From: Asterias rubens
Taxonomy: Eukaryota
NCBI RefSeq assembly: GCF_902459465.1
Contig: NC_047066.1
Span: forward strand, 9,982,001-10,046,000
DNA length: 64,000 nt
Direction of reading: 5' to 3'
The translations under genes were made by a program, and so were the position numbers. The notes under the pieces were generated by a model. The model saw only the letters and a list, made by a program, of their open reading frames with translations, was not told the DNA's origin and did not search any database. This document shows, in pieces, positions 1-64,000 of the stretch. The number at the start of each line of letters is the position of its first letter. The first letter of the stretch is position 1.

Positions 1-272
1 TGAACAAATGAAAATTTTAAATCTGTGTTTTTAAACATTTCTTTGGATGTTATCAAAGACATCAACATTTTCCAAAAGTATCAAGTGATAAAATGTTATA
101 ATACTAAGCACTAGGAAAATTTGACAAAGTTTACAAGGATTTGAACCCACCCTCTGATGACTTAACCACCAGAACTTGAACTTAATGCTCTAAACCGTTT
201 GACCATGACATTGACAACCGATGACATAACTCAAGCACTGGAATGTGAAAATAAAAACTGAAAGACACCAAC

Positions 273-3200
273 CTCCATTTTAGTATCGAGTTCGAACAGC
301 ACCTCACACTTGCAGCTTAGTCCCATGTCAGGCATCTGATCAAATACGTTTTTACAATTGTACGTGACGTTATCTGTGCTATTGCTGTAAAAGCAGTCTG
401 TGTACTCTACAACAACCTCCTGCACCTGTGTCGTACAAAATGTAATACATGTTCATGAATAATTATACAGTTAAAATCATTATGTCAGGACTCATATTTA
501 TTTATTTTTTTTTTATATTATTTATTGGTTTATTTCATAAACATTACCAAGGAATGAACAGTATGACAACCGATATGGTTGAATTGTACTAGAACATGTA
601 CAGTATAAAAAATATCTTTAAAAAGCGCTAAAAGGTTTTCAGTTTAAAGGCAGTGGACACTTTTGGTAATTGTCAAAGACTAGCCTTCACAGTTGGTGTA
701 TCTCAACATATGCATAAAATAACAAACCTGTGAAAATCTTGAACTTGAGAGATAATAATGAAAAAAAAAAACACTCTTGTCACACAAAGTTGTGTGCGTT
801 TAGATGGTTGATTTCAAGACCTCAAGTTCTAAATCTGAGGTCTCGAAATCAAATTCGTGGAAAATTACTTCTTTCTCGAAAACTATGGCACTTCAGAGGG
901 AGCCGTTTCTCACAATGTTTTATACCATCAACCTCTCCCCATTATTACTCTTCACCAAGAAAGGTTTTATGCTAATAATTATTTTGAGAAATTACCAATA
1001 GTGTCCACTGCCTTTAAACACACAATGGGTAATGAGCAAGAATTACAAACAATCAAAACAACAATCAACCAGCACTTAACAAAAAAGAATGAGACTTAAC
1101 AAAAAGTAATCAAAGAAACAAATTGTGGATAAAAAGCCAGCATTAAAATCCATACAGTTCAACTTAAAAGAATTAAAAAACAGAAGCACACCAAAAGACT
1201 CATGTTAGATTCAGGTTTTGTACAAAAATGTCTACATGTAGTCCAGCAAAGATTCTGAGCTACAAGCCCTGCTATCTCACTTATTTTCCACCCAAAATTC
1301 AAGCCCTGTACACTATGTGGTTGTTCACAGCTACACCACGCATGGTGCCAAGCATTCTAATCTTTCTAAACATTAATCAGTTCGGGTCTGCTATTGAGTT
1401 GTAAGAACTCTCAGGTTCTGGTGGATTTAGGAAGGGATAAAACTTGCCTTCACAAGTGAGTTTGGGTTAATTGATGGGTTTTTAATTCCAATTCCCAAAT
1501 GCTGTTTGCCCAGTATCCTTCCCTCACTGTATCAGAGAGCAACACCATGAGCTGAACCCACAGAGGAAAGACTGGCTTAACTTGACACCCTAACCTGTGC
1601 AATCTGATAAAGGTGGCAAAGCACTGCTAACTTTAGTCATACTCTTGACTATATGTATATAAACTTTACGCAAAATAATATTAATAAATGCCAGGCCTCG
1701 GAATAACCCACAGCACCCATGCAGCAATTGTCGTGATGATCTGTGCTTTTGCTGTATGCCCTGTGCAAGCTACCTGTAAAATATTACAATTGCCTCATAG
1801 CGAAATGTTAACCCCACGGCCATCACCACTCCCCCGTGGTTTGTTTCACCCCCTGCTTGTTTCAGAATCACTTGATGCAATTTTCTACCAAAAAAGGGGG
1901 TATCTAGCTGAACCCTTCTCCCAAGAAAGGGTAGCCAGTTCCTGAAGACAATCAGCGCATACTGATCAAAATGTTGAGTTATAAACACCGGTTCTTCTCA
2001 GAGCCAACACTACTCAAAGAGAGATTTACACAAGGTGCTAAGCAAACCTCACCTGATTACTTCCCAATATAGTTTGTGTGGATTAGTAATTCAGGTTTCA
2101 AAAAGATTTACCCAGGATTTTGTTCAGTGTGAAAGGGGCTCTGTATACAAGGCCAATGTTAGTAACTTACGTTATTTGATGTGACCAGAAATAGAGCTCC
2201 AAGAGGCACAAAGATGATACCGATGATGAAGAATGCTGGTAGTACGGTACCAGCAGTCAGGATAGGTTGCCAGGCGGGTAACCTCTGCTGCTTAAAGGCA
2301 GTGTCTGTGGATATGAACAAAATGAACATTTTTATCGACATTTATGTAATGCATTCCTAGAGCCTTTATAGGAGAGTACAAAACAATTCTTTAACTTGGC
2401 GTTAACCACTTTGGGTCAGGTCACTTTGGGTTACCGGTAACCTCCGCTGCTTAAAGGCAGTGTCTATGGATATGAACACAACAAACATTTTTAGTCTTAA
2501 AGCCAAATTTAATGAGTTCCTCATTTTCTAAGAGAGAGTCTTTATAGGAGAGGACAAAACAATTCTTTAACTTGGAGTTAACCACTTTGGGTCAGATCAC
2601 TGTGGGTTGCCAGGTCGGTAACCTCTGCTGCTTAAAGGCAGTGTCTACCGAGATGATCACTAATGAAAATGTAGTCTTAAAGCAGGGCTCTCTAAAGCCA
2701 AATTTAATGAGTAACTCATTTACAAAGAGTCTTTATAGAAGAGGACAAAACCATACTTTAACTTTGCATAAACACTTTGGGTCAGGTCAGTATTCCCAAA
2801 GTATTTTCTGTGCCTCTGCCTGCTGGTATTATGTTGGGGATTTTTTTTGAGCTTCTGGAGAAATCGTTAAATTTGGAAATGAATTTCAATGTTTTCATAG
2901 TAAAAAGTTTCAACAACCCTAAGCGACAGTAACAATGAAAGTTTGACCGGCAAGTTGATGTTGGTTTCCCCCAAAACATTGACTTGTGTCACAGAAAAAT
3001 TATCCTGAGCCAGCCTGGTGTTTCATTTTAAATATATACTGAGAAGATACATGTAGACTCAGCAGTATTGAAGGTAAAGCTGGGGCTCTTTACTCATGAA
3101 ATAAAACACTCATTATTCATTGACTTTGATGCTTGTTAGCATCAAACTAAAAACAAATTTAGAGATTTTTTTAACATATTGAATGAGATAGACACATATG

Positions 3201-4725
3201 ACTCTTCTACTCCTAGAACTATGAGGTTAGTTCCACTATCACATGCGATAGCGGAACATATCTCCAGTTTTGCTTTCACCAGCTGTAAAGGCATGAAAGG
3301 GATGAAAGGGATTAATCCATCAAGTATCTACATGTAGAGTATGACTCTTCCACAAATGTTTAATGGTTTAATATGTTCACAAAACATATTTTTAAAGGAT
3401 GAAGAAGTGCATTTAAAATTTGTTTGAGGCAGTTGTCGTCAGGCATAATGTAGTTCTGTCGGCTTAGTGCGACTTTAAATAAGGCCAATCATGTTTATTT
3501 AATTTATTTTATTTTATTTTATTCAACATCCAAACAGCGCAAGCGCCAATACACAACGAATCACAGTAAAACGTAACAATAAAATTTAAAAATATCAGTC
3601 AGCTAGTGTTTATGTCTGAATCAGAAATATTGGAAAAGTTTCCATATGGTGCCACCATTTTTTCATTCGATATTAAAAATTAAAGTATCTAATTTACCTC
3701 AACGAAATATCCCTTTTTGTAAAAATTTGTGAAAAAGTGGTGGTGCCATACGGAAAGTTATCTGAAATTTTAAATAACCAATAATTCCAATGTCATTGAC
3801 CATGGCGAATTGTGTTTTTTTAGTTAGTTTTACTCCAATGCAAACATGCTTTTAAATATTTTAAATTAAATTATAAAATTTGTTATAAACAATCAATTAA
3901 TTTATGTTTCAATAGCCCAGTGGCGGCGGTTTGTGCAGTAAAGACATGTCAAGGCCCAATTTCATAGAGCTGCTAAGCACAAAAATTTGCTTAGCATGAA
4001 ATTTTTACCTTCATAATCATAAAAACAGGATTACCAACCAAATTTTTTACGGGATTTTTAGGATTATAATTAAACAACAGCTGAATACCTGTAGCAAGCA
4101 AGCAATAGGCCTATGCTATGCAACAAATGCAAATAATTGTTGCTGTTTGTATCAAGGAAGAAATTTCCTGCTAAGCAAATTTTTGTGCTAAGCACCTCTA
4201 GTCTACGTACGACTACGAGTATGAAATTGGGCAAAGCACTGGCATATGACTGGGTGGGAGCTCAATCACAACAACTTACAAGAAGGGGGGCAAGAACTTG
4301 AAGAAGATAGATGGCAATCGAAATCGGATACTGCATTTTTTTAGATTTGTTAACGTTCCTTCCGTCCTCTCCTTGATCAGTTAGGAATGTGAACACATGA
4401 ATTGAAAAGATTGAGGCAAGAAAGATCAGACCACTCCACTTTGTCTGTGAGTGTGAAAACGGAACTAAACTAACAATTTGAGTTGACAAAATGAAGTAAT
4501 ACAAAAATTAATAATAAGTAATTTCATGAAAAGCAAGGCGACGTTTAACTGGTTTTACAGCTTGGTTGTGCACCTTTTAACTGTACACTTACTTGCAGGT
4601 CTGTTACTCTTTTTCTTCTCCTCTGGATTGCCATTATCATCGTTCAAGTTTGCCACGGAATTGGCATTTTCTTGATCGCTGCCCGTCGACTTGGCAGAAG
4701 ACACCCGAGATCGTACATCCGCCAT
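273..4725 (-). CDS. TMEM30A: Cell cycle control protein 50 (CDC50/TMEM30, P4-ATPase flippase beta subunit), first three coding exons; gene continues beyond position 1
   Basis: Exons 4725-4593 (MADVRSRV...KKSNRPA, phase 1), 2304-2171 ([45 protein letters not shown], phase 0) and 425-273 ([11 protein letters not shown]...TKME). All junctions are GT-AG and in frame. [13 protein letters not shown] followed by a TM helix is the CDC50 signature. Paralog assignment (A vs B/C) is by convention only. Confidence 0.93.
648..1013. mobile_element. Non-autonomous TTAA-flanked DNA transposon (Kolobok-like MITE, family A)
   Basis: TIRs AGGCAGTGGACAC/GTGTCCACTGCCT and TTAA on both sides; many near-identical copies in this window. 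Confidence 0.85.
3631..3762. mobile_element. Small palindromic MITE (GATAACTTTCCGTATGGCGCCACCAC-type ends)
   Basis: Inverted ends; a second copy lies at ~35598-35738. Confidence 0.65.
3953..4232. mobile_element. MITE with GGCCCAATTTCATA termini
   Basis: GGCCCAATTTCATAGAG / TATGAAATTGGGC TIRs. Related copies or fragments lie at ~10590, ~41812-41992, ~49311-49505 and ~61790-61843. Confidence 0.75.
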
Positions 4726-5122
4726 TTTGTTTAGTTGTATTTTGATAAAATTTCGCTGGTAACCAAAAACAATTTTGCCTTCATGTGTATACTTCTTTAT
4801 GACTTCATAGACTTAACCTAGTAAACCACTGTTTCAGTGTTTTTATTTTCAGAATATAGTTTCATTTGATAAACATAAAATAAAATTTAAGATGCATATT
4901 GCAGCAGCAAAATCTATTAAATAGTTGTATAAATACTAAAGTTACAAATAACACCCGATCAGTAGGCTGTAAATATATTTTACCATCAGGACCCCGCCCT
5001 TAAATGGAGCGAAAACAAATAAGTTGACTGCTACAAGTTTAACAAATATTCTCTGGTGTTTTTTACAAGCGTGAGCGGTTACTTTTATTTAAATACTATC
5101 AGATTCTCTTATCAGTATGACA

Positions 5123-5194
5123 TCCCATATGGTCTAGTGGTTAGGATCCGTGGTTTTCACCCACGTGGCCCGGGTTCGATTCCCGGTGTGGGAA
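5123..5194 (+). tRNA. tRNA-Glu, anticodon TTC
   Basis: 72 nt, TCCCATATGGTCTAGTGGTTAGGATCCGTGGTTTTCACCCACGTGGCCCGGGTTCGATTCCCGGTGTGGGAA. Acceptor stem TCCCATA/TGTGGGA, anticodon stem CGTGG/CCACG with loop TT-TTC-AC, T arm CCGGG-TTCGATT-CCCGG, intact A and B boxes, and a T-run shortly downstream. Confidence 0.95.
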
Positions 5195-8100
5195 GCCTTA
5201 TTTTTTTTTCTTGATGTTTATTTTTGTATTTTGCTATATATAATAGGTTTGAGAAAATTATTTGTGTCTTCGGTGCTTGTTGTCGTTTTCTCTTGGTTGG
5301 AGTTCACTCTTTTCAAAAAATGTAATGTAGAGTAGGAATTTGAGAGGCCTATAGCCACCGTCTTCCCTTCAGCTCCATATTGATTCTAAATAATAGTCCA
5401 GCCTTCTTCTGGCTATTGTGGTGGCAGCAGACATTTTTTTACCACCAAGATTTCACAATTATTGTTGGATATCACAACGACTTTTTCCTACACCGTAGGC
5501 CTACTTGCAATAAAGTGTGATTATTGTTGCATTTTTTTTAAACTCATATTAAAACAAAATTACATATATATAATATATATGCCTCTGGTTTAGCCTTGGT
5601 GTTCCTTCCAAAGTTTCCATTGACTAATATTGTTTCAATGGAAGTGCCCTTTGAAAAATAAAAACGGACTTGCCCTTTCAAAGGTAAAATTTCAGACCTG
5701 ATAAAACATACCCTTTACTGTGTTCAATATGTAATTTTACCGGTTACACGTATGGGTCATATTATCGTTTTTGCTCGGCTCAATATACACTCGTCAACGT
5801 CCCCAAGAGTAAATCCCCCATCCCCCTACATCTTAAAGATTTGACAAGCCTGACGAGTTGATCCCCTTGGCCCTCTTGCGGCGGAGTCGTCAATTATGAG
5901 TAGGCAACTTTGGCGCCTCTTCTACACAGGAAGGAAACAGCTTTCACTTTTTTTTTTCTTTTCTTTTTTTGACGCGGTTGTATGGGAACTCCAAACGAAG
6001 GGCATTACGATAGTGCCTTAAAATAGTACAACAGGAAATTCCAAGGTCAAAATGTGCAAGATGATTTGTTTGGCTATTATAATTCAAACATATAGCTATA
6101 CAAGTATAAGAGATTTACGCTGATGCTGCCGCAAACATCACCGATATTACTCTTCACCATGTTAGTTTAAAATCCTACTGTATTAAATTTTATAACTTAT
6201 AAATGCCTGTTGTATAAGGGCATGTTTTAAACTTTGTTAAAAGGCTGTTTCGTAATCAATTCAATCCAGATTATAACAATTAATCTTGGCAGTATAAAAA
6301 CACCACTCTATCTACATAATGGTTGTCAAAGAACCTGCACGGCCACAACACAACTCGTACGTGTATGCATGGAGGTAGAATGTGGGACCTCCATGGTTTA
6401 CGTGATCACACAGTGTCATTGGGTGGTGCGCGCAATTTAATGTTTGCCAAATACCGGTATGGTTTTATGATGTACTGGTTAATTGTTTAAAGGCAGGTGT
6501 GTCCCTATTGGTGTAACGGGAAACTAACTGCTTAAGTGAGTTTGAATGGTTTGATCATTTTTATCGGTTGTACAGCTTCACCCTAATTACTATGCACACT
6601 TATCCGTGCGGATGACGGGTTACGCGCATGCGCAATCGCAATGCCAAACCTCACGTTGCATGCAGTGGGTATGTGTGAGGCTTCGCATCATGAATACAAG
6701 GGTGTATCGTTTTGAACTCTTCAACTCAGTGCATCTTTCTCATTTATCTTTGCGCAGAGGCGATATCGTAACCAATGAGGTTTATCCGAGGTGCGATTAT
6801 TGCTAGTTGAAAACTTATCCCAATACCCCGCAATGACGACGTGAAATATCGTCGGCAGATGCAATTTTTGATGGTCTCTACGGAGACCCAATTAACAAAA
6901 GCTAAAAATAGAATAGGGGCCTAGTAAATAAGGGAACTGAAATTCCTGATAGAAAAACATCTGACCTCACTCCACATGAATAAGCCCAGTCAAAGGACAG
7001 GTGAAAACTCTGAGGGGTTGTTATAATATCAAATAATCAACACTATGAGAGTGGCATACTTACAATAATAGTGGGGACTCAAGTAATGCACATTCGTAAA
7101 TATTTTCCCAGCTTCACTGAGCTGATGGGTGTGTTATTTATAACTTAGCATCAGAAACAAATTAAATCATAAAGGTAGGATAAAATTGAGGACCACTCTA
7201 AATACATTCGTTTGTTTACATTCAACAATTATGTATCAATATTTAATCATAATGGGGTATATGGTTGCATGGAATCCCGAGTCACCAAAATGAAGAGGGA
7301 TGTGCTCAACGTTAAATACCGTTTCAAAAAAAACCCATCAACAACTATTTTCTGCCACTCCGAGGCCTGATACATGCCTCCATTCACATACCAGTTACAC
7401 TTTTCTTGCCAGTGCCACTTAAAAAAAGTCTAGTAGAAATTCAAATTGAGCAGAGGTGCTCTCAAAGGGGCAGATTGTTGGCTTCAAAAAAAATTGCTGT
7501 TTGGAATACGTCTTATCCTTTTTTATACAATGATCTAATATGAAATTGCCTGTGGAAATACAACCAGCAGAACGTTTTCCTTGCCTTATTTTACAAAGTC
7601 ATGCAACTGCGGTTTTGTGTCAAAAAGAGGAAAGGGCCACGCTTAGTGCCACAATCAAGAAACCAAATATGATGAAATCAGGTGATCAGCTGAAAATTTG
7701 CACAACATTTATTACAAGAACACAGTCTAAGGCCTATTTAACCAAAGTCCCAGAGGAAACTGTTGTGTGATTGTATGCCATTTAAAACAAAAATCTACTT
7801 TTAATTTGAATAGTCAAAACACTCCATTATTTACAATTCTCTTTATTTCCTTAAAGATAAGAACTTTAAATAAACAAGAAGTGAACATCCCCAAACTTAC
7901 ATATACAAGAAAGCGGCGAATTAAAAGACAAAAACAAGAAAAGGACAAGAGAAAGAAACAACAAAAATACACCGGATATTAGAAAGTGAAATATTGATAT
8001 GTTTTTTTATTGGAAAATACAACTCATTTATAATAATTTTATCAAGGATGATTTAATTTAATTTCCTCTTCCTCAATTTCATCAAAATAAAGGTTATACA

Positions 8101-9025
8101 GTACATTTCACTTCAATAACAGCTCTATGTTTCTCAAGTTAGGGTGGATGGTTAGGTATTTTGTTGAAGGTAAATAAACAAAAAATCAATCTAAAAAGGC
8201 TCCAACTATAAAACATGCCTGCTTCATTTAAAACAAAGTTCATCAGCTCAATTTAAAAACATAAAATAGCAAAAACTACTTGCTGGAATAAAATATTATA
8301 ATGCATTAATTAAACTAATATACCAAACTGAAAATATACATGCAGTGTTACATAAAGCCAACTCATATAGCAAATAAGAAAACAATATTATAAATCATAC
8401 AAAAATTCAAATGTTATGGCTTTAGTTTTCCTGCAAAATTGGTTCTCCATGTGCCCTTCAGTCACAAAGAAAAGGGCCTGGCCAGTCAGACATGACGACT
8501 TTCAAGGCCCATCAAGTGTAGTTTACATGTGTACATTAGACCACTTAATCTTTAACCTTCTCTTTGCATTCTTGCGTATTACAATGTGGTATCTCCTCAA
8601 CATAAAGGTCATTACTAAACAATCAATAGTTATCATGCAAACAAAAATACTTTTAAAGCTAAAAGAGACAGGCCAAAGGTACAGCGTTAGATTTTTCCAA
8701 AGAGTACATTCACATGTTGTCCTTCTCATTGTTTTTAAAAGAAACGTCTCACACAAAACAAACCTGTGAAAAATCAACAGCTTAGTTTCTCAAATGGAAG
8801 GCTGAAAAATCAACCTATAGTGGTATTGTTGAGTCTACATGCTAGGCCAAATTAAAAAAATAAACAAATTTCTTGCCCCTCCCACTTCCTTTTTCATGCT
8901 TGCATAATTTGTGTGTTTTTATACCAGCAGGACAGCTACAAATTAAACATGGTCTTAAAAGATGCCTAGAATTTGGCTTCAAAGTTTAAGTACAGTTGTA
9001 GAATAACAATTCCCAGAGTACTTAA

Positions 9026-9403
9026 AGGCAGTGGACACTATTGGTAATTGTCAAAGACTCGCCTTCATAGTTGGTGTATCTCAACATATGCATAATATAA
9101 CAAACCTGTGAAAATTTGAGCTCAATCGGTCATCGAACTTGCGAGATAATAATGAAAGAAAAAAACACCAATGTCACAGGAAGTTGTGTTCGTTAAGATC
9201 GTTGATTTCGAGACCTCAAGTTCTAAATCTGAGGTCTCAAAATCAAATTTGTGGAAAATTACTTCTTTCTCAAAAACTATGGCACTTCAGAGGGAGCCGT
9301 TTCTTACAATGTTTATAATATCAACCTCTCCCCATTACTCATCACCAAGAAAGGTTTTATGCTAAAATGTATTTTGAGTAATTACCAATAGTGTCCACTG
9401 CCT
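9026..9403. mobile_element. MITE family A, complete
   Basis: Same TIRs and TTAA flanks as 648-1013. Confidence 0.85.
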
Positions 9404-11575
9404 TTAAAAACTTGCATCAAGTTAAGACCAAAACCTTAGCACCATTTGGTGTACAATTTGTTGTTTTTTTTCTTTCTGAAATGTCCCCTTTAAAAAAAGG
9501 AAATGACTGACAGGCCCATCAGGATGAAAGTCCTTCTCTTACTTTTTTTCACACGTTTCACCGTGTCATGACATGTGTTTAAAATAAATCTGTAATTCTC
9601 GTTAACGAGAATTTATATTGTTTTGCTGTTTTCTCAAAAAGTAAAGCATTTCATGGAATAATATTTCAAGAGAAGTCTTTCACCATTGCCTTCTGTAAAC
9701 CCTGCAAGTTTTTTGTAAATCTGTGAACTTTTTTTTATTTTTTCTGAACCGAAAGGGTCCAATGGCTTTAAGAACAATTAATAACACACATAACAAATTA
9801 TCAAAAAAGTTATTGGAACATTTTAGAAAGATGGCAGTAGTAGTAAAGCAGTGTCACTATTTTCACTAAAAGGTACCCAATTACTAACTATAGAGGAAGA
9901 TTTCTACCTCAATGATCTTTACTATCAAGTCAGTAAGCCTATGACGTGTAACGGCAGAGCACTCATGTGCAATGCGCTCAAGTTCTGGTGTTTTTCATCA
10001 GCAGAGTGTGGGTTCGAGTACCGGTCATGGCACTTGTGTCTTTCTAGGGTAGACACTTAAACCATAACTGCTTCGTCATTCGGGTGGGACGCTAAGCCCT
10101 AGGTCCCATCACCTGTGTGTTGTATAATGTATGTAACAGAGCACACTACACTTAATCATAAACAGAGGGGGGGTTCACCACAGTGTTTCTGGCAGTGGCT
10201 GCCGAGTGCGCTGCTGCACCTTGCAAAAAAAAAAGATAAGATACATAAACGGGTACAGAATTGTGCTTTTCTGTGTTGAAGCGCCATGTTAAAATAGTAA
10301 GATTTCACTATCATTATTATTAATAAACTAAAAGAAATGTCATCAATTTTAGAATTGTCTGAGACTAAGGTGTTGATTAGGCCATCATACATGCACAATA
10401 CATGTATGTAGTGCTGATTGTGAAATTCTGAAAAGTGCAAGAGGGCATACATGTACCATTTAGCATGAGCATGAGTAATCCTATTTCACCCAATAAAAGC
10501 GCCAAACACCTGCCAAAAAGGGAGAGACAGGTGTCAGGTTGCCTTAGTTTGTGCCTGATGTGTGCATGTACATGTAGTTGATTGTGTCAAGCCCAATTTC
10601 ATAGAGCTGCTTTTTAAACATAACGGGTTGCTCAGCACAACAAAGTTATGCTTACCAATACCAGAATAAGGTTACCAGCCAAACTGCCATATCACATGTA
10701 CAAATGGTGACGGGTATCCTGATCATTTCTGTTCAGCAACAAAATTATTTTCTGCCTGTACAGCAGCTCCAACTATTAAATAGGGCCAGTTTTTCATAGG
10801 ATTGCTAACTCTACATCGTCAGTGACACATTATTGTGAACAGCGTTTAACTACAATTTCATTGGCACTCTTCTTCTTTAACAATTCATGTTCACAGCTTA
10901 GCACATCTGTTGTCTGTGAGTCACATTGCTCAGTCGCTGTGAAAAGAGCTGTGTCATGACCACGGTTGCACCGCTTAACAAACCAAGCGTCAATAAAGAA
11001 GCCTGGGAATATTGCCCTTTGGGAAACGGGGGCCCAAATGCACCTCGGACAGCTTTCTACAAGTGTTAAGTTTGCCACCAAGAACAAAATTTACAATGTA
11101 ATGCCCGGTAATGCCCCTGCTTTTGCTCGAAAGAATTCTAATGTGCCATGAGACATGTATGTTAGTCAGGCTGGTAACGCTATTCTGTTAAGCATTATAA
11201 CTATTGTGCCTGGGTACTTTTTGTGCTTTAAGCAGCTCTATGAACTTTTGCCCAGACAGTAGGATCAAAGTACATTACATGTAGGCCCATACAATGCAAA
11301 AACAAGTAGAGGAGCATAGGCCTGGTCCACTTGGTAAACCTAGTCCATGAATTGCCCCTGGTCTTTGGATGGCATCGGTACATCTTCAAAACTTTCCCAT
11401 ATAATTTAAGATTTTGTAATGAAATTGTCCTTTGCAAAATGAAAATTAATGGCCTTGCCCTCTCAACGATGAAAGTCCAGGAATGCTAATTTCTCTATTC
11501 ATTTAATGCAATCTGTATGCAAACATTCCTGAAATTTCAAAAAAATATGAATATTTAAAAAGAAATTCATTATCT

Positions 11576-12676
11576 CTAAGATGATGATGATGATGATGAT
11601 GTTCTTCGCTGCCTGTGCTCATTAATTTTCTGCACAATCAGCATTCCAAACTCAGCGTGCATCTCCGAGAATGATCGTACATCATGATCATGAAATAGAG
11701 CCTGTCCCGACTTTGGGATTGGCCCGCCTTGCCCAAGTTGTCCCTTATTGAAGAATCGGGCTCTGGTGGTTCCGCTACGTGGCATCATCCTTGGAGATGT
11801 CGATATATTTTCATAGAAGACCGATCTAGCGATGCGTCCAGAACCTGGGGCAGTAGCAGAGTTGGGATTCGAGGGAGGCTTTCGCAAGTTTTGAGAAACA
11901 CTAATGTCCGACTGTAATATACTGGGTTCGTGGCCATTGTTGACGCCCCCACCATTGATGTTCTCCACAAAGAATTGAGGTGCCGTAGAAGACTGGATGC
12001 CATTCCCTTTGTCAGTACCTTTTTGGCTATTGGAAGAAACAAGCGGATCCCAGATGTCATAAGACGGGTTGCTGTACTGCGCTGCAGGCACCGAGTTGCG
12101 CTGGAAGGCATCTTGTCGTGGTGCTCCGTGGTGCGATAGGGACTCTGTTTTCGCTTTATCGTACATGCCCATCTTAACGGGGTATTCAGCCATGTCTTCC
12201 AGGCAGTGGTCATCCGAATGACCTGTTGTGACATAGGAATAGCGCCCCGGACGCATTTGTCCATCTCCGTGTGAGTCATGGGTAAGTTCATCAAGCTGTC
12301 GTTGAAGCTCGTCAACCATCGCCTTCATGTAGTCGTAGCTAGAACACGACAGCGCTCGCATCCAAGACTCCATGTCGTCCTGGCTGTACGCCGACAGAAT
12401 GTACGTCCTCGCTCCATCGCCGGGGAACGAAATCTGGAATGTAAACTGGCTGTCCTCACTGTCTGCCAGTTCCACACGACATCCCTCTAGAATTATAACT
12501 CCCACAGGGTCTCGATCGCCCTTCTTTTCCAAGTAGAACAGAAGATTTCCCTTCAGAACGAACCATCTCCTCTGATACCCTCTGTTTATTTCACCGCGCT
12601 TCGCCAAGATCCCCTCCTTGTCGATGGGCGAGTTGCACGAGGCAAAGTAAGCTACATTACGCTCATTCAACTTCAT
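11576..12676 (-). CDS. PHETA1: Sesquipedalian / PH domain-containing endocytic trafficking adaptor (PHETA/FAM109/IPIP27 family), 366 aa, single coding exon
   Basis: MKLNERNVAYFASCNSPIDKEGILAKRG...RRWFVLKGNLLFY...EPVGVIILEGC-like PH domain (here DPVGVIILEGC), a coiled coil (YDYMKAMVDELQRQLDEL) and a C-terminal F&H motif (SFSEMHAEFG). The start is placed at the family-typical MKLNE (12676), not at the longer ORF start 12715. Confidence 0.92.
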   Translation of the reverse strand: MKLNERNVAYFASCNSPIDKEGILAKRGEINRGYQRRWFVLKGNLLFYLEKKGDRDPVGVIILEGCRVELADSEDSQFTFQISFPGDGARTYILSAYSQDDMESWMRALSCSSYDYMKAMVDELQRQLDELTHDSHGDGQMRPGRYSYVTTGHSDDHCLEDMAEYPVKMGMYDKAKTESLSHHGAPRQDAFQRNSVPAAQYSNPSYDIWDPLVSSNSQKGTDKGNGIQSSTAPQFFVENINGGGVNNGHEPSILQSDISVSQNLRKPPSNPNSATAPGSGRIARSVFYENISTSPRMMPRSGTTRARFFNKGQLGQGGPIPKSGQALFHDHDVRSFSEMHAEFGMLIVQKINEHRQRRTSSSSSSS

Positions 12677-13529
12677 CTTGTTGGAAGTTTTTATTAGAGT
12701 CGAAGTTGCGAACACACAAAAACTTCAGTATGACAGCACAGAAACAGCAACGAGTGCTCTCCCCATGATAACCATGTGATAACTAAGTTCATCCGGCCTG
12801 CTGCATGTAAAGTAGAGTCCTTGAAATTCACTTCGATCACGGATAGTGTGTTATGCAATCATAGGAAGCAAGTAGTAAAATGTTCCCCGCCTGCTGCCTG
12901 TGCGCAGTACGCACTGCTGATGTCCAAAAATAATTTTACTCCGTGTTGGCCAAGCAAAAGTGCACCGGCGTTTCCGCAGCGACAGTGACACCCCTTAATT
13001 AACAGGGGTTGGCCCATGAATCACCATTTTTTCGATGTAACCGGTATCTAGACACGTTCTGGATGTGCTCATCTGTGACAGTTGTGCCAAGCTTGCTAGA
13101 GCGGAGAGTCGTGAAGAAGGAGGCGTTCTTCTCCACAAATCGTACATACGTACGTACACATCTTGAAAGCATTGGTAATCAATCACATTGCCGCGCGCTG
13201 CCACTGATGTTCCGACTGGTACCCGTGGCTCTTTGTAGAAGGGATGGAGTTAAAGTACGGCCGTATATTAAAGGGGTGGCTGGTGGTACAATAATACACA
13301 AAATAAGAACAGTTAAACTTCTTGATTGATGTATATTTATCGAGGACGAACAACTTCAGTAAAAACTAGACATAAGAATTTGTTTGATAACAAATTCGAG
13401 GTGTTCGGATTTCTGGCCTGAATTAACGAGCCATCACTTTTTAAGTTTAGTTGACTGGGGAGATAGTGAGCTATGCTGTGTGTTATTGTGAAAACAAAGT
13501 GAATAGCTATTAAATAACCTTTTTTCTAA

Positions 13530-15160
13530 GCGTTTTTTAGAACTTCCAGTTTAGACAGGTGAAAAGGTCAATACAAGGTCATCAACATATTCTTTTTTGT
13601 GACATTAATAAAATACACAATTTTGAATGGACATTTTTTCATATTTTCATTCACTTAGGCTCTAGAGCCCAAAATAACATGAGTTGTTACTTTAACTTCC
13701 GATTTCGACCGGAAGTAAAGGTCAAATGGGGTCACGTTGTGCACCGCATTTGTAGATCTTTATAAGAGGTTTCATGTACAAAAAGAATCTTGAACGTAGC
13801 TCTTTTGGTTTTGAAGATATGATTTTTCAAATTATTTAAGGTTTATTTAACGTTTATTTAACGTAATGACGTCACCATTCCAAAAAAGTTGCGGTGCCGT
13901 CTACTCACCGAGGTTGATGTTCATGAGAAGTTTCAAGTTCATACAAGTTTCAGTTTTTCTCAAAATTGGCGGAGAACGTTCAGGCAGAAGAAGACGGAGA
14001 AATGAAGGTTTGTCATATTAAACTTCAGCTTCCGGTTTGACAGGATTTAAAGGTCAAATGGGGTCACACTTTGTGCAAAACATATAGAATTGCCAGAGAG
14101 CTCAAAATTGATGTAATGATTATTAATGTACCACGTTTCATTAATAAGATACACAATTTTGTATGTACAAACTTATACTTCCGGGTTCGACCGGAAATGA
14201 AGGTCAAATGAGGTCACACATTGTAAACATTTGTAGAATCGTCGAAGGGCCTTAAAATTAAGTTATTGTATTAATACACAAAATAATATTATTCAGATAC
14301 GATTTTTTATAAAACAAACTACTACTTCCGGTTTCGACCGGAAGTAAAGGTCAAATGGGGTCACACCCTGTGTAAGATTTGTTTAATACTTCATGACCTT
14401 TCATATGGTGTAAAGATCACGTATGTAGCATATCTGATTCTGGAGATATGAGTATTTTAATAAAAAACTTCAATTTAATATAATGACGTCATCGATGACG
14501 TCATCATTCCAAATTTTGTTCTTTGTCATATACACGCTTTGGTCTAAGTACGTGGTAAGTTTCAAGTCCGTACATGCTGTATTTTTTGAGATAGCAAAAT
14601 AATTTTTTTTTCGACCTCGTGTATCATTTTCGTTGTGACGTAGCTATGACGTCACACATTATATTTTTAGAATGCTCTTGAGTTTAAAAAAATTTTATGC
14701 ATTGGACATTTTTTCATATTTTTATTTACTTAGGCTCTAGAGCCCAAAATAACATGATTTGTTACTTTAACTTCCGGTTTCGACCGGAAGTAAAGGTCAA
14801 ATGGGGTCACGTTGTGCACCGCATTTGTAGATCTTTATAAGAGGTTTTATGTAAAAAAAGAATCTTGAACGTAGCTCTTTTGGTTTTGAAGATATGATTT
14901 TTTCTAATTATTTAAGGTTTATTTCACGTTTATTTAACGTAATGACGTCATCAATGACGTCACCATTCCAAAAAAGTTGCGGTGCCGTCTACTCACCGAG
15001 GTTGATGTTCATGAGAAGTTTCAAGTTCATACAAGTTTCAGGTTTTTCTCAAAATTGGCGGAGAACGTTCAGGCAGAAGAAGAAGACGGAGAAAAAAAAA
15101 AAAAAAAAAAAAAAAACTTAACAATAACAATAGGTTTTCGGCTAAAAGCCGAACACCTAA
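13530..15160 (+). mobile_element. Helentron/HINE-like non-autonomous element with internal core repeats and 3' hairpin
   Basis: ~148-bp core repeats, a ~370-bp direct repeat offset by 1074 bp, an A-run/GAA tract, then the terminal hairpin TAGGTTTTCGGC-TAAAA-GCCGAACACCTA (15131-15159). The family assignment is by structural analogy and the left boundary is approximate. Confidence 0.55.
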
Positions 15161-15484
15161 AAAACAATAGTTCAACGTATATGGTCCCACATTAACTTGT
15201 ATCATGGAGAAGGGATGGAAATAGAACTTTCGCAGAACCAACATGATTGTGCAAATAATTAGCGGGGAAAACCATGATGCTTTCACTTTTTCAAAACATC
15301 CGGATTTGACTCATGCGAGCTCATAACTATATCAGACACTTCTGAGCATTCAGCAAAAAAGAATATTTCAGTTTGCCTCACCAAAATCTTTGATCGTTAT
15401 TATTTTCAATCGAACTTTCCAATACTGCCCGTTAAGCTGACACTGAAACAATGTTCATGAACCGGTTACAGAGTTCAACAGATA

Positions 15485-15779
15485 ATAGACCTTTCTTTTG
15501 CAACGTCACAGCCCGAGTTTTTGCCAACCCAGATTGGAAAACTATAGAAAGCCATAAGTGCAAATCAAGAATAGATCGCTATTTTTGGTAACAATGTTTG
15601 AAAATTTGTTGATGTTGTTTAAAACAAAGCAACTTATCATGAGAGGTATTTTATTTATATGAAAATTTGCAGAAAATGAATTTTGTGGAAACATCTGTTT
15701 TTACGATTGAGTGTTTTACTAACATTCGGCCGACCATGCCAACCAAGGCGGTTTGTTTATCAACAAAAGAAAGGTCTAT
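15485..15779. mobile_element. MITE with ATAGACCTTTCTTTTG TIRs
   Basis: Perfect 16-bp inverted termini. A similar ATRGACCCT-ended element lies at ~47577-47799. Confidence 0.7.
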
Positions 15780-16502
15780 AGCAGCCTAGCAAATTATGAT
15801 TAAGTTGCACGTGATAATACTGACACACATAAACACTGAGGCGGAGAGAAATTACCGCTGCATTTTACCAAAATGGGGGCGGAACCGGCCGCAATTTACG
15901 ATTCCTCGATCCTGTACATTCCATCCTCATGTCCTGATCTTTTTGATTCCCTGTTTTGAATCGATTCATGAAACAAATTCCCACATTGGGAAGCACAACA
16001 GTGGCAATATTGGTGTCATATAAAACAAATTGCCAACCGGCCGCGGGGGGCGCGCCTCCTCTTCAAGGGGGTTGGCCTATTGAAAACCATAGTTTTGGTG
16101 CACAAGACGTTTTAATGCTGTTGTATGGTAATTGTGAAATCGACCCCCTGGACATTATGTGGATGTAACCCGTGAGTCTGGTGCTACTTGATTACGCCCT
16201 CCGTTGAGTTTAGTGAGGTTGTGTGAGTGCCCGACCCACAGTTTAGTTAACAGGTGAATAAACTACAAATTCATCTGTATTACCGTGGAGGAATACATTC
16301 CTCCATGGTATTACATAAGAAATATGAACAGGTGGATGGCGTTGACGGGGAAGTTACAACGGTTCTTTTTTTTCGAAGCGTTTTTATTAGTTTGGAAGAG
16401 CATATGACCATTAACTTCCGACCACGTCCACAGAGTTTACTTACACTGTTGAAGACAAAAGCAATGTCCACATAGTGAACACAATGTCACCTCCACTACC
16501 TG

Positions 16503-16666
16503 GAGTGCGTTTTGGCGACCCCAACCAGAAACATTGGTTGTCGGTTGAGCGTCTTGTGTTCGGTTGAGCCTCGCGTGTTCGGTTGAGCCGCGGTGACGAT
16601 GCTGTTCAGACCAACCGGTAACCGACGAGTTGATTGGGCTTTAGTTTGGGTCGCCAAAACGCACCC
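16503..16666. mobile_element. PIF/Harbinger-like MITE
   Basis: TIRs G(A/G)GTGCGTTTTGGCGACCC, a 3-bp CTG duplication, and internal TTCGGTTGAGC repeats. Confidence 0.75.
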
Positions 16667-16923
16667 CTGTGCAGTTTTCTGCCCACCATTTTCAAGCTTT
16701 ACCTCTTTAGATACCAGATTTATGATACGCAATAGGCCCTATTACCAGTTTTAGGTTTTACGACTTTTTACAGGATCTTAAAGGATACAGTTAAGGATCG
16801 AACGGCAGAAAAGGACGCCGTTTTATATAGGGGTAATGCTAACAAGTGGAATTTGGTGTATTACGAAGGAAAAGGACATGCACCCCATGCACGGGGCCCT
16901 CTTGTAACACGTCTGGCTTCTCG

Positions 16924-17038
16924 TTTCCCTTTCACGCCCACCGCAGCCAATTCACCGACAGCGCCCGCACCGACTCCGGGGCGGTGAGTCGGTGCGGGCT
17001 CTGTCGGTGAATTGGCTGCGGTGTGCGTGAAAGGGAAA
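16924..17038. repeat. GC-rich palindrome, 53-bp arms, 9-nt spacer
   Basis: Arms 16924-16976 and 16986-17038 differ at 2 positions. Confidence 0.9.
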
Positions 17039-17945
17039 CAAAAAACGTCTTGCACCAATATTAACTGCGAATCTCCAGATCACAATATGAGAGTTGAGTA
17101 TAGATGTGAAATGATGCGAAGTCAAAGATGATATGGCGCCTATGACGAGCCTCGAAGTCTGACGTCAGAATGTTCACGTTCCAAACATGTTTCTTCAATC
17201 GATGTTAATAATAACAAAAGTTAAAACGTAACGGTTCTGTAATAAAACAAAAAACTGAACATTATGCCGGACAATGTACGTAATGCCTATGCCTATTATG
17301 CAAATTATTTTGTTGCACACTTTATAGTCCGGATCCCGACACTGAGTTCATTTTTATTTAGTTAAATGGCCACAGCTCACCATTATCTAAAAAGTAAATA
17401 TATAAAATATTGTGCGGGTCAGATTGTCCAAAAACGGAACTACATCTTTGTCTGACAATTATTATTTGAACACCCCCGCAGCACTGGTGCGCATTACAAG
17501 TCTCATCTGTAAAATCTTTTTTTCATTATATTTTTATTTTCTAGTATTTAATCTGGTACGCAGGTGTTCATATTAAGACTAACAAAATTAATATTTATAC
17601 ACCGAATTACATCATGTTCATATTAATACCTATGTTTGAAACCGTTTTTGTCGTCTGCGACAACTTTACATGTAAGGAGGCAGACTGCGCCTTTAACGTC
17701 TCCAAAGTCTGCAGGTCTCCAGACCAGACTGCTTTGAACAAAATGAAGCCAGAATAAAACGTGTGTTCTGGTCACGGGAAATAAAGGTCCCTGACTATAC
17801 ACACACAGCTAGCTGCTGTACTGTAGTTTACTGTTTACTTCTCAATCAAAGAATGAATACCCATTGTTATGTTTAGAAGTGGTTTGCTTATGTCAGAGTG
17901 CAGACGTCAGTTCTTATCTTACGAAACTAGGATTTAGGAAGCAAA

Positions 17946-20900
17946 ATGTCGGTTTTTTGTGCAGCTTTAAGCCTTTTCTTGCTTCTGAGCTTGGCCACAA
18001 TTTACTCGGCGAACACTCAACAGCCACCTATGGATTCGAGAAGTGCCTCTGTTTTCCTTGATACGGTAAAGATGAAGCTTGAGATTGTGGATGGCTATCA
18101 TCCCAACTCGACCTCCATGGTTGCATGGGCCAACTTCACTGACAACATGCAGAAAACTGGGTAAAGTGATTAACAAGTAACTATCTGAATCTGAATCTGA
18201 TTGAAAACACCATATTATTTTTGTTAGTGTTAAAGAACACAATAAAGAAAGTTACGTTTGACTTGGGTCGGGAAGAAACCCCCTCCTTTTGGTGGCCTTT
18301 TACTAGGCTTTGTTATTGTTAAACTTAATGTTACATCTTTTGTAGTCTCGTGTGCTTTGTAATCACGTCCTGTTAGTGTTTTTATCTCCAGCTGTGACTG
18401 TCCTTTGTTATGTGCTTTGTTATCTGCTGGTACTAATAAAAGTAACTGTTTGTTTTACCTTTGCAGCCCCTGACTATGGTTGCTTGTGTAATTTGTTTGT
18501 CCATTTTATTGTCCACAGTTTGTTGTTAATAGAAAGTTGTATGTATTTATTGTTGTTTTGGGCCCTTTTAAGATGTTTAGTTTCTTGGTGTTCCTGCTCA
18601 TTTTTTGCTTTCTTGCTTAATTATTGTTAGGCCTATGTGCAATTATTTAGGAGTTTATTTATGGCACATTGTGCGTTGTTTTTTGCAAAAATAATTAGGG
18701 AATAACAGTGCGAGTACCCGGTCTTCACTGCGTGGTTATGACCGGGTTGGTGGCTGGCGCTGTTAACGGACCGAGCCGGCTCGGTCCGTTAACAGCGCCA
18801 GCCACCAACCCGGTCATTACCACGCAGTGAAGACCGGGTACTCGCACTGATATTCCCATTAATAAATACCTTTTTTAGCGAATTAAACGGCTACAATAAT
18901 ATTGTCCAAATTTTGTGACTTTTCTCTCGGCGGTACTTCCAGACATGTTCAGGGGCCATATTTGAGCTTTTGATGGCTCCCATTTCTTTTGTGCGTTAAT
19001 CACATTACTGATCTCTGAGACCAGCTAGTGACTCTTTGAAATAATGATCTGTTCAGCGCCTTCACTGGGGTCAAAGGAGGCAAATGATTGGACGATAGCT
19101 GTTCCTTGTGCATTAAAACGCGAGCATGAGCTCGGCGTCAGTTTATACGCTCGCACATATTACACGCGCGCACTTCTATTTGATACATTTTCAAGTCTCA
19201 ACGCAGGTCATATTCACTTTTTTAAAGCAATATTGGGAAAAAGAACTTTCCGAATGCGGAGTACATTCAGTTGGACCTTGGAGGTAGAAAAACCAAAATT
19301 TGTTTATTGGCCATATGTTGGCGTATGTAAGGGGTCTATAAAATACATGTATTTCTAATAACATTTTATTCACTGTTTTGCAGATGGAATTACTTGACAG
19401 TGACGACTAACCCAGCATTCAATGACACCTTTCAAGCTTACGCAGCAGGACTCCTGGAAGGTTTCCTGACGACAGATTACATCTACATGGAGTGGTTCAA
19501 CTCCAAGGCATCCTTCTGCAAGTCACTGACCCCTGACTGCCAGAAGATAAAGAAGTTCTTGACAAAGAATCTTAAGTGGATGGAGGCGCAAGTCAAGGCA
19601 AACACTAATGACCCTTACTTTTACCAGGTCAGTAAAAGGGTTAGGGTTGAATGAAGCAGGGCTTGCACTCCACTCTTGAAGGGGGCACAGACATTTTTTC
19701 TCTGATAAGGGGCACTTCGTTTGGGAAAATTTAAGATTGTAATTGGAACCTCACAGCAAACTGGCAATATCTGGCACAGGGCACTACTGCCATCTCTCAT
19801 CAACAAAAAAATAGAAAACAGAAAGCTATTGACTCTGTTGCCATGGTCTTGGCCTTGGTGCCCCTTCAAATTTATCCCATAGGCTTGAAGGTTTTGAAGT
19901 GCCCTTTGCAAAATGATGAAATGGCTTTGCCTTCTCAATTATGAAATTCCTATACTACTATTTAATGCCAGCACATAATGTTCATAGTGGCTTAAAATGA
20001 AAGTCCTACACAATATGATATTGAAAATGATACTTGCAATACCATTATATGAAGAACAATATAGAAATTTACTAAGCATAGAATAACATTGCTTAGCAAA
20101 AGTATTGAACATTCATGTACCATGTGTAATCAACATTGGTTGCTAATTTGAACACAAATTAGCTAACCACAATTTTTATGTTTTTTTAAGAGTTTTATGA
20201 AACTGCGATCTGAAACAAAATGATTTTAGAAGTCGGACCAGTGTGAGTACAGAAATGCTTTAAAACTGTACGGAATGGGAAGTGAAGCATAGGCCTACTG
20301 TTCTACTGTGTTCTAGCTGTCCAGGGACGAAAGAAAACATTCCTTATCACATACTCTAAAGCCCAACAAAACAATATGTTGTTTCCTGTAACATGCTGGA
20401 AAAAGAATGAGGGTCACTAGGAAGGAAAAACCACTTTGTTTTATTAATTTTGGTTTTTACCCAAACACCGATGTGTGTTAGTCACTGTATTCTCAGTACT
20501 TCCCCGAGTCCTTAGAAAAAAATATCACAGGCATGTTACTCGGGTGGGATTCGAACCCAGGACCCTTGCAATTCTAGAGCAGTGTCTTACCAACTAGACT
20601 ACCGAGGGTTGCCCGGTAGCTAGAGGCAGTTTGAATCCTATGTTTTGGCAGCGAGTACCGCAACGATATAATAGATGTTAAATTTGCATCGGGGATAAAG
20701 AATATTAATTTTGTTAAAAAACAAAAAATTTTGGGAAAAACCAAAATTATATTCTTTATCCCCGATGCAAATTTAACATCCATTTTGTTTTAGGAAAGCA
20801 TGTTCTACATGTAGGTATAGGTGTATACCCCAATGTAGTTCATCATGTAGTTCATTGACCAACAATAAATTGACCTCCACGTACAACATGTACATGCTCT

Positions 20901-23900
20901 TTTTTTATGTAGGCTACTAATTTTGCTGAAATTTGATCAAACATTTGCAACAAAAAAATTCGCACAGTTCCAATGGGAGACTTTGGGACGCTAGCTGGCA
21001 GCAGACTTACCAGGTAAATTTCCATTGTTAACGTAGTTTTGAGCATGCGCACATTACCGAGAACAATGGATTTTACCTGGTAAGTCTGCTGCCACCAAGC
21101 GTCCCAAAAGTCTCCCATTTGTAATGATTTCTCAGCAGGGCTACAGGAACACACATTTATAAAATGCTAAAAACACTGGCCTCAGGCTGGCAGTCCAGTG
21201 TCAGTTTCAAGCCCCAGTTACATTGACCTATTATTAGTTTGTGTAATAATTGAACAGGGATATAAAATACTAAAATGCTATGTAATATATTTTATGGATT
21301 AGATATTGTTAGTGTGTCATTACCAAATTGCTTTGTTGCCTTAAATTCGCCCGTTTCACTTAAATTTTATGTTGTGCTTTTACTGACTGCTTTTATTGTA
21401 AAGCTTTTTGATTGAGGCTTGCATTTATAAGGGGCTCTATAAATCCATTATAATTATTATTTTTATGACTTGATTCAAACAGATGGCACTTATCCTGGAT
21501 CAACTGAGTGGATTGACAGATGGATACAACAAGAAACCACGTAAACCCAGCCTGGATATCGACCCATTCGGCTTCCTGTAAGTCATAATTGCAATTGTAT
21601 GTTTGTGTTCCTGTCATACCATGCCGAGTGTTTCCTCTCACTTACTCATAAAAAAGACAAGAACAAAGGACTTCCAGACCATGTTGTTAAAACAATGTAA
21701 TTGTCTTCAAGTTCACCAGTCAGCTGACACTGACAGGGGAGAATGAGGTAATAATAACAGGCATTGAACTTTGCTCTTGGAGGGTTGCAGCAATTTCCCC
21801 CTGGTGAGGGGCTCCTTTGTTGGGGCAAATGTAATTTTGTATTGAAACCTTGCAGAGGGCACCAAAGCAAAAGCACAGGGCACCGCGGCAATCGTTTGCT
21901 GTGGGTACCATAGGTTATTTTCACTAGTCAGCTGACACTGAGGGGAAAGAATGAGGTAATAAAAACAGGCCTTGAACTTAAAAGGGCTCTTGGAAGGTTG
22001 CAGCAATTTCCCCCTGGTAAGAGCCACTTCTATGGGTAAAATGTAAGTTTGTATTGGAACCTTGCAGAGGGCACCACAGCAAAAACACAGGGCACCACAG
22101 TAATTGCTGTGGGTATTGTTGGTTATTTCAAGCCCTGTTATAATAATAATAATAATAATGTATGTAGTTTTTGAGAAAGAGGTAATTTTTCACGCAAATA
22201 TTAAAAGACTTCAGGCCTGAAGCCTTTTATTAGACATCTGAAAGCACACAAATTTGTTCAACAAGGGTGTTTTTTTCTTTGATGACCAATTGAGTCAAAA
22301 CTTTCACAGATGTGTTATTTTATGCACATATTGGGGTACATCAAGTGAGAATACTGGTCTATTGGCAATTACCAAAGGTGTCCAGTGCCTTTAATAGAAA
22401 TTTGTTGCCGTTAGGCAATTAGGTAGGTACAATGTATAGATTGTTTCAGGGAGACTAACCCTTTAAGGTATTTCTTGCCCTTTTAGATTGTTTCAAGTGG
22501 GTGCGGACCTTGATTCTATTGAGACAGCTCTGAATACTAGAAGCAGTAAGAAACGCCCCCTTGGTGGCACCCATTGCTCCGCCCTCATCAAACTTTTGCC
22601 TGGAAACAAAGATCTCTTTGTTTCGCATGATACGTGGGACGAATACAGTGGTATGCTCAAAATTATCAAGAAATACAACTTTGGATTCCGGATGACTGCA
22701 GCTTGTGAGTATTGAACACAGACAACAAAACCATTTTCTTTGTAATTGCATATTTTTTGTGTTAGCTTTCAAAAGCACCTCAGCATTTCATACATGTCAG
22801 GTGTTTTGGGGGGTCTGAGACTTCCTTCCTTGTCTTCTCTCTCTTTTATGGGAGTGGGCTTCACGGTCAGAATTCCTTTTTCGCTGACAAAATATAAGAT
22901 AAATTTAGGACTTGATAACTAAAAAATATATGCAATCAGCTGATTTTGGTTGTTTACAACCAAAATTAACAACAGTGTGTTTACATACTGACAAATGTGC
23001 ATGGTCTTTCAGTATTTATTCCTGACTCACCTAATGGATTAAGCCTAAATTTTCATAAGTTTTCTCTTTCATTTATATGGTTGATCGCTCAAAACATGAA
23101 TTCTGTTTCATTTTAAAGCTTAAGTTTGTCCTTGTTTCCAAAACAAAAACAGATTATTTAACTTATTTACTTATTTTTTGACAGCTTCTAAGTTTATTCC
23201 TGGCCGCGAAGTGTCGTTTTCCTCCCAGCATGGTCCCATATTCTCCGGTGATGATTTCTACGTGATTGGTTCTGGATTGGTAAGTTTAGAGATCAGAAAG
23301 CCATTGGGACAGGGAGGGAACAGAAGGGAAGCCTTGGGCTGGGGGAAAATACTGAGAACATCTTTGGGCTGGGCTAGTGGGGGAATTGAGGAGGGGGTTT
23401 CAGAGTGGAAAAACTTAAAACAAAATGCTGCAAAGTGTGCTTGAATCTTAAAGGGCAGGTATACGATTGGTAATTCACTCTTAAAATTAAAGACAATGGT
23501 AAGAAGCCTACAAGAGCTTTCAGTAGTACGAAGCATTTTAAGAAACTTTTCACTCTGAAGAAATGTGGTAAATAGATATAAGTTTTTATGCCCAAAACTT
23601 GAATCTGTATTCCTGTTTTAGGGATTATACCTATTCTTCCTGCATGGACATATTCGCTTCAGATTTTCAGCGATATCTTAGATTAGCTTTATTGAATATA
23701 TCTACATTTATATAGGATTAGCGCCATGATCTAGATGGAATGGCGCTATATAAATCCCGCTATTAATATTATTATTATTATCAAAACAATCAAAGGTTTA
23801 CTCTCTCTATCATAAATAATTTGCAATATCATTTTTGGGTCTTTTGTAGGTGACTATGGAAACGACAATTGGTAATGAAAACGCTGCCTTGTGGAAGTAT

Positions 23901-26900
23901 GTGCAGGCAAACGGTACAGTACTGGAGTGGATGCGCAACCTTATCGCCAATCGTCTTGCCTCTAGCGTCATGGAATGGTGCGATATATTCAGCAAATACA
24001 ATAGCGGCACGTGAGTACTGGGTCCAAATAGATTCACGATGCACGATGTAACCCCTAGACATCCTTTGGACAAGTATACCATTCTTGATGTGGCGGAAAA
24101 AAGAATCAAAGTACACACATGGAAAAAGGGTCATGTTTTTTATTCATCTTTACCGATCACAACAAAAAGTTATATTTGAAATACTTAAAATATGTACCCT
24201 TAAAAAACAAGAAACTGCATACCAAAATAATCATTTCAACATTTTATTTGAACCACCCTGTGATTAAAGTGGGCTGTGTACGACTAGCGACTCTTTTTTG
24301 TTAACCTGGTCACATATAAATTGTTTGTTTTTTCATGTGTCGACCTAAATGGCTGCTCGAGACAAGCGCGAATGACGCACACACCACTCATCACGAATCA
24401 CTCGGATAGCCAGCTTGTTCATCCTTAGCCTCCACCCCAGCATCTGTGTTTCGACTTGATCTCTCAGCACCTTACAATTTGTCTTATTATTCCTTTTCTT
24501 GGGTTCTGTACCTCTTGTAATTTTGTTTTATTCTTTTCTAAGGTACAACAATGAGTGGATGGTGGTGGATTACAAACATTTTACACCTGGACAAGATTTG
24601 CCAAAAGAGGGCCTCCTTGCAGTATTGGATCAAATCCCGTAAGTGCTACACGTAAATTGAGCGTCTATATTTGGCTACAATATTTAAATATCAGCCACAG
24701 CCAAAGAAAGTCACTTTTTCAAACACAATATGAAAAGTTATTAAGTCATATATCCTAAATGACCGTCCGGCCTTAGGTGATCTCTCCTAAAATAAAATGA
24801 AATTGCTATTTAAAGTGTGATATTTTGACTTTCTTTTATTGTTTGAAGGGGTGAGATTGTGAGCAAGGACATGACTGGGTTGCTCCTGAACCAAACCTAC
24901 TGGCCGAGTTACAATGTTCCGTAAGTATCAAGTCTTTGTGACGTATCTACCAGCATGGTTCTCAAGGCGCTTAGTATAATTTTTTTCAAAAGGATAGGTT
25001 ACTGCAGTTATGAATTCTCAGACCTAGTTATGTAGCACCTTCTAAGGGCTTACAAGGTGCTACGGCGCATTCAGCAGCCACAGCCAGGAAACACTGGGGC
25101 GAACCCCTTCTCTTAGTGAAAGCATTACTGGAATCTTTTACATGCATTACACAATGCACAGGACCACTATCTTTTATGTCCCATCTGAAGGACGAAGCAA
25201 TAATGGTTTAGTGTCTTGCTGAAGGACACAAAGATGTCATGCCCCATGTGTCTTTATGTCATGCCCCCACTCCAAAATCAGGCACCTTATAGAAATAATA
25301 GGGACTTTTCGTTTTTGACGACGGATGGTTCTGCGACGGTAAAGATGACATTTGGCGTCATCTGTGCATCTTTGAGGACGGTCGTCCCTCAATTTCTACG
25401 ACAGTACTTGGGATGAATCTTCGTTGTGCTGAAAACGACAACGTTTAGCTGAACAACCGTCGCAGAACCATCCGTCGTCGAAAACAAAAAGTCCCTAATG
25501 TCATACAGGCACGTTTTTGTGGTAGCACAAGTGATTCTTAACATTTCTCATTCCACTAGTGATATCACATTCACCACTCCAAAATCAGGCACCTTATAGA
25601 AATAATGTCATACAGGCACGTTTTTGTGGTAGCACAAGTGATTCTTAACATTTCTCATTCCACTAGTGATATCACATTCACCACTCCAAAATCAGGCACC
25701 TTATAGAAATAATGTCATACAGGCACGTTTTTGTGGTAGCACAAGTGATTCTTAACATTTCTCATTCCACTAGTGATATCACATTCACCACTCCAAAATC
25801 AGGCACCTTATAGAAATAATGTCATACAGGCACGTTTTTGTGGTAGCACAAGTGATTCTTAACATTTCTCATTCCACTAGTGATATCACATTCACCACTC
25901 CAAAATCAGGCACCTTATAGAAATAATGTCATACAGGCACGTTTTTGTGGTAGCACAAGTGATTCTTAACATTTCTCATTCCACTAGTGATATCACATTC
26001 ACCACATCATGAGCATGACTTGTTTTGGGGGCCTTCCCGAGGAGCACTATTTTAAATGAAATCTGATTTTAAAATCAATTTTAAAATCTATTTTATGAAA
26101 GGGGATAGAAGCAGGTAGGCCTATGTTTTTAGCTGATGAAATTTTATTAAATTACAAACTTTTACGTGGGCATGGTTGTCTGCACGCATCCTGTAAAAAC
26201 AAGGATTCCTTTCTAAAATGTAAGCAAATACAGTTTACAAACTTCTCTCTTTGATCCATTCCTTGCAGGTATTTCCCTAAAATCTTCGCAGACGGTGGAT
26301 TTAAGAAGCAGGCTGAGGAGCAAGGCTCCTGGTTCTCTTATGACAAAACTGCCCGAGCCAACATCTTCAGACGTGACCACACAAAAGTGACCGATATGAA
26401 GTCCATGATAAAGCTGATGAGGTCAGTGAGGTCAAAGCATTTTAATGAAATCAGCTGGCAGGTCCAGATTTTCATGTATCTGCCCGCCAAACCAGGTTCC
26501 TCAGTAAATGTAATTTGCTATTGTTTGGACATTTTTGTATTCTTCTTAAAGGCAATGTATTGTTTGTTATTTGTTAATGTTTTTTTCTTATGTTTTCTAG
26601 CAAATAAAACGAAATGGAAATTATATTATTATTATATTGGTTTGTTAAAAACATTCAAACTTGGCAGCCAGAGGCTGAATTGCATTTAAAATACATTTTT
26701 AAAATTACAGAAAAACATTAAGAATTTTAAAAATATTTATCCAAGTATAATTTCAAAATACAAAATATCCAAAGACTAAAATACACAAAACATGTCCACT
26801 GGGAAGGCATAACATACTTCTTGCTACATATACTCTGATAAGTGCTTCTACTAGTTTAACTTTTTTTTTTAAGATCACAAATAGAAGCACGATAAAACAA

Positions 26901-28135
26901 ATAAAAGTCTTACTAAACTATCAGGTTTCATATTTAATTGAACTTAACCGTCCTACTGTCTGACCATTCTTGTCTTGTCTTAACTCTTGCAGGTATAATG
27001 ACTTCCAGCACGATCCTTTGTCTCGTTGTGACTGCACTCCGCCGTTCACCGGAGAGAACGCAATATCGGCTCGCTCAGATCTCAACCCAGCTAATGGAAC
27101 ATATCCATTTCCAACATTAGGTTTTAGGTGTCATGGAGGAACGGACATGAAGGTTGGTTGTTGGTTTCAGAGATGACCGCTTTTGATTAGACGTGATGGT
27201 TAGACAGTACGCATGTCGTGCCGTAGTCTTGGTGCAAGACGTTCATGTTGAGTCGGTCAACCTCTATGGTAATACCATAGGCCCCACACACTCAGTGCTA
27301 CACACGTCCACCTAAACTATTTCATCTAAAGAGGATGTTCTGTCAGCCGCGATCCGCCAGCAAGTATAAAAAAAAGGGCCAACCCTGGCTCAAGCTCTAG
27401 TGTTTCTGATCAGCAGACTTTGGGTTTGAGTCCTGGTCTTGATGCTTGTGTCCTTTACTATTATTGCCGCAGTGGCTTCAGGTGGGACGTAAAGCAGTAG
27501 ATCCAGCATGTTGTATAATGCTGTAGGTCCAGGGTGTCGTGGCCGTGTGGTTTAGACTCCCTAGAGCATCGAATTCAAGTTCTAGTGGTATAGTTGCCAG
27601 TGTGTGGGTTTTGAACCCCGGTCATGACACTTCTTGAAATGTTAATGGGCTAACAACAAGCTGATATCCAATTGGCCGCTTTCCTATTCAGCCGAAACGC
27701 TCTCGATCGGTGTATTATGACGTAAGCCTTATGCTTTTCTTCACAGCGCTGCCACTCTCTAGTGTTTAATTCTGATCAGCATAATTTGGTTTCGTTTCCT
27801 GGTCACGATGCTTGTGGCCAAGTGGTTTAAAGCAATGAATTTAGTTATTGGGGTGTTGGTTCAAATCCTGGTCATGACACTTGTTGAACATTTAACACGG
27901 ATCATAAATTGAAATGTTGCAGAATCATCAGACATTTTACTTTTCTCCCGATGCCCAGGTGACCAGCAGTTCAATGGCCAAGACACTCTCAATGATCGCT
28001 GTCAGTGGACCCACCCACGACCAGCAGCCGGTCTTTCAGTGGAGCAAGTCAGAATGTGACAAGCAGTACCTACACTTGGGTCATCCAGACATCTTCAACT
28101 TTGACCCCGTGGAGGTCAACTGGAAGAAACCTTAA
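17946..28135 (+). CDS. PLBD2: Phospholipase B-like 2 (lysosomal Ntn hydrolase), 11 exons, 561 aa
   Basis: Exons 17946-18160, 19384-19627, 21483-21577, 22487-22704, 23185-23279, 23850-24010, 24543-24638, 24849-24920, 26269-26421, 26993-27152 and 27959-28135 total 1686 nt in frame, all GT-AG. Signal peptide, autocleavage nucleophile motif CSALIKLLPG, SHDTW, DDFY, ETTIGN, NSGTYNNEW, YWPSYNVP, RYND and ISARSDLNP are present. Confidence 0.95.
18698..18857. repeat. 160-bp spacerless GC-rich palindrome
   Basis: Centre GAGCC|GGCTC at 18777/18778; the 80-bp arms have 2 mismatches. Confidence 0.92.
20440..20780 (-). mobile_element. Repeat with a tRNA-like module plus a 31-bp inverted repeat
   Basis: On the minus strand: A box TAGTCTAGTTGGT, D stem GTCT/AGAC and B box GGTTCGAATCCC (~20540-20610). 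A perfect IR lies at 20674-20704 / 20750-20780. A related sequence lies at ~42570-42710 (+). Confidence 0.65.
20972..21119. mobile_element. Palindromic MITE (AATGGGAGACTT ends)
   Basis: ~58-bp imperfect inverted arms around a short spacer. Confidence 0.75.
21715..22137. repeat. Two tandem ~208-bp copies of a dispersed GGGCACC/GGTGCCC-rich element
   Basis: AGTCAGCTGACACTGA starts at ~21718 and ~21926. Relatives lie at ~5590, ~11330, ~19660, ~34040, ~39000 and ~39355. Confidence 0.65.
24935..25250 (-). mobile_element. tRNA-derived SINE body
   Basis: Aligns with 53040-53535 (CCTTCRGATGGGAC...TAAA core, GGGGTTYGCCCC, AGCACCTTGTAAGC). Confidence 0.7.
25300..25496. mobile_element. PIF/Harbinger-like MITE with AAT target duplication
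   Basis: ~40-bp TIRs AGGGACTTTT...GACGACGGATGGTTCTGCGACGGT. AAT flanks both sides, and the empty site is visible in the adjacent tandem array. Confidence 0.85.
25497..26004. repeat. 107-bp tandem repeat, ~4.7 apparently identical units after the first MITE-bearing unit
   Basis: AATGTCATACAGG starts at 25497, 25604, 25711, 25818 and 25925. Confidence 0.95.
27385..27900 (+). mobile_element. Cluster of tRNA-SINE heads
   Basis: Repeated degenerate A boxes (TGGCC..GTGG), TCTGATCAGC and B boxes (GGTT.GA.TCC.GGTCATGAC). Another copy lies at ~9945-10140. Confidence 0.6.
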
Positions 28136-29369
28136 AGGCAATATTCCAGAAATATATATTTTTTTTATTTGATTAGACAGGGACTTTTTTTTTTTTTTTT
28201 TTTCCTGATCTACCGGGTAAAACCCACAATATGTTTTGTTTAGTCAAAATAATGCTTAACAACTGTCTCCTAAGCAAAAAACTAGCAGGATATCAGTGAC
28301 TTATTGTATTTGAGAAATGGCATTTTGGCTGGTGAACATTATTCCATTAGCATAATTTGTTCGTGCTGAGCTACATTTCGTGCTAAAAGCGTGGGTTATT
28401 TGTATGTAGACGCTGTATCCAGCTGAAACTTTCACATGTGATTTTTGTTTCTTTCTTTATAATTTTGCCTATAAACAAGCATTACGTTGACAAAAACCAA
28501 TCTTTGATTCCATCTTTAAGGAATGAAACCAAAAAAAATGAGTATAATGTTAGACAATTGCTTTTCTGCAATGAATTTATTTTGTAATTGACAAATCCTT
28601 AAAAAAATAATATATTGGTTTTCGTCTAGCTTTCATCAAAGTAAAACTTTCTGAAACTAAAAGATAGCTTTGGATGTTACAACAATAACAATATCCTGCC
28701 ATCTGGCATAAGTATCAAATTAATATAAATACTGCAAATATTTGTCTTTTAAAAAGAAAACATATTTGTTTACTCATAATTCAGATTGTAAGTAAAAAAA
28801 TAAAATTCTGCATCCAAGTAATATGAATTAGTCTTTATTTGTAATTTACTGATTAAAATCAGTACACGTAATTGTTGTTTTTATCTAATTGACAATATCG
28901 TCACCATTTCCACAAAGAGCCACAAATAAATACACAGATTGCTACAGGAAGGGGGCCTACATTTCAATATATTATCTGTTTTTCTTGATTGTATATGAGA
29001 GTTCTGAAACTGCAATGTGGCTTTAATAAATAATGCAGATTTGCAGGTTTTAGCCGAGTAGTGTAAAATGTAAATCTCAATCAGGCCTTTTGACATTATG
29101 TGGCTCTTTGTGAAAATGTTGATGGTATAAATGATGATGATGCCAGGGATGATGTCAGGTGATGATGTCAGGTGATGATGTCAGGTGATGTGGGTCATTA
29201 TATCCAAATTGGAAAAAAAAAAAAAGTTGTGTTTTGTTTTGAAATTTGTCTCGGGTATTTAATTTAAAGACGATGAGTTTTTTTTTTGGCTGAAATTTTT
29301 TTTTAAATAGCTATTTTTTATAGCTTTGAGAAAGTTATTAAAAATTTATTTAAGGTTGTTCACACTTAA

Positions 29370-29739
29370 AGCCATTAGACACCTTTGGTTAACAGTAATG
29401 TCCAAGGCCCACACTTCGTGTATCACAACTTCTATATAAAATAACAATTTTAGGCTGAAATTTAGGCTGAAATTTAGGCTGAATCGGTCATCGGAGTCGG
29501 GAGAAAATAATGCGAAACCACCCTGGTTTCGGCACAATTCACCGTGTCATGACGTGTGTTTAAAATAAATCCGTAATTCTCGATATCGAGAATTGATATT
29601 GTTTTTGTTTTCTCAAAAAGTGAAGCATTTCATGGAATAATATTTAAAGATAAGTCTTTCACCATTACCTTCTGTAAACCCTGAAAGTTATTTGTAAATC
29701 TGTGAACTTTTTTATCTGTACCGAAAGTGTCCAATGGCT
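29370..29739. mobile_element. TTAA-flanked MITE family B (AGCCATT ends), complete
   Basis: AGCCATTAGACAC/GTGTCCAATGGCT TIRs with TTAA flanks. A partial copy lies at ~9548-9767. Confidence 0.8.
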
Positions 29740-30427
29740 TTAAAGTCCACAAAAGATAAGTTAAAGTGAATGACAAAGAAACTAAAATAAACAGTTTCTG
29801 TTGGGACTGTCAATTCACCATGTACAAAGAAATGTGCACTATAGGGGCCATTCAGATAAGTCAACGTTAAAGAATTTTAATTTTGTTGTATTTCTCCTGA
29901 GGAGAAAAAAAAAAAAAAAAAGAGAAATTGTAATAAGAATTTTCCGAAAAAGACAAGTTTTGTAATAAACTATAAAACTATAAAAAGTTTGAACCTCTGT
30001 TTTTGTATTCATTATTTGTGCATTTGTCTCCCTACTTTCAATAGATGTCAACCTTTTGGCTATGGCAGCTGCTGGGGTGGGGGTCGCATTGGGCCATAGC
30101 CACTGCAGAAGACTCCAATTCATTCTTGGTCTCCTTTCCTACTTCTAACAGTGATGTTTGGTTGCCACAGTAACAACAAAGGTTATTTCCCCCCAAAAAA
30201 TTACCACTGAGTCCTTATGATGCAAGAGTCTAACAAGAGATTCGTAATATCAATTTTAATGGCCAGCAATTTTAATCTTCCAAAATAAAAGTGAATACAG
30301 TACGAAATCAAACCAGTCTCAGAAATTGTACTGAAACATAAAATGTACCCTGTCTCACACAAATTAAATGAAATTACAACCATGATTTATTTGGTAATCA
30401 ATTTTCAAAGAGGCACTGATCAAACTT

Positions 30428-30430
<3 letters not shown>

Positions 30431-30471
<41 letters not shown>

Positions 30472-30790
30472 GACTTGTAATGGGCCATATCCACCCTGCT
30501 GGGTGTTCAAGGCGCAGTAAAAAAAACAAAAAAACAAAACCAGACTCAACAAAATTAGTCCTTGAAAACCTGTGACATAAGATAAGTTTTGAGAAGAGAT
30601 TTGAATGTTGTGGTACAAAGACAAGATCTACGATTAAGTGGTAGAGAGTTCCAGATGCGTCGCGCAGCTGAAGAAAAAGACCTGTCTCCCCATGAGTGTT
30701 GAGACTTGGGTTCAATGAGAAGAAGCATGGAACTTGATCGAAGATTTCTTGATGGAGTGTAAACTTGAAGAAGTTCAGTTGAGACAATAA
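30431..30790 (-). mobile_element. L2-clade LINE 3' fragment with (ATT)n tail
   Basis: The minus frame reads YTPSRNLRSSS...GDRSFSSAARRIWNSLP...FKSLLKTYL...F*, the typical L2 ORF2 C-terminus. It is followed by a short 3' UTR and the (ATT) tail at 30431-30471. Confidence 0.8.
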
Positions 30791-31712
30791 CAAAACATAA
30801 AGACTACATTCACATTACTCAGATTCAGTAGACCCTGTTTAATGAAAGTAAATGTATTAATCTATACTCAAATTGATACTGTACCGAAGTTATAAAGAAA
30901 AAAAAACATAATCAAAATATCACGTGATTGTATTCCCACCATGCAAAATGTTAAATCCTACAGAACTAGGAGAGTTGACTGTGTACTGTTTTTAAGATGC
31001 ACTCATTCAATGGTATCATACATGTTAGTCTTGAAATCAAGTCGGTTATTGTTAAGCACGGTGTAGCTACGGGGACGGTACACACATCCTCAATTATAGT
31101 AAGTGTGTGAGTCAATGTGAGTTAGAGCTGATGACGGACCTTGCCACACGCTACCTACGACCGTTGCATGAACGATAATCGCACTGTGACTGTTGCATGA
31201 ACTGCAGAATACGTGTTTGGGGCAGCGCTAAAGACTTGTCATCAAGTCTACATACATGTAGGCTGGGATGGAGCCTTTATCATACACAAACATTTGAAGC
31301 AGACAGTAGTAGGGTTGACTTATACAGCACTGTGTAGATGCATTCACCACATGCTATCACACTGCCAGCTGGCATATAGTTCATCTCTTATACAAAACCA
31401 TGCGTATGATATTGAATGGTCAAATAGTAAGAGGGTTGACTTAAAAACTGTCCGGATGTAATCACCACATTGCAGACTGTACGTGCCCTCATCATTAACG
31501 ATCAGTCGATATAAGGATTTGAAAATACACAATTTTAATCACAAAATTTCATTCATGATCTAAGATTTAGTTAATTTCTCGTATATATGCAGCATAAAAA
31601 AAGTATCTCATTTCTCATTTTGAGGCAGGAAAGGCACGCAGAGTTTCACAGATTTACTCTGCAGAAATTTTCCGCTCTGAAGAATCTCATTTCCTTGAAG
31701 GATTTAAAAACA

Positions 31713-34700
31713 TCAAGATGACTCTTGTAGGACGTCGATGAGCTCTTGGAAGCTGTTAGCGAACCAGCGAGCACCTTCCTGAACCTTCGCTCTGACCTTG
31801 TTACCACCAAATCCTATAAACGCATCCTGCAAAGGGGTTATACAAAACAAAACTCTTTCTATAACCAATGGTTACACAAGTTTATTTCAGAGTTTGGGTC
31901 CATTGACTGAACAGGAGCTAATTGTTGGTTTCGTTAACACCAAGTGACCGTCTCCTTTGCGTAGTGGTGGTGGTAATATAATATTACCCAAGTCTAAGGG
32001 GTAGGGATGAGATCTTGGATATAGGAGATCCATTAGTCGGGGGGGGGGAATGAGAGCCAAATGTCACTGATGTAGAAGCCTATGTCTTGCGAAACCCTGT
32101 CGTGCTTTCAGATCTCGATGGCCTCTCTGATGCATCTTGGGTGCCATGCCTGGATTGGAGCGATGATTTCTGCTGCTCACCAGTCAACTTGGTGGTCAGT
32201 GATGCAGGAATGTTAGATGATGGCCGACTTCTTATAATCTCCCCTTCGTGCGCTCGGTCTTCTTTGAGTCTTGTATCCTCAACAATCGATGGAAGCTATT
32301 TGATCAAAGTTGTCTCCATCCAGCACCAACTCGCAGCATGTCCTTGAAGTGAATCCATTATTGGATTGGGAGCCAGTGTAGTTTTAAGATTTTAGGGATG
32401 AAAAAGCCAAACTTGTATTTGTTTTGATGAGTCTGAATGTTACTATCCTCCTTTCTTATCACCCAGGCTAAAATGGGAACCGGCTTAATTGTTACATTTC
32501 GGGCTGGTAAACATTTTTAAACTATGGAAATTTTAGTGTATGCAGCCTTGGTGATCAATATATACATGTAGAACATGTGGTCATGGTTTTACACAAGATC
32601 TCATGTACATGAGCTCAGGAGTTGGGTTTGGTTTTTTTACCACGTGAATAGAACCTGAGTATTGACGCAAACAATACAACTGCTTCTTTGTCGCTTATTG
32701 ATAATTTAACAACGTGCGTACACAACAGAAATATTAGTCCTATAAAATTGTTTCAAATGAAGTGATTTAACTTACTGCAGGAGGGCAAGCCTCCAGGTCA
32801 GTGGCTCCGTCTCCAATCATGACGACGTTCTTGTAGCCGTGTTTCTTCTTCAACATACCCACAACGGCGGGTTTCCCTCCCGCTGCACATGTTGGTTGTT
32901 CCTCACAGAAACCAGCGTGCTCACCTGGTCAATAAAAAATATCAAAACGTACTTCAAACGATATATTTTGTTTGACATAAACTTGCAAAAAGTTACCCAA
33001 CAATAAACAGTTAGGAAACTTGTCCATGATTTTGGAAAACCTATGTAAAGAGGCTATGCTTTAAAGCCATTATACACTTTCGGTACAGAAAAGAACAAAA
33101 GTTCACAGATTTACAAATAACTTAATTATCATAATAATAATAATAATAAGACATTTGTAAAGCACCTAATGCAAAAGCCTCTAAGCGCATAAAAGAAACA
33201 ATAAAATAAACAATTAGAGAAAGATACAAGATACAAATAGGCAAATTACAAAAAAGAAGCTTTAAAGGCAGTGGACACTATTGGTAATTACTCTACTCAA
33301 AATAATTATTAGCATAGAACCTTTCTTGGCGACGAGTAATGGGGAGAGGTTGATAGTATAAAACAGTGTGAGAAACGGCTCCCTCTGAAGTGCCATAATT
33401 TTCGAGAAAGAAGTAGTTTTCCACCAATTTGATTTCGAGACCTCAGATTTAGAACTTGAGGTCTCGAAATCAACCATCTAAACGCACACAACTTTGTGTG
33501 ACAAGGGTGTTTTTTCTTTTACTATTATCTTGCAAGTTCGATGACCGATTGAGCTCAAATTTTTACAGGTTTGTTATTTTATGCATATGTTGAGAAACAC
33601 CAACAACGGTGAAGGCTAGTCTTTGACAAATATTAATAGTGTCCACTGCCTTTAAGGGTGTACAGAAGGTAATGGTGAAAGACTCTCTTGAAATATTATT
33701 CCATGAAATGCTTTACTTTTTGAGAAAACATTAAAACAATATCAATTCTCGATAGCGAGAATAACAGACTTATTTGAAACACATGTCATGACACGGCGAA
33801 ACGTGCGGAATTAAGAGTGGGTTTTCCCGATATTTTCTCCCGACTCCGATGACCGATGGAGCTTTAATTTTCACATGTTTGTTATTTTATATATAAGTTA
33901 AGATACACGAAGTGTGGGACTTGGACAATACTGTTTACCGAAAGTGTATAATGGCTTTTACTAAATTATTTATTATTCCATGAACATTCTGCCTGTACAC
34001 ATTTAACATTTTTACATATTAAAACATTATCAGGACTGGAACTAGATGCAGGCCACGACCTCTGTTGCCCCTGGTCTAGGCCTTGGTGCCCCTCAAAAGT
34101 TTCCCATTGACTTAAAGACTTTCCAATGGGAGTGCCCTTTTCAAAATGAAAATGGGAGAGCCCTTTTCAAAATGAAAATGGCCTTGCCCTTTTCAAAGAT
34201 GAAATTCCAGGCCTCCATCATTACAGAGTGAACTGCAAGTTGAGAATTATGGTGTACTTTGCATTGCGTGGATTGAAGACAATGAGTACACACACTGTGC
34301 AAAGGAGCTACCATACTGGAAAAACGTTTTATTTACTCAACCTTGGGAAGGCAGGTCATGGTGTGACCTTTGACATGAGCTGTATGCAAATTATACAATA
34401 CTAAATATTTATGAGCTTGGTGTAGCCAAATGGGCCAAAGCAAATATATCACAAAAATCTCACCATTATAGAAGAACTTGAGCTTGTTAGCGTAGATATT
34501 TTCCAGGGGAATGTTGAGAGATTTGGCTAGTTCAGCGACTGTACAGTAGAATCCACCAGTCACAAGGTACACCGCTGTGCCTCGAGCGAGAAGAAGCTCA
34601 ATCAGTTCCCTACAGTTTAAACATAGGAAACAATGCTAAGATGATTTTTGTGTGGTCTACTTGTCAAAAACGTAATTGCCAAGTGCCCAGTGTCTTTAAA

Positions 34701-36236
34701 GGGTCTGTATATGTTTGGTAATGACTCTGAAAAAAATACTTAGTAAGAGTAGTTACTTTACTTACTCAAAAAGTTAGTTACTTATTAGGCCTAAACAACA
34801 ACAACAAAATGAATCAGACGACACTCTCCTGACCTCCTTGTTAAGTTCCCCAGCGGAAGTTTCAGGAGGACAACTACCAAGTACCAAGTACCAAGAGTTA
34901 GCTTTGGATAATATAAAGTAATTTGAAAAACTGTTTCAAACAAAACTGCAGTTATGGAAAAAGATATCACAACAAATTTGAATCTGAGAAGCGTTACTGA
35001 CAGCAACATTTCTTTATCCACCTACCTGACTTTAGGTGTAAGATAGTTTGCTGGCGGATGACTGTCTATAAAACTCTTTACAATATCTAAGGATGGATTA
35101 ATAATCTTTAATCTTGCTGTCAGCGTCTCTTTGTATGTTATACTCCCATCCATTGCCTTCTTGGTCCTGAAAAAGAAAACACAAATCAGATTGAATTGCA
35201 TGCACTACAACAACAGAATTTGTTGTTATTGTTATAAAATTATATTATTATTTAATCTTATTTATTATTTATGCGGCCATTTCACAAAGTACAACAATGA
35301 TAATTTATTTGCAAACAAAATCTTAGTTATAGACATGAAGGTTTGTTTGTTAAATAAACATGTTGAACCGAACTACATGTAGGCATACAAATAAATAAAT
35401 AAAAAAATTAATATACTTAACAAAAGAAAAAATAAAGTGGTAGCACACAGGTACAAGCAATATGACCCCATTAAATTAAAATATAAATCAGTGAGATTAA
35501 AAAGAGAAGGGCAAGAAAAATAAAATATGCATGATACATTAGTTATGTTTAAAAAATAAAAAAAACAAATAAATTAATGTACAATTACATGGATGCAAGG
35601 GAAATTTTCTGTATGGCGCCACCACTTTTTCATCAATATGAAATATTATAGTATCTAATTCCCTAATTTACCTCAATGAGATATCCCTTTTTGTAAACAT
35701 GAGTGAAAAAGTGGTGGCGCCATACGGAAAGTTATCCAAACCGGGTAACAAAGAAGCTTGCTATGTAAGACAGATACACAGGGGTTAACCTCTACTCTTC
35801 AATGACAAGTGTTCTGGGTTATTTTATATGCACTACCATTCCTAGTAGTACAATTGACTAAAAATATAAACAAAATCAACATGAAGCACTTTCTATTTTT
35901 GTTATCAATCCCAAAGCAAAATAAATTTAAAAAAAGATAGCCTAAACAAAAGTCAGAACAATTCCAAATTGAAATGTTGAATGCTTAAATATAAACAACA
36001 CAAAACAAAGATTATCTTGAGAGAGAGAAAATCCAAGTTGTAATGTACATGTATGGATTGCAGAGTGGGGGGGGGAAATGAATCATGCTACCGTACCATT
36101 GAGCTACTTCGTCTCCGACTCCACAGTGAGCGGCGAGCTCATCGATTGCCTCCTCTGTGCTGACTGTACTGTCGACATCAAAACAGACCGCATCTGCTCT
36201 CTTCCATACTGCTTTTGTCTCTTCAAGTGTTGCCAT
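31713..36236 (-). CDS. PSPH: Phosphoserine phosphatase (HAD superfamily), 5 coding exons, 229 aa
   Basis: Exons 36236-36097, 35166-35026, 34609-34464, 32924-32776 and 31826-31713 total 690 nt in frame. HAD motif I FDVDST, motif II VTGGF, motif III GGK, motif IV GDGATD, and the C-terminal DAFIGFGGN. Confidence 0.95.
32050..32345 (-). mobile_element. Degenerate Penelope-like element, GIY-YIG C-terminal fragment
   Basis: The minus strand reads TRLKE.R then, after a frameshift, KSAII*HSCITDHQVDW*AAEII...RCIREAIEI*KH...QDIGFYISDIW. This matches the PLE SAIAEH...IDW...R..KEAIEI...RD.G pattern, with in-frame stops. Confidence 0.75.
33065..33956. mobile_element. MITE family B interrupted by a retroelement tail and a family A MITE
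   Basis: AGCCATTATACACTTTCGG/CCGAAAGTGTATAATGGCT TIRs. The two halves rejoin to match the 29370 copy once ~33124-33655 is removed. Confidence 0.8.
33266..33651. mobile_element. MITE family A, complete, nested in a family B MITE
   Basis: TTAA flanks and TIRs; opposite orientation to the copy at 648. Confidence 0.85.
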
Positions 36237-36506
36237 GGTATTGACTGAAAAGAGATGAAAACATAAAAGATGTTAGCAAAGTTCATAAATGCGTTTTGTG
36301 AGGTGTTTTTCTAACACTACCTGGGGGGCAGTAGTGTACTCCTTCTTGATGTTCTACATATTGATAACTATTGTCAAAGCCTGTTTAACAGCATCTGGAC
36401 AAGGTGAGAAGACAATGAAGAAATTTAAGCTTTAGACGTGGAAGGGAAACCCCAGAGAATTATTCCTGGGAATAACTGGTGTTTTGACACCTATGGTCAG
36501 ACTCAC

Positions 36507-36690
36507 CTGGGCAGTTTCACGGCACTGCTTACCATAAGCAACGAATTGGCGTTTACGAAAGCATGCAATTCTGTGCTTACGTCAAGCGTATTTCATGAAA
36601 TAGCAAGGAATTTCGGCTTGAGCGCGTGCGTACTACACTTTACTAGGCATTCTACGCTTCACTCAGCTCGAATGGTGATCGTATAAGCGC
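36507..36690 (-). promoter_or_regulatory. Probable non-coding first exon / 5' leader of PSPH
   Basis: A strong donor CAG|GTGAGT at 36507/36506 (alternative ATG|GTAAGC at 36533/36532) can splice to the acceptor TTTTCAG at 36245 just before the PSPH ATG. The 5' limit is a guess. Confidence 0.5.
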
Positions 36691-37376
36691 AGAATTTGGC
36701 AGTAAGCAGAGCCATGACAGTGGGTCGCAAATTTCTAAATTTCTAAATTTCAAAATAGTAGTAAAGTGTCCCATGGTCTCATACAAAGTTACATATTGTT
36801 TTGTGGTGAGCCCATGGCCTTGACAAGCCTTTATTCTGGACTACCTATGTTGGGCAAAACTGGCCACAAAAATGTGGGGTTGAAGTTTGCGTGGAATATT
36901 TTGTGCGAAGGCGCACAAATAAATTTCAATCGGGCAATCAAGTTTGCGCGCTCCGCGGGGCTGAAGTTTACACGAGGATTTTAAGCTTGCGCACAGCAAA
37001 AATCGAAGGGAGGGAGTCTCGAGACTCGAGTTCAAGTTGGCACCGATTTTGTTAAAAATTGTCTGAATTAAGTATATGTTCTTTCGGGCAACCTAACCAG
37101 TGACAAATAAACTCGCTCATTTAGTTCATATAAATAATCATAAATTGATGAAAATGCAAACGTAGTGATTTTGCTGACAGTGTGACACTTACGTAATTAA
37201 TTTGACGATCTCCAGCTAATCCGTACACACGTGTTGTTTTCTCTGCGAACCTCTCCCGTTATGAAGTGATCTACCGCCCTCTTGTGCTGAAAATTGGGTA
37301 CGGTGTCAAATTCATGATGGCCGACTAGCAACGAGAGAAGCTCTTTTGAATATTTCCTGCGCGGCTAGTTTAATCG
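36690..37376. promoter_or_regulatory. Candidate bidirectional promoter between PSPH (-) and the Cys-rich TM gene (+)
   Basis: CpG-richer, repeat-free interval. It has a minus-strand donor at 36507 and a plus-strand donor TCG|GTAAGT at 37376/37377. Confidence 0.4.
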
Positions 37377-38761
37377 GTAAGTTGCTCTTTGTTTAAATGT
37401 ACACATTTCTATGAAATTTCATGGATTGCTGGAGCAAGGGTACAATTTGTCGGTGTATGTATTATTTGTTCGAAACGGAAAGGGATCAAATTGAGTGCGT
37501 GTTGATCGGGTCGGGTGCCTTTTTTTGAGTTGATTGTCATGTCAGGATTGTGTTGACATTTTGATTCAGGTTGATGTTGATCACCATTCAGACAAAGCCC
37601 CACTTGTGTGGCCAATGGCCATATCACGCAAGTGAGGCTAATTCAGACAGTGATGGACACTGCAGTGACCGAGCTGAGTGTGGATGAGTTACTAACCCTC
37701 CATCCTACGGTCACATTATTACGATTATCGCAGTATCGTAGCGTCATACGTTATCGACCCTTATGTTTTCGGTCCCCAACTTTGATTCCCGTTTACCGCG
37801 AGATTGTGCAAGCTGCACCAGTGACAGAAGCTATGCAGTTTACTCACAGTCTGTATTTTCATCAGGCTTAATCATGCTGAGAAAAAAGTTTCCTGTCGTT
37901 GGTTATGCTCAAACATTTGTAAAATGATTGATTTTTGGTACTAATCACTAGTGCATTATTATGCCAACATTCAAATGAGTCAAAGAAACATCATCCAACC
38001 TCGAAAGTTCAAAACAAAATTACTATCTGCTAGATTGAGTTTCATTCTGCTTTAGTCACTAGATGGATAACGTGAGGTGGTTACTATTTGGGATTCCATG
38101 GTGTGCCAATATGGGGAAAATATTAAAATATTTTAAGTGAAAATGTCAACAAATTTTTATTTTTTATTTACTGCATACTGTAATAAATTCCGATAAGCGT
38201 AATAAATATTAAGTCTACAAATATTAAGTTTTGCATGATCTTAGATGTCAGTCGCTATCTAGTAATTGTGTTTTTTTTCCCCAAAGCACATGGAGTTTTC
38301 CTCACACATCTAAAATCAAAATTTCTTCATTGTCTTCAGAAAAAAGTTGATGTGATATTTCCACCAGTCTGCAGTAGGATGCCAAAACGCTGACTGCATG
38401 TCGTGTTCAAGTGATCTAGAGCACTGAATTCAAGTTGTGGTGTGGTGGCTGAGTCATCACAATAAGTGTTTGAATCTAACTCCTGACAATGCCTGACTGT
38501 AACATTCATATTCAGGTGGATCAAATATTTGAAGGTGTCTTCAAATTATGCTTTTTCCCCATTTGACATCATTTCGCGGAAAATTAATAAAGTTTTCTGA
38601 TGTTCTCTTTTATTTCCAAAGCTTTGACAGTGTGAACTGTTGCCAAACATCTCGTCATAGCGAACATTTAACCCCAATAATGATGATCTATCGGTACGAT
38701 GGTCTTTGGTGCTCAAGTAAACACAACCTAATGTAGCATCTGTTGAGTAGGGTCTTGCCTC

Positions 38762-41700
38762 ATGGAAACCGTAAGTATAGAATGTCATAACAGTTTGCTT
38801 AGCACATCAAAAATTTTGCTCAGCAGAATTTGGGTTACATGTACCAGTCAAATTAACAACTGAAATTACTGACTTGTGACTGGTGCCATATTCAATTTTG
38901 TAGCGTCACAAAAGAAGTTGCCTGTGGATATATTCATTATGCCTATAGGTCTTGGAAAAATCAGTGCTGAAATCAAACATTCGTGAAACACGACACTCAT
39001 CAGGCCTCAAAATAACCCATGGCACCCACAGCAATTGCCTTGGTTCCCTTTGCCTTTGCTGTGGTTGCCCTTTGCAAAGTTCCAAAATAAATTAAAATTT
39101 TCCTGATAGAATTACCCCTTACTATTGATGTGCCTTTTTCGAATGAAATTCAACAAGGCCTAAAATTGTTCATAATCCAAAAATAAACTGTGTAACTATT
39201 TTATGCTTTTCTCTAAACAGGCTACGACACCAGCCCCCAATGAGCTGCTCCTGCCCGTCCCAGTCATCGTTGTTTTAGCCGTCGGAGGATACCTACTTCT
39301 AATTGTTATTCTTCTTGTGGTTCGCCAATGTCTTGTGGTAAATATTAACTTGTGCAGGCCTTGAATAACCCATGGCACCCACATCAATTGCCGTGGTGCC
39401 CTGTACTTTCGCTCTCTGCAAAGTTCCAATACAAATTTACATTTGATTCATAGAAGTGCCCCTTTAAGAGAAACATTGGTGTGCCCCTTTAAGAGAAACA
39501 TTGGTGTGCCCCTTTAAGAGGGAAGTTTAAGGCCTGTTTGTGGGGTTTTAAAGGGTGTGTCAGCTAAAAGATTGGAAATATAAATGCTCACAGAATTGCA
39601 CATAATTTACATGGTTTGAAAACTGTGATGCTGTTGTAATAAGTCTCAAGTCAATGTTTGTGATAAGTTATCATTTCTTCAATCATCTTGTATAAAATGG
39701 TGTTAACAAACTGTCTTTGGGGTAATTAAGTGCACACTGTGTTGCTTTGCAATTGAAATAATTGTTTCTTGTATTTAACGAAACGCTTGTTTGTTGTTGA
39801 AACAAGGCACGGGGCATCTGCATGGCCTGCTCACCCTGCGGAAAAGAAGACGGTAGTCTACAGTGTTGTGATTGTTGGATCTCTTGTGCCGAGGGGTGCA
39901 ACTGCTGTGCCTACCCTAACACCAAGTCATGTCTTGACTCTCTGTGTGGACCTCCTGATGATGTAAGTATGGGTGCGTTCGATTAGCTTCCCTGGGTCGA
40001 CCCCGGTCTTCCCCCAGTACTTTCGAAAAGCTTTGACGTCATTCCAGGGCTTCACCCGGGTCAGCCCCTGATCAGTGCCCTGCTTGTGGAGTGGGTCACT
40101 TTGGGGCTGGCCCCAGGTGCATGACGTCACCACGAGAGGGTGAGTGATCGTTCGATTAGCTCTTGTCAGGGGCTCACCCACTGAGCACTGCAAGGTCAAC
40201 ACAGGGAAGCTAATCAAACGCACCCTATGAAAGGGTTGAGGGAGGGTGGGTGGGGGGGGGGTGAGGGAGGGGGAGGGGGAGTCTATGTGACGGGGAGGAA
40301 AAACATGATTAGTCCCACTGCAGCGATAACAAGAACAATAACGATCACGACGCAAAGAGAACGCGTTCTATTGGTTGAATTGCTCCACGCAGAATACGCA
40401 CCCGCTCATTCAACCAATAGAATGCGTTCTCTTGGCGTTGTTATCGTTCTCGTTCTCGTTATCGCTGCAGTGGGACCGGGCCTTAAGGGGAGACTGGTGA
40501 GGGAGAATGGAGTCTGAGCTTCAGCTAGTGCTATTTCCAAATTTTAAACAATTTTCTTTTTTCTTTTCTTTTTTTCATTATTTTCAGAGGTGCAGCATTG
40601 CTAAATGTTTATCCTGCCAGACGTGTCAAAATGAAACCTGCTGTGGAGACGACAGCTCAGGTTTCGAGGTAAGTCAGACTAGTCCACTTTCCTCATATCA
40701 GAGAGCCTAGGGCTCTGGCTTAGACTCCTTCAGGTTTTCTATAAAAAAAATTATGCTTTCACTAAGGGGCTTAAATCATATAGATGCAGCCTAAGCTGAA
40801 GCTCGAGTCTAAGCCTTGGTTTTGAAATGGCCCATAGAGAAATCAAACAAGTTAAGTAATTCATTACTAAGTTTGCTTCAATTTTCAGATCATAATAATC
40901 ATAAATCTTCAGATTTCTCCCCTCTATTTATGTTTTCAATTCAGCAGCTTATGAAGTTTATTTGAATGCCAAGTGTGCTTGTTGGATTTTAACTTTGACT
41001 TCTGAACTAACATAACATGACATAGCTATCCTTTATCTTTTAACAAAAAGTCCAGAATGAACTAACTCGATTAACCTAAACTAATAATTTCACAAGGTTT
41101 TTAATTATTCTTGAGTCCAAAAAGTAAACAAAATTGATAACCAACCAAAGTTAATAACTTTCGATTCATTTTCGATATCAATCAACCCAATATTTATCAG
41201 CCTAATAATTTGCATCAATCTAGTAAGATAATAGTTTTATCAACCCAAAGTTGATAGTTATTGACCTGATCAATTGACATTTTTGGGCACAATAATTTGT
41301 TATCAACTTATTAAGTTGATAGGCGTTCAGCCAGGAAGTCAATAGCTATCAACCCAAAGTTGATAGTTATTGAACTGATAAGTTGATAGTAATCATACCA
41401 GTAAACTAATATCAACCCCGATTAGTTGACATGCAGCCTCTTGAGTTTCTTTGACAAATCCTTCTTCTTCCCCTGACCTTGATAATATATTATTTTTAGT
41501 TATGTGGGGGCGGGGATACCTGCTCAAGCACTGGGTGTGAAGTGAGTATTTTAGTTGTTTTTGACAATGGCTTTTACATGAATGTCTTTCATCAGCCGAT
41601 TGCTTGCTTCATTGCCCAGGGGTGTTGGTGGTTTTTCCATGAAGTCCTGATCGGGGGATATATTGTACCCTGTTTGGGTGACCTCTATGCAATCTCAGAT

Positions 41701-44700
41701 AGTGTACCTTTTTGGGGGTATATACCTTTTCTAGTGACCGGAGAACATTTTGTGTCTAATAAGAATTCCATTGGCATTTTTACACTTACTCTCATTGAAA
41801 CCTGTGCCTACTTTCATAAAGCTGTTAAGCAGAAAATATTGCTTATCAAATTTATTGCTAAGCAAAATTGAGTCGGCACCAGACACAACAATGCAAACTT
41901 AAAGTAATTTGGGCTGGTAACCTGATTCTGCTAAGCAATTCTATTCTGTGCTTAGCAAGTTTTTGTGCTGAAAGGCTTTATGAAATTGGGCCCTGGTTAT
42001 CCCAATGTGGGTACAATTAAATCCTGATTTGGACTCTTGGTTACCAACAACACCAGTTACCATAGCAACTCATCACTTCATCATCATAAAGCATGCAGTC
42101 ATCTTAATCGTTATCTCATTAAATGCATGCGACTTCAAAGATCTGTCTTCAAAGCAAGCGATCTCGATACCGAGAGAGGACATTAACTTGCATCATGCTC
42201 CATTTACCGGCTCACCGTTGGTATCCTGCTTTTCATCTTTTTGTTTTTCCATCTGTTAAATCCTCCATAAATTCATCTTCCTATACTCTACAGAACCTTA
42301 AGACTCCTTTAGTTAGTGTCTGTAATATGTACAGGTATGGCTATACAATGCACTATTGTTTTCATCTGAACTCTTCCATTCGTTGCTAAAAAAGATCGAT
42401 GTTTTAGGTTGATTGGTCTTGATTTTAAACCTTTCAATATTCCGTGAAAGTGTTATGTGTTAGAAGGTTAAACCAAATTATATTGTTTTTCCCTGATGCA
42501 AACAAATTAACATTGATTAAATCATGTGGTACCGCCTATGCCAAGGATTTGAACAGCCTATAGGCATCAGGCTAGCTTGGTGGTCTAGTGGTAAGACATC
42601 TGCTCTAGCTAGCTATGGTCATGGCCTATGGATTCTGTTCACAGAACTCGGGAAAGTACTGAGTTTACAGTGCTTTATAAACACAGTGTAAGGGTTAAAG
42701 CCAAATTAGAAACCGTCATCGCTGTAAGATCTTCCATTGCGTCATCGCCTTAAGCCCGGTTCATCCTGCGAATGCAAATGCGAAGCGAATTTGACGTGAA
42801 TTTGACGTCACAACTCTGTTTTCGCTGTGAATATTCGCAAGAGTCGAGCACAGCTCAACTGCTGCGAATTATTCAATGCGAATTTGTAACGTCCACATTC
42901 ACTTCAGGAAGTATGAACCAGGCTTCAGTGTGGAACAACAGCGACAGGGAAGCTAATCAGGAACCCAAAGTATAGATGTTGTTGCAATCTTTTGATGCCA
43001 TGCTTTTTGGCAAAGAAGACGGCATCCAATGTGAAGTGATTAAAGGCTACCTCAATTCACCCCCTTCTCCGCCATGTTAGTGTTAATATTCCACACCAAG
43101 TTCATGTAGAAGTATGCATAGAAACTTTCATTTCAAAACATGCCACTCACAAAGTCCACCATTAGAAGTTAAAAGGTCACCCTGTACCTGTTAACCATTT
43201 AATGTCAGTATTCTTAATACATTTATGAGCCCGCCCGCATCTTAATGTGGGGACGGGGACTTTTTGAGAGAGATTTTGCCTTTGGAAAATATCATTTGCC
43301 ACAATGAAATCCTGACTTGACAAAGGAAAAACAACAACGGTTCTCACAATTAGCTCCAGGATTTGGTGTTGTGTGAGAAAAGTGAGAAACACCTTGCTGT
43401 GACTTGCTGAACCTCTGCCATGAGCCACGGCCCAAAATCTGCCACGGTATGCTGGGATCTTGGAATGCTTGGACTTATCTACCATTGAGCTGAATTTAAT
43501 GACAAAAAACGGTGGCGGCTCGGCCATTTTCGTTTGCCATATTTGTACAAAACAGGACAAAGGTTTGGAATTGGGGATTACACAATAACCCCCGGAAAGG
43601 GATTTCACAGAGCATCTTTTCCAGAACTGTTGTTGCTCTTTGTGTGTGTGAAAAGAAGCAAATCTTGGTAGGTGCCTGCCTGTGAACGCTACACGCTTGA
43701 AAGTCTCTTAGATGTAATTGTCAGCTGTCCGGCTATCAGTAAAAAAAAAATTGGGAAAATCTTAAGTTGTCCTGGATAATAAAAAACATCCACCGTATTG
43801 TGTGTAAGTCTTTCAAAAGTATTTTTGCGGATAAACACTTTATCCGATGTTAAGTGGTTAAAGACTTGTTCCTTTGTAGTTAGTTTTTGTGAGGGATATT
43901 TGTGTCCAGCAGAGTTTCATTTGAAATGATCAATAGTTTTCCTGATCATTCAGTGAAATGAGAAAAGATGTACATGTGTACTTTTGGTTGCATTGAAAGA
44001 TTGTTGTGTGTCAAACCCTAGATAACAAACACCCATTCACTACTAAACAAGCACCATATCCTACCTACCAAACAGCCATTCACTACTAAGCACCCCATCT
44101 TACATCAACTACTAATATAAGCACCCTCTATCCTACCTACCAAACACCCCTTCACGACTAAGCACCCTATTCTACCTACCAAAATCTTACCCACCTCTAA
44201 GCACCATATCCTACCCACCAAACACCCCTTCACTACTACTACCTACCAAACACTTACCCACTACTAAGCACCCTGTCCTACCTACCAAACACCCATTCAC
44301 ACAAGCACCCTATCCTATCTACCAAACACCTATCCACTACAAAGCACCCTGTCCTACCTACCAAACACCCATTCACACAAGCACCCTGTCCTACCTACCA
44401 AACACTTACCCACTACAAAGCACCCTATCCTATCTACCAAACACCTACCCACTACAAAGCACCCTATCCTACCTACCAAACACCTACCTACTACAAAGCA
44501 CCCTATCCTACCTACCAAACACCTACCCACTACAAAGCACCCTATCCTACCTACCAAACACCAATCCACTACAAAGCACCCTGTCCTACCTACCAAACAC
44601 CCATTCACACAAGCACCCTATCCTACCTACCAAACACCTACCCACTACAAAGCACCCTATCCTATCTACCAAACACCTATCCACTACAAAGCACCCTATC

Positions 44701-47700
44701 CTATCTACCAAACACCTACCCACTACAAAGCACCCTATCCTACCTACCAAACACCTACCCACTACAAAGCACCCTATCCTATCTACCAAACACCTACCCA
44801 CTACAAAGCACCCTATCCTACCTACCAAACACCTACCCACTACAAAGCACCCTATCCTACATGTACCTACCAAACACCTACCCACTACAAAGCACCCTAT
44901 CCTACCTACCAAACACCTACCCACTACAAAGCACCCTATCCTACCTACCAAACACCTACCCACTACAAAGCACCCTATCCTACCTACCAAACACCTACCC
45001 ACTACAAAGCACCCTATCCGAATTCCAGCTGTTGCCTCATATTGTTATCCCATTTAGCATCATCCCTATCCTACAAGCCTCAATCCCCAACCCTAATTCC
45101 ACTATTACCTCAAATCCCAATCCTTCTATTACCCCATACCTGTATCTCACTTCCAACCTCAAACTTCATCCCCATCCCACTTACCTCATACCCCTGTCCC
45201 ACTCACCTCCTACTCTTACCCCCACTAACCCTATCCCATTAGCCTCAAACCCCTCCCCTATTAACCACACCCCTACTGACCCTCCCCTACTAACCACACC
45301 CCTTTTAGCAATACCCCCGACCAACCAGACCCCAAATCAACCACACCCCAAATCAACCACACCCCGACCAACCACACCCCGACCAACCACACACCCTAAT
45401 AACCACCCCCCTAATAACCCCTCCCCTCTTACCCCTCCCCTACTAACTACACCCCTACTAACCCCTCCCTACTAACCACACCCCAACCATTCCATACCCC
45501 TCCTAACCACACCCCTACTAACCTCTCCCTTACTAACTACACCCCTACTAACCCCTCCCCTACTAAACCCTCCCCTACTAACCCCTCCCCTACTAACCAC
45601 ACCCCTACTAACCCCCCCCCCCCCTACTAACCACACCCCTACTAACCACCCCTGAATGTTTACCTTTCTCGACACACACACAACCTCTTTCTCAAGTCCT
45701 GTTGCAGTTGTGGTGGCCCATCGTGTTGTGATGGGAGCCTAACTGACTCATGTTGTGGGGATGGGGGTCTTTGCTCCTGTCTGAGCTGTGAAGTGAGTAT
45801 TTTTGTTAAATCATCCTTTTTTGATTTTATTGAAGACCTTTGGGTATCTTCATCTGTAGAAGTACCTTTAGTCCAACAGATGTACATTTAAAATTGGTCT
45901 TTTAGTGTTAGCAAGGCTTGAATTTTTGGAAACGGTTTCGAACAGTATACTCTGCTCATCTTCAGACCAAACCGGCTCTTTTCAGAGTCAACACTCCCTC
46001 AAAAAGTGATTTCGTACTTTGTTGTAACCACAAGTTTATATAGTTTATTATGATTCACACCATGCAAAGCTTTAAACATTACTTAGTCTTGGGCAAGTTG
46101 AATATCAATTTTGCAGTGAAGGTCTCCTGAAAAGGTTAAATGTGCTCATTCTTCCCAATTGTTTTATTCTGTCAGTGCATATATCCTATTTTAATTTAGG
46201 ATTTGGTTGTCAACGACAGTAGAAATGTTGACTCTGTTTTTAGACCATGATGTCAAGATCTCAACCCAGGTCTTTCCCATATATATTTTTGTCAAATCCT
46301 GCTTATTGCATGTGTTCAGGAAAACTAGTTCTCATAAAGTTGCTTTGCTTCAGTTGTATCAAAGTTTTATTGCAATTACATCTTATGATCATCCATTATG
46401 CAAATCACTCTCCATGGCAGTGTAAGACCCTTTTGGAAACCCTGGCTTAAGCCCGGTTCATGCTCCCTGCGAATGCGATTGCGAAACGAAACATTTGCTG
46501 CAAAAAACAGGGCTGTAAAGTCAAAACTCATATCGCATTTAAATTCCCAGACAGTATTTAGTTTTGGACTTGAGCCATGGTTTTGAAAAGGACCTGAGAT
46601 AAAATGTACAATCTTTGAAAATTCGTTTAATAGTGAAATCTTTCATTATTCATTAGTCATTGAAGTCAAAATTCATATTGCATTCGAATTCGCAGACAGT
46701 ATTTTGTTGTGGGACTTGAGCCATGGTTTTGAAAAGGACCCGAGATAAAATGTACAATCTTTGAAAATTCATAGTGAAATCTTTCATTATTCATTAGTCA
46801 TTATGTTTCACCCATGTTAATATGCTATACAGTGTAAACCATAGCGTTATATAATCGTATGATCTGACTACATGTACACTAATTGATGACAGTGACTAGT
46901 CCGCAAAAGCAAACAAATGTCACGAGCAGCCTCTGTCTGCCGCACTCACCATTTTGGGAGTCAAATTGCATGTGAACTAGACTGTATAACACACCCGAAA
47001 ATTGACTCCCAAAATGGTGCGACCAAGATAGTGTGATGATGACATGTGTTGAATCGGGTCAACAGACGGCTGGGAAATATAGAAGTAACTAAAAAAGAAT
47101 CATTGGCATTCGACCTCTTTGGACTTTTCCATAGATTATATCTGCAGTTGTTGCCTGGTTTTCTTTTAGATATAGGTAATTTTCCATACAGGGCTATATT
47201 TTATTGCAGGGGCTGGTCATAAATGACAGTCCAGTTATTCTTTGCTATTAACTCCACACAAATGTTCTCACTAATCATAAGGTTTATACATGTAATTGTT
47301 TCTGCGGAGACTTTCAAAACAGAACTAAAGATGACTGCTCTTTACACAAGCGTACTTTGTCTGTTCTTAGCAATGAGTTTTCACAATGTTTAATCATTGT
47401 ACATCTATTTCATTTTGCCGAAGCACAATGAGTAATGTATTTTAGAATGTGCGCTTTATAAATAAATAAAAGTAAAAATGGTAGTTTCTTATACAGCGTG
47501 CATATCTGTCACTCAGTGACACTCGAGTGCTTCAACATACAGCATTTCCTGCAAGGTATGTGGGACTACGTTTGAATGGACCCTTCTCATGAAGTATGCT
47601 AATTACATTCACGCATGCGTACATACCCTGTTGGTTGGCAAACGGCATAGAGTTGTGCACTAAGCAGACGCGCAATCGCGTCTGCGTCACGCACCCATTA

Positions 47701-48131
47701 GCCGTGTACAAAACAGCGCGATGTTCCCTCATTTTGCCAACCAAAACGTTAGTGCGCACGCGCTACGTGCAATTTACATATTTCATGGGAAGGGTCTATT
47801 GTGAGACTATATGGTCCGATTTCACAAAGAGATAAGATTGATCATAACTGCAAATCAATTGTAGTTGCATGATACTGACGATTTGTCTCACGATGGATTT
47901 TATTGCTTGGTGAAATCGGCCCCTAATCCTTTTATAGCACCATGTAATGGTTTACAAGATGTTGTAAATCCATATTATAATGTAAAATGACCCTTTCAAT
48001 ATCATCTTTCTCCATTTCCATCCCCCCCCCCTTTCCTCAAACCACAGTGTGCAGGATGCGACTGTGCTTGCCAGGCGCCGGAGTGTGACACGATCGACTG
48101 CTTTTGCTTCAAGATAAACATGCACAACTAG
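38762..48131 (+). CDS. Uncharacterised single-pass membrane protein with a very Cys-rich tail (~180 aa, 36 Cys)
   Basis: Exons 38762-38770 (MET; least certain), 39221-39337 (ATTPAPNELLLPVPVIVVLAVGGYLLLIVILLVVRQCLV), 39807-39962 (ARGICMACSPC...LCGPPDD), 40588-40668 (RCSIAKC...SSGFE), 45697-45792 (SCCSCGG...CLSCE) and 48048-48131 (CAGCDCACQAPECDTIDCFCFKINMHN*). All junctions are GT-AG and phase 0, and the joined frame is open. Confidence 0.8.
39971..40225. mobile_element. PIF/Harbinger-like MITE with TAT target duplication
   Basis: TIRs GGGTGCGTTCGATTAGCTTCCCTG / CAGGGAAGCTAATCAAACGCACCC, with TAT on both sides. Confidence 0.85.
40312..40482. mobile_element. Palindromic MITE (GTCCCACTGCAGCGATAAC ends)
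   Basis: Long inverted arms; the left end appears clipped. Confidence 0.75.
42752..42925. mobile_element. MITE (AGCCCGGTTCAT ends)
   Basis: Imperfect TIRs and GCGAAT repeats. A partial copy at ~46447-46700 adjoins a ~145-bp local duplication. Confidence 0.65.
44020..45018. repeat. 39-bp minisatellite (CAAACACCTACCCACTACAAAGCACCCTATCCTACCTAC)n, roughly 25 units
   Basis: Direct reading; it gives the 13-aa periodic ORFs in the track. Units are degenerate on the left and homogeneous on the right. Confidence 0.93.
45020..45652. repeat. C-rich low-complexity tract (CCCCTACTAACC-like units)
   Basis: Nearly G-free plus strand with many C3-C5 runs. Confidence 0.85.
47813..47922. mobile_element. Small MITE (GG.CCGATTTCAC ends)
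   Basis: GGTCCGATTTCACAAAG / CTTGGTGAAATCGGCCC inverted termini. Confidence 0.65.
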
Positions 48132-50029
48132 ACGTGGCTGAGCCGAGCGGCGTACACTGTGCTGTAACCATAGCAACTTTACCAACAACAGACAACCGAT
48201 GAGTGGATAATGGTCGTAATATGGAAACAACTTCATCTCTCTGGTAACACGTCCCTAAATACCAAGGTTTTTTGTTTGTTCTGGATGACATTAACAATTT
48301 GTCTTAAAATCACTTTTGACTGATTTTTCAGACCAACGCTTGTTTGTGAGAGAGGATACTATCTTTTACTTGATACTAAAACGTATACCACACGTGGCTT
48401 CATATAGATATGGAAACTAAGTGAAATTCCAGTTGATTTGGTCAAAAAGAAATGAGTATAATTATAATACAATGGCGCACATGCAGAGACCTTTTTCGGT
48501 TTCTGCAATGGCAGGAATAAATACCATGAACAAAATCTAGGTACATGTACAAAATGTTTTCAAACATTTTTTGACTTTCATTTTTGTGGGAGCACAATTG
48601 TTTCATTTACAAATTGACTGCCAGACTTATATTTTCAGTTTGTTAATTCTGTACAGAGCGCGTGTTTATTTATTATTTAGAATATTATTTTGTCACATTA
48701 TGCGTCGTATCGCCCTTAACTGATGACCACAAAATTCAGTAATTTGTTTGCATTAAACATGCATTGCTAATGCACTTGCACAATTTGTTTGCCAAAACGG
48801 TAGCGTACAAACTTTGATAGCTCTTTTTAGTCAAGGAATTTATAACTTTCATTTGAGACACTGAATGTTCAAATAATGAGTTTTGTCGGGACCCAACCTT
48901 GTTACCTGCACTGCAGCCATGTACAAACGATTTATTACAAATATTCACGCATTAAGTTGGCATGTATGAAACATTTATACTATTTTGTTGTTTCGAATCA
49001 TCAGTCAAAATTTACCTGGTGAAAAAAGTAAACAAGTTTGAATTTTTCTGGGAAAAATTTGACGATAAAACTTTTAGGGTTCTGGTGCAAGATTTAATTA
49101 TTTAGTGCCTCACTTTTGTATGTCAGGTTCATAACTCTGTGGAAAACAAAACCCTTTTTTTTACAAACAGTTGCCTTGATGTCCATTTTGACACTAGGTT
49201 TATATTTATTCACCAAATAAAACTTATTAAGACAGCGTAATGTTAATGTCTCCTATCTTTATGTGCTAGGATAAAGATGTGCACTGGTCTTACAGATCTA
49301 TTGAACTCGGGGCCCAATTTCATAAAGCCTGTAAGCATAAAAACCTGCTTAGCACAAACAAATCTTGCTTAGCAAAAATTGCTCAGCAAAAACCAGCTAG
49401 ATCACGATACAGTTACCATGTGTGCGACTGGTACCCAAACCCTATTTTTGCTTAGCAAAGCAATTTTTCAGCAGAATTTTCTGCTTAACAGCTATATAGA
49501 ACTTGGCTCTAGTAACTCTGCTGCCATCTAGCATCCACAAACAAGACTCACATTGTAGTTTGGTCTACCTTTTTGCATGTATATATTTTAGGAAAATAAA
49601 TTTGCAGGGCTCGATTAGATGATCAAATTTAATGTGCATATTTAAATTAAAAAAAAGTTAAATTATTATGGTTTATTCTGCTGAACAAGAGTAATTGATT
49701 CAGATTTACATGATCAATGTGGGAGAATTTAACTCGACACATTTGGAGTTTTTGGAGTTTGGGAGGTTTTTTTTAAAGTGATGTTGTAAATTATTTGACT
49801 TGCATTGTAAGTAGGGTGCAGTCGTTTGTGTGTATTAAGTTTGTAAATTATGTTAATCGTACTTGACATCATTCGGTATTGTAAATATAAAAATTGAATG
49901 GAAAGAAATAAAAATATGAAGAAGAAAAAATAACTGGAAAACAATTTTGAGAGATGAGTTATTACTTTTTTGCCTCTCACTTATAATTAAAGAAAATGAA
50001 TTTTTATACCTAGTGTGTATAACTCATTT

Positions 50030-53000
50030 TCAAGTCATCTTTTGGTGAAGCCATGTCACGTACTTGGACATTCTCGTGTAGACACCGGGATACTCTGGCT
50101 CCCCACAGCCCGCGCCGAAGCTAGTTGTTCCCACCAGATACCACTTGACGATACCAAACTCACCCAAAGAACTGCAGACTAGCGGACCACCAGAATCACC
50201 CTGAAGAACCAACACAATATTATTATTTCAACTAATATCCAATTGCCAAAATTTTAGATTGAAATTCATTATAATCGATTTAAACTAGTTGCAGCATGTT
50301 TTTAATCGACTTAAGGCACTGGAGACTATTGATAATTACTCAAAGTAATTGTTATCATAAAAACTGGATTCCAGTGCCTATAAAGGAACATTACAAACTT
50401 GGTTTTGCTAGCAAAAAAAGTTGCTGGCTGTGTAAGCACGTTATGTAATCCACCATATACATAAACTGTGGCAAACCTGTAGAAGTTCGAGATCGATCGG
50501 CCATCTGGGTCACGAGAGAATAGTGAAAAAACGATAACAAATTTTGCATTGCATCGATGCCAAAACAAAAATGAATAAAACGCTCTCTGGGCGATAGACT
50601 CCAAACGCGAAACTAGATTATTTATGTCTCATCAATTATTAAATTTCAGACAGAAATATTTCAAGGGATGTTTTCTACTATCATCATCAATAGACCGTTG
50701 TAAGTTTTATGTAAATCTGTGATCTTCACGATTTTTGTTTCTTACTAATTCTGTGACGTTCCTTTAAACGAAGACTACATATAAATTTGGAAAATAAATC
50801 AATGAATGTTTTACTTTCTGGTTAACACTTACCTGGCATGTATCAACGTGTCCTAGCAGTTGCAATGACTCTGATGCACAGATCATATTATCAGTGTATC
50901 TCTCGTATACCCCATCACACACTGACTGGGGTACAATAACAACTTGGGCAGCTTGTAAGTAGTACGGAAATCTACCACCAGATGCTATATACACAGAAAA
51001 CAAGATGAAAGGCACTGGACACTATTGGTAATTACTCAAAATAATTGTACTCAAAAAAACTTACTTGTATAGTATTTTAAAAAAACATTGTGAGAAACGG
51101 CTCCCTCTGAAGTAACGTATAGTTTTCGAGAAAGAAGCAATTTTCCACTAAAATATTTGAACTTGATTTCGAGACCTCAGAATTAGATTTTGAGGTCCCA
51201 AAATCAAGCATCTGAAAGCACACAACTTCGTGTGACAAGGGTGTTTTGTCTTCCATTATTATCTCGCAACTTCGACGACCAATTGAGTTCAAAACTTCAC
51301 AGGTTGGTTATTTTGTGCATTTTGTTGAGATACACCAAGTGAGAAGACTGGTCTTTAACCAAAGGTGTCCGGTGTCTTCAACTCTATCAAGCTAACCGGT
51401 GATAAAGTAGGTCTTATTCATACTTCAAAATTATAGCTCCACATACCTTGCAGAAAAATGTCATCTTTGTTGTTGAAACGTGCTCACGTGAAAGGCTCTC
51501 ATTGGCTCTTAGAGTTTGCGTGCACTTGTCCATTGATTTGGCGGCCGATGACGCTATGTGCAACATCTATAACACTGTGGAGACAACTTGTTTTCCCTTT
51601 TTTGTTTTATCCTTGGTATCCATAAGGTAACGCAAATGAGCACAAACTCACCTAGTGATCCCCACCCACTGATATAACACTCCGATTGACTGTCAAACTC
51701 CGTCACTTGACCCTCTTCCTCCTCCTCCTGTTGTAAGCACACCGGGTAAACCCATTGGGATAAGGCAACTGGACTCGAGAGAACCATCACAGCGATGTCG
51801 TTGTTGTTCGTCAGTGAGTTGTAATGAGCGTGGACGTAAACCTTCTTGACTGTCCGAACCTGCTTGCCTCCCCTTTCTCGGATTGTACGGCCAAAGTACA
51901 GTCGCCACAAGTGCCTCGATTTGTACACTCTGTATGTTGAAGACGAAACCGTAAAGGCTATGTTACATCTAATTTAACTTCATCTAAAGGCACTGGACAA
52001 TGGACACTATTGGTAGTTTCTCAAAAAAATTGTCAGCACAAAAACTTCTTAACGAGCAATGGAGAGCTGAGAAACGGCTCCTAGTTTTGATACAAAGAAG
52101 TACTATTTCTCACTCTATTTTCTTGCAACTTCGATGACAAATTGAGCCAACATTTTCACAAGTTTCTAATTTTATGCATATTATGTTGGGTTGCCGTCAT
52201 GTTTGGTTGTCAAAGACCAGTATTCTCACTAACCATGACATTTTTATAAATTAATAACAAACCTGTGAAAATTTGGGCTCAATTGGTAACCGAAGTAGTA
52301 AGAAAATAACGAAAGAAAAAACACCCCTGTTAAGGAGTTTTCTCACAATGTTTTGCACTATCATCAGCTCTCTGCTGCCCGTTACCAAGTAAGTTTCGGT
52401 GTAATATAATTTGAGTATCAAACGTAGTGCTAACTGTGACTTTAGTTGATTAATGAGTGGGTGTTGTGGCTGAGCGGTTAAAGACAGTGGACACTATTGG
52501 TAATATTGTCAAAGACGAGTCTTCACAGTTGGTGTATCTCAACATATGCATAAAATAACAAACCTGTGAACATTTGAATTCAAACGGTCGTCGAATTTGC
52601 GAGATAATAATGAAAGAAGAAAAAACCCTTGTGTCATGAAGTTGTGTGCTTTCTGATGCTTGATTTCGAGACCTCAAAACAAAAATTTATTCTAAACTTG
52701 AGGTCTCGAAATCAAATTCGTGGAAAATTACTTCTTTCTCGAAAACTACGTCACTTCAGAGGGAGCTGTTTCTCACAATGTTTTATACCACCAACCTCTC
52801 CCCATTACTCGTAATCAAGTAAGGTTTTATGATGATAATTATTTTGAGTAATTACCAATAGTGTCCACTGCCTTTAAGATCATCAAACTCAAGCTATGGA
52901 GTTTCTGATCAGCAGAGGGATGTTTACATCTATGACAGCGCAAATTTGCACAGAGATTTTGCCAAAAATGTATAACCTTTGCACCATTGTAGATATTTTC

Positions 53001-56000
53001 AAAGATCTTGCAGAAAGAAATGAAGGACTTTTTTCCAAAAGAAATACATAAACGTTATAATATCGATGTCTTATAACGCACGTATCTACCAATAAGGATA
53101 TACTCAAGGCACTTATTTTTACAGAAAGATATAGGTTATTGAAGTTATGAATTCTGAGACTCGATTATAAATGTTTACAAGGTGCTACTGTGCATTCAGG
53201 CCACAGGCAGGAAAACCGGGGCAAACCCCCTTCTCTTTTCGATAAGTGCACTGGGGTGGATTTCACAAAGGTAGTCCCAACTTAGGACTAGTCCTAGGCA
53301 ATGCTAAGAGATAGGACCGGTCCTAAGTTAGGACCAGTAACTCCTATCTCTTAGCATTGCCTAGGACTAGTCGTAAGTTAGGACTACCTTTGTGACATCC
53401 ACCCCAGGGTTCTTTTACGTGCGTTACACACGACACAGGACCAACGGCTTTACGTCCCATCCGAAGGACAAAGTAATAGTTAAGTGTCTTGCTTATTAAT
53501 ACTAGGACACAAGTGTCACGACTGGGATTCGAACCTTCTTCTGATAAAAATGAGAGGGCATTAGCCATTATCTTACACACAGTGGGCTGCGGTGACAACG
53601 TGTTTCGGCGAGACGAGCGTACCTCCGCAGGTAAATTCAAACCAAGCCATTTGCCAGAACCGGTATCTGAGCTGGACCTGCCATGGGTGGTCCTCAATAG
53701 ACGCTATAGCTCCGCCTATGATACGATACATATCTTTTTGGATAATGCCGCAAGTACTGGCGAGATTTGGTACTTCACAAAGGGGGAGGAATAGAAAACA
53801 TGATTGAGAAACAAGTATCTCAAACTTGAAATGCAAGAAATAAAATGTGGCTAGAATGTTATCATTTTGGAATAAAGTATATAGTTCAGATCATAATAAC
53901 TTTGGGCCTTTTCTAAACAAAATTTGAAGGCACTGGACACCTTTGGTTATTGTCAAAGACCAGTATGCTTACTTGGTGTATACCAACTTATGCATAAAAT
54001 AACAAATCTGTGAACATTTTGACTCAATTGGTCATCGAAGTTGCAAGAGAACAATGAAAGAAAAACACCCTTTTTGCACAAAATGTGTGTACTTTCAGAT
54101 GCCTAAATTAATAAATTGTTTCAGGCCTGAAGTCTTCTGCGTGAGAAATTACCTCATTCTCAAAAACTACGTTACTTCAAAGGGAGCCTTTTCTCACAAT
54201 GTTTTATACTATCAACAGCTCTCCATTGCTCGTTACCAACTAAGTTTTGTATGGTAACAGTTATTTTGAGTAATTACCAAACGCGTCCAGTGCCTTTAAC
54301 ATAATTATTAGTTCATTATTATACGTACTTCGACAAACGCTGCCCTTCCACATTGATGTGCATATACATGTACAAGTTTCAGCTTCGAGAGTCCCGCCAT
54401 TGCCACATACTTTGATGCAATCTGTTCAACGAGAATAATTTGAGGTTTTAAACTTGTATTAATTGTATATTTTTTATTGTATTCACTCTATTCCAAATAA
54501 TTATTGGTGCAGTGGCATAACTATATAGGGAGGGTACACTGCAACTTCTGGGGTATTAAAATTTACACCACGGGTGCTGTCACATAGATACCGAAAAGAG
54601 AATCAAAACTAACGTCTTATTGGTTGTTAAAATAACACAAACGTATTAGTGTTGTTTAAACACCATAATGGTGTTAATTTTGATTCTCTTTTCGGTACCT
54701 ATTTATGTGACAACACCCGTGGTGTGTGAATTTAACACCCCAGTTTTTGCAGTGTATATGATGGGGAGCACGTGTTCCCACCACTGATGCCCGTGCCACC
54801 CCTTGCCCCCCCCATTTGAAACCTTGAATTTTGTGTTAATACCTTTTATAAGCTTTAATGTAAATAATAATATCAATGTTTTGTTTCCACTTACCAGAGA
54901 ATGTAATTGTTTTAACTTTGAACATAATGTGGACATGGTACATCAAGAGTGCTGAAAGGGGGATTATATTCATAATAATAATAATTAAGTGAGATATTAA
55001 TTGAGATACAAACGGAAACTGCAGTGTTAATTGGTCAGAATCACCCCCCCCCCCCCCCTCCCCCTTCTAGAAACAAATGGTGCACCCCATGAATTCCATA
55101 ATGCAGGAAGTTTCCACTGGTTACTGGCTGAATTCCAAAAAGGTTTGGTTAACGGGCAGGGCATGGAGGTGTGTTGGGAACCTAAGAACCTATAGCACAG
55201 GCTTGCCAGCAAGACATCTGGAAGAAAGCTATACAAAGAACAGATGACTCCACATTATCAGAGGGTAGTACATGTTTATATGTCCGTACATTATTGTGCA
55301 CGTATGAGTGCAAATCTGTCAGCTCCTTACAAACGCCTCCACGGCCCTGGGGCTTGATCCCCCCCCCCCTCTCAGATATGCGGGATGGTCCAATCTAGGA
55401 TACCAAGGACTTTGACTCCCCCCTGATATCATTTAACTTTGGAGAAAAATGTGGAATACCTTTAGATTACCTTCAGGCTTACCACATGTTTCCTCATCTG
55501 TACCGTCATGACACTCCTTTAGACCGTTACACACTTTCATTTTATTGATGCATCGTCTGCTGCCATCACACGCAAACTGGAAACTCCTGCATTGACGTAC
55601 TATGAAATAACCAGGACATTAACAAAGGATCCAACAGGATTATCATATGGCCTTAATATTTAGGAGAGGAAAATATGCCACAATAAGTGAAGAGGGTCAT
55701 AGTAAATACCCCTAAAATGTATGACCATAAAAAACGTATTTGGTGTAAGGCTAGCGAAGAATCCGACTTCCACGTTGGAACAAATAATAAAAGAGAGGGA
55801 TTTATATTACGTATAGGGCCTAAACGTATCAGTCAATTAAACAAAACAAAACAAAACAAATTCTTGAAGAAGGACGGTCTATAAGACCGAACAGCGACGA
55901 GATTACTTCTCGACGTTTCAAGTAGTGTCTTCAGTTGATATTCAGATATACACAGACAAACAATTTAGTTACCACTGCATGTTGGACCAACCCAGTTCCC

Positions 56001-57118
56001 CCAACAAATGCATTTGCACTGTGCCCTGTCCAGCCGTCCACGAGAACACCGAAGGATACACGCTGCAGAGAAATAAAGACAATTTTAAGTGGAGTTTGAA
56101 GCTTTGCATGGTGTGAACAATATTTTTAAAAAGCTCAGGGCTTCAAACGAGAGGACGGAGCCCGAAGCCGAATCCAAAGCCGAAGCCGTAGATGTGAAAA
56201 AGGCCCTATAGGCAAACATGGATTGAGCTTACCGGCTCTTTGTGGACGTAGACCGAACAAATCCTGAAGACTGATTTGATCAGATGATCCCAGCTCCTAA
56301 AAATAAAACAAAACCCACCTTATTATTCAATACCTTAAAGGCAGTGGACACTATTGGTAATTACTCAAAATAATGATTAGCATAAAACCTTTAATGGTGA
56401 CCAGTAATGGGGAGAGGTTGATGGTATAAAACATTGTGAGAAACGGCTCCCTCTGAAGTGCCATAGTTTTCGAGAAAGAAGTAATTTTCCACGAATTTGA
56501 TTTCGAGACCTCAGATTTAGAACTTGAGGTCTCGAAATCAACCATCTAAACGCACACAACTTCGTGTGACAAGGGTGTTTTTCTTTCATTATTGTCTCGC
56601 AAGTTCGATGATCGATTGAGCTCAAATGTTCACAGGTTTGTTATTTTATACATATGTTGATATACACCAACTGTGAAGGCTAGTCTTTGACAATTACCAA
56701 TAGTGTCCACTGCCTTTAAAATAAAGACCTTCACCACAAAGAAAAACTATCGGCACAAAAAAGGTGGGTTTCTATTCGAACTACCCCCTGAAGGTACTTT
56801 TGGGCGTAGGGCCAAGAAGCGGATGGATTACATCGTATAATTTGCACTACTTATGGGGGATAGGGTGGACCATGGAGGAAGAAAAATGGTGGACAGTGAC
56901 AACAATAATGAGGAAAATGACCCCTCTCCCCTGTAATACGACACCAATTTGCCCCATAAATAGTACGCTGGACTCCCTCCGCTTCGGGAGTCTAGCGTTT
57001 TTATATGGGGCCATAAAAAGACACTGAACAAACTTACCGATTCTTTGGTTAAATCAAGGGTTAAAATACTTCTAACTACAGTCACGCACAACACCAAGAC
57101 GTGCATCGAAATCCTCAT
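50030..57118 (-). CDS. Secreted modular trypsin-like serine protease (signal peptide - EGF-like - LDLa - EGF-like - S1A domain), 9 exons, 413 aa
   Basis: Exons 57118-57038 ([20 protein letters not shown] signal), 56296-56233, 56062-55973 (EGF-like), 55599-55483 (LDLa, ...[10 protein letters not shown]), 54421-54329 (EGF-like), 53772-53577 (R|IIGG, TAAHC), 51929-51652 (NNDIA, GWG), 50984-50833 (DTCQ) and 50200-50030 (GDSGGP, PGVY) total 1242 nt in frame. The catalytic triad is intact and Asp189 implies trypsin specificity. Confidence 0.88.
50315..50763. mobile_element. TTAA-flanked MITE related to family A (different interior)
   Basis: TTAA-GGCACTGGAGAC start and GACGTTCCT-TTAA end; lies in the last intron of the protease. 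Confidence 0.6.
51010..51377. mobile_element. MITE family A variant
   Basis: AGGCACTGGACACTATTGGTAATT start and family A body. A more degenerate copy lies at ~51988-52400 and a partial one at ~22180-22390. Confidence 0.75.
52482..52873. mobile_element. MITE family A, complete, inserted in a SINE head
   Basis: TTAA flanks at 52478-52481 and 52874-52877; TIRs present. Confidence 0.85.
53040..53535 (-). mobile_element. tRNA-derived SINE interrupted by a MITE
   Basis: On the minus strand: B box GGTTCGAATCCC (~53524-53535), core CCTTCGGATGGGACGTAAAGCCGTTGGTCC, and a 3' tail ending in TATTATAA. Confidence 0.75.
53254..53404. mobile_element. Palindromic PIF/Harbinger-like MITE nested in the SINE
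   Basis: GGGTGGATTTCACAAAGGTAGTCC / GGACTACCTTTGTGACATCCACCC TIRs; flanks CTG and CAG. Confidence 0.8.
53928..54295. mobile_element. MITE family A variant (AGGCACTGGACAC ends)
   Basis: Internal sequence aligns with the other family A copies; the right end is followed by TTAA. Confidence 0.8.
54537..54754. mobile_element. CACTG-ended MITE with TA flanks
   Basis: ~70-bp imperfect inverted arms, with TA on both sides. Confidence 0.75.
56339..56715. mobile_element. MITE family A, complete
   Basis: TTAA flanks and perfect terminal inverted repeats. Confidence 0.87.
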
Positions 57119-57825
57119 AACTATATTCTTCGATTCATAGTTTTCGAACAATAAGAACAGTGCCAAATTCACAACGTTATATCCCTCACGCAATGAACTC
57201 AGGCCGCACGTATTTTGCTTTTGCATTAAGCCATCGATTCCACTGAATTAGGGTTATCAGACCCAATCCAGTCGGATTTGTAAAGGTATTTGTGGCCCCA
57301 ACAAATGAAAGAAGACATAACAGTGGTTTTTCAAAATTGTGTTATGCAACGTCGTCGGGGAAATTTAGTTTCCATTGATTCGACTGTGGTATGTTTCGTT
57401 ATGCCCGCCCCGTCATCTGACAGACAAAGGTTCGATTCCTTGCTGGTATGTTTGGCTGATGTTCCTGGCTAAATGTGAGGGTTTACATGTGGGTTTAGGT
57501 CAAAGCATGCTTAAAAGAAAGTCATGCTTTTGACTGGAAGAGAGATGGGGAGGGGCTATAGGCCCTACTCAACTGCCGGTGTGGCAGGAGATTCTGTGGT
57601 GCCCCCCCGGACCCCCCCCCCCATATGGCAAAGTGTAAACTTCTTCTGGAGCGCCCCGTTTCTCGCAGCAGACACATCAGACAGTACTCTCTTACGATCG
57701 CTAAATCGCAACCATTGTAACAAGTGTTCCTCAAGATTAGATTAGTTAATCTGATAATCATAAGAAACGCTGATCCACATTGATCTACAAACATGGTGTT
57801 TGTGTCTAAATCTAGACCATTTTAA

Positions 57826-58204
57826 AGCCAGTGGACACTATTGGTAATTGTCAAAGACTAGTCTTCTCACTTGGTGTATCTCAACATATGCATAAAATAA
57901 CAAACCTGTGAACATTTGAGCGCGATCGGTCGTCGGAGTTGCGAGATAACTATGAAAGGAAAAAACACCCTTGTCACACGAAGTTGTGTGCTTTCAGATG
58001 CTTGATTTCGAGACCTCAAGTTCTAAACTTGAGGTCTCGAAATCAAATTCGTGGAAAATTACTTCTTTCTCCAAAACTACGTCACTTCAGAGGGAGCCGT
58101 TTCTCACAATGTTTTATACCATCAACCTCTCCCCATAACTCGCAATCAAGAAAGGTTTAATGATGATAATTATTTTGAGTAATTACCAATAGTGTCCACT
58201 GCCT
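57826..58204. mobile_element. MITE family A, complete
   Basis: TTAA flanks and TIRs. Confidence 0.85.
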
Positions 58205-58609
58205 TTAAACATTCGAAATTGTCCGGAGATAGGCCGTACTCTTTGTCCCACGATGACATTCAAACAGATGTGAATTAAACTCCGGCTTTACTAAAATACG
58301 AGATTATGCGCTTTCGGTTTATAACGGAATACGTTTTCGTCGCACTCGACGTATTTGTCAGCGAGGAATTGTCAATTTAATTAAATTTAATTGAGTTTTT
58401 GTTTATAGGTGGAAATATATCAACAACAAAAAACTAGCAAAGGCATAAAAACTATACGGCTATGTGCAAACACGAAATGCATATTAAGTAAACCTCGATT
58501 TTCTACACGAAACGAGGGTCTAGCAAATAAAGCTACACGACGAGTCGAGTAATTAATTATAGACATGGCGGACAATATCGAGTGTCGAATGGTAAAATGT
58601 TATAAATTA

Positions 58610-58971
58610 GGCCGTGTCCACATTGGCGATTATACAGCTACTCTTTAAATGCTAAAGAGTGAAATAACACTCTTTGAAGAGCCATATGAGGGACAACTCT
58701 TTTTTGAGTGGTCTTCCACTCTTTCAGATTGAATTGTGCAAGTTTTTGAGTGATTTTTCACTCTGTCCTGGAGTGAAACCCCTCTAAAAGAGTTAAATAA
58801 CCACCACTCTTTTTAAAGAGCCATGTGAAGGACAACTCGAAACGTAAAGAGTGGTGTTTTTACTCTTTAATTTTAGAGAGTATGACTACGGCTAGATTTC
58901 CGCGTCATCATGCATTGAAGTATAGGACGTCATTAGCCGTAGCTAGCTGAAGACGCCAATTCGGATACGGC
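58610..58971. mobile_element. GGCCGTGTCC-ended MITE carrying a nested ACTCTTT-rich MITE (58641-58880)
   Basis: Outer ends GGCCGTGTCCACATTGGCG / CGCCAATTCGGATACGGC. The inner element has TA flanks and CTCT.TAAA..TAAAGAGT inverted ends. Confidence 0.65.
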
Positions 58972-60758
58972 ACAACCCTCTTAAAAGAAGAAGAAAAAAA
59001 AGTCGGCTAGTTACGAGTTCGTTGTATTAGCTCTGATCTATACAAGTGTTTTGTGCCAGTGCAGATATTTAAGTCACGTAAAAAACACCCAGGCAAACCA
59101 TTAAAACCAGGACACTGCGAACAATGTCTCCGAAACTATTTGCATTCAAGTTCACCCACAACCGCAACCGGTAACGACAACAATAGAATGGATCAATTTA
59201 TAATTTCAAAACGCGGGTCTTGACTTAATAACTTTGATGAATCAAACTGTGCTTAAAATTTATGTGAAGGTTGAACTATTTATTATTCTAAACATTGTGC
59301 ACCACAGTATACTGCATGATACTGCAACAGGAAAATCGATATTATTTTACGCATGGCCAAGCAATAATCTGCAAAAAAATATGAATTTTGCATATAGATT
59401 GTTGGTTAATATTAAAACCGAAATATATTTGATCTGAAGCAGGTGTGCTGACTGTGTAATTACACTGCCAAATTCGGACAGTGACGTCACGAGGGGTGAC
59501 TGTGGTGTGTAGCTTTCTAAACTGTTTGTTGGTGTTCAATTGTACAGTTAGGAAGTTAGTAACGTTTTTGATCGTTTCAACATTTCTTGGAGCCTCCAGT
59601 TACGTGTGAGGGAAACACATTCCAGCATGGTTTTAAACTTTTTGTTAAAGATTTTTTTTTCAGGGGAAGATATAGCCTACGTTTTTTATCACTCTGTGAA
59701 TTAATGGCAATACAAACTTTTAGACAGAAGCTTGCACCAGCTTTCGATTGAGAACCGTTTCAATTCGATCGAAGTAACGTAGTTTTGGAAAAAAGACAAA
59801 AGTTGTTATTCGCTCCCAAGAATTGAAAAGCGTTACCTTATTACGCTTCTCGGATTGTGTATTCCCAACGAGGGATTACTCTTCGTGGGACTCAATCACA
59901 CCGGGTTGCAGCGATATCTCTAATACGCTACCACCGTATGAAATGCAATTTTCACATGTTGGTTAATAGTACATCTATATTTTAAAGGGTTGAAACAAAG
60001 ACCAAAGGCCTTTAGTTCCCTTTAAGACGGTGAAACCTTTAAAGCATTAGATCGTTAAGAGATCATATCATTTCATGGGTTGGTCTAGGGCTGTCGTAAA
60101 GGGCGGGCTGAAGCTTTGTTCAACCATTGGAGAAAAGTTGGAGAGGGTCGCTCCAAATAGTAGCTGTTATTTTCAACTTGTGGTAAATATTTTTGCCCAA
60201 ACCTTTTGTTTCCCACATGGTTCATTCTTCCTATTCAGTTAATCCTCCCACTGTATCAGCCACACGCCCCGCCCACATTGCCATCCCCGTCCACACTCGG
60301 TCATTAAATTGATCGTTGCTGCAAACATGCGCATAATGGTCACGTTTTCATTGCAGTTTAATAAAAAGATCTGAACCGAACCGCGGCTGACGGGTAGAAC
60401 ATTTTCTACCCACGTTCGAAATCTTATTATAGGGCAGTGTTTTCCCCTGCCATATGGCGCAGTGAAAATCGACCAAACCAGCCGTGTAGCAGTGGATCAT
60501 TAGTGGTGAGTGGGTACAGCATTAAACTCGACGAGGAAGTCAGGCTTGCGTGGTTCATCATTCAGCATACATCCCGCATGTAATAACAAGAAGACATAAT
60601 ATTTTCATTGTAACATTGTCTGCTGATAGCAATCGCCATCAACTGAGTCGCCTCATCCTCACACAGCACATCACTAAAGCAGCCCCATTAACGGAGCGTG
60701 AGGCACTTCAGTAAGAACCAGTCACTGGTAAGAACATTGTCATTGTCTTAGTAATTAA

Positions 60759-61097
60759 AGACATTGGACATTATTAGTAATTGTCAAAGACCAGTCTTCT
60801 TTGTGTATCTCAACATGTGCATAAAATAACGAACCTGTGTAAATTTGAGCTCAATTGGTCGTCGAAATTGTGAGGTAATAATGAAAGAAAAAACACTGTC
60901 ACACGAAGTTGTGTGCTTTCAGATGCTTGATTTCGAGACCTCAAATTCTAAATCTGAGGTCTCGAAATCAAATTCGTGGAAAATTACTTCTTTCTTGATA
61001 ACTGCCTTCAGAGGGAGCCGTTTCTCGCAATGTTTTATACTGTCAAGGTTTTATGCTAATAATTATTTTGAGTTATTACCAATAGTGTCCACTGCCT
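60759..61097. mobile_element. MITE family A with internal deletions
   Basis: TTAA flanks; AGACATTGGACA/TGTCCACTGCCT ends. Confidence 0.8.
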
Positions 61098-62467
61098 TTA
61101 ACGCCGCCTGTCGAGTGTTGCATGATGATAGAGCAAGGGCTCATTTGTTCTATGATTATGAAGCACTGCAACAAGTCTACAGTAAGGATCAACTGTTTCT
61201 GATTTTTTGTTACTTCATCAGTTTTTTTTTTTGTACCAAGTTGAATCTGTAAAAACTGTATGCTAGAATCGGTATTGTGCATTATGTTCATTATGTCTAC
61301 AAAAATAATGTGCGTGAACTACGATACATTAATATTTTGGATAATTTATAATTTAAGCGTTCTTGTGAGGGGGGGGGGGGCAGCCCGTTACAAAAAAAGG
61401 GTGCGTGCAACAGGTGTGCAAAATGGGTGGATACCTGTTTCGATTTTTCTGGTCCCAATTTTGCAAAACCATTTGAAAAACTTGCTTGCCACAAAAACTT
61501 GGGTGGCACAAGATAAAAAAACTTGCTTAGAAGACACACATGGTACCAAGTAAACATCACATTAAAAATCTGTTTAGTATGCAAGTCGCCAGACACCCAA
61601 GTCTTGAAGGCCACTTCAAGGTGTTGGCTACAATTATCTATTTTTTCAGAGTCCGTTGCCACCTACTCCTAAGGCTGAAACAGGGTTACCCCTTTTACAG
61701 TCCATCGAATGTAGGCTTGGGTATCATCAATCCGAAGTCTGGCCGGTAGAGTAGAAAGCACTACCTCCCCACCACTACACACTGTTGCTTAGCAGTTGCT
61801 GAGCAGAGAATGCTGCTAAACAGCTTTATTACGAAATTGAGCCCAATCGTAAAACATCACTTTAGATTCACTCGCTGAGTGACTTGATCTTTGGCGATTA
61901 TGTGTCCGTTCCCATGGCAATGTTTTATTCTGAGAGGGCAAACTCAGGTCTGTTAACATGGCAACAGGTTGCCCTACTGTTGCATTCAGGCAGTGAGGTC
62001 GACTACAGTGGCACCATTAATAGAAGGAGAGGTTAATGTTGACGGTAAAAAAGGACCAGCAAAACATTTGTTCTTCTTCTGTGTATACTTTGTTTATCTC
62101 AAACCAATATAGTGAGTGCTGTCAACAGTGAGAGATATTATTCTATGTATTCAGCTGGCTTATTATTAGTCCACAAACGAATACAGAATCGATTGTGGCG
62201 TGTTGCCTTTTGCTGATGGTTTGGCGCTTTTCCTAACACTATTCAGGTTTTCAATTTGTACAGATGACTATTAATGGTAAATGATGTAGGCCTAAATATG
62301 CACACCGGCGCGATGCCACGCGTCTACACGTAGGTCTACTCATAAAACAACACCCTGCATAGTTCTCGTAGACAATCTGAATAAAGAGTATGACAATTAT
62401 TTAGGCCTTCATCAAAACTACATAGGCCCTAAACATAATTGAATATCACTTAAGTGACGAAGTATAA

Positions 62468-62790
62468 AGGGAAGGTACACGTTTGGTAATATTACTCAAA
62501 ACAAATATTAACTTAAAAACTGACTTGGTAACGAGCATTGGAGAGCTGTTGATAGTATAAAACATTGTGCGAAACGGCTCCCTCTGAATTGAGAAAGAGG
62601 TAATTTCCCACTTCTTGTCAGAAAGCACACAACTTCGTGTGACAAGGGAGTTTTTTCTTTCATAATTATCTCGCAACTTCGACGACAAATTGAGCTCAAA
62701 TTTTCACAGGTTTGTTATTTTATGCATAATGTTGAGATACAGCAAGTGAGAAGACTGGTCTTTGACAATTACCAATAGTGTCCATTGTCT
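62468..62790. mobile_element. MITE family A variant with non-matching ends
   Basis: Family A body; left end AGGGAAGGTACACG, right end GTGTCCATTGTCT-TTAA. Confidence 0.7.
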
Positions 62791-64000
62791 TTAAACTAGA
62801 CAAATTATAGACCTTCATCAAAAATTCACAAACATATAAAATATCATTCAATGCATCTGATGAAGCATCAAGCTTCAGTTCTTATCGTCAAAAAGCCTAA
62901 ATATTTGTCAGTGACAAATATTTACAACTACATACACATAATATAATATCACAAGTATCAAGCATCATAGTTCAAGCTTCAAAGTTCATAGTTGTGAAAC
63001 TATAAAAAAGTGATAATTAAAGTGATGAAGAATCAACATTTATGTTTTTCTTTCTGACGTCTTTATGTCTGACACTGTCAAAATGACGAATCATCATATT
63101 ATCAATCATCATTAAAACATTCTATAAAAATATACTCTCTTATTAAACAGCTACCTGAGCGGAATGTTTTCAACAGAAATGGTATTTTTACTTGTTTATT
63201 AGATTGTTCACCATTTTAATGTAATTTTGATATTTTTGTGTACACTTCTGAACTTTTCGTAATTATCGACTAAAAAATCAGGCCCCTACCTAAAGGTTTT
63301 TTGAAAAACTAAAAAACACTTCTGCAGTTGAGAGCGGGCGTCAAAGGACAATGCCGCTGACGTCATTTGTGGGAGTTTGCTTTGTTATACATCCACGCTG
63401 CAACAAAGCGGCTTTATCTACTTATGACGTTTTGAGAGTGATTACGTAACAGGGCTTTTCGCAAATCTCGCAGAAAAGCTGTGAATAAGGGCATACAAAA
63501 TGATTGTTTTTTTACACAATTGAAATTTATTTATAATCATATGACTCGATTTCCTTATTCATCGAAAACATTTTAAGTGGAATTCAGCAAAGTTCACGAC
63601 TTGACATTTTCGTTCAAGCAGGTTTAAGCTTACCAACATTGCATCATACAATTACTTGACGTAATTAATTTGTGCATTTATAGTACCATTATAAGGTCCT
63701 TACAGTTGGTGGGCAGTTTGCAACAGGTAATCCTATTTTCTCAGCCGTCTGGCCATTTATTATGTTTTTAAATTAAATTCCTGTATACATCAAAGGTCAA
63801 AAAGGAATACAGCTCTTCAAAGATTATCTTTTTTTATTAATAGCCCTACTTTACAAAAACAATTCATTTTTAAATGCCCGAAATATTCATTACAAAAACT
63901 GTTGCCACCGAAAATGTTGAGCCATTGGACATAATACTAAATCAAAAAGGATGATTTGTGGATGCAATATCAGTACAAGTTTTGGTCAAAAACTGACCCG

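What the first reader, a model, noticed from the sequence alone, without database searches (positions are those of the whole stretch)
38762..48131. Membrane-anchored, metallothionein-like Cys-rich protein of unknown function
Seen: a spliceable ~180-aa ORF with no signal peptide, one hydrophobic helix (VPVIVVLAVGGYLLLIVILLVV) followed by RQC, and a tail carrying 35 more Cys in CC, CxC and CxxC motifs among D/E/G/S residues (36 Cys in total, 20%). Established: the positive-inside rule favours N-out/C-in, and cytosolic Cys clusters usually bind Zn/Cu/Cd or are palmitoylated rather than forming disulfides. Inference: a membrane-tethered metal buffer/sensor or a heavily S-acylated scaffold. The terminal CQxPECDxIxCxCFxI motif reminds me of an uncharacterised fish protein (si:ch211-198p11.6); that is unverified recollection. 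If correct, this is an old, unstudied deuterostome family.
Basis: partly seen in the sequence, partly recalled or inferred. Interest (0 to 1): 0.8.

Follow-up and report, generated by a model that had tools for sequence, protein, structure and literature searches.

The report
Membrane-anchored cysteine-rich protein, conserved across bilaterians
This is a real, single-copy starfish gene for a small membrane protein with a very cysteine-rich tail inside the cell; it belongs to an unstudied family found in many invertebrate phyla, and may have a human counterpart in the 16p11.2 region.

Summary
The window is Asterias rubens.

RNA reads did not cover it. So the 180-aa, 36-Cys product is unsupported.

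The family has no Pfam model and no papers in the searched library. It is wider than deuterostomes: echinoderms, hemichordates, a tunicate, molluscs, an annelid and a brachiopod.

Shared features are:
- a short N-terminus almost without K/R;
- a conserved membrane helix followed by Arg;
- a module with 11 conserved Cys;
- a conserved C-terminal Cys motif.

The charge pattern supports N-out/C-in across the family. Metal-thiolate binding is my preferred mechanism, but it is inference only.

A vertebrate link remains an unaligned lead. The ESM Atlas points to homologs of human LOC112694756 (16p11.2). Four starfish orthologs of 16p11.2 genes share the window's chromosome.

The parts
38762..38770 (+). 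Exon 1, coding part (M-E-T). The 5'UTR extends upstream; about 209 nt is inferred from a transcript contig.
   Evidence: Donor GTAAGT. Identical start in NCBI isoforms P0012, P0028 and P0030. A cDNA-like contig of another asteroid, L007, joins a 3-codon start directly to exon 2.
39221..39337 (+). Exon 2: acidic T/P-rich N-terminal segment, membrane helix and RQCLV.
   Evidence: AlphaFold helix at residues 16-43 with pLDDT 86-97. The helix motif LP...I..IA.G.Y plus Arg is conserved.
39807..39962 (+). Exon 3: the main conserved Cys module, 52 aa with 12 Cys, of which 11 are conserved in at least 80% of 33 relatives.
   Evidence: phmmer hits. Per-column conservation, and highest mean pairwise identity of any region at 0.51. 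Single copy in the genome.
40588..40668 (+). Exon 4: 27-aa Cys-rich linker module with conserved CxxC and CC.
   Evidence: The equivalent exon is skipped in sea urchin isoform P0019 and crinoid isoform P0016.
41500..41541 (+). Present in isoforms X1 and X2.
   Evidence: Acceptor ttatttttag and donor gtgagt. Needed to reproduce P0012 exactly. A homologous segment is present in Acanthaster P0011 and Patiria P0033.
45697..45891 (+). In NCBI isoform X1 it is read through to the stop at 45889-45891 as the last coding exon.
   Evidence: Reproduces P0030. No RNA depth in X13, X14 or X1, and intron-level depth in X3. No counterpart in any homolog. No AATAAA or ATTAAA within 700 nt downstream.
48048..48131 (+). 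Exon 6: conserved C-terminal Cys module and the stop codon.
   Evidence: Run X3's contig starts exactly at 48048, and run X1's 1303-nt contig aligns from 48046 at contig position 571. The two fixed differences in the sister species, at 48101 and 48104, are synonymous.
48132..49339 (+). 3'UTR, reaching at least this far.
   Evidence: Contig pieces 48046-48686 and 48749-49339 in X1 and 48048-49027 in X3, plus raw-read depth.

Best explanation
Shown: this is a single-copy, transcribed Asterias rubens gene with three annotated isoforms. It belongs to an uncharacterised protein family conserved across Bilateria.

The protein has, in order:
- a 7-36 residue acidic, S/T/P-rich N-terminus;
- one strongly conserved membrane helix ending in Arg;
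- a tail of about 105-125 residues carrying 25-28 Cys in fixed positions.

Inferred with high confidence from charge distribution: the N-terminus faces outside or the lumen, and the Cys-rich tail is cytosolic (a type III signal anchor).

Inferred mechanism: in the reducing cytosol the tail folds around metal-thiolate clusters (Zn(II) or Cu(I)). This would hold a metal-binding module against a membrane, either as a local metal buffer or sensor, or as a metal-stabilised docking surface. The conserved helix may pair with a membrane partner. Phase-0 Cys-rich cassette exons (E4, E5', E5) let splicing change the number of thiolates.
For: Gene and isoforms: exact match to three NCBI models. E6 and the 3'UTR are transcribed, with contigs breaking at the E6 acceptor. 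RNA-like runs hold 0.13-0.17 of the words of 38700-40700, close to my estimate of the exonic share (about 0.155).

Family: covering echinoderms, hemichordates, the tunicate Styela, molluscs, an annelid and a brachiopod.

Topology: 29 of 31 members have no K/R before the helix and 1-4 K/R after it. No Cys lies in the N-terminal segment.

A structured module rather than mere composition:
- 14 Cys columns are at least 80% conserved, with fixed spacing, and 11 of them lie in exon 3.
- Non-Cys residues are also conserved or nearly so (G45, G54, W66, P79, L85, D86, P91).
- Eleven Cys equals the thiolate count of a metallothionein alpha domain (M4Cys11). This rests on established knowledge and is an analogy only.

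Cassette splicing recurs in sea urchin, crinoid and Acanthaster isoforms.
Against: - No metal binding was measured.
- AlphaFold gave pLDDT below 50 for the whole tail, so no fold supports a cluster geometry.
- No metallothionein or other Pfam model matches.
- There is no MRE core (TGCRCNC) in the 1.7 kb upstream of the ATG, unlike metal-inducible metallothionein genes.
- Conserved aromatic residues (W66, F143) are unusual for metallothioneins.
- Dense S-acylation would explain a cytosolic Cys-rich tail as well.
Confidence: 0.5

Rival explanations
1. The tail is a heavily S-acylated scaffold. Many of its cytosolic Cys are palmitoylated, pinning the tail flat on the membrane as in cysteine-string protein. 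This would organise a lipid microdomain or recruit partners.
For: The tail is predicted to be cytosolic and starts directly at the membrane. AlphaFold sees no autonomous fold. CC and CxC runs resemble known acylation clusters (established knowledge of DNAJC5, SNAP25 and Sprouty).
Against: The juxtamembrane Cys of RQC is not conserved. Conserved Cys extend more than 100 residues from the helix with strict spacing, and are accompanied by conserved G, W, P, L and D residues. That fits a fold better than lipid anchors. No DnaJ or Sprouty model matches.
Confidence: 0.2
2. The tail is a redox or Fe-S module. The thiols act as a membrane-tethered redox sensor or buffer, or ligate an iron-sulfur cluster, as in the N-terminally anchored mitoNEET.
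For: The architecture (N-terminal anchor with a cytosolic Cys module) parallels CISD1 (established knowledge). A high density of cytosolic thiols is compatible with this.
Against: No CDGSH or other Fe-S family matched. No conserved His was found. There are far more Cys than any known Fe-S site needs.
Confidence: 0.1
3. The topology is reversed. The Cys-rich part is luminal or extracellular and disulfide-bonded, forming a small knotted ectodomain such as a receptor or ligand.
For: Dense conserved Cys with fixed spacing is typical of disulfide-rich ectodomains. One N-x-T sequon lies in exon 4 of the starfish protein.
Against: The positive-inside pattern is uniform in 31 members. There is essentially no K/R before the helix and an invariant or near-invariant Arg right after it. 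There is no signal peptide. Total Cys numbers are odd in some members and even in others.
Confidence: 0.07
4. The reader's exact 180-aa, 36-Cys protein (E4-E5-E6) is a genuine minor isoform.
For: Exon 5 has an AG acceptor and a GTGAGT donor, and it is in phase 0, so E5-E6 splicing would stay in frame. NCBI isoform X1 uses the same acceptor.
Against: It does not match any annotated isoform. RNA depth over exon 5 is zero or at intron level. No 45792-48048 joint appears among the listed joints, though 79 joints were not shown. Exon 5 has no counterpart in any relative.
Confidence: 0.15

Closest known systems
Orthologous predicted proteins in other invertebrates, e.g. Strongylocentrotus purpuratus LOC757040, Acanthaster planci XP_022093229, Ptychodera flava XP_070571874, Octopus bimaculoides LOC106878842
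   Same: Same architecture and motifs from end to end, with E-values of 1e-30 to 1e-96.
   Different: They have different numbers of Cys-rich cassette modules. Tunicate and some mollusc members carry extra insertions or long C-terminal extensions. None is characterised.
Keratin-associated proteins KAP5/KAP17 (the automatic NCBI name of this gene)
   Same: Only the high Cys, Gly and Ser composition.
   Different: No Pfam Keratin_B2 or Keratin_B2_2 match. This protein has a membrane helix and occurs in animals without hair. The name is a composition artefact.
Metallothioneins
   Same: Cys density of 17-18% in CC, CxC and CxxC patterns. The main module has 11 conserved Cys, the count of an M4Cys11 alpha domain.
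   Different: Metallothioneins are soluble and about 60-70 aa long, and conserved aromatic residues are unusual in them. Here there is a membrane anchor and conserved W and F, no metallothionein HMM match, and no proximal MRE.
CYSTM and PLAC8/PCR small Cys-rich membrane proteins
   Same: They are small eukaryotic membrane proteins rich in Cys, linked in the literature to metal and stress tolerance (my own knowledge).
   Different: CYSTM is tail-anchored with its Cys inside the helix, and PLAC8 has the CCxxxxCPC motif. Neither HMM matches, and the architecture here is reversed.
Cysteine-string protein (DNAJC5) and other S-acylated Cys clusters
   Same: A cytosolic run of Cys held at a membrane.
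   Different: There is no J domain. The Cys here are spread over more than 100 residues with conserved spacing and conserved non-Cys residues. The juxtamembrane Cys is not conserved.
Human LOC112694756 (16p11.2, between TLCD3B and ALDOA) and its vertebrate homologs
   Same: It is the top ESM Atlas cluster for the 148-aa isoform: 151 aa, Chordata, score 0.95, 216 of 256 shared features. Starfish orthologs of ALDOA, MVP, QPRT and PAGR1 all lie on the window's chromosome.
   Different: No alignment could be made. The score falls to 0.80 with the tail alone. Neither phmmer nor the profile searches returned a vertebrate. Homology is therefore unproven.

Membership tests
Unnamed bilaterian family of helix plus Cys-rich tail proteins (S. 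purpuratus LOC757040 and relatives) | Short N-terminal segment almost free of K/R, then a helix with LP...I..IA.G.Y ending in Arg | tested here: met
   Alignment A3 and the charge table.
Unnamed bilaterian family of helix plus Cys-rich tail proteins (S. purpuratus LOC757040 and relatives) | Module C-x2-C-x2-CGKE ... CC-x-CW ... C-x-CC-x2-P-x4-CLDS-x-C | tested here: met
   Exon 3 holds all 11 conserved Cys plus G54, K55, W66, P79 and L85-D86-S87.
Unnamed bilaterian family of helix plus Cys-rich tail proteins (S. purpuratus LOC757040 and relatives) | C-terminal motif C-x-C ... P-[ED]-C-x3-C-x-CF near the end | tested here: met
   Exon 6 carries it. Isoform X1 lacks it.
Keratin-associated proteins (KAP5/KAP17) | Match to Pfam Keratin_B2 or Keratin_B2_2 repeats | tested here: not met
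   No such hit at E up to 1 in 18 members, or at E up to 0.1 in the starfish isoforms.
Metallothionein | Match to a metallothionein sequence family | tested here: not met
   No Pfam metallothionein hit.
Metallothionein | Small soluble protein without a membrane anchor and without conserved aromatic residues | tested here: not met
   Confident membrane helix. W66 and F143 are conserved.
Metallothionein | Binds several Zn, Cd or Cu ions through thiolate clusters | not testable with these tools
   Needs ICP-MS or native MS of the purified tail.
Metallothionein | Metal-responsive elements clustered in the proximal promoter | tested here: not met
   No TGCRCNC between 36995 and 38761, and the window-wide count is at chance level. 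The transcription start is not mapped precisely.
CYSTM / PLAC8 | Match to PF12734 or PF04749 | tested here: not met
   No hits.
S-acylated cysteine-string type proteins | Conserved Cys cluster at the membrane interface serving as the acylation site | tested here: inconclusive
   C40, next to the helix, varies between C, F, I and L. The first conserved Cys lies about 9 residues after the helix. Acylation itself is not testable here.
Vertebrate LOC112694756 homologs | Alignable sequence with the family motifs | not testable with these tools
   The Atlas returns no sequence or id, and the capped sequence searches returned no vertebrate.
Vertebrate LOC112694756 homologs | Conserved chromosomal neighbourhood | tested here: inconclusive
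   Four of four 16p11.2 marker genes lie on starfish chromosome C5, which also carries the window. Two control genes lie on C9 and C19. This is chromosome-scale linkage only, 3-12 Mb apart.

The most novel reading that the evidence does not exclude
The gene is the starfish ortholog of human LOC112694756 in the 16p11.2 BP4-BP5 copy-number region. The family would then be an ancient bilaterian membrane-tethered metal-thiolate protein. That would give a first functional handle, and tractable invertebrate models, for an unstudied human gene inside a CNV linked to autism and obesity.
Probability: 0.3. Interest if true: 0.8.

Novelty: new variant of a known kind. Interest (0 to 1): 0.55.

Why it matters
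The family combines three things: one membrane helix conserved across phyla, a cytosolic tail with about 25 positionally conserved cysteines, and splicing that adds or removes Cys-rich cassettes. It has no Pfam model, no solved structure, and no paper in the library searched. Public databases name it as a hair keratin-associated protein, which is wrong.

If the tail binds metal, it would be a membrane-tethered counterpart of metallothionein. That bears on how cells handle Zn and Cu next to transporters.

If the link to human LOC112694756 holds, an unnamed gene in the 16p11.2 deletion/duplication interval gains a conserved family, a predicted topology and a testable biochemical hypothesis.

Tried and rejected
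- Pfam on single exons and on full-length isoforms and relatives gave nothing meaningful. The weak ECSCR, DUF6111 and DPM3 hits reflect the helix only.
- A profile search of PDB sequences gave only an E 0.2 chance hit.
- ESM Atlas with exon 3 alone gave no usable hit.
- AlphaFold2 with a 33-sequence alignment was confident only for the helix. The tail had pLDDT below 50, so I ran no fold search.
- A paralog search in the same genome found none.
- Paper searches for the zebrafish clone name, LOC757040 and the NCBI product names found nothing relevant. One search was badly framed and useless.
- AC093512.2/ENSG00000285043 appears in 16p11.2 gene lists. I could not establish that it is the same gene as LOC112694756, so I do not use it.
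- I considered whether exon 5 derives from an inverted copy of the adjacent minisatellite. No inverted repeat supports this.
- The metagenome scan returned only two echinoderm-like loci and no new phylum.
- Source look-ups for the unnamed Logan, ENA and JGI relatives gave no taxonomy.
- I ran no protein-complex prediction, because the report makes no binding claim.
Full report
**What is in the sequence.**
On the + strand between 38762 and 48131 there are six segments with canonical GT-AG borders, all in phase 0. The window contains no N. Its base composition, long introns and intronic minisatellites show it is eukaryotic.

**Identity of the locus.**
The window is G000:C5:9982001-10046000 of a 417.6-Mb assembly. 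Using window coordinates, I rebuilt three Asterias rubens RefSeq proteins letter for letter:
- XP_033627588 (isoform X3, 148 aa, 26 Cys) is E1-E4 + E6.
- XP_033627586 (X2, 162 aa, 29 Cys) adds a 14-aa cassette exon at 41500-41541.
It has no E6.

NCBI names the gene 'keratin-associated protein 17-1-like' or '5-4-like'.

**RNA evidence.**
I had one read-laying run, limited to 6 kb, and spent it on the doubtful part, 45650-50149.

Exon 5:
- Depth was 0 in two raw RNA runs (X13, X14) and 0 in contig run X1.
- Depth was about 5 in X3. The same run covers the neighbouring intron at about 6-13, so this is background and not an exon signal.

E6 and the 3'UTR:
- E6 plus at least 1.2 kb of 3'UTR were covered in all four runs.
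- X3's 972-nt contig begins exactly at 48048.
- X1's 1303-nt contig aligns from 48046 at its position 571.
- The two extra matching bases (AG) fit an E4-E6 junction. They imply roughly 209 nt of 5'UTR. Both points are inference.

Caveats and related observations:
- X13, X14 and X1 carry fixed differences from the window (about 5% in the UTR), so they come from a sister species. X3 is nearly identical to the window.
- The two fixed differences inside E6 are synonymous.
- RNA-like runs held 0.13-0.17 of the words of 38700-40700. I calculate the exonic share of that stretch at about 0.155.
- A cDNA-like contig from another asteroid joins E1, E2 and E3 without introns.

**The family.**
- phmmer with exon 3 against 1.84 billion representatives gave 7 hits.
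- Full-length and profile searches added many more.
- Named sources cover these groups:
  - asteroids, echinoids, an ophiuroid and crinoids;
  - three hemichordates;
  - the tunicate Styela;
  - gastropods, bivalves, a chiton and Octopus;
  - the annelid Paralvinella;
  - the brachiopod Lingula.
- The family is therefore bilaterian, not deuterostome-specific.
- No vertebrate, cephalochordate, ecdysozoan or cnidarian was returned, but the searches were capped and limited in sensitivity.
- The gene is single-copy in the starfish genome.
- No Pfam family matches any member. No PDB sequence matches. No paper was found.

**Anatomy.**
1. The N-terminal segment is 7-36 residues long, rich in S/T/P and D/E, and has no Cys. 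It has no K/R in 29 of 31 members.
2. The membrane helix has a conserved pattern (LP...I..IA.G.Y) and is followed by a nearly invariant Arg. AlphaFold models the helix with pLDDT 86-97.
3. The exon 3 module has 11 Cys conserved in at least 80% of 33 sequences, plus conserved G, K, W, P and L-D-S residues. It is the best-conserved region, with mean pairwise identity 0.51.
4. The exon 4 linker module has a conserved CxxC and CC.
5. The C-terminal module carries C-x-C runs and the motif P-[ED]-C...C-x-CF.

The Cys of RQC next to the helix is not conserved. Cys-rich cassette exons are alternatively used in starfish, sea urchin and crinoid models.

**Topology.**
The hydrophobic stretch is too long for a cleavable signal peptide, and its N-flank is acidic. 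Together with the family-wide positive-inside pattern, this makes N-out/C-in very likely. This step is an inference from an established rule and has not been measured.

**Mechanism.**
A cytosolic tail with about 25 positionally conserved thiols cannot be disulfide-bonded in a stable way. The fixed spacing and the conserved non-Cys residues argue for a defined fold. In the cytosol, such a fold is most simply held together by metal-thiolate clusters.

I rate metal binding at about 0.5, dense S-acylation at about 0.2, redox or Fe-S roles at about 0.1, and reversed topology at about 0.07.

Evidence against a classical metallothionein:
- no HMM match;
- conserved aromatic residues;
- a membrane anchor;
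- no MRE core within 1.7 kb upstream of the ATG.

AlphaFold gave no confident tail fold. With a shallow alignment and no metal in the model, this is uninformative.

**Vertebrate lead.**
- The ESM Atlas's best cluster for the 148-aa isoform is named 'uncharaterized LOC112694756 homolog': 151 aa, Chordata, score 0.95, 216 of 256 shared features.
- With the tail alone the score drops to 0.80, and the cluster ranks second.
- LOC112694756 is listed between TLCD3B and ALDOA in the human 16p11.2 BP4-BP5 interval (PMC11354020).
- I tested linkage. The starfish orthologs of ALDOA (C5:3.43 Mb), PAGR1 (4.32 Mb), MVP (6.66 Mb) and QPRT (21.65 Mb) all lie on chromosome C5, which carries the window at 10.0 Mb. 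C5 makes up 5.4% of the genome.
- The control genes PGK and TPI lie on C9 and C19.
- This supports orthology but does not prove it. No alignment was possible with the tools left.

**Verdict.**
The gene model was already in RefSeq. The new points are the recognition of a conserved, misnamed and unstudied family, its topology, and the possible human counterpart.

Noticed in passing
window 44024-45649: Intron 4 holds two C-rich minisatellites: a 39-nt unit repeated about 20 times at 44239-45019, and a 15-nt unit repeated about 26 times at 45255-45649. They create long spurious ORFs on both strands and a GC skew of -0.73.
   Followed up: partly
window 45950-46100, 46400-46550, 47450-47940, 49250-49400: These are dispersed repeats. 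RNA reads from elsewhere pile up here at 93-99% identity, with sharp loose ends at 47575, 47800, 49310 and 49341. They look like transcribed transposon copies, not exons of this gene.
   Followed up: no
window 11576-12715 (-): A single-exon gene with a PH domain (Pfam PH, E 4.6e-21).
   Followed up: partly
window 51554-51928 (-): An exon of a trypsin-like serine protease (Pfam Trypsin, E 2.5e-13), downstream of the Cys-rich gene on the opposite strand.
   Followed up: no
G000 chromosome C5 (3.43, 4.32, 6.66, 21.65 Mb): Starfish orthologs of four human 16p11.2 genes (ALDOA, PAGR1, MVP, QPRT) share one chromosome, while PGK and TPI lie on C9 and C19. This chromosome appears to correspond to the ancestral linkage group that contains the human 16p11.2 block.
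   Followed up: partly
P0019, P0016, P0032 versus P0036, P0013, P0011: Alternative inclusion of phase-0 Cys-rich cassette exons recurs in sea urchin, crinoid and crown-of-thorns models of the same gene. This suggests that a variable thiol count is a conserved property.
   Followed up: partly
window 39456-39520: A perfect 25-nt tandem repeat (2.6 copies) lies in intron 2.
   Followed up: no
P0026, P0040 (Styela) and P0048 (Littorina): The tunicate members have an extra Cys-rich insertion between the helix and the main module, plus a long P/Y/S-rich C-terminal extension. A periwinkle member has a long R/S-rich extension.
   Followed up: no
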